Source: Candidatus Bathyarchaeota archaeon
Lineage (GTDB): Archaea > Thermoproteota > Bathyarchaeia > Bathyarchaeales > Bathycorpusculaceae
Length of the DNA stretch: 64,000 bases
NCBI GenBank assembly: GCA_963733095.1
Contig: CAVTBV010000007.1
Span: 32,001 to 96,000 of the forward strand
Direction: 5' to 3'
Under the pieces are notes generated by a model that ran no database searches, was not told where the DNA came from, and saw only the letters and a list, made by a program, of their open reading frames with translations. Positions 1 to 64,000 of this stretch are shown one piece after another. The position numbers and the translations under genes are program-made. The stretch's first letter is position 1, and the number at the start of each line of letters is the position of its first letter.

Positions 1-279
1 GCTTTCAACGCTTGCTGCGATGAGGGCTGTGGAGACGCGATCGAGGCTTGTTGGTATGGTTATGGATCCGTTGGTTCGGTCGTTCTTAGAATGGAGGTCG
101 ATTTCGATTCTGCCGATGCGCCCGGTTTTTTGGAGTTCTCTTAGGTCGAGTTCGGGACCGAAAAGTCCTTCTGTTTGCCCGAAAACTGCTCCAATAACGT
201 CGGGTTTTTCAACTACACCTTCAATTTCAAATCTAGCATGTACAACGTACTTTATCGTAAATGTTTGGGATGTTCCCGT
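1..279 (-). CDS. dnaG: Archaeal DnaG-type primase/exosome subunit, 5' portion (runs off the window)
   Basis: Manual translation gives KYVVHARFEIEGVVEKPDVIGAVFGQTEGLFGPELDLRELQKTGRIGRIEI, the archaeal DnaG N-terminus. Absent from the ORF track. Apparent start is ACG, 10 nt after AGGAG. Confidence 0.93.
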
Positions 280-634
280 AAGTGTGCAACTCCTATGTAA
301 ATTATACTTATTTGATTATGTTAATCGCATTATGCGAGTATTTCTCGCAATGATGAGATTTTAATTTGTTACTAATTTAGAATTTAGGTGCATGCCGTCT
401 AATAACCCTTGTGGGTATGCGCCCATAGATTTTTTTGTACAACATTACAGCAATCAGTAAGTTATGGATCTTAAAACAACTTATGCGAAAAATGAAACAT
501 TATTTTAAAGAGATTATTTTGGATTCAGCAATGTGAGCGTTATTTGTGCAATCAAGCTTTTTTTGCTCGATGGATTGATGTGCAAATCGCAAAACTATTA
601 TAGTTCGTAACCGCTAAAATGTATGAGAACGTAC

Positions 635-850
635 GTGAAAAGAGAAGAAGCGGTGTCTCTTCTATAAGAGTTAAATTCTAAAATGCTAGTCCAAGCTCTA
701 TCATTTCAGATTGAGCAGAGAAAACCCGATAAATACCAAATAAGAATTAAGGGTTCCTATGACCTTGAGTTAATTCAAGCATATGCAAATTTTAAAAATT
801 TAGTAGCAGAAGAAAACGAAAAAAGACAACTAATTATTTTTAAGCCGTAA
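635..850 (+). pseudogene. Small hypothetical protein, paralog of 1257..1475, with internal TAA
   Basis: MKREEAVSLL*ELNSKMLVQ...YQIRIKGSYD...LIIFKP aligns with LNRLEAMALLKELVASELVN...CQIQIKCDYN...FVIAKP. TAA at 665-667 sits where the paralog has Lys. Confidence 0.7.
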
Positions 851-1256
851 TGTTTCTTCTATAGTTACCGCAAGTAGATGTAAAAGTAGGTTTGACGGAG
901 CAACGTTGTTAACTTGATGCGGTACTAAAATTTTTCTGGGAGGGGCAAGGAGAGAGATCAGCCGCATCTTGTTAACTTTTGCTCCGTCAAACTTTCTTTG
1001 GGCGGTTTCATACGCATATGTTACTTATCTCAAGTAAAAATAAAAGAGTATGTTGTAGGCATGAGCCACGTATTGTTTTAGTGTTAAACTTGAAGAATCA
1101 TTTAACCTTTAAGGGTGTCTTTGTTGAGCGCGTTGAAAGACGCAAACACAGAATAGATATGGTAGCAGACTTCTCTTTTTTTTTGCTACCTATTTTGGCT
1201 CTACAGAAAAAAAATTATATAGAGGATATCGATAATAGAATATGGGGAACGTACAC

Positions 1257-1475
1257 TTGAATCGGCTAGAAGCCATGGCATTGTTGAAGGAATTGGTTGC
1301 TAGCGAATTAGTTAACCCTGATTATTTGTCGATTCATAAAGAGAAGTCGGGCAATTGCCAGATACAGATTAAATGTGATTATAACAAGGCACACCTTGAA
1401 GAGTACGCAAAAAAGAACGGTTTAACCATGACAGAGGATAAGGAAAGAGAATACTTTGTTATCGCTAAACCCTAA
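1257..1475 (+). CDS. Small hypothetical protein (family with 635.. and 20037..)
   Basis: ORF 1242..1475. TTG start inferred from paralog alignment. Confidence 0.7.
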   Translation: MNRLEAMALLKELVASELVNPDYLSIHKEKSGNCQIQIKCDYNKAHLEEYAKKNGLTMTEDKEREYFVIAKP

Positions 1476-1481
1476 ATGTAC

Positions 1482-1607
1482 CTAGTGATAATCTGTGAAG
1501 GATGCATCACAGTTTTCACATTTATAATATGCCAAAGTAAAAGCATGGTTTTCTAATTTTTTCTTTGGAATTGGAACTTCTTCTCCGCAATTAGGACATT
1601 TAGCCAA
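1482..1607 (-). CDS. 41 aa zinc-ribbon protein (CPxCG...CxxC), possibly Cren7-like
   Basis: Manual translation MAKCPNCGEEVPIPKKKLENHAFTLAYYKCENCDASFTDYH*. Below the ORF track cutoff. Confidence 0.7.
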   Translation of the reverse strand: MAKCPNCGEEVPIPKKKLENHAFTLAYYKCENCDASFTDYH

Positions 1608-1864
1608 ACAAGCCCCTGCCCAAAGTTTATAGCTCAAACCAGAGCAATAAAAAATATAAAGATATGTTGGAACAGAACGCTACAACAAGCAATATCTAAG
1701 CCGAATTTAGCCAAAATTTAGTTCAAAATCTATATGCGCCTCATATGTGCAATTGAAGAATATTTGGCTACACACTGAAGACTACATCAAAGCAAGGGCT
1801 GAATAAATGGACTTAGAACCTGTCAACTTATATAATAAATCAAACAAAGAAGAGGTCGATACCC

Positions 1865-2680
1865 ATGAGCCTGCACCTGAACCCAGAATACGACAAACTC
1901 CTGCCAAAGATGTCAGAAGAAGAATTCGCTGAGCTTAAAACCTCCATCCAAACCGAAGGACAACACTACCCCATAATCGTCAACGAAGACCTCGTTGTCT
2001 TGGATGGGCACCACCGTTTTCGAGCCTGCATCGAACTTGGGCTTGAACCTGATTTTGAAGTACGCAAATTCGACGATAAACTCTTAGAGAAGAAATTTGT
2101 CATCGAAACGAACCTAAGACGCCGCCACCTAAACAACTTCCAGCTTGTAGAGTTAGCTGTTCCGTTGCTTGAAATCGAGAAAGCCCTTGCCAAGAAAAGA
2201 CAATCCCAAGGCGGCAAGAATGGCCGTGACACGCAGTTGGGGTTAGCGTCAGACGACGCAGAGCCTGACCTTGTGCCTAAGGCAAAAGCGACTGAGGCGG
2301 TTGCTAAGAAGGTGGGGGTTTCTGCGCGAACTTTGGAGCGGGGCAAAAAAATCATTGAAAAAGCAACCGAGGACGATAAGCAGAAACTGCGTGATGGAAA
2401 AACAAGCATATCCAAAGTGTACCAGGAAATTGTCTCCAGCGAAAACCCTCATCAGCAGGATGAGGAGGCCTTTGAGGCGTTTGCGCATCAGGATTCTGCA
2501 CATGAGGTTCAGAATAAGGCTGAATTACTCGAACTTTTGGATCGGATGGTTAAGCAGGAGTTGTTCTGTCCATCCTGTGGCACGTCGATGTTCGAATGCA
2601 GCAAATGCCACACGACCCTAAAGGAAATGGTGCATGAGAAGAAGGCAGGGAAGGCTGATGACCAAGAAAGAGAGTTTTAG
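1865..2680 (+). CDS. ParB/Srx N-terminal domain protein with HTH and C-terminal Cys4 motif
   Basis: PIIVNEDLVVLDGHHRFRAC (ParB GxxR motif), NLRRRHL, HTH-like EAVAKKVGVSARTLER, CPSC-x6-CSKC. Confidence 0.85.
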   Translation: MSLHLNPEYDKLLPKMSEEEFAELKTSIQTEGQHYPIIVNEDLVVLDGHHRFRACIELGLEPDFEVRKFDDKLLEKKFVIETNLRRRHLNNFQLVELAVPLLEIEKALAKKRQSQGGKNGRDTQLGLASDDAEPDLVPKAKATEAVAKKVGVSARTLERGKKIIEKATEDDKQKLRDGKTSISKVYQEIVSSENPHQQDEEAFEAFAHQDSAHEVQNKAELLELLDRMVKQELFCPSCGTSMFECSKCHTTLKEMVHEKKAGKADDQEREF

Positions 2681-2683
2681 CTT

Positions 2684-2920
2684 TTAGGTGGTTTTGTTTT
2701 TTTTTGGGATGTGGCTTTGGATGTTGGTGTCGCGGTTGTCTATTGGGGCTTTGAGGTTGTGGGTGATTTCATCTAGTCTTTGTTTTGCGTATTGTTTGAT
2801 TTTTGTGGGTTCAGCTGCTGCGTAGATGTGGTAGTAGCGCCGCCTTTTAGTTTTCTGGAACCTGTCTAATGGTTGTTGTATGTGGTTCGCCCAGATACAT
2901 GTATTGTTTGGTATTGACAA
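2684..2920 (-). CDS. Hypothetical protein
   Basis: Open frame filling the gap. No recognisable motif. Confidence 0.3.
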   Translation of the reverse strand: MSIPNNTCIWANHIQQPLDRFQKTKRRRYYHIYAAAEPTKIKQYAKQRLDEITHNLKAPIDNRDTNIQSHIPKKNKTT

Positions 2921-2985
2921 TACCGCAACATATTTATAATTTCTCAGCCACATCAACTCATACAAATACAACAAAGGTAAAAATT

Positions 2986-3099
2986 ATGGAATTAAAATTA
3001 AATTGCCCCCACGGAATTCCCGAAGAAGAATGCTGCGGCAACCCAACCTGCAGAGCCCGAATAGTATGGTTGAACGCCAAAAAAGAGGCAAAACTATGA
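2986..3099 (+). CDS. Small Cys-rich protein
   Basis: MELKLNCPHGIPEEECCGNPTCRARIVWLNAKKEAKL. Stop overlaps the thioredoxin start (ATGA). Confidence 0.55.
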   Translation: MELKLNCPHGIPEEECCGNPTCRARIVWLNAKKEAKL

Positions 3100-3521
3100 T
3101 CGACCCAGAAATAGAAAGAATCCAGAGAAAAAAGATAGCTGAAATGCTGGAGCGAGCTACAACGCAAGCTAAACCAACCGAACTATCGGCGGGTAAACCC
3201 ATACCTTTGACCGACAGCAATTTCGCGTCTGAGATCGCAAAACATAGCTTGATGCTGGTTGATTTTTGGGCGCCTTGGTGTGGTCCTTGCCGAATGGTGG
3301 GTCCACTAATTGAGCAGCTTGCAGCCGAGTACGCCGGGAAAGTCGCGTTTGGGAAGATGAACGTTGATGAGAACATGTCGGTTCCAAGCAGTTTTGGAGT
3401 CATGAGCATTCCAACAATGATTGTTTTCAAGAACGGCAAACCAGTCGAAACCCTCATCGGCGCGTGCCCCAAATCGCAGATTGAATCCAAGTTTAAACCC
3501 TTCATGGACAAAACCCAGTAA
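3096..3521 (+). CDS. trxA: Thioredoxin
   Basis: DFWAPWCGPC active site; SIPT cis-Pro motif. Confidence 0.95.
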   Translation: MIDPEIERIQRKKIAEMLERATTQAKPTELSAGKPIPLTDSNFASEIAKHSLMLVDFWAPWCGPCRMVGPLIEQLAAEYAGKVAFGKMNVDENMSVPSSFGVMSIPTMIVFKNGKPVETLIGACPKSQIESKFKPFMDKTQ

Positions 3522-3532
3522 CAGGTGACTGA

Positions 3533-3982
3533 GTGAGCGTCGCTGATAGTGAGAAAATCGTTGCCACCAAATCCCTCCTCTTATCGGGCACATCGCTTCT
3601 TTCGATCTGGGTGGTCTTAGGCACCCTCTCAATCTACCTAATCAACCCGCTCTTCGGCTGGCTCTTTTTGGGCTTCTCCGCCTTCGCAGTTTTGATTATA
3701 ATTCGGCGTTTGCTGTGCAATTCGTGCTATTACTGTAAATCCTGCACCAAAGGATTCGCCAAACTGTCCAAACTAACTCTGGGAAGCAAGCACATACCAG
3801 GAATAAGCAAAGGCTCAACAATCGGCATGGCCACCACAATGTACGCCATACTCACAGTCATCCCCAGCGCGGTACTCATAAATTCGATGCTTAGCGCCTA
3901 CAATCCGGTAAGTATCCTGTTGTTGGCGGCGATTCTTCTGGTCACGGTCTACACGTTGGTGGTTAGGGCAAAAGGCAAATAA
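3533..3982 (+). CDS. 4-TM membrane protein with CxxCxxCxxC loop
   Basis: Hydrophobic segments flanking CNSCYYCKSC. Confidence 0.8.
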   Translation: MSVADSEKIVATKSLLLSGTSLLSIWVVLGTLSIYLINPLFGWLFLGFSAFAVLIIIRRLLCNSCYYCKSCTKGFAKLSKLTLGSKHIPGISKGSTIGMATTMYAILTVIPSAVLINSMLSAYNPVSILLLAAILLVTVYTLVVRAKGK

Positions 3983-4012
3983 AATTCAACCCGAAAACAG
4001 TGCTGAGCGACC

Positions 4013-4207
4013 ATGACTAAAGCCTACATCGACCCCCAAAAGTGCATTCGATGCGACAAATGCAATGCTGCCAAAGCTTGTGCCATAAAAGCTATTTTCC
4101 GCATCAGCCCAGAAGACCCAAACGTTGTGGAGTCACGTCTTTGCCGTGGATGCGGAGACTGCGTAGCAGCCTGTGCAGCTAATGCGGTTGTTTTAAAAGA
4201 GGGCTAA
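4013..4207 (+). CDS. 2[4Fe-4S]-type ferredoxin
   Basis: CIRCDKC...C and CRGCGDCVAAC motifs. Confidence 0.9.
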   Translation: MTKAYIDPQKCIRCDKCNAAKACAIKAIFRISPEDPNVVESRLCRGCGDCVAACAANAVVLKEG

Positions 4208-4357
4208 GCCACACTTTTTTTTTAAAAAACCCTTTTTAGGGTAGTAGTTGAAAGCCAGCTTTTCTGAAATGGCTGTCAAATGTAAACGCTGATAGCACTC
4301 TAATCTCTCGCATTTACACAAGATAACCTCATGACAATTTCAAATTTAAATGGGCCG

Positions 4358-4392
4358 GGAGGGGGATCATAGCCCCAATTTACCAGTTAAAA
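4358..4392. repeat. 35 bp repeat shared with 19128..19162, containing a GGGG-n7-CCCC hairpin
   Basis: ggagggggatcatagccccaatttaccagttaaaa vs ggaaggggatcatagccccaatttaccagtaaaaa. Confidence 0.8.
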
Positions 4393-4559
4393 GCTATCAA
4401 GGCTGAGTCGGAGCGGGCTTACCCCTGAAGCGGTCTGAGATCTCCCGTATATTCCATTTTTTTCAATTTTCCTTTTCTATTTTTTGTCGGCTATTTTCCG
4501 TTGGGCTTTTTCAAATGGTTTTTATGTGAGACTATCCTAGTTACGAGTGGTGTTTTTGA

Positions 4560-4841
4560 ATGGTTGAAGATTTTGAACAAGACGATTTCGACATGATTGA
4601 CCCCACAACCAAAAAAGTTCTTGTAACCCTTTCCCAATTTGAGAAAGGTCTCTTGGTGACGGTAGACCTCTTACACAGAAAAACAGGTTTGATGCCTGAA
4701 GCCCTAAACGACGCAGCGCGGCACCTGTTAAAATCCAAGCTCATCGACATACCTGACCCGACAAAACGACATGGTCCCTACGATTTCGAAACCATCGAAA
4801 TAACCGACTTCGGAAGGCAAGTGCTCACAAAATTCGGGTAA
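4560..4841 (+). CDS. Hypothetical winged-helix-like protein
   Basis: 93 aa ORF ending ITDFGRQVL, typical of a wHTH wing. Confidence 0.6.
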   Translation: MVEDFEQDDFDMIDPTTKKVLVTLSQFEKGLLVTVDLLHRKTGLMPEALNDAARHLLKSKLIDIPDPTKRHGPYDFETIEITDFGRQVLTKFG

Positions 4842-4951
4842 AATGCCACAACTAAGCCCTCATCTTAAATAGCAACGATACTTTTTTCACTGATTCTCTC
4901 TTTTAATTTAACGAATATTTAGAGTTTTCAGAAAGTAAATTACTGTGACTT

Positions 4952-5075
4952 TTAGAGAAGTTTTGAAAAGTCATCGTATACTTTTTTCTCGTCACCGACG
5001 AAAAACACCATTACTGTATTTTGGTCCAAGTCTATTTCATAGAGCGCTCGGTAGTCACCTGATCCTGACTCTTTA
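4952..5075 (-). pseudogene. 3' remnant of RelE/ParE-family toxin
   Basis: (RVRI, frameshift) GDYRALYEIDLDQNTVMVFFVGDEKKVY matches the RelE pattern RxRxGDYRxxY...VGxRxxVY. No 5' part or antitoxin present. Confidence 0.65.
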
Positions 5076-5131
5076 ATTTGGACGGTTAAAAGCCTTAAGA
5101 TTATACTCTTACTCTAAGGTGGAGCATTAGA

Positions 5132-5485
5132 TTATTTAAGATAGTTATCAAGATTTGTTTCTCCTACTGTAAGCTCAGGAAATGTCGCGATCAGCTGTTT
5201 TGCTAATTCAACTATTATCATTTTAACTCCCTCTGTTTTCTCAACATTAATCTTTGGATAAAGCCTAACGACAACTCCATCGTTTCTTCCAGATATCATC
5301 GTAAGAAAAGAGGCCTTCTTGTCAGAATCAATCTCTAACGAATAGAAAAGTATCGCATTTTTTTCGCGCTCAAGATAAACATCCATGGTTTTTAGAATAC
5401 TGTTTTTGTTTCTTATCATCAACGGTTTTAATTCTTTGAAAATGTTCTCGATTGCAGCTTTACCATTTAGAACAACATGAGGCAA
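5132..5485 (-). CDS. Hypothetical protein
   Basis: TTG start after GGAGGAG; 117 aa. Confidence 0.7.
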   Translation of the reverse strand: MPHVVLNGKAAIENIFKELKPLMIRNKNSILKTMDVYLEREKNAILFYSLEIDSDKKASFLTMISGRNDGVVVRLYPKINVEKTEGVKMIIVELAKQLIATFPELTVGETNLDNYLK

Positions 5486-5759
5486 AACAACTCCTCCCTT
5501 ATTCAAGTGATTAGGGGAAGCAAATATTAGATTTTCCAATCTTAAAAGCAAATGACCAAACAAACAACACAAAACGTAGCTGTTCATGTACTCAAAGTTG
5601 CCGTCTATTGCAATAGCAAAACTTTTTTCGCCCGAATTAGCTACTTTGAAATCTGGACTGAAGAATACTAAGCCCGCAATGCCAGAGATAAGAAGGCTTA
5701 AGAAACAGGCACACCTCTCCTTTTTTAATCATCCACTTAGAGTATATCGAGGGCGTTAG

Positions 5760-6753
5760 ATGAGGGAATTCGCGAAACCTGTTGTAGTAGTCTCAAAATG
5801 TATTACTTTCGAACCTGTTAGATGGAATGGCCAAATAATAGCAAGCGAATTCGTGGAAAAACTTAAGCCCTACGTAAATTTTATCCCTGTTTGTCCAGAA
5901 ATTGAAATAGGACTAGGCGTGCCCCGCGACCCTGTCAGAATAGTATTAGTAAACGGAGAAAAAAAACTCCTGCAACCAGCGACGGGTTTCGACTTCACAG
6001 ACGAAATGACAAAGTTCTCAGAGTTTTTCTTGGATTCTTTGGATGCAGTTGACGGTTTCATACTCAAGAGTGCCTCTCCGAGTAGTGGTTTTAAAAATGT
6101 AAAAGTCTATCCAAGCATTGAGAGAGTCTCGTCAATAGAGAAAGCTCCTGGCTTCTTTGGAGGAGCAGTTCTTCAGAAATTTCCAAATTTGGCAATTGAA
6201 GACGAGCGCCGCCTGCTTAATCCAAGGATAAGAGAACATTTTCTTACGAAACTTTTCACTTTCAGCTAGTTTTAGAGAAGTAAAAAAATCTGGGAAAATC
6301 AGAGATCTGGTCAAATTTCAATCAGATAACAAATATTTGTTCACGGCGTACAATCAAACAGAGCTAAGAATCTTGGGAAAGTTGGTGGCAAACCAAGAAC
6401 ACAAACCTTTTGATGAAACAATGATGAGTTATGAGACCCACTTGTATTCTGCTTTGGCGCGTACTCCCAGTGCTGGTGCGAACATAAATGTCATGTTAAA
6501 GATTATGGGGTATTTCTCGCATCAGCTTTCCAAGGAAGAGAAATCCTTTTTCCTTAATTCTGTCGATAATTACAGAGCAGGAAGGCTGCCGTTGAGTGCA
6601 TGCTTGAACGTTTTGAAGGCTTGGATTGTTAGGTTCAAACAAGAATACTTATCGAGTCAGACTGTGCTTGAACCGTATCCTGAACAGCTTGCAGAACTGG
6701 AAACTGTTTTCTCAGAGGTTGATGGAAAGAACTACTGGAAATTGAAAAAATGA
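5760..6753 (+). pseudogene. DUF523 (2-thiouracil desulfurase-like)-DUF1722/YbgA fusion, frameshifted near 6262
   Basis: VSKC..EPVRWNG, PVCPE.EIGLGVPRDP and LKSASPSS; YbgA half ending YLSSQTVLEPYP. One extra base splits the two ORFs. Confidence 0.85.
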
Positions 6754-6766
6754 ATAACTAGGCAAC

Positions 6767-7687
6767 TTAATCAAATTTGTTTTTCAAAAAATTGTTCACT
6801 CGCCAGTCTTTTATTGCCAAGGTAATTGCTTTGATGGCGCTTTTTTCTTTATCTTTGATCTCCAACATTACATCGAAATCGAATTGTTTGGTCTGTTTCA
6901 AAAATAGGTCAAAGTCTTCTATGTTAATTGTTTCGGTGTGTTGCCTTGGCGATCCATTTGGTTCTTGAGAGCTATAGTCAACCATTGGAATCCCATCTGT
7001 TTTTTCATGCCATGTCTTTGTAGTAAGTTTGAAAGATTCTTCAGTTGCTAAATTCCCTGAATTGTTGAGTTTGTCATGAAAGACATCAAAAAGAATTGGA
7101 AGTTGAGTTTGAGCATTTATTTTTAGGCAGTCGTTCAAATCGTAAAGTTTATCATCGTTCTCGATTACTAAACGGCGAATTATTGAATCATCAAGTTTAC
7201 TGAATCGTGTAATAAATCTTTCAGTGCTTTTCTCTTTGTCTCCGTAAGCTCCACCGACATGGATTTGGATCTTTGCCGATGAATCTAGTTTCATCAAATC
7301 AAGTATTTCAGCGTGATATTTGAGTTCATTTTTGCTTCTTTCGAAAATATCCTCTTTAATTGAGTTAATTAGGGTAAACTGGTCTGGATGCATTGAAAGT
7401 CGCATTCTATTTTTTTTAATGAACTGGCCGATTTCTTCAAAATCTTCTTGAAAATACTCTTGCCAGTTGAACTTATTTATCGGATGAGACGCAAAAGGGA
7501 CCAAGTCTGAGGAAATTCTAAAAAAGAATAGCATATGCTCAAGATTGAACTGCAAGATTCTTGTCAAGCAGTCTAGATTATTTTTCATTGTCTGCTTAAG
7601 TCGGGTTTCAGAGTAAGATTTTAGACGAAAAGTGCTGTTTGCGGTGCAGTCAATCGTTCTATTGATACAAGGATAACCTATTCTCAT
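6767..7687 (-). CDS. uvsE: UV damage endonuclease UvsE/UVDE
   Basis: MRIGYPCIN, FFRISSDLVP, RLSMHPDQF, IHVGG, IENDD, DVFH, DVMLEIKDKE. Confidence 0.95.
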   Translation of the reverse strand: MRIGYPCINRTIDCTANSTFRLKSYSETRLKQTMKNNLDCLTRILQFNLEHMLFFFRISSDLVPFASHPINKFNWQEYFQEDFEEIGQFIKKNRMRLSMHPDQFTLINSIKEDIFERSKNELKYHAEILDLMKLDSSAKIQIHVGGAYGDKEKSTERFITRFSKLDDSIIRRLVIENDDKLYDLNDCLKINAQTQLPILFDVFHDKLNNSGNLATEESFKLTTKTWHEKTDGIPMVDYSSQEPNGSPRQHTETINIEDFDLFLKQTKQFDFDVMLEIKDKEKSAIKAITLAIKDWRVNNFLKNKFD

Positions 7688-7828
7688 TACTCATCCTTCT
7701 TCCTTAAACTTAATTGATCATCTATCTTAAAGCTCTCCATTTTCGTAGTCACAGCAGAATAGTCTTGCTTGAATGATGAGTACTCTAAAAAAGGAAAAGG
7801 GATAATTTAGTAATTGCTGGTGTTAGAA

Positions 7829-8326
7829 ATGACGAAGGTAAAGATGCCAAAAATGAAAGAAAAGGAGGTCGAACAGTTAATTAGAGAACAATTCCTTTGT
7901 CGAATAGCTTTCAAAGGTGACTTGCAACCTTACATCGCTCCTTTTCAGTACGCTTATGTTAATGGTATTCTTTACTTTCATTTCACAGATTACGGTAAGA
8001 AGATGAGTTTTTTCAAGCAAGAAACTCCAGTTTGCGTAGAGATAGAACGATATACGCCAAATCTTAGCGAATATAGTTTTGTAGTGCTTACTGGAAAACT
8101 AAGATTAGTTGAGGATCAAGAAGAAAGAAAAAAGGCTATAGAAAAGATGGCTGAAATAGGCAAACAGAAAATTTCAGCAAACTTTCTGATAGCTCATGGC
8201 TTTTCACAGGGCTCCGATTGGACCGATTTTACTGCAGACAAACCGATTCTAATCATAAAGCTTGATGAAGTTACTGAAAAGATAGGGCTTAAGTCACCTT
8301 CTTACCACAAAAACTATTGCTCGTAG
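7829..8326 (+). CDS. Pyridoxamine 5'-phosphate oxidase-like (NimA-like) flavin-binding protein
   Basis: CRIAF...PYIAP..Y...LYFH....GKK...VCVEI. Confidence 0.85.
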   Translation: MTKVKMPKMKEKEVEQLIREQFLCRIAFKGDLQPYIAPFQYAYVNGILYFHFTDYGKKMSFFKQETPVCVEIERYTPNLSEYSFVVLTGKLRLVEDQEERKKAIEKMAEIGKQKISANFLIAHGFSQGSDWTDFTADKPILIIKLDEVTEKIGLKSPSYHKNYCS

Positions 8327-8441
8327 AGGAAGCGGGGAGATGTGAAAAGTGCATTTGACGATTTCTCCGCGAAACGCGCTGGATAAGCATAAGAAATATT
8401 AATTGAGAATCTGGAAAGCACTAGATAAGGAGAAAACAAAA

Positions 8442-8693
8442 ATGGCCAAAGGAAAATTAGAGAAAACAATTGTCGATCCCTATTTACCCAGCAAGATTGT
8501 TCCTCCTGAGTATATTCGGGACGTTTTGCACGAAGCAAATAACGATTTTCCAGCAATTGAGTTTGAATATGAACTACCTCACAAATGGCTAGACGAAGAA
8601 TACAAGAGTCGATACGAGGAATTGGAACGCCAAATGATGGAAGTTCTAAACTGGCGATCTCGCTGGTTCGGAAAGCTGGATGCAAACAAATAA
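8442..8693 (+). CDS. Hypothetical protein
   Basis: ATG after AAGGAG; 83 aa. Confidence 0.6.
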   Translation: MAKGKLEKTIVDPYLPSKIVPPEYIRDVLHEANNDFPAIEFEYELPHKWLDEEYKSRYEELERQMMEVLNWRSRWFGKLDANK

Positions 8694-8739
8694 GTCACAC
8701 ACAACTTTATTTAAACTCCGACTAATATGCTTAAAGAAA

Positions 8740-9243
8740 TCAGTTCACGTTGAGTGTTTGCCGTGGGCTGAAGCCTATTTTTTTCAAAGACATATCGATG
8801 AATTCGATCTTCTCAGGCTCTACTTTAACTAACTCTATCCCGGTCTCGGGGAATGTCTTAAGGCCAAGTTCCTTAGCAGCTTTTTCCCATTGATACGCTG
8901 CCAATCCTTCTTTAAATTCTGTTGAGTTCTCTCTGGAAATTATCTTTGCTTTTCCGGTGATTTGTACTCCTTTGGCGCTGTCCCAACCTGTGTATGGGAG
9001 GAAAATGCCGATGCTGACGTTGGGATTCTTCTTCATGTTTTCCAGTTTTGTGCCTGGTTCACCCACGAAGTAAATAGTGATTCCTTTGGAGTGATACTCA
9101 ATCGGAGTAGCCCTAGGAAGCCCATCGCCACATGTCGCAAGCACACACATATTCTGTTCCTTAAGAAACCCAACAATGCGCTCCTCCAAAACTTCGGTTG
9201 GCATGTTCTTAACAAATGTTTGATCTCTTGATTCAGAACTCAT
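8740..9243 (-). CDS. Pyridoxamine 5'-phosphate oxidase-family protein
   Basis: CVLAT...PRATP, KLENMKKNPNVS, GVQITGKA. Confidence 0.85.
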   Translation of the reverse strand: MSSESRDQTFVKNMPTEVLEERIVGFLKEQNMCVLATCGDGLPRATPIEYHSKGITIYFVGEPGTKLENMKKNPNVSIGIFLPYTGWDSAKGVQITGKAKIISRENSTEFKEGLAAYQWEKAAKELGLKTFPETGIELVKVEPEKIEFIDMSLKKIGFSPRQTLNVN

Positions 9244-9460
9244 AACACTGCACCTTATGTTTTCCTATTTAGCAATTTTTTCTATTTAGGCATAGCGTTT
9301 CCGATCAGACTAACACGATTTGCTGATTCATAATCCTCCATACAAAAACTGGTTCAAGCGATAAAACAAAAGCTGATCGGGTAATAAAGGTCCACGATAT
9401 TTCGTAAAAGTAAGCATTAAGTACCTAAATAATACAGTAGATAAAGAGGAGAGAAGCTTT

Positions 9461-10492
9461 TTGAAACATAATTCATCGATATGTTTTGCAATAGTTGCTT
9501 TAATATTTGCTTCTATTTTGTTGCCCCTGGTCGCGGCTCATGCACCCTTGGGAACAGGTGATAACGAATCAATAGATAAGGCCGCTGTCATTCCAGACCC
9601 TACCAAGTCATGGGCTCTCTATTCCGTGTTAAACAAAGACGGTGATCCTCAATACTACACCTTTACGATCATTGCGGGCCAAACAATCCATGTAACCACG
9701 TATAAGTCCATGAGAGATAAAGACGTAACCTTTACCCCCAGACTGGTCATTATTGGACCAAACGTTACAACACAAGGGAATATCCCTTCAAAAATAACTG
9801 TGCCAACAGGCTTTAACGCTCAATTGATAAACCAGATCGCTCCCACGCCAACTTTTGAACCTTTCTCACCAGGCACATTTACAGGTTTAGCAGACACCAC
9901 CCTTGAGAACCCAACTCCAGGCAAATACTACCTTGTGGTCTTTGAGCAATCCGATACTCCAAAAGGCGGAAATTACGGTTTAGCCATCGGTGACCGAGAG
10001 ACATACACCATTGACGAATGGGTACTAATCCCCTTCAACCTCATGAACATCTACCAATGGGAAGGACAAAACCTCGCACTAATTCTAACACCCATGATCA
10101 CTTCAATAGTCGTTGGAATCATTCTTGTGGCTTGGCAACTAAGAAGACAATGCAACCTTGCAAACCCAATGGCTTGGCTAGGTGCTATAGCTGGTCTAAC
10201 ATTCATAGGCACTGCTTCCACAACGCTAAGCGAGCTAATTTCTTGTGCAACAAAAGTATCGGTTGGAGTAGAAGCTGTGATTACTCTCATCTTTGCACTC
10301 GTTCCCTTAGCCTTGGGGTTCGTTGCGCTTCGGCTGTCAATTAAGAACAGCCAAAAAGCAACCCTTCGAAAACGCATATACTTCTTAATCTTAGGTGTTG
10401 CAGCACTGTTCATTTGGGCTGGACTCATTGTGGGGCCAATACTTGCGATCATAACATCCGTAATGCCAACTATTCTGAGAAAGAAAAAATAA
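9461..10492 (+). CDS. Membrane protein with extracellular N-domain and C-terminal TMs
   Basis: Signal peptide ending AAH, soluble domain, about four hydrophobic helices. Confidence 0.8.
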   Translation: MKHNSSICFAIVALIFASILLPLVAAHAPLGTGDNESIDKAAVIPDPTKSWALYSVLNKDGDPQYYTFTIIAGQTIHVTTYKSMRDKDVTFTPRLVIIGPNVTTQGNIPSKITVPTGFNAQLINQIAPTPTFEPFSPGTFTGLADTTLENPTPGKYYLVVFEQSDTPKGGNYGLAIGDRETYTIDEWVLIPFNLMNIYQWEGQNLALILTPMITSIVVGIILVAWQLRRQCNLANPMAWLGAIAGLTFIGTASTTLSELISCATKVSVGVEAVITLIFALVPLALGFVALRLSIKNSQKATLRKRIYFLILGVAALFIWAGLIVGPILAIITSVMPTILRKKK

Positions 10493-10626
10493 TCAGGATT
10501 ATTGCACTGCTAACATATCTGAAAATAAAAAAGTAAATAGACACTGAATCATTGTATTGAAAGAGCTGCTATTAAAAGCGGCCTTATGACTTTACTGGAG
10601 AGTTAATGCTTTAGGAGAATATGTAG

Positions 10627-11364
10627 TTGCGTAGACGTTACAAAATATTGATAATTGTTCTGCTTGTTGCCTTAGTGATTTTCACAGGGTTTATTGTTTG
10701 GGCTGAAACCCCTCAATCGCCTATGAAGCAAGCCATCGACGCCTTAAAATCCGATTCAAACGTCACAGTGATAAACGGTCAATGGTTGACTTTTAAACCC
10801 ACAAATGCCAATTACACCACCGGCTTGATTATTTATCCTGGTGGAAGGGTAGATTACCGCTCATATGCACCGCTTGCTCATGCAATAGCTAATGAAGGAT
10901 ACTTAACAGTTATCGTGCCTATGCCTCTTAATTTAGCGGTCTTTGGAGCTAACGCAGCAAACGATGTAATCGCCTCTCACCCAGAGATTACCTCTTGGGC
11001 CATTGGAGGGCACTCTCTGGGAGGAACCATGGCTGCACAGTATACCTATCAGAACCCATCGAAAGTACAAGGGCTTGTACTCTGGGCGGCATATCCTGCA
11101 TCGGGAAATAACCTGTCAAAATACGATCTGTTAGTAACTACTGTCCACGGAAGTAACGATGGGTTGGTAAGTACTTCCCAAATACAGAATTCTCTGGAGA
11201 TGCTTCCCCCAACAACAGTTTATGTTGAAATAGCAGGAGGAAACCATGCGCAATTCGGATATTACGGCGATCAATCAGGAGACAATCCGGCGACAATAAC
11301 AAGAGAAGCCCAACAAAGCCAAACGTTAAACGCTACAGTAGAATTATTGCAGAAACTGAAGTAG
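10627..11364 (+). CDS. Membrane-anchored alpha/beta hydrolase
   Basis: YPGG, GGHSLGG, GSNDG, GGNHAQFG. Confidence 0.9.
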   Translation: MRRRYKILIIVLLVALVIFTGFIVWAETPQSPMKQAIDALKSDSNVTVINGQWLTFKPTNANYTTGLIIYPGGRVDYRSYAPLAHAIANEGYLTVIVPMPLNLAVFGANAANDVIASHPEITSWAIGGHSLGGTMAAQYTYQNPSKVQGLVLWAAYPASGNNLSKYDLLVTTVHGSNDGLVSTSQIQNSLEMLPPTTVYVEIAGGNHAQFGYYGDQSGDNPATITREAQQSQTLNATVELLQKLK

Positions 11365-11384
11365 CTTCAAGGGCAGGAATTCAT

Positions 11385-11934
11385 CTAAACATGCTTTGTT
11401 GACACGCTTGATTTTGAAGGCGAGAGTTCTACTTCTACGGCTACTTCGTTTCTGCGCATAAACCAAGGGGTAAAAGGTCCGTTATATCGCATTGTAAACA
11501 CTTGACCAACAGTTTCAATTTCTGCTTTAGTGAGCTCTTCCAGCATTTCTTTAGATTTCTTTTTGAATATTGAATTTGACCAACGACCTGAAAAACGCAG
11601 GGCATCAACAATTCTTTCAGGTATTTCAACGATTTTAACGCGTTCATCAAGTGGCTCAGGCGTGGTTTCAAGCGTTAACCCTTCAGGCATCACAAAAGCC
11701 AATGACTCAGATTCTGATAAGACAGGTGCAGTCATGGCTATTTGCTCCGAAACAACAGGAGCTGTCATCGCGATTTTTTGACTTTTGCCTATTATTACCT
11801 GTGATGAAACTAAAGAGAATATTGAAGCCGCCATCGCTATAACCATCAACCCTGGCGATCACCAAACTTGGGTAACGTCTAATCTCAACTTTGTTGATTT
11901 CTCTTAGAACTTCATATTTTGCCTGCTCGACCAT
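11385..11934 (-). pseudogene. SOUL heme-binding protein, frameshifted near 11775
   Basis: VEQAKYEV..EIRRYP, F.ILFSFITGNN, then IAMTAPV twice and RYNGPFTPWFMRRNEV. Extra base in an A-run. Confidence 0.85.
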
Positions 11935-12306
11935 AACCCTATACTATAAGCCCTCTGGATATATTGATTTTCTTGAGCGCATTAGTGTGGTTTCTCCATT
12001 TATTTTATGAATGGATTCTTCATCATTGCCGTTATTGATCTAATTTCAAGTCTTTTTCTGTAAGTGCTTAGGTTTCTAAGATTCTTCTTTTGTTATTTAT
12101 CTGATCGTTTACCTTTCAAAATCTAATCTGACATTGTTCGCTTTTAAGGAAGACAGGAGAACGCGGAAGTTTTTAATCTCGTACCTTCCTAATGATGAAA
12201 CAGTTCAATAACTCAAAAAAGACGCAAAAAAGTGTTAGTGTAAATCCGCAAATTAACAAATCCTTAACTATTGGTATAGTCTATATATAGTAAGAGATGA
12301 ATTTTT

Positions 12307-12723
12307 ATGGCAGATATAGTTGATACCGCAGTAGCGGCAGGTACATTCAAAACTCTTGTAGCGGCTGTAACAGCAGCAAATTTAGTTGACACATTAAAAG
12401 GCAAAGGTCCATTTACGGTTTTTGCACCAACTGATGATGCATTCGCAAAATTACCTAAAGGCACAGTTGATGGTCTATTGAAAGACATTCCAAAGTTGAC
12501 GGCTGTTCTAACATACCATGTCGTCGCTGGAAACGTTCCGGCAAGCGATGTAGTACAACATCCAAAACTAACAACGCTACAAGGTCAAGATCTAAAAGTC
12601 GACACTTCAAAATGGCATATGCACAAGAACGTGAAGATAAACGACGCCCAAATAGTTAAAGCAGACATTGCTGCAGACAACGGCGTTATCCATGTGATCG
12701 ACAAAGTTCTATTGCCAAAGTAG
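12307..12723 (+). CDS. Fasciclin (FAS1) domain protein
   Basis: [28 protein letters not shown]. Confidence 0.95.
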
Positions 12724-12762
12724 AGTAAGGTAGAAATACCTTTTTTTTAATTATTTAGTCTA

Positions 12763-13769
12763 ATGGTGGCTTTTAGCTTGGAAGATATAGTAATAGACGA
12801 TAACCTGCATAAAACTTACGGAAAAAACGTAATTGCTGTAGACACATTTCATTTACGGTTAAGAAAGGAGAGATTTTCGGTTTCTTGGGCCCAAATGGGG
12901 CTGGCAAAAGCACAACCATTAAAATTCTCACAACATTGCTGGAAAAAACCTCTGGAAAAGCCACAATCGACGGACTAGACGTTGATGCTGATCAGGTAAA
13001 AGTTACCTGAATAATCGGTTACTCCTCACAGGAAGTAGGCGTAGATGACGATCTTACAGCACGAGAGAATCTTTTACTCCAATGCAGCTTTCACCACATC
13101 CCAAAAGAAAAAGCAAAAACAAAGGTAAACGAACTCCTGCAAACTATCCGTCTTGCTGAGGCTGCAGATCGACGATTGAAAACATTTTCTGGCGGAATGC
13201 GAAAACGTCTAGATTTAGCCTCATCCTTGGTCTCAGATCCAAAAATTCTGTTCTTGGATGAACCAACAACTGGATTAGTTCCTCAGAGTAGACAAGACAT
13301 CTGGGAGTACATAGTAAAACTGAATCGTGAAGGTATGACAATTTTTCTAACAACACAATACATGGAAGAGGCAGATCGGTTAGCTAGCCGATTATGCATA
13401 GTGGATCAAGGCAAGATCGTAGCCGAAGGAACACCCGCCGAACTCAAAGCACAAGTGGGAGAAGACAAGATCACACTACGCTTTAAAGCAGATGCTCTTG
13501 AAGGCTGCCAAAAAGCCAAGGAGTTGATGGCAAAATTGCAAGGAATCGAAGCAGTGGGTAAATGTGGAGACGGGTTAGCTGCTGAAAACGGCTTAACAAT
13601 AATGACCAAAAACGGCACCGCTTTAGTCACACAGGTAGTAAGAGCTTTAGATGGAGCCGGAATCAACGTGGAACAACTCAACCTTTCAGCTCCAACTCTT
13701 GACGAAGTCTTCCTAAAGCTCACAGGAAAAACCTTGAATGTGGTGGAACGCAAGCAAACAACAGGTTGA
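12763..13769 (+). pseudogene. ABC exporter ATPase (DrrA-like), disrupted
   Basis: Walker A GPNGAGKST reached only after a frameshift near 12844. In-frame TGA at 13008. FSGGM and LFLDEPT present. Confidence 0.88.
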
Positions 13770-13792
13770 TGGGGAAGAAGGAGAAGATAAAA

Positions 13793-14570
13793 ATGATAGA
13801 AATGCTATCCGAAATCGCAGCGATTTTCTCTCGTTGGAACAAGAAATTACTTCGCCAACCTATCTTGATCTTCTTTAACCTTATTCAACCGTTAGTATTG
13901 TTCTTGCTTTTTACACAAGCCTTCTCGGCGATCGGAAACATTCCTTAAGTTGCTTACAGGCTCTAGCAGTTATATTACTTTCTTCACTGCAGCAGTTATA
14001 ATACAAACAATAGCTTCTTCGGCACTTAACACCGGTCTTGGTTTGGTTAATGATTTTGATAGCGGTTTTATGGATAAAATGAGAGTAGCACCTATTAACA
14101 AATCCTCGATCTTGTTCGGCAGACTCTTCAGCAGCGCACTTACCGCAGTCATCCAAGTAGTCATAATATTAGGTATCGGTTTAGCCTTGGGAGTAAACAT
14201 GGCTTCGGGTATCGTAGGCGCGATAGTAATTTTCATTTTAGATGCCCTGTTTGGAATTGCCTGGTCGGGCGTATCCTTGTTTGTCGCTCTAAACACAAAG
14301 AACGCAGAAACCACACTATCAGTGGGTCTGTTGACCACCTTTCCATTGCTATTCTTGTCTGCATGAGTAATGCCAATCGCTCTACTTCCAAGTTGGGTAC
14401 AGCAAGTCGCAAACGTTAACCCCTTCATTTACATAGCTGAGGCGTTTCAATCACTCATCATAAATGGCTTAGTCTGGCAAAAAATAGAATACGCCCTAAT
14501 CGCAATATTCATCGTTGGTGTGCTAAGCTTAGGCGCCAGCATCTTATTGTTCAGACGAAAAGTATCATAG
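13793..14570 (+). pseudogene. ABC-2 type permease, disrupted
   Basis: Three consecutive hydrophobic fragments; stop/frameshift at 13946 and in-frame TGA at 14364; LPSWVQQVANVNP motif. Confidence 0.85.
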
Positions 14571-14633
14571 CTAAAACAAAAAGCCTACAAATTTCACTAA
14601 GCGTCTCAATTGACACAAAAAAAGAAAAGATGT

Positions 14634-14816
14634 TTAGAGTTTTTCAGGGGCGCATAGGTTTTCTGCTTTGGCGGCTGTTCGCATGCAGCCTTTGCAAATG
14701 TATTTTGCATCTTTCACAAGGGGCTTTATCTTCTCTCTTGTTACTTTGTCCTCTACCATTTTGCGGAGGTGTTTTTCATGACCTGGATGAGGTTGAGCTT
14801 TCGACAAATATAACAC
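14634..14816 (-). CDS. Small CxxC protein
   Basis: HPGHEKHL...LVKDAKYICKGCMRTAAKAENLCAP. Confidence 0.7.
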   Translation of the reverse strand: MLYLSKAQPHPGHEKHLRKMVEDKVTREKIKPLVKDAKYICKGCMRTAAKAENLCAPEKL

Positions 14817-14942
14817 CTAAATTATAAGAAAAGACTGTTGAATACAAATTTTCCACCTAAACCTTCCTCAGGTTCAGAGGCGACCGTTAGTCTAATTAAT
14901 GTAAAATACTAAAATAGAACAAGGAGAAAAGGAGGAATAACA

Positions 14943-15773
14943 ATAAATTACAAAGAAAGACAGGAAATAATTGCTAAATCCCCCATATCTCTTGGATACC
15001 TGAAAAAGTTCAACATAGGCGCAGGGACACTTCAGCTGATTAATGGCATTGTAATTCTAGCGTTGACTTTTCTTTTAACTTGGCCTAAAGGAACTGACAT
15101 CTACACCTTCTACCTAACATTCGCCCATGTTAGTCCAACAAACCCTGCAATTTTCGCAGCGCCAAACCCCCAAGTACTCTTCACTGTAACTCATCTGGGG
15201 CTGCTACTTGCTGCTTTCCCGCTGATCTCAGCACTCGCACATTTCACTATCGCTTTTCCAAAAAACAAAGCATATAACGAAAACCTCAAAAAAGGAATGA
15301 ACCCCTACCGATGGTACGAATACGCTTTTTCAAGTTCGATAATGATCTGGATAATAGCTACTTTTGTTGGAATCTGGGACTTCTGGTCGCTTGCAATGAT
15401 ATTTGTTTTGAACGCTATGATGATAATGTTTGGGTATCTTATGGAGTTGGTCAATCAGAAAACGGAGAAAACAAACTGGTCATCGTTTATTTTAGGATGC
15501 ATATCTGGCGGTTTTCCTTGGGTTGTCCTGTTTGCTTACTTCGGTGGCGCTGTAGCCTCAAGTGAGGGCAGTGTTCCAAACTTCGTTTATGTGATATTCG
15601 TTGTATATCTGGCGCTGTTCATGAGTTTCGCGGTCAACCAGGTTCTGCAGTACAAGGCTGTTGGGCGATGGAGAGATTATCTTTATGGCGAAAGAACCTA
15701 CATTGTTCTTAGTTTTGTAGCGAAAACTCTTCTGGTTTGGTTAGTGTTTATAGGGCTATTCAAACCCTTCTAA
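14943..15773 (+). CDS. Heliorhodopsin, apparent ATA start
   Basis: SALAHF, NPYRWYEY, QYKAVGRWRDYLYGERTYIVLSFVAK (retinal Lys). The frame extends 40 codons upstream of the track's TTG to include TM1. GGAGG lies 7 nt before ATA. Confidence 0.93.
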   Translation: MNYKERQEIIAKSPISLGYLKKFNIGAGTLQLINGIVILALTFLLTWPKGTDIYTFYLTFAHVSPTNPAIFAAPNPQVLFTVTHLGLLLAAFPLISALAHFTIAFPKNKAYNENLKKGMNPYRWYEYAFSSSIMIWIIATFVGIWDFWSLAMIFVLNAMMIMFGYLMELVNQKTEKTNWSSFILGCISGGFPWVVLFAYFGGAVASSEGSVPNFVYVIFVVYLALFMSFAVNQVLQYKAVGRWRDYLYGERTYIVLSFVAKTLLVWLVFIGLFKPF

Positions 15774-15844
15774 CCCCCATTTTCTTTTTCATACTAAAAT
15801 CATTATTCAATTGACCTTTAACAAACGTTCTTTACACCAAGTAT

Positions 15845-15891
15845 TGAGCGTTATCCTCATTTGCCGTTTGTTTGTTTAAACTGCATCTGAA
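15845..15891 (-). repeat. Fragment of the Zn-finger gene end (copies at 17214.. and 29872..)
   Basis: catttgccgtttgtttg(t/c)ttaaactgcat(c/g)tgaa shared with 17221..17254. Confidence 0.8.
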
Positions 15892-16050
15892 TGGTTGTAC
15901 CAGTTGTACTCAGTTAAGGAACACACTTACCGATTACAATATGGATCGTTCAATGTAAGCGCGATTACATGGGAGGAGTTAAAAAAAAAATATACGTTCA
16001 AGTGATTTTATGAGCGCAGCACGCTAATCTTGATTTCTTAAGGATGAAAA

Positions 16051-16502
16051 CTAAGTTAAGCCTTCAAGCGACTTCTTTACCAGCTGCTTGACGATTGTTT
16101 TGCTTATGACATCCTTCGCTACAGAACTAGAAAAGTCTAACCTGTCAAAATAAATTCTCAAACTCTTTATCTTTAAGTTTTCAAACACTAAAACCTCAGC
16201 CTGCTTCGAACAAGCTTTTTCCCCATCCATGAAACACTGCGTCTACAACAAATTCTTCAAAGAATGTATTGTCCTCAACCATTATCGTAACTGGCAGCCA
16301 ACTTAATCTCGGCAACATGCTTGAATAACCAATTGAACCATTTCTTCACGCCTTCTTTCCCAAATAGTTTTACGCTGAGAAGTTCAATTTCACAATCATC
16401 AGCAAACCTTTCAACAATCGTGGGCAGATCTTTGCTTTCCAAAGCTTTGTCAAGAACCATAGCTGCCTTACGTATCTCTTCAGATAAATCAACACTGTTC
16501 AA
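16051..16502 (-). pseudogene. SnoaL/NTF2-like protein with two frameshifts
   Basis: FADDCEI...GKEGVKKWF; the frame is restored by removing two single extra G bases, giving ...KIKSLRIYFDRL. Confidence 0.75.
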
Positions 16503-16584
16503 AATTAATCACCCTTCTTTCAGTAAAGAAGTTAGCGTACTCTGGTAAATGGGTTTTTGGGTTTAGAGCACGCAACATAATGGA

Positions 16585-17118
16585 TCAAGAACTTAAAGTC
16601 TCGATTAATTTCCTATACCGTTTGTTAGTGAAATTCCGATCGAATTCTATAAAATCGTCAAGCATTTTCTCCTGCTCTTTGGTAGAGAAATATTTCATAG
16701 AAGGATAAAAGAACAACTCATCTTCTTTCCGAATGTGTTTTGGATAGAGATCAATCAACGTTTTCAACAGGCTGATGATGCCACCAAGTGTCTCCGTTTT
16801 TCCTGCAACATAGTCTTCCTTTAGACTATCTAGGCTTTTCACCGTTTTTCTTGCTAAAGCATGCTCCATTACTAATTCAAGCATAATCTTTTGATCAATA
16901 TCTGATAGTTTCTTGCTTGAGAGCCCCTTAAAGAGGATGCCCTCTTCTTTACCATGATGATATCTATCTGCATAAGTTCTAAAAAAATCAACTGCAACAA
17001 CAATAAAGTTCGAGTCAATTTTTTCACTGACAACTATTCTTTTCATTTCTTTTTCTAAAAGTTTAACCATCTGCTCAATCAAACGATGCTCACTAATTAG
17101 AATCTCTACAGCCAACAT
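16585..17118 (-). CDS. Hemerythrin-like HHE domain protein
   Basis: EHRLI, YHHGKEE.ILF, EHALAR, HIRKEDELFF. Confidence 0.92.
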   Translation of the reverse strand: MLAVEILISEHRLIEQMVKLLEKEMKRIVVSEKIDSNFIVVAVDFFRTYADRYHHGKEEGILFKGLSSKKLSDIDQKIMLELVMEHALARKTVKSLDSLKEDYVAGKTETLGGIISLLKTLIDLYPKHIRKEDELFFYPSMKYFSTKEQEKMLDDFIEFDRNFTNKRYRKLIETLSS

Positions 17119-17213
17119 GACAAGAACACTCTTGTTAAGATAAGCACGTCGTAATGTTTTAAGGTTTTACAGCCCTGTTTGTCGGCTGGCCTCGAGACTA
17201 ACTATTACGGACA

Positions 17214-17357
17214 CTACTCCCATTTGCCGTTTGTTTGCTTAAACTGCATGTGAACCACACGGCAATCTTCACACCAAATCCTGTTCATCTTCGAAACCGG
17301 ACTTTCATGGGTGTCTTTGGTGTAGTGGCGGGTTTCTTTCTTGCAGACAGGACTCAT
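17214..17357 (-). pseudogene. Degenerate small Zn-finger gene
   Basis: MSPVCKKETRH...WCEDCRVVHMQFKQTNGKWE*. The first Cys appears lost; its 3' end is repeated elsewhere. Confidence 0.5.
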
Positions 17358-17422
17358 TAGCCATCCTGCAAAGTGCGCGTCAGCTTGTGTCAATAAAATG
17401 CACGCTATGTCTTAATCAGTAC

Positions 17423-17442
17423 GTGGGTTCAAATCAGTCCAC
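17423..17442 (+). repeat. tRNA T-arm remnant
   Basis: GTGGG-TTCAAAT-C(agt)CCAC. Confidence 0.45.
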
Positions 17443-17840
17443 TGCCTAATTGCCAGAATAACACAGGCTAAAACCTCAATCAAGAAGTTGTTTTGGTTCT
17501 CACCAAAATTAATTGGATTCGAACTAAAAATGGTTCAGGTCTCTACCGGACTTACCTTCAAACGTGTAGGAGCCAAGCCTTTGGGAGCCAATTTTATTTG
17601 TAATATTCAGCCTAATTTATCAACTCTCGGAACCCACGCGAAGATTTCTCAATTCTTAACCACTTTCAGCTTTTTGTTGAAAACAGTTTTTCCTGTTACT
17701 GCGTGTGTATTTTACCTCTTACAAATCATTTGGAAAAAGTCAAGTTTCTTCCACTGGTGACATCCAGCTTTCAAATCAGCCGTCCAATTTATATGCCTCA
17801 AGCCTAAAACAAAGCCAGTCATTCGAGGAGTAATTGATAG

Positions 17841-18622
17841 ATGAAGATTTTAATATGTGGCAAAGGCGGCAGCGGAAAAAGCACCGTTGCTTCTCTGTTA
17901 GCCAAGAACCTGCAAGTCGAAGGTTACCGCGTCTTAGTTGTTGATGCTGACGAATCAAACTATGGCCTCAGTGCTCAACTGGGTCTGGAAGCCCCCAAAG
18001 AGATCATGGAGCAACTTGGCGGTAAGAAGGCGGTGCAGGGCAAAATGGGTAGAGTTCTCGGTGATGGCCACAAAGCGCCGGTATTCACTGAGTTATGGCG
18101 CATAGAAGATATACCTTCTGAAAGCCTTGCAAGAAAAGACAGCCTGTATTTGGTGCAGATTGGAAAAGTCAAGCATTACGGGGAGGGATGTGCCTGTCCC
18201 ATGGGTGTGCTTTCCAAAGATTTTCTCAACCACCTAACCCTGGGGGCAAAGGATGTTGCTATCATTGACACTGAAGCAGGATAGAACATTTAGGCCGAGG
18301 CATAGCCGGCAGCGTAGACCTTATTCTCTGCGTTATTGATCCCTCTTATGAGTCGATTAGGCTGTCAGAAAAAATATCTGCCATGGCAAAAGAAAGCAAA
18401 AAACCCATACACTTCATAATCAACAAAGCAGAGGGAACCCTTGCAGAGAAAATGACTGTTAAAGTTGGCAAAGAAAAGGTTATCGGCATCGTAGCTTTCA
18501 GCCCATCCGTACAGGAAAAGGGACTACTCGGCCAAGCACTTGATGCCACCTCACTCAATATCGCAGCCGTCACTAGCTTTGTCCTCCACACTTTAAACGA
18601 AAAACAAACTCCTACTTCTTGA
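17841..18622 (+). pseudogene. cooC: CooC/AcsF-type nickel insertion ATPase, frameshifted near 18281
   Basis: GKGGSGKST, VDAD, GCAC. DTEAG-IEHLGRG is recovered by adding one A. Confidence 0.85.
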
Positions 18623-18670
18623 GGCTGAATTGATGAAAAGCCGCGAAGACCTTGCCGAGCCCTGTACTTG

Positions 18671-18998
18671 TTAATATTGTTAGGTAACTTCAGATTTTGT
18701 TTTTACAGTTCACTAAACTATTTCTTGCTAAAAGCAACCATTTTAGGGGTCTTTGGAGTGAAATAGGGCAAATTTTGGGCTTAATCTTGAAATATATCTT
18801 AATATCTAATTCAAATAATAGAATAATTGAGGCTGCAAAAGGCTCTGTCAACCAGCAAAATAAGGGTTTAGCATTTTTTCCTCTTCTCCTTCAAGTAGTT
18901 AAGAGCCTAAGCAACCCCCTTCTCAAATAAACCTTTAACACTCATAACGTGGGCTGGTCATTCTCTGTTTCATTCATAAAATTGTTTTAATTAGAAAT
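18671..18998. repeat. Non-coding repeat A, copy 1 (diverged)
   Basis: Colinear with 47867..48186 and 38444..38722. Confidence 0.9.
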
Positions 18999-19262
18999 AC
19001 CCAAACAATAGGGTAAAACATAAATTAGTGAGACGACAACTTCCCAAAAAGCCCATAAGAATCCCCATTTCAACTATGTAGACTTTACACAAAATAAAGC
19101 AAAACAATGATTTGGTAAAATGGTATTGGAAGGGGATCATAGCCCCAATTTACCAGTAAAAATGGGTGACGGGCTGCATTTTCCACGAGGTAAAGCTCTC
19201 TTGGCATTATTGGGTCCATTTTCAAAACTCTTAAGTCTGCGTAGCGTAGAAATAGGTTTAGT

Positions 19263-19829
19263 ATGACAAAGAGATCTGTAGCCTCCATTGTCATTGCCAA
19301 TTTCGTAATGGGTTTGTTTCTTTATCTTGCCAGCCAAGCAATACTCCTTCACCTTGCTTCAACTCAGCCCCATCTAACAATTACAGGAGTGAACATCGAC
19401 AAAATCGACATAGGCGCTGTAGCTTCTTCATCGCCTACGCCACTTATCATTACGCCATATCCTAATTTTCCATTCTACGTCCTGTGCCTTCCTCTGATAG
19501 CAAATGCCTATTTCATCATAAAAGTCCGCAGAAGCTCAACTATGGCAAAAAGATTCCCTGTTTTCATTAGCGCTGCAAATATCCTGATGAGTTTGTTTAT
19601 GTTTCTCTCCAGTCAAAGGGTTCTTCTGTCCCTTGTTGCTGTTCAGCAAAGTTACCAAGGAGTATTTGGAGTTAGTTTTTGGTCATTTTCTACAGCGGCT
19701 GTTTCCGTTGGCGGTTCACCTGTCCCACTGGTCGTTATTGTAAGACCAAACTTACCATCTTACGCCTTTCTACTTTTATTGATAGTAAATGCCTATTTCA
19801 TAATAAGACTTCAAAGAGCAAAAGATTAG
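19263..19829 (+). CDS. Membrane protein made of two homologous halves
   Basis: MTKR...PNFPFY...NAYFIIK and MAKR...PNLPSY...NAYFIIR. Confidence 0.75.
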   Translation: MTKRSVASIVIANFVMGLFLYLASQAILLHLASTQPHLTITGVNIDKIDIGAVASSSPTPLIITPYPNFPFYVLCLPLIANAYFIIKVRRSSTMAKRFPVFISAANILMSLFMFLSSQRVLLSLVAVQQSYQGVFGVSFWSFSTAAVSVGGSPVPLVVIVRPNLPSYAFLLLLIVNAYFIIRLQRAKD

Positions 19830-20036
19830 AAACTAAACGATTATGTTTGTCTTCTTCTATTCTGTTAGTGAGCGCTTAAACGTATGATTAGTAAGCTGAG
19901 AATTTCTTGAACTGATTTTCAAAAAAAGTTTGGGGATTTGCAATACTGTTTAAGATTTTCGTAATTGTGGTGCAATTGTGGAGAAGCTTTAAATCGAAGC
20001 TTTTTAGAGAATAAACTGTCTTCGAAGGTGAAAAAC

Positions 20037-20309
20037 TTGAGGAGGAATGATGCAATTTTACTCTTAGCAAGAATCCTTAATTCTTGTAGACCAACTGATG
20101 TGACTTTTATTTCTTTGAAAAAGTCAAATCCAAAAACGGATTATGCGTCAGAAGGCTATGAACTGCATTTTAAATGCGCTATAGATAACAATGCATTCGA
20201 GATCATGAATGGTATTATTGAATCAAATGATTTTGTTTTTAAGGATTATGATGGTCTTTTTATTATCTATACGCCCAAAAGAAGCGTGGATAACATTATA
20301 ATTGCTTAG
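20037..20309 (+). CDS. Small hypothetical protein, distant paralog of 1257..1475
   Basis: TTG after GAAGGTGA; LRRNDAILLL...YELHFKC...FIIYTP. Confidence 0.65.
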   Translation: MRRNDAILLLARILNSCRPTDVTFISLKKSNPKTDYASEGYELHFKCAIDNNAFEIMNGIIESNDFVFKDYDGLFIIYTPKRSVDNIIIA

Positions 20310-20505
20310 AGTATCTTTCAGGAGTTGTCTGAGATTATGTACTTAAGGTCTGAACATGTAGAATTAGATATCAACCTCTGTGAACCAGTGGTTTTAGTTA
20401 ATGTGAAAAACAAAATAGATAGTTTTCTAGAAATTTCTGTTTGTGTTAATAATTTTAGGCGAGATTGCAATATTAATTTGATTTTGAGGAAGGAGGACAT
20501 GATAT

Positions 20506-22368
20506 ATGGATGTACCTGAACAAGCTGTACTTGGCAACAATAGAATGCTAGCTACAATTGGAAAGCATGGTGAGCTTCGATGTTTGTTCTGGCCCACTAT
20601 AGATTACCCTCAGCATGTTCGAGGCTCTTTGCCCGGAATATTCTACTCATTCAAAGGAGAATATCATTTTGATTGGCTCACTGATCCAGCATGGATGAAA
20701 AAACAAGAATACTTGCCCGATACAAATATTGTTCACACCTTTTTCAAGCACCAAAATCCAGACTTGAACATAACACTAACAGATGCGGTCTTGCCGGATT
20801 CTGACACGCTGATAAGACAATTTGTATTTCAGAACCTCAGCGATGAAGAAGGTTTTCTTAGATTATTCTACTATAATGATTTAGCAATATCGGAATCGCC
20901 AATTGACGATGCCGCCACCTACTTAAAAGACAACGATGCCATCCTTCACTACAAACGCGATTTACACTTTGCATACACGGGAACATTGCCTTCCTCGGGT
21001 CACCAATGCGGGGTGCATAGCGAAGACTCAGATTCGTTTAGAGATGTTTATGACTATAAACTGTCAGGGGGCTCTCTTACATTGTACAGTGGCTTAAGAG
21101 ACGTTAACTCGTGCTTAAGCTGGGATATCCCCAATTTGCGTGTCAATGAATTAAAAAAGTTGGCAATCATAATCGCTATGGCCGCAACGGAGAAAGAAGC
21201 GCTGGAAACCCTTGGAAAATACAAAAACGAATCACCAGAAAAACAAATCAGTGGAACAGAGGAATTTTGGAAAAAATGGATTACTAATTTTAAAATTGAT
21301 AATTTAGATGCACAATTAGCGAGAATGACAAGACGGTCTTTGCTAACACTTAAACTATTAACGTCTGAAAGTCACGGCGGCATAATCGCCGCACCATGCA
21401 TGGATCCCGAGTACCGTTTCTGTTGGCCCAGAGACGCCACCTACGTCGCCTATACCTTTGATAGATGCGGCTATCATGAAGAGGCAAAAAGTTTCTATCG
21501 ATGGTGCACAAAAGCTCAAGAACCCGAAGGTGGACTATACCAACGCTATTACATAGGGGACCGCCTAAAGGGTCCTTGTTGGAGCTCTCAGACAGATGAA
21601 ATCGCAACTGTCATATGGGGCATGGGAAAACACTTTGAACTGACCAGTGACCGTCGGTTTGTTCGCTCAGTGTGGAACAGTGTAAGTAAAGGTGCAGACT
21701 TCTTGGCGACGCAGGTTTCTCAAGCTGATGGTCTGGTTGAAACGGTTGGTCTTTGGGAAGAGCAGTTCGGTAATCACACATACTCTAACGCAGCAGTTTA
21801 TGCAGGGCTGAAATCAGCCGCCACTCTTGCCAAAGTAATAGGAAAAGACGATTTAGGCAGTAAATGGGATCAAAACGCAATTAAACTCAGGGGATCCCTG
21901 CTCAACTTGTCGTGGGATGCACACTTAAATCGATTCATCAAAACAGCTAGCCCAAGAAACGAAAACCTTGACGCCAGCCTGTTAAGTTTATCCTACCCGT
22001 TTGATGTTTTGCCTGCAAATGACGAGAGAATGAAAAAGACTGCCTTAGCAATAGAGTCTGCTTTCACGTTTAAGTCCGGTGGCGTGGGCAGGTACCCCTT
22101 TGATCAGTATTACGGTGGCAACCCATGGATTCTAACAACACTATGGTTAGCATTATATTACGAAAAAGCAGGTGAATTGGGCAAAGCAGAGCCGCTTATT
22201 CGCTGGGCATTTGACCACTCCACCGAATTGGGATTACTCTCGGAGCAAGTTGACAAAGTAAGCGGAGCGCCTGTTTCTGCAATACCATTAGCATGGTCCC
22301 ACGCTTTCTTCATCCTATCCATTCTTGACCTAGAAAAAGCAAAAAACAATTTCAAGCAAAAGAAATGA
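20506..22368 (+). CDS. Glycoside hydrolase family 15 (glucoamylase/trehalase-like)
   Basis: GIIAAP, YRFCWPRD, GLWEE, LLSEQ, PLAWSHA. Confidence 0.95.
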   Translation: MDVPEQAVLGNNRMLATIGKHGELRCLFWPTIDYPQHVRGSLPGIFYSFKGEYHFDWLTDPAWMKKQEYLPDTNIVHTFFKHQNPDLNITLTDAVLPDSDTLIRQFVFQNLSDEEGFLRLFYYNDLAISESPIDDAATYLKDNDAILHYKRDLHFAYTGTLPSSGHQCGVHSEDSDSFRDVYDYKLSGGSLTLYSGLRDVNSCLSWDIPNLRVNELKKLAIIIAMAATEKEALETLGKYKNESPEKQISGTEEFWKKWITNFKIDNLDAQLARMTRRSLLTLKLLTSESHGGIIAAPCMDPEYRFCWPRDATYVAYTFDRCGYHEEAKSFYRWCTKAQEPEGGLYQRYYIGDRLKGPCWSSQTDEIATVIWGMGKHFELTSDRRFVRSVWNSVSKGADFLATQVSQADGLVETVGLWEEQFGNHTYSNAAVYAGLKSAATLAKVIGKDDLGSKWDQNAIKLRGSLLNLSWDAHLNRFIKTASPRNENLDASLLSLSYPFDVLPANDERMKKTALAIESAFTFKSGGVGRYPFDQYYGGNPWILTTLWLALYYEKAGELGKAEPLIRWAFDHSTELGLLSEQVDKVSGAPVSAIPLAWSHAFFILSILDLEKAKNNFKQKK

Positions 22369-23765
22369 TGGAGCACACGCAGATGAAGAACAAGGCTAGA
22401 GCCGATGGACAACGTTTTATTTACATCGCTGTAGCAGTCGCGGCTCTCGGTGGTCTGCTCTTCGGCTTTGATACAGGCGTTATCTCTGGAGCTATACTAT
22501 TCATTAAACAGCAATTTTCTCTCTCGACCACGATGGAGGAAATCGTTGTCAGCTCCGTTTTAATTGGCGCCGTTATTGGCGCGGCTATTGGAGGTGCTCT
22601 GACTGGCCGCTTCGGACGTCGCAGACTGATAATACTGGCGGGAATTATCTTTACTGTCAGCGCCGCTTCTACGGCTCTGGCACAAACGGTTACCGTTTTG
22701 ATTGCCGGTAGGATAGTTGTCGGAATCGCTATCGGTATTGCTTCGTTTATCTCTCCGCTGTACATTGCCGAAATAGTACCAGCAAAAGTCCGAGGTTCAC
22801 TGGTGGCAGTCAACATGCTTGCTATTACCACAGGCATCGTAGTTGCTTACGGTGTGGACTATGCATTGTCAGGCATCCAGGGATGGCGAATTATGTTTGG
22901 AGTAGCTATAATACCATCAATCATCTTGGCCTTTGCAATGTGGCGCCTACCCGATAGCCCCCGATGGTTAATCAGCAGGTCAAAGGTGGAACAGGCAAAG
23001 CAGGTTTTACAGCGCGTCCGTACTGAATCAGACGTAAATCCAGAGATCCAAGACATCCAGCAAAGCCTGGCAAAGCAGAAAGGCAGTGGAGTGATTGAGC
23101 TATTCAAACCTTCTCTCAGGATGCCTTTGATTGTCGGCGTTGGGCTGGCCATATTTCAGCAGATAACGGGCATTAACACGGTTATCTATTATGCTCCGAC
23201 TATTTTCGGGTTTGCAGGTTTTGAGACCGCGGGGTCTGCTATACTGGCTGGAGCGGGTTTGGGGCTATTGATGTTGTGTATGCACGTTCTGGCTATCTAT
23301 TTGATGGACCGTGTTGGACGGAGGCCTTTGTTATTAATCGGTGTTGCCGGTCAGATTATTGGCATGGCGATTTTAGGTGCTGCTTTCCAGTTCCAGCAGT
23401 TGTCGGGTTTTATCGGTTATATTGCCATTGGCGGCCTGGCGATATATGTTGCTTGTTTCGCTTTTGGACTTGGGCCGGTCTTTTGGCTTATGATTTCGGA
23501 GATTTATCCCTTAAAGGTCCGCGGTGCTGCCATGAGTGTGGCGACAGTTGCCAACTGGGGGTTTAACTTGGTTGTGGCCGTGACTTTCCTGACCCTGATA
23601 GGGGTTCTGGGGCACTCTGTGACTTTCTGGTTATACGGCGCAATAGCTACGGCCGCATGGATCTTTTTCTATCGGTTGGTACCGGAGACCAAAGGGAAAA
23701 GTCTTGAACAGATTGAAGAGCACTGGCGAGCAGGCAAGCATCCACGTGAAATGGGGAAAAAATGA
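22365..23765 (+). CDS. Sugar porter family MFS transporter
   Basis: GGLLFGFDTG, GRR, QQITGIN, PETKG. ATGA overlap with the GH15 gene. Confidence 0.96.
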   Translation: MMEHTQMKNKARADGQRFIYIAVAVAALGGLLFGFDTGVISGAILFIKQQFSLSTTMEEIVVSSVLIGAVIGAAIGGALTGRFGRRRLIILAGIIFTVSAASTALAQTVTVLIAGRIVVGIAIGIASFISPLYIAEIVPAKVRGSLVAVNMLAITTGIVVAYGVDYALSGIQGWRIMFGVAIIPSIILAFAMWRLPDSPRWLISRSKVEQAKQVLQRVRTESDVNPEIQDIQQSLAKQKGSGVIELFKPSLRMPLIVGVGLAIFQQITGINTVIYYAPTIFGFAGFETAGSAILAGAGLGLLMLCMHVLAIYLMDRVGRRPLLLIGVAGQIIGMAILGAAFQFQQLSGFIGYIAIGGLAIYVACFAFGLGPVFWLMISEIYPLKVRGAAMSVATVANWGFNLVVAVTFLTLIGVLGHSVTFWLYGAIATAAWIFFYRLVPETKGKSLEQIEEHWRAGKHPREMGKK

Positions 23766-23849
23766 TGCGCCCACTCGCAGTATAGGCGAAGATGTAGCGC
23801 CCGATGAAAATGCATAAATTCCTATTCTCATTTGATATTTTAGGAGTGG

Positions 23850-24251
23850 TTGTTTTTGAAGAAAATTGGAGAATTAGTTCAAGAAGCCGATTGGAAGATG
23901 GAGAAGCATGTGCCTGTTATTGAGTGCGCGGACTCGGTGAAGGCTGATGAGCTTTTTGAGGTAAAGGTTACAGTTGGTAGAGAGGTTGCTCATCCGAACA
24001 CGACTGAGCATCATATAAGTTGGATAACGCTGTTTTTCCTTCCTGAGGGTGAAAAGTTCCCCTATCAAGTTGCACGCTATGAGTTCGGAGCGCATGGCGC
24101 ATCGGTTCAGGGTCCAAACACGAGTACGGTCTATACACATCATGCGGCGACTGGTTGGGTGAAGACGGGTAAAGCGGGAACTTTCATTGCGGTTTCGATG
24201 TGCAACATCCACGGGCTATGGCAGTCTTCTAAAGAAGTTAAGTTCGAATAG
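23850..24251 (+). CDS. Superoxide reductase (neelaredoxin type)
   Basis: EKHVP, HPNTTEHHI.WI, CNIHG. Confidence 0.93.
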   Translation: MFLKKIGELVQEADWKMEKHVPVIECADSVKADELFEVKVTVGREVAHPNTTEHHISWITLFFLPEGEKFPYQVARYEFGAHGASVQGPNTSTVYTHHAATGWVKTGKAGTFIAVSMCNIHGLWQSSKEVKFE

Positions 24252-24823
24252 ACTCGGTCTTGACGAAGTATTTAATCTACTTTCTTTTTTTGTTTGATTA
24301 GGTTAAGATATACTTGGCTATCTGGCTTAAGCTCTTAAATATTACAAAATGTTTTCTACAATTCTTTTCTACACTCTATTAATGTTGTCTTCTTAAGAAC
24401 CGATAGTGTGGAGAGTTTTTTGGTTTCGGGAAAAAGAGGGATAATAGAAAATGCCTCAGGCCAATTTACTGGGAAAAGTAGGTCTTCAAAATCGTTTCGG
24501 AATCTTGCGAAGGTGTCATCAAACGCTTGCTATTCATCCAATGCTGAAACATCTTTCAATGCTATTACTTCAACGACGTTGATATCAACATTGTACACTT
24601 GAATCTTAACAGCAATTCTAAAAGATTGTTCTTAAAATTTACCCTGAGAGATTGATCAGTCTTTCCCATAACAGCTAAATCTCCAAACAATCTGAAACCC
24701 TAGATATTATTTTTATTCTCGGCAAAAGCATCAGCAAAAACAGCACATAAATTGTGTATAGCTTAAACAAAAACAAATAGCGTGCTAAAAAATAGATTAG
24801 GTGGACACTTGCTTCGAGAGTAA

Positions 24824-25828
24824 TTAACAATATGTTGAATAATCAAGTTCTTCTTCACTGTTTTCTTTCCTTTTTTTTAAAAGAACTAACGCTGCAATAG
24901 AAAAAAAGAAAATAAAGATGACCACTGTGGCGAGGATTGCTAACTGGAATTCAGCTGGTGAAGCGGTTGTTGCAAAAACGATCGATAATTCATAGTTAAT
25001 GAAAATTGTTTTGTACCACACGTAATAGTTGTTAGCATCTTGCGAAAAACCCTGATCCGAAGCGGCCTGCGAGTTAACATAAATTTTCGGCGTTACCCCA
25101 AAAGTAACGGCTGCTTTAGGAACCGCAATAGCGTTAACATTGCCGGTTGAGTTTTGCCCAATGATATTCAACGATAAAGTCGTTTGTGCAGCGACTTGAT
25201 CTGTTTTGATGACGGCGTTCGTTACTGTTAAAGCTGTTATTCCATTGACTCCAAGATAGACGATTGTACCATTGCTGAGGGTCGCTTGTAGGGTTTTTGA
25301 GTTGAAGATTGGGTTGGGTGCAGGTGTTGGGCTTGGCGTTGGTGAGGGTGTTGAAGTTGGCTTTGGGGTGTTGATTTGTGTTGGGGTTGGGGTCTCGCTA
25401 GGAGTTGGCGTAGGAGAGTCTGTTGGTGTTGGAGAGGGGGTAGGACTTGGAGTAGGATTTGGCGTTTGAGTTGGCGTTGGGGTAGGAGCAGGAGTTGAAG
25501 TTGGCGTTAAGGTAGGAGTTGGAGTAGAAATTGGTGAAGGAGACGGTTTTAGGGTCGGCGTTGAAGTGGGATTAGGCGTCGGGGGAGAAGTTGCAGTGGG
25601 CGATGGAGTATGAGTTGGCGTTGGCCTTGGAGTTGGCGTGGGAGTTCGTGTTGGAGTATGCGTTGGGGAAGGTGAAGGAGTCGATTTTTTTGCTAGTGGT
25701 TCAATGTCAGAAGCTGAGACTTTCGTTGGCTGGATTAAATTTGAAGAGATCAACAACAGTGAAATCACTGCAAATACCGCTGCGCTTAAGAAAGTTTTTT
25801 TAAATTTACCTATTTGTGATCCCTTCAT
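24824..25828 (-). CDS. Pro/Thr/Ser-rich membrane-anchored surface protein
   Basis: Signal peptide, ~120 aa PT/PS repeat, C-terminal TM plus basic tail. Confidence 0.85.
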
Positions 25829-26059
25829 CTGCTTTTAATGGAAAATAATCGTCTAAGCGCTGACTACTAATTATTTCGACATCTGCTTTTTTTATTTTTA
25901 TCTTTAGTTGCCAATATATACCGTATACCGAGATTTTAGTGATTGAAATTTCTAAAATGATCAAATAAAAGAAGAAGAACAAAGACTCATTTTTTTACTA
26001 TTGTTCGATGGGTCTTATCGAAACAGGGTGTTTGTTCACACCAAGTGCGTTAAGCCGCA

Positions 26060-26257
26060 CTACTTCTTTTGTCTTACAGCGACCTTAGCTTTCATTTCAA
26101 AGATAGTGTCTTCGCCGGTTTTTCCAACACCAAAATTCCATTCTAACACATCAACTTCCATATCTTTGAAGTGAGAAACCCAAGTCTCCTGGAATTCACT
26201 CCATTTCGCACCCATCTTCTGTATCTGTTCTTTGACATCTATTTTTTGCTCTGACAT
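26060..26257 (-). CDS. Small hypothetical protein
   Basis: 65 aa ORF with upstream GGAGGTG. Confidence 0.7.
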   Translation of the reverse strand: MSEQKIDVKEQIQKMGAKWSEFQETWVSHFKDMEVDVLEWNFGVGKTGEDTIFEMKAKVAVRQKK

Positions 26258-26548
26258 AATTTGTTACACCTCCCAAAATACACTAAAATTTTGCAGATCT
26301 AAGCTATTGTTACTGGTTTTAGGTACATGTGCAGGTTGTCTTGTGCAACTATTAATACAATCTATTGTCCATCCACATGTCTGTTCCTTTCTTATAGCTA
26401 GTCCTTGGTTGGTTTAAGTGTATGTGACTGTGAGGCTGTGGCTACAAATGGATAGTTGAAGTAAAAAGTTAGGCAACTGTTACCGTTTATTGACAGTCAC
26501 ACATCTTAAAATAGACTGGCGAGTTAAGGGTAAGTGAAGTTTTTGAAA

Positions 26549-26707
26549 ATGGGAGCACTTGATTTTCTTTTTGTTGTTGCTGTGATATTTATTATCCTAT
26601 GGCTTCTGGGTTTTGTTTTCTTCAACCTTGGCACCATAACATGGGTCCTGCTCGTCATCGCTGTCATCATAATACTTTTCCGACTACTTTCAGGACGCAG
26701 AGTATAA
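26549..26707 (+). CDS. Small 2-TM protein (lmo0937-like)
   Basis: MGALDFLFVVAVIFIILWLLGF...WVLLVIAVIIILFRLLSGRRV; manual translation. Confidence 0.75.
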   Translation: MGALDFLFVVAVIFIILWLLGFVFFNLGTITWVLLVIAVIIILFRLLSGRRV

Positions 26708-26861
26708 CATCAACCAAAAACGTATATGCAGCGCCAGACGCTGCTTCCCAACTTTTTTGTAAACAAAGAATCGCGTTTGTTTTTGGTAGGTAAGGTCATT
26801 CATTACGTTTGATAATTATCTATCAGTGCGCGTGCTCTCTCGGAAAAGCAGAAAAAGCGCA

Positions 26862-27278
26862 GAGGTTCTTTAGGGGATAATAATCGCAGAGAAGACGGAA
26901 GAACCGTGAAGGCCACATGCATAAAACAGAAATATTTCCAGCACCATATTATTGGGTGAGGCTGTTAGGATGAGCCAATACGTTAAGGGAGCTGAACCTG
27001 ACAGGTGGCATTGGATTAAAGATTGCAAGATGTATCCTCGCGTAGTCATCCAGAAAAGAGGCATCAGACCAACTCGTGACCTCTGCGACGAATGCCAGGA
27101 ACTAGAGAAAAAGATACTTCTCAAAACAGCAGCAACATAAACAAAACTTTCTCCCTAAACAAAGAATTGCGATATCAAGGTAGCTTGCGCTCTAAACTTG
27201 AATGGTGGTTTGAGCGGCAGGCAGAGAAGGATTTGAACCCGTCTGAAGTAGAGATGCCACCCGCAAACCTCCTTTTTT
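26862..27278. repeat. Duplicated module B, copy 1 (small gene plus tRNA-like site)
   Basis: Matches 51062..51481. First ~288 bp identical by eye. Confidence 0.95.
26970..27140 (+). CDS. 56 aa putative Zn-binding protein (H-x4-C...CxxC)
   Basis: WHWIKDC...LCDEC. Identical copy at 51170. Confidence 0.7.
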   Translation: MSQYVKGAEPDRWHWIKDCKMYPRVVIQKRGIRPTRDLCDECQELEKKILLKTAAT

Positions 27279-27373
27279 GTTCCAGCTGACTTACTATTTT
27301 GTTTTTGTGAACGCAAGTTTCAATGATAGATCTTTTTGAAAGTGGTCTAATGGAGAACCCAAGATGACCTCGT

Positions 27374-27751
27374 TCATTGGAAAATTGTAACCGACTGCTT
27401 TGGCAAGATATCCAAGCTTTCTGTTGCTCGGTAGCCTGCTTTGATCATTTCTTCGATGATTGTTTCTCCAGTAACTCGGTGCTCAAAGAGTCTGTGAATG
27501 CCTCCGCCGCCCTTGTGCTCAACTATGGCTTTCTGTCCCTCTGGTTTTAATGATTCTTTCAATTTTGTAAAGTACTCCACTCTGTTTGGAATTTGATTGT
27601 AGACGTTTCGCAGAAAAATCAGGTCAAGTTTCTCGGGCACAGAGAGTCCTTCTTTTCTGACGAGAACTACTTCGATGTTACCTACACCTTTTTCTGCAAC
27701 AGACTTTGATGAAATCGACTTTTTCAGCAAAACAAAAATAGTCGCATACAC
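27374..27751 (-). pseudogene. 5'-truncated class I SAM methyltransferase
   Basis: VYAT...LDLIFLRNVY...LKESLKPEG.KAIVE. The SAM-binding motif I is missing. Confidence 0.65.
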
Positions 27752-27779
27752 GGAATCAGTGTATCTTGTGATTTCAAGA

Positions 27780-28916
27780 ATGCCGGCAGATACGTCTCCT
27801 ACGATAAGCCACTCCTATAAGAAGTGGATAGTAGGTGCAGTATTTTTTGGCTACATAGCACTTGCGCTATATATTTTCTATATCGTCGGCATAACCAAGT
27901 TGTTCTCAGTTTTGGAATCCGTAAACTTGGGCATATACTCAATAGCTCTTGCATTTGTCGTAATAGCCCTAACTTTCCATGCTCTAGTTTGGTTCCAGCT
28001 CCTTAAGTCTCTATCAATCAGGGCTACCTTCCGCCGAATCTTCGTTTTAAACTGGGTTGGAGTATTCGTTGACAACATTATTCCAGGTGGCTGGTCAGGA
28101 GACCTGTTTAAGGCTTATTTGTTAAACAGAGACCCGACTGTAGAAAGCGGAAAGGCAGTTGCGTCGGTTGTCGCCAAAAATATGTACGAAGCCATATTCG
28201 CGTTAGCTACCATGATTTTCGGTGTAACTTTACTCGTGTTTAACTACCGTTTTGAAGGCTCCATTCTGTTGACGCTTGGAGTTATAATGCTTCTTTTAAT
28301 TCTGCCTCTAATTGCGCTTCTTTGGGCAAGTTTCAATCTAAAAGGCGCACAGAAAATAGTTGCTGCTGTATTCCGTTTTCTTTCTCGTATAGGCAGAAAC
28401 AGCTGGCACCTTGACGTTCTTCAAGCTAAAGTGAACAAGGCCTTGGGAGATTACCATGACGGAATGAGGATTTTACTTGGAAACCCGCGGATGTTTCTCA
28501 AACCCATGTTGCTCTCTTTTTTTGCATGGGCCTTTGAAGTTCTAACGTTTTTTTTCGTTTTCGCATCGTTGGGGCAATTTATTCCAATCGACAAAGTCAT
28601 AATTGTTAACACCATCGCAAGCAACGTTGAAGGAGCCACGTTAGCTGGTCCGTTCCAGATCATCACAACCGAACTCTACAGGGCACTTGGTGTACCATTT
28701 GCATTAGGCGCCTCCGCGGCTCTGTTGGGCGGTGTTGTAGTTTTCTGGTTAAAAACGGGAATTTCCTACACTGCGTTTCATTACACAATTTTCTCTTCAT
28801 ACACCAATTCTATTTACAAAAGGTTTGGAGACAAAGTAATGAACAAAACTCGCAAAGCTAACAAACAAAACGGCGCTCAGGAAAAAGCTGACAAAGCCGA
28901 GTCCTTTGCCAGTTAA
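27780..28916 (+). CDS. Lysylphosphatidylglycerol synthase TM domain / UPF0104 flippase-like protein
   Basis: FVDNIIPGGWSGDLFKAY; many TM segments. Confidence 0.85.
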   Translation: MPADTSPTISHSYKKWIVGAVFFGYIALALYIFYIVGITKLFSVLESVNLGIYSIALAFVVIALTFHALVWFQLLKSLSIRATFRRIFVLNWVGVFVDNIIPGGWSGDLFKAYLLNRDPTVESGKAVASVVAKNMYEAIFALATMIFGVTLLVFNYRFEGSILLTLGVIMLLLILPLIALLWASFNLKGAQKIVAAVFRFLSRIGRNSWHLDVLQAKVNKALGDYHDGMRILLGNPRMFLKPMLLSFFAWAFEVLTFFFVFASLGQFIPIDKVIIVNTIASNVEGATLAGPFQIITTELYRALGVPFALGASAALLGGVVVFWLKTGISYTAFHYTIFSSYTNSIYKRFGDKVMNKTRKANKQNGAQEKADKAESFAS

Positions 28917-29122
28917 TGCTTCCGTTGGTGATCGAATCGATTTTCAGGTACAGGCAATAACAGGGAATGATCTGAAATGTATGTTCGTTACCTCTCTATT
29001 CCTTAAGTACCGCCAAGTCAAGAAACTTTGCAAAGCGCGTTGACTTGTCCCTAAATTGAAAAGCTTATATGAACGCCATTGGCAGACATGAAAAAGCAGT
29101 ATCACCAAACTTTATTCAACAC

Positions 29123-29731
29123 CTAATTTAGATGGATGGTGGGGATAACTGCGATTATGCCGTTTATGATAAATTGTATCGCAATTGCAAGTACTATGAT
29201 CGCCATTAGTGCACTTGCCACGTGTAATCCATCGTGACCTAAAATCCTAAAGAGCCGTGGAGCGTAAATCATGCCGAAATAGGATAATACAATTCCAACA
29301 GCTATTGCCAAGAAAACAATGCCTGCTTCAATAACATTATTCGCTTCTGAAAATAACAATATGACAGTTGTTATAGTGCCTACGCCTGCAGTGAGAGGAA
29401 AAGCAAGTGGAATAATTGAAATATCTTGTCGATCGGAAGTGTAGACTTTCTTTTCTGAAAGCATTCTTAATGCAAACACCACTAAGAGGATACCGCCTGC
29501 TATTTGGAAGGCGTATACTTGGAGATTGAATACTTGAAAAATGAGTTGTCCCGTTATTGCAAAGAAAAACAGAACGATGATAGATATTTTCATAGCCTTC
29601 ACGGCGACTTTTCGTTGTTTTTCAGGGTTAAGATCTTCTGTTAGACTTGAAAAAACTGCTACAGTGCTGATTGGATTCATTACAGCCACGATAGAAGAAG
29701 TGGCTACCAATACGAATTCAAGGGGTTCCAA
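29123..29731 (-). CDS. MarC family membrane protein
   Basis: MNPI, FQIAGGILL, PLAFPLTAG.GTIT, IAIQFIING. Confidence 0.92.
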   Translation of the reverse strand: MEPLEFVLVATSSIVAVMNPISTVAVFSSLTEDLNPEKQRKVAVKAMKISIIVLFFFAITGQLIFQVFNLQVYAFQIAGGILLVVFALRMLSEKKVYTSDRQDISIIPLAFPLTAGVGTITTVILLFSEANNVIEAGIVFLAIAVGIVLSYFGMIYAPRLFRILGHDGLHVASALMAIIVLAIAIQFIINGIIAVIPTIHLN

Positions 29732-29871
29732 TATTTTTGCCTTAACTGAATTAAGGCATTTTTGTAATATAAGCATTAACAAACAAGTCAGCAAGGCTAA
29801 ACTGAAGGGTATTCTTAAAAAGGTTATAAAAATGCATAATTATAGCCAATATTGTTAGTAAAATATCGGGC

Positions 29872-29937
29872 TTGGTGTGAGGACTGCCGTGTGGTTCAGA
29901 TGCAGTTTAAACAAACTGGTAAATGGGGATAAAGCTC
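29872..29937 (+). repeat. Fragment of the Zn-finger gene end
   Basis: ttggtgtgaggactgccgtgtggttcagatgcagtttaaacaaac matches the reverse complement of 17214..17280. Confidence 0.8.
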
Positions 29938-30211
29938 GCTTGATTCTGAAATATTATTGAACTGAGAGCAAAAAATATGAATCATTTGCATTGAAGGCGT
30001 TAAGACAATAGCGAGCGTATATTTCTTTGGTCAGTGGGTGACACAAGCATTTCTAACTATTTTCATACTCTTTACTGCCTATTCATTACCGCAGCCTTGA
30101 TTGAATGAATTTATAGGCAGCCAAAAACACTTAACCATATTGTCCAGAAGATAGCTACAATCGCCTCAAAAAGTTCTTATTCTTCGCAGAACTAGAAGAA
30201 TACGATATTTT

Positions 30212-31213
30212 TTGAAGAGAATAAATGTCACAATAACTTCAGAACAGTCTGAAAAAACTCAAAAAATCTTTGAAAAACTCAAACTTCCGGTTATTGTCTC
30301 AACAGGAACCCAAGATGACAAGGCTGTAAGCAATTTTTCAGCGCTATTACCTGATGAGCTCGTAGACAATGCTATCGAAGAATTAACAAAAAACATAGAT
30401 CTGCGTATAAAAGAAAATGTAATCAGCATCTACGACGTAGAAGCCTTTGTCTCAACTGCTCTTGACAAACTCAAAGAGAAAGCCATAAAAGAGAAACCTA
30501 AAGAGAACCCGTTGGAAAGACTGATTAACCAAACAGACAAACACGTAGTGCTAAATAAAGACACGTTAGTCATGGCATTGTTTGCGACCCTTGTAGCTTT
30601 CGCCGGACTTCTCTTAGACAACGTTGCTATCGTAATAGGCGCAATGCTTCTCTCTCCCCTTCTAGGTCCCTTAAACGCATTTGCTGTCAACACGAACCTG
30701 GGGAGACTACGAAAGGTCGCAATCAGCCAATTGTCGATTCTGGGTCTTCTAGGCGCTATAATCACTTTGTCTGCAGTCGCGACGTTTCTTGTTTCACAAT
30801 TTGTTAGTGTACCTTTAAATTCCGGTCAAATCGTTTTGCGAATGCATGCTTCTCTTTCAGACATTGGAATAGCATTAATAATCGGGCTCGCTGGTGGATT
30901 GGCTTTGTTTGTTGCTCTTCCTGAATTGCTTGTTGGAGTAGCAATCGCCGTTGCCATCGTTCCTCCTGCCACCGTTGCTGGCATAGGTTTGGCTTTGGAA
31001 AATGGGGGGCTTTTCGCCGGAGCTTTGACTCTCACGTTTGTGTATTTAATTGGACTGGAGTTGGGTTCTAGCGTTATGCTTAGAATTAGAGGGGTATCGC
31101 CCAGACATTACTATCAGAAAGGGGAAACCAGAATAAAATTCGCTTACTCTATAGCAATCCTAGCTGTACTCTTTGCTATTTTGAGTGCTATAGTTTTTTT
31201 CCTAAATCTCTAA
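30212..31213 (+). CDS. TIGR00341 / DUF389 membrane protein
   Basis: IVIGAMLLSPLLGP, VGVAIAVAIVPP. Confidence 0.9.
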   Translation: MKRINVTITSEQSEKTQKIFEKLKLPVIVSTGTQDDKAVSNFSALLPDELVDNAIEELTKNIDLRIKENVISIYDVEAFVSTALDKLKEKAIKEKPKENPLERLINQTDKHVVLNKDTLVMALFATLVAFAGLLLDNVAIVIGAMLLSPLLGPLNAFAVNTNLGRLRKVAISQLSILGLLGAIITLSAVATFLVSQFVSVPLNSGQIVLRMHASLSDIGIALIIGLAGGLALFVALPELLVGVAIAVAIVPPATVAGIGLALENGGLFAGALTLTFVYLIGLELGSSVMLRIRGVSPRHYYQKGETRIKFAYSIAILAVLFAILSAIVFFLNL

Positions 31214-31455
31214 TTGAAACACTTAATAGAAGTCTGAAAAATTGGAGCTGCGATCTACTCAAGGATTTGTGCATTTACTATTTCAATCTTTTTCCAAAAT
31301 AATATCTTGCTTAATTATTAATTATAATTCGTTCAATTTTATTTTTCTTAGTTAAACTATCTTTTGCAACGTTCATGCATTATTGTTCGGTTTCGAAAGC
31401 TAAAAATCTTGGGTTACATCTCAATTCAGGACAAGCAGAAAGAGTAATAGTTGTG

Positions 31456-31647
31456 GTGAAGGAAAAGTTGTTTGAGGGCAAAACCATTTTTGTTTGCGAA
31501 ATTTGTGGTCTTGGCTATTTAGAGAGGGATGATGCCCAGAAATGTGAGGATTGGTGTGGAAAGAACCCTGGAACCTGCAATTTTCAAGTATCACAAAAGG
31601 CAGTCTACCCTACTGGCACGCCATCTTATGCAACAGAGCAAAAATAA
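31456..31647 (+). CDS. Small Zn-finger-like protein
   Basis: FVCEICGLGY...AQKCEDWC...C. Confidence 0.7.
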   Translation: MKEKLFEGKTIFVCEICGLGYLERDDAQKCEDWCGKNPGTCNFQVSQKAVYPTGTPSYATEQK

Positions 31648-31685
31648 TCAGTACGCTTTCAAGGGTCGATACAGTATAGCGCTTC

Positions 31686-32132
31686 TTATTTTTTGCCGGA
31701 TTTTCTTTGGTTCTTTACCGCTTTAATTTCTAGGGCTTTATCGATCATCTCGTTGAATGCAGGGTGGCAGCAATGTCCAGTTGGGTTGTTAATCTTGCAG
31801 TTGCTCTTAACGTTTCCACGGAGACTAATCATGATAGGTCCAGCCTGTGTCAGTCCTTTTTCTATGACTGCTTTTGTGACCTCTTCCTGGGTTATCTTTC
31901 TGCAGTAGCACGCGTATTTGGGGTTTGCGTCTTTCTTGTACCAAAGAGGCTTCTTGAGAGCAGATTTATCAAAAACTTTTTCGGAATTGTAGTATGAGAC
32001 ATTGCAGTCTGGGCTCATACACAAGCAGTAATCCTTTTCTCCAATTTCTTTTTCAAATTGGGTTTTTAGAATGTGTTTTACAGTTTCATTGGCAACTTTT
32101 TGTCCTGTATTGCCACATGTTGGGCACTTCAA
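31686..32132 (-). CDS. CopZ N-terminal-like Zn/[2Fe-2S] (BFD-like) protein
   Basis: CPTCG, C...DC.VSYY, ACYC, C...NPTGHCC. Confidence 0.85.
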   Translation of the reverse strand: MKCPTCGNTGQKVANETVKHILKTQFEKEIGEKDYCLCMSPDCNVSYYNSEKVFDKSALKKPLWYKKDANPKYACYCRKITQEEVTKAVIEKGLTQAGPIMISLRGNVKSNCKINNPTGHCCHPAFNEMIDKALEIKAVKNQRKSGKK

Positions 32133-32340
32133 AGTTTTTTCCTGCCGAGAGAAAATACCTAATTCTGTTTTAAATATCGAGTGATTTTTAGATATTTTGC
32201 TTTCGCACTTTCGGTTTTTGCCTGTCTCTTAACCTTCCCTTGGAGCGCAAGAAAAGAGGAAAAACAAATTATGGAACAGACTTACACCATTAGAAGAACA
32301 ATCAAAACTTACCAATGCACTCAGACAGCACTGGTCTGGA

Positions 32341-32397
32341 TTTTATCTGTGCATGAAGAGTTCTTTTTTCCAGTGAACGTAGCCGTAGAAGGAAGCA
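32341..32397. repeat. Gene-end fragment shared with 59569..59625
   Basis: ttttatctgtgcatgaagagttcttttttcca(g/a)tgaa..tagccgtagaagg.agca. Confidence 0.85.
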
Positions 32398-32996
32398 GAA
32401 CCGTAGATGAAGTAGTGCAGCATGATCAGGGCGTTTCCAAGTGTGAATACTTTCTTGGTTGCTGTATAGAAATCAGTATGGTTCTTAGGAGTTGTTGGTT
32501 TGGTGTGGATTTGGCGCCAGAAGGGTGATCCAAACCTCAATTTACCCGTAAAACTCACTTTTAAAGCCGTTATTTGCATTTAGCAATAAAACAATCTGTG
32601 TTCAAATTCCAGGTTTTTTTTAAAATATTTAGCAAATCTTCAATTAATGGCACGGAATTCAAAGCGGATAAATTATTGGCTGGAGCGATTAAAACGTTTA
32701 CAAAGTGAGGCTTCTAAACAGTGAGAGTAATATATGCGTGCTTGTTTTCTTTTAACATGAAGCATAGAAGTGAAGACTTTGCTCTGAACTATGGATGAAT
32801 TTCTTTAACTTACCATGCTTAAAGCACGACATTCTAATATTAGAATATCATTGGAGTGGTAAATGATGATTCAACATATAAACCAACCAACCCAGATAGT
32901 TCATGGTCTTGAATCTGTTTCAAAACTGTTTCAGCGAACTATCTTATCACTCCAAGACATTAGTATATCATAATAATATAAAATGAGGTAAGAAAA

Positions 32997-33818
32997 ATGA
33001 AAACTTGGAAAATATTAACATTAGTTAGTGTGGCAGTTGTTGCAGCTGCCCTGCTAACCACATCTGCTTTGGCCTCAGGCCTAATGGGAATCCCAATCGG
33101 AGGATTTGGCGGAATGATGGGAGGAGGCTACGGCTACGGATACAATAACAACGGCAACTACAACAATTACAACGCGGCGCACTCAACCCAATACTACCAG
33201 CCAGTATACCCCTTCATGTTCGGAGGAGGCATGATGGGCAGACTAGGCAATGGCTATGGGTTCGGCGGAATGATGGGCAGCTATGGGTACGCTGAACCCT
33301 ACGCATACAATGGAGCGGAACTGAACATTTCCACTGCAGCAGCTATAGGACAAAACTATGTTGCATCAATTGGCAACCCTGACTTAGCAGTTAAAGAAGT
33401 CGAAGAGTACTCTGCCAACTTCTACGTTCAAGTTTATGAGAGAAGCACAGGCATAGGGGCTTTTGAGCTCTTGGTCGACAAGTACACCGGCAGCATCTAC
33501 CCAGAAATGGGCCCTAACATGATGTGGAACACCAAATACGGAATGATGAGAAGCGGAATCCTCGGCGGAATCTTTGGATCACCAACATCAACAATGCCCG
33601 TTTCCGCAGACCAAGCTAACATTGATGCACAGCAATGGCTAAACGCTAACATTCCTGGAGCTACGGTCGGAGAAGTCTTCCCATTCTACGGCTACTACCA
33701 CGTTATGGCTATGGTTAACGGTGCCAACTATGGAATGATGAGCGTCAACGGCTACAGCGGACAAGTCTGGTACCATACATGGCATGGAAGCTTCATACAA
33801 GATATAGACCTTAGCTAA
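32997..33818 (+). CDS. Secreted Gly/Met/Tyr-rich (GMMG) protein
   Basis: Signal peptide, repeated GGMMG, GPNMMWNTKYG, VWYHTWHG. Confidence 0.85.
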   Translation: MKTWKILTLVSVAVVAAALLTTSALASGLMGIPIGGFGGMMGGGYGYGYNNNGNYNNYNAAHSTQYYQPVYPFMFGGGMMGRLGNGYGFGGMMGSYGYAEPYAYNGAELNISTAAAIGQNYVASIGNPDLAVKEVEEYSANFYVQVYERSTGIGAFELLVDKYTGSIYPEMGPNMMWNTKYGMMRSGILGGIFGSPTSTMPVSADQANIDAQQWLNANIPGATVGEVFPFYGYYHVMAMVNGANYGMMSVNGYSGQVWYHTWHGSFIQDIDLS

Positions 33819-33914
33819 ACGAAGCTACACTAAGTCCCCTTCTCCATTTTTTGTTTATGAGAAACATAGAAGGCTGAAATTATGTTAGAAAATTCGAATA
33901 GAACGGAAACCTCA

Positions 33915-34265
33915 ATGACAAAAAAGGATTTCGACGTGTCAATCTACGATTTGCAAGCGGAGATTTCAAAAACACTATCTCATCCGCTGAGAATAGCTCT
34001 TTTGCATATCTTAAAGGATGGAGAAAAAACGGTTAATGAACTAGTTAATGTAGTAGGTGCAAGTCAATCTAATATTTCACAGCATTTAGCGTTAATGAGG
34101 CAAAGACAAATAGTTAAAACCCATAGAGTCGGCTCATCTGTCTATTACCGAGTGTCAAACCCCAAGATCTGCCAAGCCTGCGATACAATGCGAGAAGTGC
34201 TCATGGAGCAACTAAGCCAAAAACAAGAAATCGCAAACAACTATTCAAAACAAGGGATAATTTGA
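33915..34265 (+). CDS. ArsR/SmtB family transcriptional regulator
   Basis: LSHPLRIALL, SQSNISQHLALMR, VYYR. Confidence 0.93.
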   Translation: MTKKDFDVSIYDLQAEISKTLSHPLRIALLHILKDGEKTVNELVNVVGASQSNISQHLALMRQRQIVKTHRVGSSVYYRVSNPKICQACDTMREVLMEQLSQKQEIANNYSKQGII

Positions 34266-34267
34266 AA

Positions 34268-34429
34268 ATGGCACCTTTTGGTTTAGGTTGTGGTTGTGGC
34301 TCAGAGTCAAACGAGCAGAAGAAAGAGGTTCCTCGCGAAATTGTTATGATGCCTTGCAAATATTGTGGCGCACTTTTTCCTCAAACAGCGACGTTTTGCC
34401 CAAACTGTGGAGCTAAAAGAACCGCATAG
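34268..34429 (+). CDS. 53 aa zinc-ribbon protein
   Basis: MAPFGLGCGCG...PCKYCGA....ATFCPNCGA; manual translation. Confidence 0.75.
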   Translation: MAPFGLGCGCGSESNEQKKEVPREIVMMPCKYCGALFPQTATFCPNCGAKRTA

Positions 34430-34471
34430 TTATTTAGCATAAACTTGGTTTAACATGTAGGAGATGTTTGT

Positions 34472-35221
34472 TTGTCGAATTTTAAATTCCTCTCATCACT
34501 TGTAGTGGCTTTAGTTATTTTGGTAGCCTTAGCCCTTCCTGTTTTTGCAATCCAATACAATCCGGGAGTTACAGAAGGTCAATACGTAAAGTATGGTAAC
34601 TTTGTTGGAAGTGGACCCGGTTATGAATCTTTCATCGATTATGGTTTTCTAAATCTTCAAGTGGTAAGCGTGTCTGGTAACACGGTAACATTGCTTTCAA
34701 CTGGGCAATTCAAAAATGGAACAGCCCTTCCGGGTAATAACACTACAGATATTTGGAACCTTGAAACTGGGACTGACAATGGAACTCCAAGCACTCAAGG
34801 ACCAATTATAGCTGCTAATCTCAACCAAGGCGACGGCATACCTCCGCCAAACACCTACTCTGTTAATCAAACAGTTAGCAGAACCTACTTGGGAGTTGAA
34901 AGAAGCGTTAATATTCTTAATGTTGCAGTTTCAACTCCTGATTACAACTCAACATTGACTTATGTATATGACAAGCTTTCTGGAATGTTATTGGATGCAA
35001 CATCTACGACAACTACTCAAGCCCAACCATCGCCCGTAACATCAACCTACTCCTATAGCATAATTGAAACTAACATTTTTTCATCCACAGGTCCGTCTCC
35101 TACTGTTCCGGAATTTTCTAGTAACATCTTAGCCTTTGCATTGGTGATAGTTTTGGTATTTGCTTCTGGCACGATTGTTCTGCTTAGAAAAAGAACTAAA
35201 AACAAAAATATGTATCCATGA
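34472..35221 (+). CDS. Surface protein with PEF-CTERM-like sorting signal
   Basis: Signal peptide; VPEFS plus TM plus basic tail. Confidence 0.85.
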   Translation: MSNFKFLSSLVVALVILVALALPVFAIQYNPGVTEGQYVKYGNFVGSGPGYESFIDYGFLNLQVVSVSGNTVTLLSTGQFKNGTALPGNNTTDIWNLETGTDNGTPSTQGPIIAANLNQGDGIPPPNTYSVNQTVSRTYLGVERSVNILNVAVSTPDYNSTLTYVYDKLSGMLLDATSTTTTQAQPSPVTSTYSYSIIETNIFSSTGPSPTVPEFSSNILAFALVIVLVFASGTIVLLRKRTKNKNMYP

Positions 35222-35290
35222 CCTTTCGTTTTGTGATCTGTGGTCTGGAACTTTGTTTTTGGGTATCATTGAGGTACATTTGAATGAGTA

Positions 35291-35590
35291 CTAAGTGGAT
35301 CCAGTTTTATGGACTGTTTGGCTGTTACTAGTTTTGTCTATGGACACATAACTTTTGAATCCTGTTTTGTCTATTGCTTTTCGAATAATTGATGAATCTA
35401 CGAGTTTTGGGTCATAGTCTATGAAAACTTTGTTGAGCATAATGGCAGGTTCGACACCCTTTATTCCGTTTATTTTCATCACCTGTTTTTGAATAGCCGT
35501 TGCGCAAACACTGCAGTTTATTTCGCTTACGGAAACGATCATTCGAGCGTTGTCTTTTTTCTCTTCATTTTTCGCGTTGTTCATTTTCAT
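35291..35590 (-). CDS. Heavy-metal-associated (HMA) chaperone
   Basis: INCSVCA...GI...IDYD...AIDKTGF. Confidence 0.85.
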   Translation of the reverse strand: MKMNNAKNEEKKDNARMIVSVSEINCSVCATAIQKQVMKINGIKGVEPAIMLNKVFIDYDPKLVDSSIIRKAIDKTGFKSYVSIDKTSNSQTVHKTGST

Positions 35591-35628
35591 GTCCTTCTGT
35601 AATTTTCGAATTTCATGGAGTTAAGGTC

Positions 35629-37713
35629 TTAGAAATCAGGCTTGAACCTCTCTAGTAGAAGTGAATTGCTGATTACTGTCACGGAGCTGAGAGCCATCGC
35701 TCCTGCAGCAAGAAAAGGTAGGACTGTGTAAACTTGCACGCCAAAGAAGGGGACTAGTGCTCCTGCAGCTATGGGAATTAGTGCTCCGTTGTATATGAAC
35801 GCCCAGAACAAGTTTTGTTTAATCTTTCTAACTGTGCTTTTGCTAAGTTTTATTGCGATAACAACATCTCGGAGGTCTTCTTTGACGAGAACTATCCCGC
35901 CTGTTTCTTTCGCAACATCAGTTCCGCTGCCTATCGCTATCCCTACATCCGCTTTGGCTAAAGCCGGAGCATCGTTTATCCCGTCTCCAACCATCGCCAC
36001 TATCTTTCCTTCAGTTTGAAGTTTTTCGATAACAGCTTCTTTTTGCTGTGGCAAAACCTCTGCGAAGACTCTGTCAATGTCAAGTTTTCGAGCTATTGAT
36101 TTAGCTGTACGTTCATTATCGCCTGTAAGCATGATTACATCTATATGCATTTTCTTGAGTTCTTCAATGGCTTCTTTTGCATGTTTTTTGAGAGTGTCTG
36201 CTGCTGCTATTATTCCTTCTAGTTCACCGTCGACCACCAGGAACATTAGTGTCTTGCCGTCTTCTTCAAATTCTCTTATTTTGTTTTCATATTTTGAGAG
36301 ATCAAAGGACATTTCAGTCATGAGTTTTCTGTTTCCCAAAACGACATTTCGGTCTTGGATTTTGGCTTGGACTCCTTTGCCTGGAATCGCTTCAAATTCA
36401 GATGGATCGATTGTTGTCAAAGATCGTGCTGAAGCTTCTTTGGCGACAGCTTCTGCCAATGGGTGCTCTGAGCCTTTTTCAACTGATGCTGCGAGCATTA
36501 TGATGGTATCGGCGTCGGTTTTGGCAGTGGGTAGTACGTTTGTAACGGATGGCTGTCCGACAGTTAGCGTGCCTGTCTTGTCAAAAACTACAGCTGATAC
36601 TTTGCGGGCAATTTCAAGGTAATCTCCACTTTTAATTAATACGCCGTTTTGTGCGCCTTTGCTTGTGCCTACGAGGAGAGCAGCGGGCGTTGCAACTCCA
36701 AGTGCGCATGGACAAGCGATCACAGTTACTGAAACAAATACCAACAAGGAAAACTGCAAACCTATGTTTCCAATGAAGTACCACGATAAAGCTGCCGCAA
36801 ACGCCACGATAGTTACGAATGGTACAAAGTACGCTGCCACTTGGTCAGCGATTTTTTGAATGGGTGCCTTGCCGATTTGTGCTTCTTCTACTAGTTTGAC
36901 TATCTGTGAGAGAGTTGTGTCTTGACCGACTTGTGTAGCTTGGACTTTTAACAAGCCGGTTTTGTTGATTGTTCCGCCTATTACCTGGTTGCCTTTACTT
37001 TTTTCTACTGGAATGCTTTCGCCTGTAATCATAGATTGATCGATTGATGAGTGTCCTTCCGCGACGGTGCCATCTACGGGTAGCCTTTCCCCGGGGCGAA
37101 CGATGAATATGTCGCCTACTTCGATCTGTTCAACGGCAATTTCAATTTCTTTTCCCTCTCTCACTACATGAGCGAGTTTAGGCTGCATATCCATAAGTTT
37201 CCTAACGGCCTCTGATGCTCTGCCCTTGCTTAGGTGCTCGAGGTATCGGCCTGCGAGAATCAAAGTTACTATGGCTGCTGCAGTGTCGAAGAAGACTGCG
37301 GTGTACGATAATAAGGAGGGGAAGAAGGTGACGACTGTGCTGTATACCCAAGCGGCGCTTGTGCCTAAAGCGATTAAGGAATCCATATTTCCCATTCGAT
37401 TGCGGATAGCATCAATTGTTCCATGGTAGAAGCGCAAACCAAAATAGAATTGAATTGGCAAGTCAAGGGCAAAAAGCACATAGTTATTGATACGCATTGG
37501 CAAAAGAGCTACAAATGTCAAAATAATTATGGGAATGGTGAGAGCAGCGCCTACGCCAACCGCGATTTTTAGCTTCCTTATTTCAATCTCAGGCGATAGA
37601 AACTCTTGCATACATGTGTGACTGCAGAAATAGTATGTTGTTCCTCTAACGGTTGTTTTAAATTCGGCCGTTTTTTCATCTACATACATTCCACAAATAG
37701 GGTCCTTTGCCAA
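35629..37713 (-). CDS. copA: P1B-1 copper-exporting ATPase with N-terminal YHS/TRASH domain
   Basis: DPICGM..YYFCS..C, TGES, CPC, DKTGT, GDGIND, YN, MALSS. Confidence 0.95.
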   Translation of the reverse strand: MAKDPICGMYVDEKTAEFKTTVRGTTYYFCSHTCMQEFLSPEIEIRKLKIAVGVGAALTIPIIILTFVALLPMRINNYVLFALDLPIQFYFGLRFYHGTIDAIRNRMGNMDSLIALGTSAAWVYSTVVTFFPSLLSYTAVFFDTAAAIVTLILAGRYLEHLSKGRASEAVRKLMDMQPKLAHVVREGKEIEIAVEQIEVGDIFIVRPGERLPVDGTVAEGHSSIDQSMITGESIPVEKSKGNQVIGGTINKTGLLKVQATQVGQDTTLSQIVKLVEEAQIGKAPIQKIADQVAAYFVPFVTIVAFAAALSWYFIGNIGLQFSLLVFVSVTVIACPCALGVATPAALLVGTSKGAQNGVLIKSGDYLEIARKVSAVVFDKTGTLTVGQPSVTNVLPTAKTDADTIIMLAASVEKGSEHPLAEAVAKEASARSLTTIDPSEFEAIPGKGVQAKIQDRNVVLGNRKLMTEMSFDLSKYENKIREFEEDGKTLMFLVVDGELEGIIAAADTLKKHAKEAIEELKKMHIDVIMLTGDNERTAKSIARKLDIDRVFAEVLPQQKEAVIEKLQTEGKIVAMVGDGINDAPALAKADVGIAIGSGTDVAKETGGIVLVKEDLRDVVIAIKLSKSTVRKIKQNLFWAFIYNGALIPIAAGALVPFFGVQVYTVLPFLAAGAMALSSVTVISNSLLLERFKPDF

Positions 37714-37926
37714 TTAAAAGTCGCCTTAACAATCTATAGTAAAGGCTATGCTTATTCTTAAATAAAATGCTCAGCAATCCATCTTGATAGGAATTTTTTT
37801 CCGATACAAGCTAGAATTAATTGCAAAAGAACTAAGAACGAAAATCTTGAAGAGATACGTTTATTCGTGCTGTTGAGACTGATAATTTAACTTAATATTT
37901 TGATCTGAGCAAGGAGGTGGAGTGAT

Positions 37927-38070
37927 ATGGTTAAAGACCCTGTTTGCAAAATGGATGTTGATGAGAAAACTGCAAAATTCAAATCTGACTTTAAAGATAA
38001 GACATATTATTTCTGTAGCTCCTCATGCAAAACAAATTTTGATAAAAATCCTACCAAATATGTAAAGTAA
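37927..38070 (+). CDS. YHS/TRASH domain metallochaperone
   Basis: MVKDPVCKMDVDE...YYFCSSSCK..FDKNP.KY; GGAGGTG upstream; manual translation. Confidence 0.88.
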   Translation: MVKDPVCKMDVDEKTAKFKSDFKDKTYYFCSSSCKTNFDKNPTKYVK

Positions 38071-38184
38071 CGAATTTGTAGGCGATTTTCCAAATTAACT
38101 TAGTTTACTATATGTGCTGAAAGAAAAATACAATGCCAATTAAATTCATTAAGCGAATCCTCATTTTTCCTTAAAAGCTTGAAA

Positions 38185-38207
38185 CGTGCGCGCTGGGACT
38201 CGAACCC
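38185..38207 (-). repeat. tRNA 3'-half remnant
   Basis: Reverse complement GGGTTCGAGTCCCAGCGCGCACG. Confidence 0.7.
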
Positions 38208-38382
38208 TAAAACTTTGTTTCCGGTATCTATTCGCGAGAGAATTCAACAGGAAACGACGATAAAACGACGATTAACCTAATTTCAGGTTAATAATACATA
38301 AGCAAATGCAATGGTTAACAGGTTAAAGGGTTTAGAAGATTCCCCTCGAAAACTTTGTGGATGCGGAGCAAAGATTTCTGTG

Positions 38383-38443
38383 TCATTACCTGTCGCGTCA
38401 AAACTGGAGGCTAAATCTGTGTTTATGGTGCAGACGGGTTTTC
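38383..38443. repeat. Repeat F, shared with 50872..50931
   Basis: aaactggaggct..atctg.g.tt.tggtgcagacgggttttc. Confidence 0.8.
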
Positions 38444-38722
38444 TTTGTTTTTACAGTTTATTAAATTGTTTCAGCATAAAGCAACCATTTTAGCGGTCTT
38501 GGGGATGAATTAGGGCAAGTTTTGGGGTCAATATTGAAATACACCTTAATATCTGCTTCCAATACATAATAATTGAGGCTGCAAAAGGCTCCGACAACCA
38601 GAAAATTAAGGGGTTGCATTTTCCCCTTTCTCCTTCTCAAAGTGGTTAAGAGCCAAAGCAGCCCCCCTTCCCAAATAAACTTTTACACTCATATAGCGGG
38701 TTGGTCATCTCTGGTTTATTTA
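38444..38722. repeat. Non-coding repeat A, copy 2 (truncated)
   Basis: Near-identical to the corresponding part of 47867..48186. Confidence 0.92.
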
Positions 38723-38835
38723 GCGCGCTCATTGTCTGTTATACAGGCCACAAACAAAAACAATTTCGGCTCTTTTTGTTTTGTAATGTGCCCATACAGA
38801 TTCTTTTGTGATTCTAACATAAGACAACTCAACAA

Positions 38836-38918
38836 CAAATTGGCTAAAGATATACCATGGCTAAACTAACCCAATAAAATTGGGGTCATTCACTACGCGA
38901 GTTGTCTTACTTTTTAAG
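38836..38918. repeat. Repeat D, shared with 54550..54632
   Basis: aaattggct.aagatataccatggctaaacta...ggggtcattcactacgcgagttgtct.actttttaag. Confidence 0.88.
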
Positions 38919-38927
38919 GCTCCTCTT

Positions 38928-38984
38928 GAGGTTCAAATCCCAGCGGACCCGCCATTGGATTCGCTTAAAACATTAAACGAATCC
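38928..38984 (+). repeat. tRNA 3'-half remnant ending CCA, followed by an 11-6-11 palindrome
   Basis: GAGGTTCAAATCCCAGCGGACCCGCCA, then GGATTCGCTTA-AAACAT-TAAACGAATCC. Confidence 0.8.
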
Positions 38985-39005
38985 TTTTGAAGTTTTTAAG
39001 GTTCT

Positions 39006-41294
39006 TTACTGTTTGGCTTTTGGGGGCAAACGAATAAAGAAAGTGGTTCCTTTGCCTTCTTGGCTATCAAAAGAGACGGTGCCCCCTAACGCTTCAGTCA
39101 TGCGCTTAATCACAGGTAAGCCGAAGCCTTGACCTTTGGATTTTGTCGTCATCATTGGTGTAAATAGTTTAGGTTTGATTGCTTCTGGTATTCCCACACC
39201 CGTGTCTTTGACGGTTATAAGCACGTCGTCCGCTTCTTTGTAAGCACGTATGGTTAGTTTTCCGCCTTTGGGCATGGCTTGAACGGCGTTAGTGACCAAG
39301 TTGTTCATTATGCGATGTATGAAAGTGGAGTCAGCAAAAACTTTTTTTGCCTCGCTTTCCACGTTAACGGTTACTTTAATGTTCTCGGGTAAACCGTTCT
39401 TTTTCAACAACTCATCAATTATCAGTTTCACGTCAATTTCTTCAGCATTCGGTCTAAGCGGTCGGGCAAAATCTTGAAGATCCGCCACAATCTTGTTGAT
39501 GTAATCGGCGTTCTTTTCAATTTCTGTCAGACATTCTAATGCATTCTTTTTCTCCTCACTCTCAGGAATCGAAGCTAATTCCGTCTTAACCAAGTAGACA
39601 TCACCGGTTATAGCCTGCAGCGGATTGCGAATATCATGCCCAACCATACCGGCAGTAGCGCCAATAGCAGCTAAACGCTCAGCATCTTTCAACTGAGCGG
39701 CTCTTTTCTCTGCAAGCTCCTCCATTTGATTAGCATACTCTTCAACTCGAACAGCAGACTCCTCAAGTTTAATCTGCAACTCTTTTCGGTCAGTAACATC
39801 CACATTTGACTCTAACAGCTCAATAATTGTGCCGCCTGCACCAAATTTGCCCAACCAATAACTCTGCACAATCATTCTGTTTCCATTAGCGCATGTGTGG
39901 ACAATTTCGCCGGACCATTCACCGTCTAGCTTGAGCTTGTTTAGGATCTCATCCAGTGGTTGTGGGAATTCCGTTTTTAAGAGGGTGTTGATGTTTTGTC
40001 CAATGGCTTCTTCTTTGCTCCAACCGTACAGTTTCTCCGCACCTTTACTCCAGAAACTGATGGCGCCCTCAAGCTTTCTGACAATAATGGCGTCGGGACT
40101 AAGATCAATAAGTTCAGCTTGCCTTGCCGTAGCTTCCTCTACTCTCTTGCGCTCGGTGATGTCTCGAAATACGAGGACGACGCCCGTGGTTTTACCGTCT
40201 TTGTCTTTTATGGGTGCTCCGCTATCGTCGATTGGAACTTCCGCGCCGTTTTTTTGTATCAAGACAGTATGGTTTGCCAATCCAACAACCGCACCTTCTT
40301 TGAGAACTTTGGATATTGGGTTTTCAGCTTCTTGGCGTGTTTGCTCGTTGATGATGTTGAATACTGTCTTCATCGATTCTTTTGAAGCCTCATTTAGCTT
40401 CCAACCTGTCAGTTCTTCAGCTTCGCCATTCATGAATAGGATTTTTCCTGAAGTATCAGTGGCTATTACTGCGTCTCCGATGCTTGCCAGAGTAGTTGCC
40501 CAGCGTTGCTCACTCTGTTGTAGAGAAGCTTGAGCCTGTTCCAATTCAGTTTTGGAGGCGGTCACGGTTTTCAAATTAGTTGTCATTTTGTTGAAAGATC
40601 GTGATAATTCTCCGATTTCGTCATTTCTGTTTTCAGGAAGTTTGAAGTTCAAGTTGCCTGATCCTATGATAGCTGAACCAGCTTGCAGGTCTGATATCGA
40701 TTTGAGAGTGCGCCGAAAAGCCTGAAGGTATATAACTGCAATAAAAGCTAAGAATGCTCCTATCATGACAAAAATTAATGCTAGATTTATTGTGTTGAGT
40801 TGGTTTTCCTGGACGTTAAGTAAGGTCGACAGTTGTGAAGCATCCGATATTACTGCTTGACTTTGAATGGATATGCGGCTCCAAGATACCTGGAGCGTTG
40901 ATAATTCTTCATTTGGGTTTGACGTTAGATTCTGAGAATTTTCCACCGACGAAACTATACTGTTAAACACCACTTGCATATTTTGTTGATTAACTTGTAT
41001 GTCATGTACTAGCGCTTGCTGCCGTGGGGTATTTAGGCTTAAGTTGCCAATGTAGTTGGAAAGCGATGAATAGCTTGCTTGCCATTGGATAAGCTGTGTT
41101 TCAGAGTGGTAAAAAACGTAATCACTTGAGAGATAAGTTAGTTCAGTGGAGGCTTGCACAATGCTGTGGGCGAGGCTTTGTTGCATTCGAGTTGCGCTGG
41201 ATTGTTGAGAGGTAATTACTATCGATGACCCGATAACAACCAGTGCCAAGCTAAAGACGATGAGAATAATTTTGAATTGACTTGTAATTCGCAT
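39006..41294 (-). CDS. Membrane sensor histidine kinase (HAMP, two PAS)
   Basis: DEIGELSRSFN HAMP, two PAS, H-box GHDIRNPL, N/G boxes. Confidence 0.95.
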   Translation of the reverse strand: MRITSQFKIILIVFSLALVVIGSSIVITSQQSSATRMQQSLAHSIVQASTELTYLSSDYVFYHSETQLIQWQASYSSLSNYIGNLSLNTPRQQALVHDIQVNQQNMQVVFNSIVSSVENSQNLTSNPNEELSTLQVSWSRISIQSQAVISDASQLSTLLNVQENQLNTINLALIFVMIGAFLAFIAVIYLQAFRRTLKSISDLQAGSAIIGSGNLNFKLPENRNDEIGELSRSFNKMTTNLKTVTASKTELEQAQASLQQSEQRWATTLASIGDAVIATDTSGKILFMNGEAEELTGWKLNEASKESMKTVFNIINEQTRQEAENPISKVLKEGAVVGLANHTVLIQKNGAEVPIDDSGAPIKDKDGKTTGVVLVFRDITERKRVEEATARQAELIDLSPDAIIVRKLEGAISFWSKGAEKLYGWSKEEAIGQNINTLLKTEFPQPLDEILNKLKLDGEWSGEIVHTCANGNRMIVQSYWLGKFGAGGTIIELLESNVDVTDRKELQIKLEESAVRVEEYANQMEELAEKRAAQLKDAERLAAIGATAGMVGHDIRNPLQAITGDVYLVKTELASIPESEEKKNALECLTEIEKNADYINKIVADLQDFARPLRPNAEEIDVKLIIDELLKKNGLPENIKVTVNVESEAKKVFADSTFIHRIMNNLVTNAVQAMPKGGKLTIRAYKEADDVLITVKDTGVGIPEAIKPKLFTPMMTTKSKGQGFGLPVIKRMTEALGGTVSFDSQEGKGTTFFIRLPPKAKQ

Positions 41295-41304
41295 TGCTCT
41301 TTGC

Positions 41305-42321
41305 CTACTTAATGATTGTAACTGATTGGGGGTCCACAGTTTCAAGACCGGTGGTGTATATGTAGTTTGTGAAGTTGGGAATTTGCGTTTGATTAGTAAG
41401 ATGGTTGTTTATCATCCATTGAGCCTCGTCCTGCATAGCTATAACAAGTGACTGATCCAAGGAAAGGGCAAAGGAATTGTCTGGCCAATCCTGCAATGTA
41501 TATGCACTAGTGTAATTTGAGTCGTTTTGGAATATCGTTTTTGCCTCATCTGGATTGTTAATTGCGTATTCTTCTGCTTGCTTGAGTGATTTTAAGAGTC
41601 CGACTATTGCATCAGAATGACTGGATATCCAATCATTTCTGCACGATACAAGCCAAAAAGCAGTTTGTCCATTTTGCAATTGTAAACTGATGAAGTCACT
41701 TCCTAATAGCTTCTGAACCTGGCTAAAATAGACGTCCTGAGCTACAAAAGCGTCTACTGTACCATTCAAAAGGGAATTGACAGATTGCGAAAGAGGAATA
41801 TTAACCTCAGTTACATTCGTTATATTAATGCCGTTTAGGTTAAGATACCTGCCGAGATAAAATTCTAGTAACGTTCCTTGAGTTACCCCAATTTTCTTTC
41901 CTATAAGGCTTGTTGCGTTTTCGATTCCGCTGCTTTTTTTACCTATTACGCAGATATTCTGAAATGCATCGATATTTCCTAAAATGCTGATGTTGGCATT
42001 GTTGAACGATCGTGAAACAATCGGATACTCCGTGGATATCGAAACATCCGCTTTATTGTTTATCAAGCCAGTTAACGCTGCTGACCCTGAATCGTAATCT
42101 TGAATTATAACATTTAAGCCATTAGCTGCAAAGAACCCTTGATTTTCCGCGACGAAGATTAATTCCGATTGACCTGTGGATTCTTTTCCAATTATTAAAG
42201 GCTCAAGTTTTTGGTTTAAATTGTTAGTTAAAATGAAAAACGAAGCAGTAATAATCAGAATTAAAAGAATAACAGCGGCTGTTCCGATTGCAATATTTCT
42301 CTTGTTCATTTTTGCGTTCAT
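41305..42321 (-). CDS. SsuA/NMT1/THI5-like substrate-binding protein
   Basis: FVAENQGFFAANGLNV, GKKIGVTQGT; N-terminal anchor. Confidence 0.9.
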   Translation of the reverse strand: MNAKMNKRNIAIGTAAVILLILIITASFFILTNNLNQKLEPLIIGKESTGQSELIFVAENQGFFAANGLNVIIQDYDSGSAALTGLINNKADVSISTEYPIVSRSFNNANISILGNIDAFQNICVIGKKSSGIENATSLIGKKIGVTQGTLLEFYLGRYLNLNGINITNVTEVNIPLSQSVNSLLNGTVDAFVAQDVYFSQVQKLLGSDFISLQLQNGQTAFWLVSCRNDWISSHSDAIVGLLKSLKQAEEYAINNPDEAKTIFQNDSNYTSAYTLQDWPDNSFALSLDQSLVIAMQDEAQWMINNHLTNQTQIPNFTNYIYTTGLETVDPQSVTIIK

Positions 42322-42331
42322 TTTTTTGACC

Positions 42332-43366
42332 TCAATGAATGATAGTTATGGCTTCAGGATCAGCAATCATTAAGCCGTTTAAGTAAATGTAAGTCAGGAA
42401 GTTAGGCACTGAGTTTGCATCTGTCAAATTATTGCCTATTAGCCATTGGGCTTCATCCTGCAAAGCCAAAATTTGAGCCTGATCAAGAGAAACCGAGAAC
42501 TGATAATCTGACCAAACAGTTGGTAAGTACGAGCTGGAATAATTTAGGGCGTTAGTTACTATGGCGATGGATTGGTTTTGATGGGTTAAAAGATAGTTTT
42601 GGGCTTGAACCATTGATTTTAAGAATCTTACAATTAAGTCAGGATTTTGCTGCGCCCAACTATTCGTGCAGATCAAGTCCACATAAGCAAGCTGATTGGA
42701 TTGCACTTGCCACTCTACAACCTTATTTCCCAAGGAGTTTTCAATTTCGTTTACGTACGGTTGAAGCGTTACTACGGCATTAACTGAGCCATTTGCCAAA
42801 GCATTCTGAGCCCCTGTCAGGGGAACATTAACGAGTGTTACGTTACTAGGGTCTACACCGTTTAGGTCAAGAAATCTGCTAAGGTAGAATTCTCCGATAG
42901 TTCCGAATGCAACGCCTATTTTTTGACCATTCAGGTCCGAAATTTTATTAATGCCTTGGTCTGTTCTTGCAATCACATAGAAGCTTTGGAACTTGCCTAT
43001 AGATGCGAACGTGCAAAGGCTCGCATTGCCTAATGCTTCTTCGGCAACAACGAACTCGGCTGCCACTGCCAGGTTTACCTCACCGTTGAGCATCCCTTCT
43101 GCGGCGGCTGCACCTGACGCATAGTCTTTGAAGATTATGTTTAGACCGTTATTGACGAAATATTTCTGGTCTAGAGCTACGTAAATTAATGAACTTGTTT
43201 CGTTGGGAAGTATTCCTAACGTTACTGATTCGACTTTTCCTGAGTAAGGTTTTTGAGAATTAATGAAAACAAATGAACTTAAAACAATAGTTGATACCAA
43301 GATTATAACCGCTAAGGCCACCAAATTTCGCCTCTTCAGCGTCACCATCACAAACGTCCTCGACAA
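42332..43366 (-). CDS. SsuA/NMT1/THI5-like substrate-binding protein (paralog)
   Basis: YVALDQKYFVNNGLN, GQKIGVAFGT. Confidence 0.9.
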   Translation of the reverse strand: MSRTFVMVTLKRRNLVALAVIILVSTIVLSSFVFINSQKPYSGKVESVTLGILPNETSSLIYVALDQKYFVNNGLNIIFKDYASGAAAAEGMLNGEVNLAVAAEFVVAEEALGNASLCTFASIGKFQSFYVIARTDQGINKISDLNGQKIGVAFGTIGEFYLSRFLDLNGVDPSNVTLVNVPLTGAQNALANGSVNAVVTLQPYVNEIENSLGNKVVEWQVQSNQLAYVDLICTNSWAQQNPDLIVRFLKSMVQAQNYLLTHQNQSIAIVTNALNYSSSYLPTVWSDYQFSVSLDQAQILALQDEAQWLIGNNLTDANSVPNFLTYIYLNGLMIADPEAITIIH

Positions 43367-43473
43367 GAAATTTGATTGTTTAAAGTAAACATTGAACGTA
43401 TTTATGAATATCTAAATAACGGCAAAAACACATTTTTCTGATTTTGACTAACTAAGAATGTTTACTGAATTAA

Positions 43474-43512
43474 GGGTTCGCTTAGACATTTAAGGCATCC
43501 CAGCGGACCGCT
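43474..43512 (+). repeat. 11-6-11 site fused to a tRNA 3' remnant
   Basis: GGGTTCGCTTA-GACATT-TAAGGCATCCC-AGCGGACCGC. Confidence 0.7.
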
Positions 43513-43700
43513 CCTTGGTGTTCCGGGAAAGACGGCTTCAAAGCTTGATTAAAATTTGCGAAATTGCCTTAACCGGCAAGTTTGAGCAAAGGGGCCAGAC
43601 CGTTTCTGGGTAAGCATGTTAGAGACTTAATCTGGTTTATGATTGAATCCAACCTATCAACAAAAGAAGGGGGAACTGTGTGTTTGGTTGGCTAGTATTT

Positions 43701-44570
43701 CTAAGCCGCGGGTTGGGTTGTCTGGGGTGCTGATTCTTGGGGTGAAGTTTTTCCTTCGAAGAATGCCAGGAGGTCTTCGTTGATTTGCTGCTTGTGTGTG
43801 GTGCACATGCCATGTGGGGCGCCTTTGTAGATTTTAAGGGTTGCATTCTTGATGATTTTGGAGGAGAGCATTGCCGAGTCTGCGATGGGAACGATTTGGT
43901 CATCGTCGCCGTGAAGAATCAAGGTTGGCACATCGATTCTTTTGAGGTCTTCGGTCATGTCTGTTTCTGAGAATGCTTTGATGCAGAAATACGCTGCTGG
44001 AAAACCTGCCATCATGCCTTGATGCCAGAAATTCTCGCGCACGCCTTCCGAAATTTTCGCGTTTGGTCTGTTGTAGCCGTAGAATGGCATTGATAGGTCT
44101 TTGAAGAATTGTGAACGGTCGGCAATGACGTTTGCGCGTATTTGGTCAAAAGCTTGTATTGGTAATCCACCGGGATTGGCTGCTGTCTTAACCATTATTG
44201 GTGGAACCGCGCCGATTAGAACGGTTTTCGCCACTCTTTTGTTTCCATGGCGACCTATGTATCTTGTAACTTCGCCGCCGCCAGTGGAATGACCGACTAA
44301 TATTACGCTTTTTAAGTCAAGTTTTTCGATGAGCTCATTTAGGTCATCCGCGTAGGTGTCCATGTCGTTTCCGTTCCAAGGTTGACTTGAGCGCCCATGC
44401 CCTCGACGGTCATGTGCAATGCAGCGGTAGCCTTTGGGCACTAGATAGAACATTTGATCTTCAAAAGCGTCTCCGTTTAGCGGCCAGCCATGACTGAAAA
44501 CAACGGTTTGCCCTTTGCCCCAATCTTTATAATAAATTTTCGTACCATCTTTGATAATAATATTAGGCAT
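43701..44570 (-). CDS. Non-heme haloperoxidase / arylesterase
   Basis: [35 protein letters not shown]. Confidence 0.93.
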
Positions 44571-44713
44571 TTCAAAAAACTCCTGTTCCAACAAAAGGAG
44601 CATAAGTATTTTAGCATTTGTGACGTCGCACCAACTATAACAGGTGTCAACTTCGACTGTTTGCTACGTCAACAGAGCTCCTACTGATTATAGCATTCTC
44701 GACCTTACCTTTT

Positions 44714-44868
44714 GGGGTCTGGAACCCAGCGGGCCTGCCATCGCCGAGTGAATATGTACTTTTAGCGCGAAAAAGGAAGGCGGCTACAGATGATGTCTCC
44801 CTTCTTAGAGTATAACGCAACGGCTACTCAACTTACCAGGGGGTGAAAATTCGAAGCCCACCTCCAGT
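44714..44868 (+). repeat. Composite site: tRNA remnant, motif C, repeat G core, second T-arm remnant
   Basis: ...ACCCAGCGGGCCTGCCA; GAAAAAGGAAGG..TGATGTCTCC; GCAACGGCTACTCAACTTACCAGGGGG; TTCGAAGCCCACCTCCAG. Confidence 0.65.
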
Positions 44869-44953
44869 TTCTCAGTTACATCGTATAGATTCAATTCTTG
44901 CCAAAGCGTTCTTATCCATCATTTATTACCAAAGTGATAGACCTGAAGCCAGT

Positions 44954-46054
44954 ATGAGAAAAGACGCTTTCCTAAAACCGCTCCCATTCATTCTAGTTGT
45001 TATGCTTTGCATGACTTCCCTTATAGTGACTGTGCGAGCTGAAAGTTGGAGCTGGAGTAAAGTGGCAAGCCCCGCAGGGGAATATCTATCAGTGGATATG
45101 GTCAACTCATATGATGGGTGGGCAGTGGGATTTGACGGAGCCATAATTCATTGGGACGGAAAAAGCTGGAACAATGCGGCCAGTCCAACCAGTTATAAAT
45201 TAGTCTCAGTGGATATGGTGAGCTCTACTGAAGGATGGGCAATTGCCCAAAGAATAGACGGTTACCAGACTAATCAGTCAGTAATCAGATGGGACGGAAA
45301 AAGCTGGAACAATGTAACAAGCTCAACCGCAGCCATGCTAACATCCGTGGATATGGTTAACTCAACTGACGGATGGGCAGTGGGATATGGTGGCATGGTA
45401 ATTAGATGGAATGGAACAAACTGGAACCTTGTGGAAAGCCCCATCAATAATCCGTGGGAATCGGTAGATATGGTTAACTCAACTGACGGATGGGCAGTAG
45501 GGAGAAGAGCGCAGTATACAGGCATTAACAGTATAATCCATTGGAACGGAACTATCTGGAACCTAGTAGAAAGCCCAAAAATCGTTGGAACTCGAACATT
45601 ATGGTCAGTTGATATGGTGAGTTCAACTGACGGATGGGCTGTTGGTGATAGCGGAATAATAATCAGGTGGGATGGAACGAGCTGGAACAAAGTAATAAGC
45701 CCCATTCCAGTTACCAAACACTTGTTTTCGGTGGATATGGTTAACTCAACCGACGGATGGGCGGTGGGCTCAGATGGATGTATAATCCATTGGGATGGAG
45801 CAAGCTGGAGCAACGTTACGAGCCCAACTGGAGCTTGGTTGTATTGCGTGAATATGGTTAGCTCAACAGATGGGTGGATAGTAGGAGCCGATGGAATATA
45901 TCGTTGGCAGGAAGTTACTGGTTTTCCTACTGATTACTTTATTATCATAATCGCAGTTATCGTTGCCGTTATCGTGGTTGTTTGGTTTTTTATAAGAAAT
46001 AAGCAAGCCCAAAAACGCACTAGAAGAGTAGTTCTCGAAGAGGGTTCGAGGTAA
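44954..46054 (+). CDS. Membrane-anchored beta-propeller repeat protein
   Basis: Seven repeats of SVDMV(N/S)STDGWAVG..G.IIxWxG; C-terminal TM. Confidence 0.9.
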   Translation: MRKDAFLKPLPFILVVMLCMTSLIVTVRAESWSWSKVASPAGEYLSVDMVNSYDGWAVGFDGAIIHWDGKSWNNAASPTSYKLVSVDMVSSTEGWAIAQRIDGYQTNQSVIRWDGKSWNNVTSSTAAMLTSVDMVNSTDGWAVGYGGMVIRWNGTNWNLVESPINNPWESVDMVNSTDGWAVGRRAQYTGINSIIHWNGTIWNLVESPKIVGTRTLWSVDMVSSTDGWAVGDSGIIIRWDGTSWNKVISPIPVTKHLFSVDMVNSTDGWAVGSDGCIIHWDGASWSNVTSPTGAWLYCVNMVSSTDGWIVGADGIYRWQEVTGFPTDYFIIIIAVIVAVIVVVWFFIRNKQAQKRTRRVVLEEGSR

Positions 46055-46131
46055 CTGCTGCTTAAAATGCCAGGGGTGTAGCTTCTATGTCCTGCAAGCT
46101 TCATCTTTCTTGGAGAGTTAAACTCCCCATC
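46040..46131 (+). repeat. Repeat G, inverted relative to 53141..53236
   Basis: gagggttcgagg.aac.gctgct.aa..tgccagggg..tgtagcttctat.tcc.gcaagcttcatctttcttggagagttaaactcc. Confidence 0.9.
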
Positions 46132-46264
46132 ATAGGTACAATTTGCTGCTTAGAGTTCGGTTCCCCAGATATGTTCCTACTTATGGCAATATGTTGTAGC
46201 CAGTTATCAATCACAAAAGGTTAACTTTCAAGCGCCAGTTAATCTTCTTGAGGTTTAGTTATTT

Positions 46265-46669
46265 ATGGAAAAAGAACTACTTTTTGAAGGAAAAGAAAAC
46301 ACCAGCTCAGTCAACATAAAGGAATTCACTCCAGCAGGCGTAAGGCTTGAAATCACAGTCGCAGGTAAAGTTAGCGGCAAAGTGGCTGGACAAATTATGT
46401 CTACACATAACATTCTCATGAAGCCAGGTGGAACAAGCGATCTTGACCTGAAATCAATCATATTCAGCAATGGCGAACCTATCTTCGTAATGGGAAAAGC
46501 CAGCGGTAAACTCATAGACCCAACTCCTATTGGACAGATTGAGGCAAACCTGACATTCCAGACCCCTTCTCAAAAACTGGCATACTTAAATACAGCCAAA
46601 GGCTGGTCAGAAGCAACATACAACATGGCAACAGGCGAATACACCTTTAAGGTCTATGCCGTCAAATAG
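46265..46669 (+). CDS. Hypothetical beta-rich protein
   Basis: 134 aa ORF followed by a T-run. Confidence 0.75.
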   Translation: MEKELLFEGKENTSSVNIKEFTPAGVRLEITVAGKVSGKVAGQIMSTHNILMKPGGTSDLDLKSIIFSNGEPIFVMGKASGKLIDPTPIGQIEANLTFQTPSQKLAYLNTAKGWSEATYNMATGEYTFKVYAVK

Positions 46670-46739
46670 CACCAACGATCATCCTTTTTTCATTCTTTAG
46701 TCGCATAAATCAGTAGTTCTTTCAAATGTTACATTGGGG

Positions 46740-46786
46740 AAAAAGGGGAAAAGGTGGGTGACATCTCCGCTCTAGTAAGAGTCCAA
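46740..46786 (+). repeat. Motif C copy
   Basis: AAAAAGGGGAAAAGGTGGGTGACATCTCC. Confidence 0.7.
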
Positions 46787-47007
46787 CGATATTCAAGTTA
46801 TCGTCCAAAGCAACTCAAATGTCAATCCCCAATACAATTAGTAATATGGATGCAGAGGGTTCGGTTCCCAACCGTATACACTTTCAGGCTAAAACAAATG
46901 TACAACTCGGAACTTGCTATTTTCTCTGCAATGATGTTTACTATCTCTATGGCAAGCATTAAATAGCTAACAATCTGATAGACGCTAACCTGGAGAAAGG
47001 GGTCAAA

Positions 47008-47274
47008 ATGGAGTCATACAAAAAGAACGCAATAGCTGCGGGAGTATTATTTGTAATTGCAGACCTTGTAGGTTTTGTGAGCTTACCCTTTATACAACCT
47101 ATGAATGATACGAATTATCTTGTAAGTGTTTCTGCAAATGCAAACAGGGTAACTACAGCAGCCCTTCTTTTGTTCATCGGTGCAATGCTTAACGTGCCAA
47201 GGTTTCTCTTCCCTGGAATAGTTGTTGGCTATCTGTACAAAAGGCTGCACGAATCAGGAATGGCTAAGAAATAA
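47008..47274 (+). pseudogene. Truncated DUF4386-like membrane protein
   Basis: N-terminus KNAIAAGVLFVIA...YLVSVSANANRV, then ends early. Confidence 0.5.
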
Positions 47275-47295
47275 AGTTGGAAAGAAGGGTTTTCG

Positions 47296-47778
47296 ATGAA
47301 GTGCTTGCTAATTGTGTATTCTTACCATCACAACAACACCCAAAAAATAGCAGAAGTCTTCGCAAAGGTGCTTGATGCGGAAATTAGAACTCCCCAGCAG
47401 ACTAACCCTGAAGAGCTTCAAGATTATGACTTAGTAGGCTTTGGGTCAGGGATAGACACTGACAAAAACTACAAAGAACTCCTTGACTTTGCAGATAGAC
47501 TACCTCAAGTCACAGACAAGAAAGCATTCGTCTTCTCAACCAGCGGAATGCCCGTTGGAATTTCAAGTCAACAGCGATTGGAAGAGTACACAAGCAAATG
47601 TCATACGACTCTTAAAGAAACTCTTCAATCCAAAGGCTACACGATTGTTGACGAGTTTGGTTGCGCGGGTTTCAACACTAACAAATTTCTCAAGTATTTT
47701 GGTGGAATAAACAAAGGAAGACCTAATGAAGAAGACCTCAAACACGCCGAATCCTTTGCTGAGAAGCTTAAAGTTTAA
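47296..47778 (+). CDS. Flavodoxin-like protein
   Basis: YSYHHNNTQKIA, DLVGFGSG, FVFSTSG. Confidence 0.9.
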   Translation: MKCLLIVYSYHHNNTQKIAEVFAKVLDAEIRTPQQTNPEELQDYDLVGFGSGIDTDKNYKELLDFADRLPQVTDKKAFVFSTSGMPVGISSQQRLEEYTSKCHTTLKETLQSKGYTIVDEFGCAGFNTNKFLKYFGGINKGRPNEEDLKHAESFAEKLKV

Positions 47779-47866
47779 GCCAGAAAAAATTGGTGCCTTG
47801 GCGAGCTATCTGCGTAAGACGTACTTAAGTCTCAGAGTCATGAAACTTCAATATTTAGTTGTGTTC

Positions 47867-48186
47867 TTAATATTATGGTAACTTCAGATTTTGTTTTTAC
47901 AGTTCACTAAATTTTTTCTGCATAAAGCAACCATTTTAGCGGTCTTGGGGATGAATTAGGGCAAGTTTTGGGGTCAATATTGAAATACACCTTAATATCT
48001 GCTTCCAATACATAATAATTGAGGCTGCAAAAGGCTCCGACAACCAGAAAATTAAGGGGTTGCATTTTCCCCTTTCTCCTCAAGTGGTTAAGAGCCAAAG
48101 CAGCCCCCCTTCCCAAATAAACTTTTACACTCATATAGCGGGTTGGTCATTCTCTGGTTTATTTATGAAATTGTTTAATTAGAAAT
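47867..48186. repeat. Non-coding repeat A, copy 3
   Basis: Colinear with copies 1 and 2. Confidence 0.92.
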
Positions 48187-48287
48187 TAAAAAACTGGCTG
48201 AGATTTTATTTTTTGTTAACCTATTATGTTTATTGTGTAGAATACTGGTTTTTGGATGCTAAAAAAAGAGAAAGAAAGGTTTAGTGT

Positions 48288-50003
48288 TTATCTGGGTATC
48301 TTTAGGGTTATCGCTGTTGTGTGTGTAGTTGTTCCATCGGTTCCTTGGATGGTGATTGTGTAGGTCCCTGTTTGAGTAAATCTTGGCACAGTAATTGTTA
48401 AAGTTGAAGCTGTAGCTTGAGATGTTATTGTTACGGGGTTTGTGCTAAAGCTGTATGTTACACCTGTTGGCGTGTCACTAGTAGCTGAGAGGGTGACTTT
48501 GCCTGTGTAGCCGTTGATTGGGGATATGGTGATTCTGTCGGTTCCTGATCTGCCTGTTTGGATGTTTAGGTTTGTTGAACTTGCTGATAGTGAGTAGTCA
48601 GTGGGCGATGTTACTTGTACGTTTATGGTTATTGGGTGGGTTATTGCTGGATTGCTGTTGTCAGTGCCGGTTATCATTACTTGGTAGGATCCCGCTGCGG
48701 TGCCTGCTGGTATTGTGAGGGTTGCTGTTTCAAAGCCCGTTATGGACGATGGGTCAATTGATACTCCAGTTATTCCTGTGGCTGTTAGCTGGACTGTGTC
48801 GGAGAAGCCGCCAACTGAAGCGATGGTTATGGTTGAGGTTCCTTGGCTACCGTAGGGTATTGTTAATGTTGGTGGGTTGGCTGAGATTGTGAAGTCTGGT
48901 TGTGGTGGTGCTGCAAAGTTGGTTGTTAGTGGGCTGCCTATTCCTGTGGTCAGATCATATCCTGTTCCTGCTGAGTAGCCGCCGCTTTGACCAATGGTTA
49001 CGTCTCTAAAGTCTGCGGAATAACTAGTTGTTGAAGCGTAAAGGCTGTAGAGGTTAGTGCTGGTTGCTGATTTTCCGAGGGCTTGGATTGCTGCCCATTG
49101 AGGTGCTCCTGCACTGGTGCCGCCGACGACGTACCAACCCTTTGTTGGCATGAAGGTGTCGTATACTGCGAATCCTGTGTTTGGATCGGCGTTGAATGAA
49201 ACGTCTGGTGTTGCCCTGTGTTTGTAGCCTAAATTGGCTATGGCTTGGCCTGAGGATACTGGTTCATAGCTGCTTACTCCGCCGCCGCTTCCGCTCCAAG
49301 CTGTTTCTGACCACTGGCCGTTGGTGTTTGTGAGGGTTGTGCCTCCTACTGAAATGACGTTTGCGCTACTGCTTGGCCAGATGATTGCTCCGCCGGTATC
49401 GCCTGATGCAGCAAAGAATTGTACGCCTGTGGTGCTTGTGAAGTAGCTGTCGTAGCTGGTTTCGCTTGAGAATTCATTTCCGCCCCAGCTCATGGAAACA
49501 GACACTACTCCGGGTTGGCTTTTTGCATAGATGACTGCGCTAAGTAAGTCATTTAAGCTTGCAGATCTCGCTTCGACGAGTAAGATTTTTGCTTCTGGAG
49601 CTATGGCGTGTGCCCATTGAACATCGAGTGCTTCTTCCATTCCCCAGTTGTAGTCATTGGAAATGCGACTTGACATCTTATGTATAGTTAGACTTGGGGT
49701 TGGTAGGTTGTTGTATGTTGAGAAATAAGCGAGGTCAGAGGCTAAGTTTGGGTTGTTGTATGCGTCCACTATCGCGATTGTTGTTCCAGCTCCTCCATCC
49801 GAGGGAAGGTTGTATGCTGTTTTAATGTCAGAAGGCCAGTAAACCACTGTGCCGCTTGTTGCTTGCTGCTTTATGTGGTGCATTGGTTGTGCTTGCCAAT
49901 CTGTTGTTTGCGCGTTTACAAGTGAAGGTGCGATTGCTAAAATCATGAGGAACATTAAGGTTAGAGTTAATATTTTCAGCGTTATTTTCGCCAATTTCTT
50001 CAT
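48288..50003 (-). CDS. Secreted S53 (sedolisin-like) peptidase with two C-terminal beta-sandwich repeats
   Basis: EEALD, ASGD, GGTSAGAP, GYDLTTGIGSP. Confidence 0.92.
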   Translation of the reverse strand: MKKLAKITLKILTLTLMFLMILAIAPSLVNAQTTDWQAQPMHHIKQQATSGTVVYWPSDIKTAYNLPSDGGAGTTIAIVDAYNNPNLASDLAYFSTYNNLPTPSLTIHKMSSRISNDYNWGMEEALDVQWAHAIAPEAKILLVEARSASLNDLLSAVIYAKSQPGVVSVSMSWGGNEFSSETSYDSYFTSTTGVQFFAASGDTGGAIIWPSSSANVISVGGTTLTNTNGQWSETAWSGSGGGVSSYEPVSSGQAIANLGYKHRATPDVSFNADPNTGFAVYDTFMPTKGWYVVGGTSAGAPQWAAIQALGKSATSTNLYSLYASTTSYSADFRDVTIGQSGGYSAGTGYDLTTGIGSPLTTNFAAPPQPDFTISANPPTLTIPYGSQGTSTITIASVGGFSDTVQLTATGITGVSIDPSSITGFETATLTIPAGTAAGSYQVMITGTDNSNPAITHPITINVQVTSPTDYSLSASSTNLNIQTGRSGTDRITISPINGYTGKVTLSATSDTPTGVTYSFSTNPVTITSQATASTLTITVPRFTQTGTYTITIQGTDGTTTHTTAITLKIPR

Positions 50004-50364
50004 TCTCCATGCATTTTTTGTTAAAATTGCTATTAAATTCTTGTTGATGTTCTAAGCATATAAGCGTTATCTTTGTATGATGGTTAGCTATACTTTTTGT
50101 CAGGCAAAAACTAGCGGGCAACATGGCATTTAACTCGTGTTTACATTATGGCATGTGTTGATGATGTATTAGGAAAAAAATGCGAGCAATAGCTGAAACA
50201 AATCATCGCCTTTTGTTCGAGTTCTTTAAGAATTAATGGAATAAGAGGTGGGTAATTAGGGTTGGAAAAGGAAAAAAGGGATTGTTCACTGACTTCAACT
50301 ATTAAGGGAATAGCAAATTAGAAAAGGAAGATTTGAGCTAGTGATCTCTTAGTTTACTTTAAGT

Positions 50365-50766
50365 CTAGGGTGGCATGTCAGGCTGCAGAAGTCCAAAAGA
50401 GTTCCCTTCTGGGTCCGCGACTACTGCAAACCAGCCTACTGTGGGTATTTGTTTTTTTGGAACCAAGATCTTTCCGCCTTCTTTCGTAACCTTATCTGTG
50501 TATTTGTCGATGTCTTCTACGCTGATGTAATTGACTTGTGGAGCGCTTTGCATTCCTTGAGTACGCGGGTATAAGCCACCGTTAACGCCTGGGCGCTGAA
50601 GCATTCCTTTCTCGTCGATGGGAACCGTAGCTATATTGTAGTATTCGACATCTGGCATGGAGGTTTTCGTGATTTTCCATCCGAGGACATTTTCATAGAA
50701 TTTTTGCAGTTTCTTAACATCATTTGCAGGAATTTCAAAATGAACAACTGTATGATCCATTTTCAA
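50365..50766 (-). CDS. VOC/glyoxalase family protein
   Basis: VVHFEIPA...KFYENVLGW...DPEGN. Confidence 0.92.
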   Translation of the reverse strand: MKMDHTVVHFEIPANDVKKLQKFYENVLGWKITKTSMPDVEYYNIATVPIDEKGMLQRPGVNGGLYPRTQGMQSAPQVNYISVEDIDKYTDKVTKEGGKILVPKKQIPTVGWFAVVADPEGNSFGLLQPDMPP

Positions 50767-51061
50767 ACAACTCTTTGTTTAGGATTTCAAAGTTTGCCGT
50801 TAAGTTAAAACTATGTGTTTGTTCTATGCCTACCACAAGCAGTTAAGCCTTAAGCATGTAGAATCAAAAAATACTACTTGTCGCACCGAAACTGGAGGCT
50901 GCATCTGCGCTTGTGGTGCAGACGGGTTTTCGGGAAGTTGATGTCCGTGGTTATTTTCACTGGGCTCTTACGGACAATTATGTGGGAAAAAGGGTTTGGT
51001 CAGAAGTTTGGATTGTTCTGTTGACTTATGAGACTAAGTCTTGGAAAGCAGGAAAAAGGGG

Positions 51062-51481
51062 GAGGTTCTTTAGGGGATAATAATCGCAGAGAAGACGGAA
51101 GAACCGTGAAGGCCACATGCATAAAACAGAAATATTTCCAGCACCATATTATTGGGTGAGGCTGTTAGGATGAGCCAATACGTTAAGGGAGCTGAACCTG
51201 ACAGGTGGCATTGGATTAAAGATTGCAAGATGTATCCTCGCGTAGTCATCCAGAAAAGAGGCATCAGACCAACTCGTGACCTCTGCGACGAATGCCAGGA
51301 ACTAGAGAAAAAGATACTTCTCAAAACAGCAGCAACATAAACAAAACTTACTCCCTAAACAAAGAATTGCGATATCAAGGTAGCTTGCGCTCTAAAACTT
51401 GAATAGTGGTTTGAGCGGCAGGCAGAGACGGATTTGAACCCGTCTGAAGTGGAGATGTCACCCGCAAATCTCCTCTTTTTT
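51062..51481. repeat. Duplicated module B, copy 2
   Basis: Matches 26862..27278. Confidence 0.95.
51170..51340 (+). CDS. 56 aa putative Zn-binding protein (identical to 26970..27140)
   Basis: Identical translation. Confidence 0.7.
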   Translation: MSQYVKGAEPDRWHWIKDCKMYPRVVIQKRGIRPTRDLCDECQELEKKILLKTAAT

Positions 51482-51650
51482 ATGGGCTTAGGAAAAAAGC
51501 GATAACTATTCTCTAGTTCTGGGGATGGGCTTTTGAGTTGATGTACGATTCCCTACCCCGCTTAGGCTTCAAGGGAGTGGTTTGCATAGGTTATTACCGA
51601 CCCTCCAGTAGCTTGACTGGCTTATAAAAATGAGCATCACCCGCCACCTT

Positions 51651-51707
51651 GGGGTTGGATTCGAACACTCTGTGGATGGAGAAATCACCCGCAAAACTCT
51701 CCTTTTT
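51651..51707 (-). repeat. Motif C plus T-arm remnant
   Basis: Reverse complement AAAAAGGAGAGTTTTGCGGGTGATTTCTCC-n-GTTCGAATCCAACCCC. Confidence 0.8.
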
Positions 51708-51759
51708 GTTTAACATATAGCGCGCGCTATCACAGGGTATTTTTTCAAGCTATTTTTCA

Positions 51760-52221
51760 CTACCACTTATGTACTCTCTTCTTATAATCGCTGTATTGTT
51801 GACCCAGTATTCGTGTCAGGTCTTTTTCCTCATACGTTGCCATCTTATCAATGAAGATGAAGAATGCAATCCACACTATGAAGGACAGGATTGAGAGTGT
51901 GGCTATCGAGAAGCCTAATAGGATTAGCAATTCTCCCAGATACATTGGGTGTCTAACCCTTCCGTAGACTCCTATATCGATAACTTTTCCCTCGGTGTTG
52001 CTGAATACTACTGCTGCAGATTTTCTCACAAAATAGACTCCAACTATGAAGGAGATGACTCCGATGGGGACTGATGCAAAGAGTGATGTTAATCCTAACA
52101 GGTTTAACGTATAGTGTAGTAAGAAGGAATCTATTCCCCAGATTATCAAGAAAATAAACGCGAAGACGACTTGTGCACTATCGTTAATGGGGTTCTCTGC
52201 ACCGATACCATGACGTGACAT
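51760..52221 (-). CDS. Isoprenylcysteine carboxyl methyltransferase family protein
   Basis: GVYGRVRHPMY, EEKDL...G..Y.DYKKRV. Confidence 0.9.
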   Translation of the reverse strand: MSRHGIGAENPINDSAQVVFAFIFLIIWGIDSFLLHYTLNLLGLTSLFASVPIGVISFIVGVYFVRKSAAVVFSNTEGKVIDIGVYGRVRHPMYLGELLILLGFSIATLSILSFIVWIAFFIFIDKMATYEEKDLTRILGQQYSDYKKRVHKW

Positions 52222-52251
52222 AGTTATCAGATTCTCATCTGTCTTGGCATT

Positions 52252-52638
52252 TTAGGTTTCTGTTTTTGGGTCAACAGCTTTTTTTTCGAGCATTAAACCA
52301 ATGATGGTTGGTGCGATGATGCCTATAAAATATGGAATCCACGTTCTAACATCTGAGAAGTAGCTAAACCCTGTGAAGGGTACTGCAACAAAGCAGACGT
52401 CAAGTAGAATAAAAAAGCCTGCCCAAACTGCACCTATAGTTAATCCCTTCCTAAAACTAAGAGGTTTAGCTATAAATGCGAACGCAAAAACAAGTGCAGT
52501 CACAAAAACTGTTGTTACAACCCAAACCCACCAAACGTTTGAGTCGAAGCCAAGCAATACTATGGCTGCAACCTCTAAAGAAATGATGACATAAATTAAA
52601 ATGGGGTAAAGAAGGAGCTTCTTTAAATCTTTAGGCAT
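52252..52638 (-). CDS. 4-TM hypothetical membrane protein
   Basis: Hydrophobic 128 aa ORF. Confidence 0.75.
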   Translation of the reverse strand: MPKDLKKLLLYPILIYVIISLEVAAIVLLGFDSNVWWVWVVTTVFVTALVFAFAFIAKPLSFRKGLTIGAVWAGFFILLDVCFVAVPFTGFSYFSDVRTWIPYFIGIIAPTIIGLMLEKKAVDPKTET

Positions 52639-52777
52639 AAGCTAAATTGTTTATCTATCTAGTTTATTTATGTTTTTTGTAAATGAATCATACGGCGGTA
52701 AAACCCTTGTGCTGTTTGTGTTCTTTAAGCATCGTTTAACGCTTGTTTCTTTTGCCATTTGCGCCTTTTTCCGTGGA

Positions 52778-52803
52778 TGGTGGACTCGCTGGGATTTGAA
52801 CTC
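52778..52803 (-). repeat. tRNA 3'-half remnant ending CCA
   Basis: Reverse complement GAGTTCAAATCCCAGCGAGTCCACCA, beginning on the last base of the upstream gene's TAG. Confidence 0.8.
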
Positions 52804-52988
52804 TATTTTCTCGATCTCCTTACCAAGTAAAAAAGATTCATAACCAATGAAAGACCGATCATTATTCCTTCAACGAAAGCTGAAATAGAAAAGCCCAAAT
52901 ACTCAAAATCTGTAAAGCGCCCTAAAAGAATCCCGATAGCTAAAGAAATCATGCCTATTGACAAGGCAGTTTCATCCTTAAGCCCCAT
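52803..52988 (-). CDS. Small 2-TM protein
   Basis: 61 aa; GGTGA upstream. Confidence 0.7.
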   Translation of the reverse strand: MGLKDETALSIGMISLAIGILLGRFTDFEYLGFSISAFVEGIMIGLSLVMNLFYLVRRSRK

Positions 52989-53136
52989 CTAATTCACCAA
53001 GAATAATAGTAAGCCTTTTTCAATTAAGATTTTTTGGTCGTTTGATCCTGTACTGCAGAAAAAATAATTCCCACAAATTCTTCCATCCATAAGGAGCTTG
53101 CAGGGGAACCAAATCCCAAACTTCAAAATAGAAATT

Positions 53137-53273
53137 GTGCTGGGGATGGAGTTTAACTCTCCAAGAAAGATGAAGCTTGCGGGATATAGAAGCTACACCC
53201 CCCTGGCAACTTGAGCAGCCGTTGCCTCGAACCCTCTGTGATTGGAGAAATCACCCGTACCACCTCATTTTTC
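53137..53273 (-). repeat. Motif C plus repeat G plus tRNA 3' remnant
   Basis: Reverse complement GAAAAATGAGG..ACGGGTGATTTCTCC..GAGGGTTCGAG...GAGTTAAACTCCATCCCCAGCAC. Confidence 0.85.
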
Positions 53274-53280
53274 ATTAAAA

Positions 53281-53462
53281 ATACAGGGCGATTTGGTATT
53301 GCTGATTCCGCAACAACCTACGAGTATAAACGCTCCTTTGGGGTTGCGTGAGAAAGGAACGGTACCCTGAGCTTCGGCAAGACGGGAGGCGTATTTCACC
53401 CCAAAGCCTGCATCTAAGACCAGATAAGGCAACGTTAGATCTCGCTTGCCCGCCCCACGTAT
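53281..53462 (-). ncRNA. Candidate structured non-coding RNA
   Basis: GC-rich island with nested helices (GGGGCG/CGCCCT, CTTTGGGG/CCCCAAAG, TTGTTG/CAGCAA, GCCT/AGGC). G-U pairs favour the minus strand. Confidence 0.45.
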
Positions 53463-53505
53463 AATACTTCATAAAAACTTCGTTGTGATGGTTGGATGAG
53501 TTTAT

Positions 53506-53805
53506 TCATGATGTAGCAACAACCTCTCCATCGTAGGTTTGCAGGACAAGCTTATTCCAAATACCGCTTTCCCGCAACCAGTTTCTATAGTTTTCAGCTC
53601 CTACTTTTCCCAGCTCCTCGGATTGCCATTCAGCTACGGCTACTGTTACTTCTGCGCTGGCACGCATCAGCCTATAACTTATGAACCCCGCCTGCTTCTG
53701 GAAAACCTTAATGCCTTCATTATTTATCCTTTCAAATACCTCCTCTGCCTCAGGTGAACTGAGGTCTATACTCCATTTCCCTATGGAACAACGAAGATAC
53801 GTCAA
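53506..53805 (-). CDS. ABM/dimeric alpha-beta barrel protein
   Basis: QAGFISYRLM...VAVAEWQSEE. Confidence 0.75.
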   Translation of the reverse strand: MTYLRCSIGKWSIDLSSPEAEEVFERINNEGIKVFQKQAGFISYRLMRASAEVTVAVAEWQSEELGKVGAENYRNWLRESGIWNKLVLQTYDGEVVATS

Positions 53806-53971
53806 AAAATTTTCACCCTTGAAGGTTTAGAACAACGCCATAATTAACAATTTTGCTGAAAAGCGCTTTAAATGTCTGATTGAGTCACTTCTCGTTTCTT
53901 GGCATTAGTTGATTCGCATCGCATCAGCTGGTGAATAGGGAACCGAACCTTGACCATCCATCTCAGTATTT

Positions 53972-54035
53972 GTACTGGGGATGGGGGTTGAACCCATGAC
54001 AGGCTCGGGATTTCACTCGCATAACCCCCTTTTTC
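53972..54035 (-). repeat. Motif C plus complete T-arm and acceptor strand
   Basis: Reverse complement GAAAAAGGGGGTTATGCGAGTGAAATCCC-n-ATGGG-TTCAACC-CCCAT-CCCCAGTA. Confidence 0.8.
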
Positions 54036-54074
54036 TAATTCAGTTATTAGGTTGTTAGGCTGCTTTGTCTTTTC

Positions 54075-54410
54075 TTATTCAGGTTGTTCGCCATCTCCAC
54101 ATGCTAGTCCAGTCATAGCTTTGACGTAAGCTGATGCTTCTTTAAATGTCTTGAATGGTCCATAAAAGAAGTCGTATTGAGAATGGGATTCTTTGGTGGG
54201 TTGCGTATCAGACTCGATAGTTTCGGGTCTCTTTCCTTCTTTAAACCCTAAGTAAATTTGCAAGTCATTAACGCCTTTTAGTATTTCATACGACGAAGTG
54301 ACAGGTACAACTTTATTTAGCATTCCGCCTACGGACCAGTATTTTTCTTCGGAGAGTTTGATTGAACATTCTCCATCTCGAGGCGTCCACTCGCGAAACC
54401 CTTTGGGCAC
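54075..54410 (-). CDS. Hypothetical protein
   Basis: 111 aa; YDFFYGPFKTFKEA. Confidence 0.65.
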   Translation of the reverse strand: MPKGFREWTPRDGECSIKLSEEKYWSVGGMLNKVVPVTSSYEILKGVNDLQIYLGFKEGKRPETIESDTQPTKESHSQYDFFYGPFKTFKEASAYVKAMTGLACGDGEQPE

Positions 54411-54545
54411 TATTTTTTCTCGCGTTTTTTGCCTAATTTGATTAAGCTTCTGACTCGCTGCCCTCCGCGTTGGCCGGCTTCTTCTAAGCTGACTTTTTCC
54501 CGAGCTCCTTTTGAGCCTTCATGCTGCTTGGCCCGTTTGGCGCCG
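54410..54545 (-). pseudogene. 5'-truncated KGG/general stress protein-like remnant
   Basis: SLEEAGQRGGQRVRSLIKLGKKREKK*. No in-frame start seen before it runs into repeat D. Confidence 0.5.
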
Positions 54546-54751
54546 ACGACAAATTGGCTTAAGATATACCATGGCTAAACTACCCCAACAAACTCGGGGT
54601 CATTCACTACGCGAGTTGTCTCACTTTTTAAGCCTGTCTTCGCTTTGCCCCCAACTAATACCGTGTGTAGCTAATGCGGTTTTTCTAAAAGAGGGTTAAA
54701 GCCCAATACTAATTAGCTTAGACGCCTAGAAATGTAAGTTGGTAATCAAGT

Positions 54752-55666
54752 TTGCCTGAGTTTCTTGTCGGCACTGGCGGTTGGGCTTACTTCAAAGTTC
54801 CAAACAAGTCCTCTCTTAAGGCATACTCTGAAGTGTTCAACTTTGTAGAAGTCAACTATACATTCTATGAATATCCCTCAGTTCAGGCGGTTCAAAGATG
54901 GCGCAAGACTGTTCCGAGTGATTTTACTTTTTCAGTTCGATGCCACCAAGACCTAACCCACAGCAAAGGTTTTGTACCTACCAGTCAAGCTTACGAAGTA
55001 TTCTATCAAATGAGAAATTATTGTAACCTGCTCAACTCTCCATACTTAGTTTTTGAAACACCCGCCAAATACGAGATTAATCAGGAGAATCTGCAGGATG
55101 CAAAAGATTTCTTTTCTTCTTTAAATTTTGATGGATTGAGGCTGGTTTGGGAGTACAGGGCACCTATAACTCAAACAGTCGTTGACCTCATGGAGGATTT
55201 TGACATTATTCAATGCGTTGACCTATCAAGGCAACGTCCAGGTTACAGTGTGGATGTTACTTATTCAAGGCTGTTTGGCAAAGGGCAGCACAACATCTAT
55301 CAATTTAGCGACGTTGAATTGGCAGAGATAGATCATAAAGCTCAAGAAACAAATTCCAAAACAGTAATTTTATCATACCACGGCTTGAGAATGAACTCCG
55401 ACGCCATACGCTTCAAGCACTACAAGAGCACAGGGCACTTTCTCCCCGTTACTTCTTACACAGGTGTTGATTCCGCGAGAGCAGTCTTAGCTGAAGATAT
55501 GACTTTTCCGGCTTCGAAAGCCGAGTTGAAAGCTAAGCAAGGATGGAAAGTCATCGACGCAAGCAAGGATAGACGAGTGCATCTTTTTGAGTTCTTGGAC
55601 AAGATTCCTGACAAAACATATTCTAACGTTGATGAGGTCATTGAAGAGTTGAGGGCGATGTTTTGA
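54752..55666 (+). CDS. DUF72 domain protein with C-terminal DUF2795-like domain
   Basis: VGTGGW.Y, FVEVNYTFY; tail FPASKAEL...IPDKTYSNVDEV. Confidence 0.85.
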   Translation: MPEFLVGTGGWAYFKVPNKSSLKAYSEVFNFVEVNYTFYEYPSVQAVQRWRKTVPSDFTFSVRCHQDLTHSKGFVPTSQAYEVFYQMRNYCNLLNSPYLVFETPAKYEINQENLQDAKDFFSSLNFDGLRLVWEYRAPITQTVVDLMEDFDIIQCVDLSRQRPGYSVDVTYSRLFGKGQHNIYQFSDVELAEIDHKAQETNSKTVILSYHGLRMNSDAIRFKHYKSTGHFLPVTSYTGVDSARAVLAEDMTFPASKAELKAKQGWKVIDASKDRRVHLFEFLDKIPDKTYSNVDEVIEELRAMF

Positions 55667-56490
55667 GCAACGAAAATATTCTTCTTGGAACCTGTGGCTG
55701 GAGCTACAAGGAATGGGAAGGTGTCTTTTACCCCAAGAAAAACATCGAAAGCAAGCTCAGGGCCTATTCAAGAATTTTTAAAACCGCTGAGATAGATTCA
55801 ACCTTCTACCGTAATCCAACAAAAGGCACAGTTATGGGTTGGCTTAGGTATTCGCCTCCAGATTTTGTGTTCACGGCTAAACTGCCCAAAACTATAACGC
55901 ATGACAACATGCTTGGATTAAAGAAAGAGGTTAAGGCAGACTTGGAGGTTTTCTTGGATTTGATGAGGCCGTTGCTGCTTGGGGGTAAACTCGGTTGTCT
56001 GCTTATTCAGCTACCGCCAAAATACTCCTATAACCCTGAGAACCTTGAAGCATTCTTTGGGATGCTTGATCCAACTTTTCGTTACGCGGTGGAATTCAGA
56101 AACGTCACGTGGATATTGCCGGAAACCAAGACATTCGAACTTCTAAAGCAATATGGGGTTGCTTACACGATTGTTGATGAGCCGCTTCTGCCCCCAGAAG
56201 TTCATCTAACGACTGATTTCGCCTATTTTCGTTGGCATGGCAGAGGTGATGACATTTGGTTTGACTACCTTTACACTGAAGAAGAATTGGCGCCTTGGGT
56301 GCCAAAGGTCCAGGAAGCAGCCAAGAACGTCAAGAAAGTCTACGGATACTTCAACAATCACTATCACGGCTACGCGCCTGAGAATTGCCTGCAAATGCTT
56401 GAAAAACTTAATTTGCTGTCAGAAAACCAAAGGAAGGTCAAGTATAAACCGAAGACTAAGCAAGCCCAGTTAGGATCATTCTTCAATTAG
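55663..56490 (+). CDS. DUF72 (YecE-like) protein
   Basis: GTCGWSY, EIDSTFY, QLPP, AVEFR, YFRWHGR, YFNNH. Confidence 0.92.
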   Translation: MSNENILLGTCGWSYKEWEGVFYPKKNIESKLRAYSRIFKTAEIDSTFYRNPTKGTVMGWLRYSPPDFVFTAKLPKTITHDNMLGLKKEVKADLEVFLDLMRPLLLGGKLGCLLIQLPPKYSYNPENLEAFFGMLDPTFRYAVEFRNVTWILPETKTFELLKQYGVAYTIVDEPLLPPEVHLTTDFAYFRWHGRGDDIWFDYLYTEEELAPWVPKVQEAAKNVKKVYGYFNNHYHGYAPENCLQMLEKLNLLSENQRKVKYKPKTKQAQLGSFFN

Positions 56491-56598
56491 TTTGCTCCAA
56501 TTACCGGATGTTGTTTGAAAAACCCCTTAATTAGAAGAAAGAATTATTTGAAATCTTGAGCAAGGAAAAAAAGAAAAGAAGATGATTTGTGTTTTGAC

Positions 56599-59202
56599 TT
56601 AAGGTCGTTTTCTTACTGTTAGCAATGCGAGCACTACAAATCCTATTATGATAACAACGATTATCGCTGCAACTGATGGAACAAAGTATTGGTCGGCCAT
56701 CGATGGTGCCGCAGTAGCCACTGGTGCTGTTGTTGGTGCTGGATTTGCTGCGTTAAAGTGTGTCTCAGCAGATGATGGGTAATATGATTCTGAACCCGCG
56801 AAGTTAGCAAACACAGTATAGTCACCTGATATATCTGGAGTCCAAGTCAATGCAAACGTGCCGCTGACATCGCTTGTTGTGCTTCCGATTTGTCTATAGT
56901 TGCCGTTAGAATCAACCACGCTTATGGTTACTGGTACACCGGTTGTGTTGGTTAGCATTGGTTGCTGCTGATATACTGTTTCCATGAACCGACTCATGCT
57001 TTCATCAGAGACGCATGGTAGACCGTTGGGGAAGTTTGCTGCTACCGCATCTTGCTTTGTTCCGGCGGAAATATCGGTTATTGTACCACTGATCGTTATT
57101 GATGTTGAAGTTGTTACACCAACATTAGGAGCTGTGACTGTCAGGTGGCTTGGTCCTTTGCCGTAGGAGTATATTTGATTGTCATAACCGTTGAACCAAA
57201 CCATATAGCCGTCGGCGACAGCGGGTGAACTGCCGATGTCAAAGCTTAGGCTATCCCAGATTAAGTCGCCCGTCGTTGCGTTTAGGCAGTAAAGCTTTGC
57301 GCCTTTAAACACTGGGGGCGTATAGTCGTGTCCAGCTCTAACGTAAATTTTGTCGTCTGCAAGAATGTAGTGTGACCACCAAGTACCTAAGGGCCAGGTG
57401 CCATATGGCGTATCGATTCCGGCATTTCCAGCATACCAACTCCACTTAAGCTGTCCAGATGTACCATCATAGCAGTAAACTGAGCCGCCTAGTCCCCAGG
57501 TGTAGAAGTTACCGTTGCCAAATGCGCCGTTGCCGCTAAAGTCATAGTAGTCCCATGAACTGTTTTCTGGTGGAGTTGTCCATAGTTTCTCGCCTGTTGT
57601 TACATCATAAGCAGTCCAGGTCATAGTTTGTTGAGTGTATTCAGCGTATTTGTCTTCACCTGCTTGTGTAACAACAGTGGTAAAGGGTGTTAGTGTTCTG
57701 TTTACGGGTCCCCATAGCAATTGTCCTGTGCTTGCACTGTAGCCAGCGTCAATCTCATAGCCCAATTGAGAGCCTCCAGGTGGTCCTGTGAATATTCCTC
57801 CCGGGATTGCACTTGTCAGTACTACATTATCTGTAACTTTGGATACGGCCAGTCCGGGGATTATTGGTACTCCGCTAATATTGGTGGCTAGAGGTATACT
57901 CCATTGGTATCCGTCATTCCAATCGATTGTTGCTCCTTGAGGAGGTCGCCAGATTTCAGCAGAGCTATAGGTTAAATAGAACAGGTTTTTCTGAGAGCCT
58001 GCTGCGATGCATTTTGTTGAGTTCCACATGTTTAACTTGCCGTTTGCTGCAGTGTAACTTAGTATTTCGCCGTTTGGACCCGCGACAAGCGTTCCAGAGC
58101 TTACGTTTGCAATGTTGAGAATCCAAGCGCCAGTCATAGCGTCGTACATTTCCCAGTTGCTTCCAGGCGGATAAGGAATGAATCCGATAGTTGCTGGTGC
58201 GCAGAACAAGTAGGCGTGGCCTCCGTATTGATCTCCGGTTATGAAGTTGAGTATCATTCCGCATTTTAGTGGGGTGGTAATGTTTCTTTCCCAAACAGTT
58301 TCGCCTGTTCGCATGTCTACAGCTTTCAAGCCTGTCGGATTGTTTCCAGCTCCCGGATATTCACTGTAGTAGAGGATTCCATTAAGAATAACTGCTCCAA
58401 ACTTGGTTTCATAGGCCGTCCCAGTAGCGTAGAGACCAGTTTCTGAACTGCCAAATTCGCCTCCGATTTGACCGCCGAAAGCCTCTGGCAGAGTCCACAT
58501 AACGTGCGCGCTATTGGGAGCTGTCGTGTATGGATCATAGTTGCCAGTGTTTGCATATAGTCCTGTTGCGCCAAAGTTTGTTGCTCCAAGTCCAAGCCAG
58601 TTCCCGCCGATTGAAGCCCATTCTCTATTCATCGAGCTTATTGGACGTGTCCAGTAATTTGTCGGTAGAGGATTAGGTGTATATGTTAGGCTTACTGGAT
58701 CTTGCTGCACAGTGAGAGTTGCGCTTGCACTGCTCGCTAGATAAGTATCGTTTAAGTAGTCAAGCCCAAGAGGAACAAAGCCGGCACCATAGGGATAGGG
58801 ATTTTCATTTAATGCTACTTGACCGGGGTATTCCATGTAGAATTTGTATGTTCCAGCGACAGTTGGTGTATATCTTGTTGATGCGCCGCCGTTTACGTCT
58901 GAGTTGAAGCTTCCCAGCGTTTCGTTAGTTCCATCTGGTTTGGTTACGGTGACTTTCATGTTGTGCCATCTTGAACCCCATTGTCCTTCTGCGCCAATTG
59001 GCACTTTATCAAGCCAGAACGCGACAGTAGTTTGTTGGCCAACTCCTATTGGGTTTGGTGCAACGACCATGAAGGCGTAGGTTGGAACTTGCCATGGAGG
59101 TGTGTGTGCACTTGCGGCTGGGATTAGCGTTATTGAAGGTAGTGAGGATAGCATAAAGAGCAATGTTGTTGCAATTGCAAGAAATTTACGTATTTTTTTC
59201 AT
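56599..59202 (-). CDS. PQQ-like beta-propeller surface protein with C-terminal anchor
   Basis: Signal peptide; repeated YC(L/Y)xxT(T/S)GxLxW blades; C-terminal TM. Confidence 0.9.
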   Translation of the reverse strand: MKKIRKFLAIATTLLFMLSSLPSITLIPAASAHTPPWQVPTYAFMVVAPNPIGVGQQTTVAFWLDKVPIGAEGQWGSRWHNMKVTVTKPDGTNETLGSFNSDVNGGASTRYTPTVAGTYKFYMEYPGQVALNENPYPYGAGFVPLGLDYLNDTYLASSASATLTVQQDPVSLTYTPNPLPTNYWTRPISSMNREWASIGGNWLGLGATNFGATGLYANTGNYDPYTTAPNSAHVMWTLPEAFGGQIGGEFGSSETGLYATGTAYETKFGAVILNGILYYSEYPGAGNNPTGLKAVDMRTGETVWERNITTPLKCGMILNFITGDQYGGHAYLFCAPATIGFIPYPPGSNWEMYDAMTGAWILNIANVSSGTLVAGPNGEILSYTAANGKLNMWNSTKCIAAGSQKNLFYLTYSSAEIWRPPQGATIDWNDGYQWSIPLATNISGVPIIPGLAVSKVTDNVVLTSAIPGGIFTGPPGGSQLGYEIDAGYSASTGQLLWGPVNRTLTPFTTVVTQAGEDKYAEYTQQTMTWTAYDVTTGEKLWTTPPENSSWDYYDFSGNGAFGNGNFYTWGLGGSVYCYDGTSGQLKWSWYAGNAGIDTPYGTWPLGTWWSHYILADDKIYVRAGHDYTPPVFKGAKLYCLNATTGDLIWDSLSFDIGSSPAVADGYMVWFNGYDNQIYSYGKGPSHLTVTAPNVGVTTSTSITISGTITDISAGTKQDAVAANFPNGLPCVSDESMSRFMETVYQQQPMLTNTTGVPVTISVVDSNGNYRQIGSTTSDVSGTFALTWTPDISGDYTVFANFAGSESYYPSSAETHFNAANPAPTTAPVATAAPSMADQYFVPSVAAIIVVIIIGFVVLALLTVRKRP

Positions 59203-59947
59203 TTTTATTCTCCTTAGAATTTAAGTCATGAAAAGTGCTTACAAACGCGTTTTCACAACTAACGACTTATGGGTTGTTTTAGTTTAAATAATTTTCCATT
59301 AAAATATTCTACCAAAAAAATAACAGAATAAATGTTGGAATTTAGTCGAGCTTCAATATTGTTGACTTATATCAGTCATTGTAAGATAACTGCAAAGAGC
59401 TCTTTTTTCGTACCCTCCGATTGAATCATAAATGGTTTTTTCGGTGAATATGAGAAGCTAAGCAAACTTGCCGCCGAGGAATATAGGAGCTTTTGGTAGG
59501 GTTTGTTCTTAGTTGCCAAACCAAATCCATTCGAGTGGTTGTGTGTCTGGACCGCCCACATGTTTGCTTTTTATCTGTGCATGAAGAGTTCTTTTTTCCA
59601 ATGAATATAGCCGTAGAAGGTAGCAAGCGAACATAAAAATGAGCCTCCTCAGGATACGAGTCCCCTACACATAATTACTTAACGTAGACGGTAAAAGTAC
59701 CCAATTGTCTAGCATGGGAAATGCTTTGAAAAAGCGGTAATAAAACGCTTGGTAATGAAAGCAGCTTGAGATGTTTTGAACATAAAGCTTTTAACCGTTC
59801 AAATTAAAGGATCAAACACACAGTTGAACTCACTTAAACTTGCCACCAGGGCAGAAAAGCGTCTGCAAATTGATATTAAATGTTTAGCCCGCCGTATTAC
59901 AACGTTTTCTTTTGAGGAGAAAAAAAGAAGTCCACCAGTTCATCAAT

Positions 59948-60931
59948 TTAGTGATGATGGTGAGTTAGTGTGCACTGATGTTGGTTGATAGCTAATGCCA
60001 ATAGTTGCGAAAGAGCTGCCGGTGCCTGAGCCATAGTTTGGGCGTCTAGATGTCCTCCAGTTGGTACTACGATCATTGTGTATAAACTGGAATGCCCTGC
60101 GGCTGTTAGGGCTGTTTGGTATTCGATTGTTTGAGAGAGTGGTACAACGAAGTCAGCGCCACCTACCAGACTAATGATTGGAACTTTGATGTTAGTGTTG
60201 TCGACTGGGGATAGGTTTGTGTATGCCTTTGGGTTGTTGTCTGGTGTGCCGTGAGCTTCTAGCTCGATATCCGCCGTGGCTATAGTGCAGAAGTCCTTGA
60301 ATCCTTGAACGACTGAGTCAGGAACTGTTGTAGGCCAGCCTAGCAACGTTCTAATTTGGCTGAGGCTGCTGGTGGCTGTCACTGCACCTGCCTTGTATAT
60401 TAGCGCTAAGTCTTTGGGACCACAAATGTCTAAGACTCCGCTGAAGAGATGTGGGTACTTGTCTGCTAGTAGCAATGCAATTTCACCGCCCATTGACCCT
60501 CCGAAGATGAAGATGTCACCTTTGACGTGGTAGTGTGCGACAACGAATTCAGTTAGCTGATAAGTTGCAGTCATGCCTTCTTTTACACAGTATCCTTGGG
60601 CTCCGTAGTCTGATGCTGCGTAAGCGTATCCTTGGGCGATGAATGGTTCGGCAAGAGCATCAAATTGGAATTGAAGATTAGATTCACGAGTAAATGAGTA
60701 TGCGTGACATCCAATTATTAGCATACCATTCCAGTTGTCGGGGAGTCGTATTACATAGTTTGCATTATTTAGAGTTCCAGTTATCTGAGTATAGTCTACG
60801 CCATAGGCAGTGCCGCGAGTGGTTGTTGTGGTTGATTTGCATGCCATTGCTGGGTTTATAGAAATAAGTGTAATAGTGAAGATAAGCAAAATTGGAACGA
60901 TCATTTTTGCAAGTTTGTTCGTTTCTTTCAC
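59948..60931 (-). CDS. Secreted alpha/beta hydrolase
   Basis: PDNWNG.LIIGCH, GGSMGG, GGADFVVP, GGH; His-rich tail. Confidence 0.85.
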   Translation of the reverse strand: MKETNKLAKMIVPILLIFTITLISINPAMACKSTTTTTRGTAYGVDYTQITGTLNNANYVIRLPDNWNGMLIIGCHAYSFTRESNLQFQFDALAEPFIAQGYAYAASDYGAQGYCVKEGMTATYQLTEFVVAHYHVKGDIFIFGGSMGGEIALLLADKYPHLFSGVLDICGPKDLALIYKAGAVTATSSLSQIRTLLGWPTTVPDSVVQGFKDFCTIATADIELEAHGTPDNNPKAYTNLSPVDNTNIKVPIISLVGGADFVVPLSQTIEYQTALTAAGHSSLYTMIVVPTGGHLDAQTMAQAPAALSQLLALAINQHQCTLTHHHH

Positions 60932-61125
60932 CTCCGTTTCTGATAGCCTTTAAGTTCAAAAAAATAGTTAACTTTTTTTTATGTGAAATATAGCTTGAAA
61001 AAGCTTGCAAATGGCATCAAAGGTTTAATACATGGTTTTTTTTAATTTTAGAATTATATTGGCTGATAAAAAGCTAAAATAAACTAAAATTTAGGTTTGA
61101 TGGTTATTAAGGGGTTAAAATAGCG

Positions 61126-64000
61126 TTATTGATTTTTCTTGCTTCGGATTTGGTTATCAACGTGCCTCTTTATTGTGTCTTTTTCATAGCTTAACCTGAG
61201 GCGCATAATTTTTCCTCCTCGCCCTCTTTCTCCTGTGAAGAACCTTACCTCGACCAACCCTCGTCGTTCCAGTTCAACTATCGCTCGACCTCTATGGTTC
61301 TTAAAACCGTAGAGGCTTGATTGAGGTATCTTCTGGTTGGTACTGATTTCAATGAGTGATCTCCATCCTGCTTTCTCTGCTGCTAATCTGTGTTGCATAT
61401 AATCTTTGATGAACTCCTTTGTTAGGTAATTGAACACTTTTTCCGCAACTTCGGAGGTAAATTGAAAGTGCCCTTCTCTTGGTTCTTGATTAATGAATTC
61501 AGCAGCAGATTTCTCTTTTAAATTATTAAGATCAGATTCTTTAGGTTCCCCTTCTTTGTTTGAGGTCTGAACGGTAATGTTGATTGGCGTTTCGCACATT
61601 TTGGTGTTCCCTTGTTCGTCTTTGTACTTAACGATAGAAGTGATGGTAAATTGTCCGGTTTTTTTGGCCTGCATCGCAAAGTCGACTGTGATTACGCTGA
61701 ATGGTTGAAGCTCAGTTTCCTGCAGCAATAATGTTGTTTTATTTAGTTTTGAGGTATGCGATTGTTCGAGCACATCAATCTCTGAAGGCACAATACTGCA
61801 CATTTCTATTGAAAAAGCTCCCCTCGAGACATTGATTATGTCCAACCTGCCATGGAATGTTTCGCCCGCAATGACTTTTATGGGTGTTATAAAATATGCC
61901 TTGACATTTGGCTTGGCAAACTTTTGGTCCCATTCTGAATTTGTTTGTGTTATTTTTTCTCTAATTGTGTTTGCGTTACTTTTGTCGCCGCTTTTTTCTA
62001 GCACCCATGCGTAATCAGATAGTAGGAGATTGAGTAATCGTGGATTCGAGAATTTCCTGTGAAATATGGTGATATATTTTTCAAGTTGTTCTGAGGCTTG
62101 TTTGAATTTGCCTAGTCCAGCAAGCAAAACGGCTTGAGCTAGGGCGTAGTAGAATATCAATATTGTCTCGCGGTTGGTTTCTGTTGGTGTAAATATTGTT
62201 TTTAGTTTGGCGTCATATTCCAATGCTTTGGCTGTTTTTCCCAGTTTTACGAATTGTTTTACCAGATTCGAGTATACCATTGCAAGGAATAGGGGTGAGT
62301 TGGCTTTGTTGGAGTATTCGATAGCTGTGAAGTTTTTTTCTGTCGCGCCTTTTAAATCACCTGTTGCACTGAGTAGCAGGGATAAAAAGCAATTTGCCTT
62401 TGCTAGGATGATGTGATTGCCCATCCTTGTTTCTTGCTCGATTGTGGAGACTTTTTCCAGCATTCTTTGTGCTTCAGGGTAGAGTCCGCAGTAGATGAAT
62501 ACTTTTCCAGCCTGATTGTAGGCTTCCATCATTGAACGTAAATCGCCTAATCCATTGTATATTGCGAGTGAGCGCAAACAGTAGGCTATTGCTTTTTCCA
62601 CCTCTCCTTGTCCTGAGGCGAAATCGGCGACTACGAACAATAACCATGCTGTGTCGGAGAGGGCGTATTCTTCTTCAAAGATTCTTAGGGATTCTTCGCA
62701 TAGTTTTATCGCTTCTGGGATTTGGCCATATAGGTTTGTCTCCACGACTCCTTTGTAGTGAAGGATTCGGGCTTTTTCAATTTGGTTTAGGTTTTCTTCG
62801 TTTTCTTCCTTCTTTATCAGGTTTTCAATTTCGTGTGTGTCTCCTTGGAAAAAGGCGGCGCGCATGGCTTTGATTAAGGCTTGTTGGCGAATAGGTCGGG
62901 TGCTGATTTCAGCTAAGGTCTTGTATGTTTTTATTGCATCTTTGAAAGCGTTATTTGCGTAGAAGGCCTCACCTAGTCCTTCTAAGACTTTCTTTCTTGT
63001 TTCTAAGTTCTCTGGTGTATCGTTGATTGTTTGGAGGGCCCAGGTAAAAAGCTGTATGGCTTCAGTGTTGCTGTATCTTGCTAAGGCATCTTTGCCTGCC
63101 AGGATGCTGTATTCTATTGCTTTTGGGTTATTTCCGGCTTGAGTGTAATGGAAGGCTAGTTGATTTACGGAGAAACCCGAATCTTGTTTGTTTTCCATTT
63201 GTTGCCCGATTCTTTGGTGATAGGCTATTTTTAGTGGCTTTGAGATTTCTTGGTAGAGAACTTCCCTTGTCATGGCATGATCAAAAGTGTAGACGTTGTC
63301 TTCTAGTCGTAATAGGAACGTGGTATGGAACATTTTGTTTAGTGTTTCAAGAACGATCAGGCTGTCAATTGAGAGGACAGAGGCAATTAGGTTGCCGTCA
63401 AATTTGTCTCCTATGACTGCAGCTACGTCAAGGATTCTTCTTTCTTCAGGTTTTAGGGGTTCTAGTCTTCGGAGGATTATTTCTCTAACTCTGTAAGGGA
63501 TTCCTATCTTGTTTTTTAGCTGCCATGTTTTTTGTTTTCTGACGAGGCCTCCGTTTTCTGATAGCATGCGGATGGTCTCTACGACAAAGAGGGGATTGCC
63601 ATGGCTTTCGTCTGATATGCTCTGTATTAAGGCTGGATCAAGGAAGCCTCCGAGCATGCTTTTGGCAATCTTTCCTATGTTTGTTTTATTTAGGTTTGCT
63701 AGTTTGATTTCTTTGAACAATGCTTCTCGACCCATTAGATGCAATGTACTGGCAAGTGGTCGGGAGCCTTCTCCGCTAGTTAATTCTTCGTTTCTGAATG
63801 TTCCCACTATCATTATTCGTTCTGAGCCCATGGCGCGGGACATGTAGTGAAGAAGGGCTAAGGATGCGGTGTCTGCCCAATGTAGGTCTTCTAGTATCAA
63901 CACCAACGGTTTTGATGCGGACAGGAAAAGTAGTTCTTTAGTGACTGTTAAAAAAGTTCGGTCTTTCCAAACGAGCGTTGGTTCATGGGTTGGTCCGTCG
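61126..64000 (-). CDS. AAA/STAND-like ATPase-TPR protein with C-terminal HTH-like domain (5' end outside the window)
   Basis: LILEDLHWAD Walker B, GNPLF, TPR-like helices, C-terminal SSLYG...ELERRGLVE. Confidence 0.88.
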   Translation of the reverse strand, partial: DGPTHEPTLVWKDRTFLTVTKELLFLSASKPLVLILEDLHWADTASLALLHYMSRAMGSERIMIVGTFRNEELTSGEGSRPLASTLHLMGREALFKEIKLANLNKTNIGKIAKSMLGGFLDPALIQSISDESHGNPLFVVETIRMLSENGGLVRKQKTWQLKNKIGIPYRVREIILRRLEPLKPEERRILDVAAVIGDKFDGNLIASVLSIDSLIVLETLNKMFHTTFLLRLEDNVYTFDHAMTREVLYQEISKPLKIAYHQRIGQQMENKQDSGFSVNQLAFHYTQAGNNPKAIEYSILAGKDALARYSNTEAIQLFTWALQTINDTPENLETRKKVLEGLGEAFYANNAFKDAIKTYKTLAEISTRPIRQQALIKAMRAAFFQGDTHEIENLIKKEENEENLNQIEKARILHYKGVVETNLYGQIPEAIKLCEESLRIFEEEYALSDTAWLLFVVADFASGQGEVEKAIAYCLRSLAIYNGLGDLRSMMEAYNQAGKVFIYCGLYPEAQRMLEKVSTIEQETRMGNHIILAKANCFLSLLLSATGDLKGATEKNFTAIEYSNKANSPLFLAMVYSNLVKQFVKLGKTAKALEYDAKLKTIFTPTETNRETILIFYYALAQAVLLAGLGKFKQASEQLEKYITIFHRKFSNPRLLNLLLSDYAWVLEKSGDKSNANTIREKITQTNSEWDQKFAKPNVKAYFITPIKVIAGETFHGRLDIINVSRGAFSIEMCSIVPSEIDVLEQSHTSKLNKTTLLLQETELQPFSVITVDFAMQAKKTGQFTITSIVKYKDEQGNTKMCETPINITVQTSNKEGEPKESDLNNLKEKSAAEFINQEPREGHFQFTSEVAEKVFNYLTKEFIKDYMQHRLAAEKAGWRSLIEISTNQKIPQSSLYGFKNHRGRAIVELERRGLVEVRFFTGERGRGGKIMRLRLSYEKDTIKRHVDNQIRSKKNQ

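Follow-up and report, generated by a model that had tools for sequence, protein, structure and literature searches.

Small, mostly integrase-less units bounded by tRNA-3'-end sites with a conserved upstream module in a Bathyarchaeia genome

In a 64,000-nt stretch of DNA from a Candidatus Bathyarchaeota archaeon (the window), conserved recombination-type sites separate single accessory genes, including methyltransferases, a glyoxalase, a flavodoxin, propellers and small membrane proteins (Table 1). The same accessory genes appear in other species at different places. Bathyarchaeia are abundant and uncultured, and gene exchange among them is poorly known. Hereafter, G000 denotes this genome and C7 the contig that carries the window.

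Table 1. Genes and sites of the two opposed arrays, in window coordinates; parts of minus-strand sites are listed in reading direction.
Feature	Position	Strand	Parts and evidence
Degenerate candidate site	44766..44846	+	Purine run, GATGTCTCCC, 28 nt resembling the site B extension (by eye)
Membrane-anchored beta-propeller protein, 403 aa	44843..46054	+	PF14870, 1.2e-8
Site-B-type copy without purine tract and module	46040..46165	+	46040-46139, 90% over 90 nt to site B; tail AGTTCGGTTCCC 46154-46165
134-aa protein, no family	46265..46669	+	Block 46181-46722 common to two other genomes
Site 46737..46869	46737..46869	+	46737-46769, profile E 3.5e-7; purine tract 46737-46753; core TGGGTG 46755-46760; module to 46769; unrelated ~55 nt in place of T-arm; Cys-like acceptor end 46825-46835; tail to 46869; 46825-46869, 80% identical to site A tail
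Flavodoxin-like protein, 160 aa	47296..47778	+	PF12641
Secreted protein of 571 aa without clear family, located between the arrays	48288..50003	-	
Glyoxalase/VOC, 133 aa	50365..50766	-	PF00903; 84-87% nt in G010:C2 and G001:C3
Site D	51417..51482	-	Profile E 1.9e-12; purine tract 51482-51469; core CGGGTG 51464-51459; module; degenerate T-arm; acceptor-like strand
Conserved ~125-nt unit after site C	51518..51640	-	84-90% matches in G001, G002, G004, G016; TTTTTATAAG box 51630-51621 (TATA-like); Cys-like acceptor end CCCATCCCCAG 51529-51519
Site C	51651..51709	-	Profile E 2.7e-12; purine tract 51709-51697; core CGGGTG 51691-51686; module; T-loop GTTCGAATCC
PEMT/ICMT-like methyltransferase, 153 aa	51760..52221	-	PF04191; 80% nt in G009
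128-aa membrane protein (TM128)	52252..52638	-	94% nt in G010:C9
Bare T-loop/acceptor fragment, Arg-ccg/Pro type, without module	52778..52801	-	17/17 nt = tRNA-Arg-ccg T-arm/acceptor, E 0.013
Two-helix membrane ORF, 61 aa	52803..52988	-	
Site B	53104..53272	-	Profile E 1.3e-9; purine tract 53272-53262; core CGGGTG 53257-53252; module to 53243; T-loop 53234-53225; ~75-nt extension; Cys-like acceptor 53151-53139; tail to 53104
ABM-like protein, 99 aa	53506..53805	-	PF03992, E 0.0012, below cut-off; 73-74% nt in G001:C6 array
Site A	53938..54035	-	Profile E 0.002; 22/23 nt = tRNA-Cys 3' end; purine tract 54035-54025; module variant, core CGAGTG 54019-54014; T-arm 53997-53981; tRNA-Cys-type acceptor strand 53980-53974; conserved tail, end GGTTCGGTTCCC 53949-53938
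111-aa protein, no family	54075..54410	-	80% nt in G011

Eight of the nine places that the initial annotation had named as tRNA-3'-end sites are repeats or copies of tRNA 3' ends; the ninth (44714-44868) is weak, and a genome search for it as a repeat returned a self-hit only. The expected resemblance to the host tRNA set was likewise found, for site A (22/23, Cys), for 52801-52785 (17/17) and for the wider family, 9 of whose 29 profile matches share positions with a BLAST hit on a host tRNA 3' end. The extension of site B also occurs in 46040-46139 and at C13:28760, C9:265514 and C9:228513; by eye, 44819-44846 is similar to it. Two sites had been thought to overlap the stop codons of the genes they follow. 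The TAA of the propeller gene (46052-46054) does fall within the site at 46040-46139, whereas the fragment 52801-52778 begins 2 nt past the TAG of ORF 52803-52988. Since its homologue in G002:C3 has both a stop codon and a full site there, about 60 nt are deleted at the end of the propeller gene. Eight inspected copies of the ~125-nt unit that follows site C (G001, G002 and G016 loci) have unrelated upstream DNA, and site D opens a 435-bp unit (51045-51479), a second copy of which, 97% identical, lies at 26845-27278.

These sites belong to a family of ~60-75 nt, composed of a purine tract, a 15-nt module (CGGGTGAYWTCTCCA), ~8 nt, and a T-arm with the acceptor 3' strand, the tRNA-derived part coming from varied tRNAs. 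A profile search (matches counted at E 0.01 or less) identified 29 copies in the 2.84-Mb genome, and this genome-wide mapping bore out the expectation of sites that are clustered, co-oriented and intergenic rather than evenly spread: 23 of the 29 have a neighbor within 10 kb (random mean 4.9, maximum 14, in 2000 placements), in 15 of 16 adjacent pairs both sites are on the same strand, and a stop-free frame of at least 150 aa covers only one, compared with 753 of 1000 random positions. The initial annotation recognized the tRNA ends but missed the conserved module upstream of them, as well as the integrase family that targets it. At 1.63 bits per column, against 0.87 and 0.35 for the tRNA part, the module is the more strongly conserved portion, and it appears to be new. 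A search of 301 Bathyarchaeia genomes found it in 21, and conservation of the element-side arm extends over units with different tRNA ends and over at least 14 genera. In 24 aligned copies, TG precedes CGGGTGA in 16, and the letter before this TG is A, G or T, never C (by eye).

Neither an integrase nor an intact tRNA is present in the window, as had been noted from the sequence: ARAGORN and Rfam found no tRNA there, the RF00005 covariance model placed none of its 45 genome matches in it, and none of the 21 genome matches to PF00589 lies anywhere on contig C7. Therefore, the window array is not anchored. The sites bound small units of 0.2-4 kb, often of one gene and nearly all without integrase; in this genome, an integrase lies in 2 of 16 site-to-site intervals, both Int-A (see below). 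Similar arrays recur in this genome and in other genera. For example, tRNA-Leu-tag of G000 (C9:224497-224584) is followed by sites with Leu-type ends at 229786 and 231096, and G162:C43 carries six modules on one strand within 9.9 kb, with no integrase among eight ORFs. In G002:C3, tRNA-Cys is followed by a unit of 1.3 kb, a Cys fragment, another unit of 4.2 kb whose last gene is a homologue of the propeller gene, a full site (24/24 nt of tRNA-Cys, with a flank like that of the tRNA-Cys locus) and a convergent integrase fragment. Among relatives, this type of site occurs as a true attR, which in G002 closes an integrase-less unit downstream of an intact tRNA-Cys. The earlier view of the sites as recombination junctions that carry tRNA 3' ends and bound integrase-less units is supported.

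Comparison of the cargo with its homologues gave a mixed picture. The propeller homologue (72%) is the last gene ahead of the G002 attR. At least one single-gene block, 46181-46722, recurs at 88-89% identity in G010, with sites on both sides, and in G001, with a tRNA 3' end ~150 nt upstream; its homology ends before reaching a site on either side. In G010:C13 this unit has CGGGTG at both flanks, the left without purine tract and the right without the remainder of the module. The block 52246-52678 (TM128) has unrelated flanks in G010:C9 and no site at either end. Not every gene-level breakpoint, then, coincides with a site. Genes and sites, described as co-oriented, are so in 6 of 6 pairs in the window; however, they lie on opposite strands on C3 and G162:C43 and are mixed on C13. 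A C-terminal fragment of the flavodoxin-like protein (84% aa) occurs in the C13 array.

A Xer-like integrase family, Int-A, inserts its element at CGGGTG or CGGGAG, the core within the module, a behavior that also seems to be new. The elements measure 3.5-8.7 kb, end in ~20-bp inverted repeats, and have equal cores at both ends in 14 of 14 cases. Their attL reads purine tract-TG-CGGGTG-TACAC... and their attR ...AAGTGTT-CGGGTG-AYATCTCCA-T-arm, as at C13:17686/14192 and C9:114644/118629 in this genome. At 27 other Int-A loci, attL was found in 21 and attR as well in 12, the core (CGGGTG or CGGGAG) being identical in all 12. No Int-A occurs in the window; its insertion at CGGGTG was observed at other places of this genome and in other Bathyarchaeia. 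The module and the Int-A attP core provide short, defined DNA substrates for in vitro recombination, and a signature by which variable regions of Bathyarchaeia genomes can be mapped.

Taken together, these data make it probable that the array is a pile-up of tRNA-targeting integrative elements, mostly small and integrase-less, formed by tandem accretion. Tyrosine integrases recombining at tRNA 3' ends, here mostly of tRNA-Cys type, would have left the small units behind. Each site would then represent an att junction in which an element-side arm (purine tract, module CGGGTGAYWTCTCCA and ~8 nt) is joined to a crossover segment consisting of T-arm and acceptor strand, followed at several junctions by a conserved element-side tail. 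If units accreted one by one, junctions would stay co-oriented with cargo between them. Since almost all units lack an integrase, any movement would need one made elsewhere in the genome. Through later deletions, two junctions would have become joined to the stop codons of upstream genes, and the two opposed halves of the region possibly reflect an inversion between sites or separate insertions. The module arm also serves as the chromosomal target of a second, Xer-like integrase family, Int-A, at CGGGTG. Several results count against accretion: the window and contig C7 hold neither an integrase nor an intact tRNA, type-1 sites in G000 are never followed by an integrase remnant, the TM128 block is site-less in G010, and homology of the 134-aa block stops short of the sites. 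Conservation of the module above that of the tRNA part also counts against simple scars, which would not show it, and adjacent sites with different tRNA-type ends are not explained by a single tRNA target.

This strong conservation of the module within the site also fits a cassette system peculiar to Bathyarchaeia, in which a ~35-nt module (purine tract plus TGCGGGTGAYWTCTCCA) and a tRNA 3'-end mimic would form the cassette site and Int-A-like Xer integrases would move integrase-less cassettes in trans, an idea we entertain only tentatively. If so, the arrays would be active gene-shuffling platforms, a functional counterpart of integrons with an independent origin from tRNA att sites. In a more specific form, which we consider rather unlikely, the entire site would belong to its cassette as recombination site, sites would be joined at CGGGTG by Int-A or a different Xer-like integrase, and integrase-less circles would be excised and re-inserted in trans, so that arrays could grow at any site. 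Movement of cassettes in trans would mean that gene capture of the integron kind evolved a second time, by an independent route. The cutting and joining by Int-A at CGGGTG inside the module (14/14 matching cores), the upstream boundary of the 97% repeat of the 435-bp unit at GCGGGTG, the paired CGGGTG flanks in G010:C13 and the integrase-free arrays of another genus all favor this reading, as does the presence of Int-A in 5 of 21 module-positive but 7 of 280 module-negative genomes of the same 301-genome draw (called at E 1e-40). By the same call, however, 16 of the 21 positive genomes show no Int-A (albeit in MAGs, which are incomplete), the 20-bp inverted arms of its attP are absent from the sites, gene orientation is not fixed, the one good cargo case has its homology end outside the site on either side, and public runs, which gave short contigs only, yielded neither a circular junction nor a deletion joint.

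The module could instead be the cut-off promoter, leader and ribosome-binding region of an integrase gene with its 5' end over attP, as in SSV-like (class I) elements, orphaned with the tRNA end upon integration. GGTGA within the module, the purine tract followed by NTG, which resembles a translation start, and the avoidance of C before TG point this way. In addition, the 316-aa PF00589 integrase ORF of IMG/VR contig L103 starts at a T-stem GTG, 12 nt past the module, and runs through the T-arm, and tRNA-Gln of G000 (C11:42695-42767) continues in frame into an integrase N-terminal fragment. Against the SSV-type footprint, in which the int ORF spans attP, such an ORF reads through only 1 of 45 sites examined (L103) and none in G000, where no integrase fragment trails type-1 sites and the full-length tRNA-adjacent integrases are convergent with or upstream of the tRNA, none starting at a site; this origin is improbable. 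A very improbable explanation is that the sites are small tRNA-like RNA genes or processing signals (tRNA 3' halves, minihelices) or a self-spreading REP/MITE-like repeat. Their strictly intergenic, oriented placement and the 125-nt unit (51640-51518), with its TATA-like box, acceptor-like end and conservation in several genomes, would agree with it. However, the stretch 43000-56000 had no Rfam match, RF00005 included, even with E values up to 10 admitted; single-stranded folds of four sites (DNA energy parameters) were no better than shuffles (z -0.90, +1.58, -0.94 and -0.94); the minihelix-like stem shows no compensatory changes in eight copies (by eye); and G002 provides a genuine attR context downstream of tRNA-Cys.

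The preferred reading, accretion at tRNA genes, is already known in kind for archaea. Tandem tRNA-gene elements in archaea were reportedly treated by She et al. in 2001 under the title 'Gene capture in archaeal chromosomes'. According to portions of PMC6563490 and PMC8371274, tyrosine-recombinase elements of archaea build up arrays when one site is used repeatedly, and their integrases disappear once integration has taken place. As far as such descriptions go, the present array resembles class I SSV-like and class II pNOB8-like arrays in its partial tRNA 3' ends as direct repeats, stacking and integrase loss; it differs in its units of 0.2-4 kb, almost all without integrase, in their shared element-side arm and, in the window, in the missing anchoring tRNA. 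Integrase-less, att-bounded DNA beside integrase-bearing elements at a tRNA-type site also recalls bacterial CIMEs and ICE/IME accretion (see PMC5704250 and PMC7563491), and the units here are indeed att-flanked and free of integrase, replication and transfer genes. Unlike CIMEs, they occur in an archaeal host, many to an array, and no conjugation genes were found among the ORFs scanned with Pfam.

Integrons have been reported in Archaea, according to part of 10.1101/2022.02.06.479319. Like integrons, the arrays consist of small, unrelated, mostly single-gene units with one recombination site each, and a tyrosine recombinase acts at a short, conserved core; unlike them, they have no IntI, no attI/Pc platform that could be found, no fold signal of an attC hairpin and no fixed gene orientation, and the integrase rides its own element with inverted-repeat ends. 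An integron proper is not indicated: IntI is lacking (0/21 PF00589 matches on C7), the single-stranded folds of four sites give no sign of an attC-type hairpin, and gene orientation, uniform in the window, varies elsewhere. Int-A had no match to the NCBIfam integron integrase, and the L103 integrase scored 44 bits against a cut-off of 265. The initial annotation's archaeal integron analogue was not supported by any of the defining integron features tested. Some insertion sequences target REP/BIME repeats. Int-A similarly enters a dispersed intergenic repeat at one fixed point; unlike those insertion sequences, it is not a DDE transposase but belongs to the tyrosine recombinases and has an attP-like core, and the repeat that it enters is an att junction.

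The small unrelated genes of the array at 44714..54410, first on the plus strand and then on the minus strand, are separated by short sites that a repeat search recovered as families D4, D5, D8 and D10 and inverted pairs I1-I3, I5 and I9. Each site, read on its own strand, follows a common plan: AAAAARGGG as the purine tract, a gap of about 4 nt, a conserved module (T)GCGGGTGAYWTCTCCA, a further gap of about 8 nt, the T-loop GGTTCRAATCC and an acceptor 3' strand. Sites of this kind, termed type-1, were mapped by a regex scan and then by an nhmmer profile of 24 copies (threshold E <= 0.01), which returned 29 matches in the genome (2.84 Mb, 16 contigs); six lie on C7, the contig whose positions 32001-96000 form the window, five of them within the array, and nine contigs carry no match at E 0.01 or less. 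Shared repeats, common plan and profile together bear out the sites described in the initial annotation, with one weak exception, 44714-44868, for which the repeat search gave no support. Mapped genome-wide, as that annotation had proposed, the sites are clustered rather than evenly spread: another site lies within 10 kb of 23 of the 29, whereas 2000 random placements averaged 4.9 such sites and never exceeded 14, and 15 of 16 adjacent pairs share a strand. A stop-free frame of at least 150 aa covers only one of the 29 matches, compared with 753 of 1000 random positions; the sites are therefore intergenic. The idea that the purine tract and a following NTG begin a conserved peptide was rejected by eye, since the reading frame through the T-loop varies between copies and the peptides stop after 14-40 aa. 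Among 301 Bathyarchaeia genomes, 21 (14 of 107 genera) contain an exact match to an 18-mer of the module, and its reversed control occurs nowhere. In IMG/VR, a 16-mer scan gave 84 matches, about the number estimated from chance alone, with a full site in only three.

The array sites are not a tRNA gene. ARAGORN found 42 tRNA genes in the genome, several of them intron-bearing, and the Rfam tRNA model gave 45 matches, none of which either method placed in the window; an ARAGORN tRNA-Asn with a 2779-nt intron (C7:48190-51063) was discarded for its poor fold. When the host tRNA set was searched against the genome with BLAST, 41 fragments were obtained, mostly 3' ends, two of which fall in the array (see table). 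The proposed derivation of the sites from host tRNAs was thus upheld in part: such fragments, of Leu, Ala, Pro, Cys and Arg types, overlap 9 of the 29 profile matches. On contig C9, sites with Leu-type ends come after tRNA-Leu-tag. A contig break falls at the genome's sole tRNA-Cys gene (C10:9925-9998 and C11:2-75), with C11 ending at the tRNA 3' end, which is consistent with variable DNA downstream in the sampled population. A separate 90-nt repeat, ahead of a tRNA-Arg-tct 3' end, is an element arm of a different type that lacks the module.

Features of the array and its surroundings (window positions unless a contig is named)
Feature	Position	Strand	Detail
Propeller gene	44843..46054	plus	cargo
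Cys-like acceptor end	46130	plus	
Block with 134-aa gene	46181-46722		
Cys-like acceptor end	46825	plus	
435-bp unit	51045-51479		97% duplicate at 26845-27278
Site D	51417..51482	minus	
~125-nt unit	51518-51640	minus	
Cys-like acceptor end	51529	minus	
Second block	52246-52678		94% identical in G010:C9
tRNA-Arg-ccg fragment	52785-52801		17/17 nt
Cys-like acceptor end	53151	minus	
tRNA-Cys fragment	53975-53997		22/23 nt
Cys-like acceptor end	53980	minus	
Small basic protein gene, 3' part	54411-54545		
90-nt repeat	38832-38955; 54547-54636		91%
tRNA-Arg-tct 3' end	38930-38955		25/26 nt
~290-nt repeat	18668-18998; 38444-38722; 47890-48165; C7:98364-98648		copies 96% and 84% identical

An array still anchored to its tRNA was found in another Bathyarchaeia genome (G002, contig C3). 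There, an intact tRNA-Cys is followed by a 1.3-kb unit and a Cys fragment, and then by a 4.2-kb unit whose last gene is a homologue of the propeller gene; a site and a convergent integrase fragment come next. The site begins after the stop codon of the homologue, is complete, carries 24/24 nt of the tRNA-Cys 3' end and leads into a flank resembling what lies downstream of the genuine tRNA-Cys gene. It is a textbook attR closing an integrase-less unit of a tandem array. About 60 nt are absent from the equivalent junction in the window, and because of this loss the T-loop there overlaps the stop codon at 46054.

Synteny of the whole region was not found among 30 relatives, in which individual genes have matches at 72-94% identity on scattered contigs. 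The expectation that breakpoints in gene order coincide with sites held for some junctions. The block with the 134-aa gene begins just past an acceptor end and ends about 15 nt short of a purine tract; its counterpart in G010:C13 sits between two CGGGTG cores, and that in G001:C3 is preceded, at a distance of about 150 nt, by a tRNA-Ser-like 3' end read by eye. The duplicated 435-bp unit, which contains site D and, on the opposite strand, a 62-aa zinc-ribbon-like ORF, has its upstream boundary at GCGGGTG. The expectation failed for the second block, which has no site at either end in G010:C9, nor is there one in the window at the junction between its gene and the adjacent methyltransferase gene. 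As for an empty site of the G010:C13 insertion, whose right flank is formed by the end of a 489-aa gene, a comparable junction is absent from the host genome. Nine public read runs match part of the stretch (at best 0.28 of sampled words); contigs from four of them were 150-475 nt long and showed no joints, which bears neither way on excision. Loose ends of read contigs at 51657/51697 match another genomic copy, at C9:264484. No public RNA run matching the stretch was found.

The intervals between neighbouring sites (0.2-9.1 kb) carry ordinary accessory genes, and only 2 of 16 contain an integrase. No PF00589 match was found on C7, and no integrase fragment was found after any type-1 site. In a genome of another genus (G162:C43), six modules lie on one strand within 9.9 kb, with genes on the opposite strand and an integrase in none of the eight ORFs scanned. 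Elsewhere in the host genome, tRNA-Gln(ctg) continues in frame into a 114-aa N-terminal integrase fragment (C11:42695-43109 for the two together), an SSV-like arrangement. Further host integrases located beside tRNAs include C14:10561-11436 and C5:11479-12357. A 13,339-nt IMG/VR contig (L103) carries head-tailed virus genes (tail tube, gp10-like and tail proteins), a type-1 site and then a 316-aa integrase. The ORF of this integrase begins in the T-stem right after the module and reads through the T-arm, a hint that the module might serve as the leader of an integrase; such an ORF runs through 1 of 45 sites, that of L103.

The two integrases within the host arrays (424 and 458 aa; PF00589) are Xer-like, far under the XerA cut-off (60 bits vs 220), and define a family, Int-A. 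Some 95 nt ahead of each gene, the purine tract and TG run into CGGGTG and then TACACTTTACTATTAGTTGG; 2.1-2.5 kb 3' of each stop codon, AAGTGTT-CGGGTG-AYATCTCCA leads into the T-arm. With CGGGTG at both junctions, a 3.5-4-kb Int-A element has therefore split a type-1 site at this core. Among 27 further Int-A loci, the left junction was found in 21 and the right one as well in 12; the core is CGGGTG or CGGGAG depending on the locus, identical at both ends in 12/12. The element ends are inverted repeats of about 20 bp. In the same draw of genomes, Int-A was present in 5 of the 21 with the module vs 7 of the 280 lacking it. Splitting of the 424-aa gene by integration was rejected, as the ORF is intact, with its start some 95 nt beyond attL. 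In the C9 element, an AbiV-type HEPN gene (PF18728, E 2.9e-11; C9:116134-116682, L140:10135-10683) directly follows the integrase.

The array is best read as the product of accretion of integrative units that target tRNAs and mostly lack an integrase. The initial annotation had likened it to an integron, in which single-gene cassettes are each followed by a recombination site; no IntI and no platform were found, and single-strand folds of the sites are no better than those of shuffles. By these features the array is not an integron. Accretion of this sort has been described in archaea (PMC6563490; PMC8371274) and for bacterial CIMEs (PMC5704250; PMC7563491). The conserved module arm and the Int-A family inserting there appear new: neither turned up in the literature, searched without module sequence or family name, an absence that is no proof of being unpublished.

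The ~290-nt repeat is located at the meeting point of the two oppositely oriented halves of the region; within it are a 75-aa minus-strand ORF and a weak Rfam match to Atu_C9 (23 bits vs a cut-off of 40). The ~125-nt unit, with a TATA-like TTTTTATAAG box and a tRNA-Cys-like acceptor strand at its end, has eight copies in G001, G002 and G016 with unrelated upstream DNA; it may encode a small RNA or form the end of an element that bears a promoter. For a small basic protein gene (...GQRGGQRVRSLIKLGKKREKK), copies of the 3' part occur at no fewer than seven host loci at 75-86% identity, and one copy adjoins a site at C13:471252.
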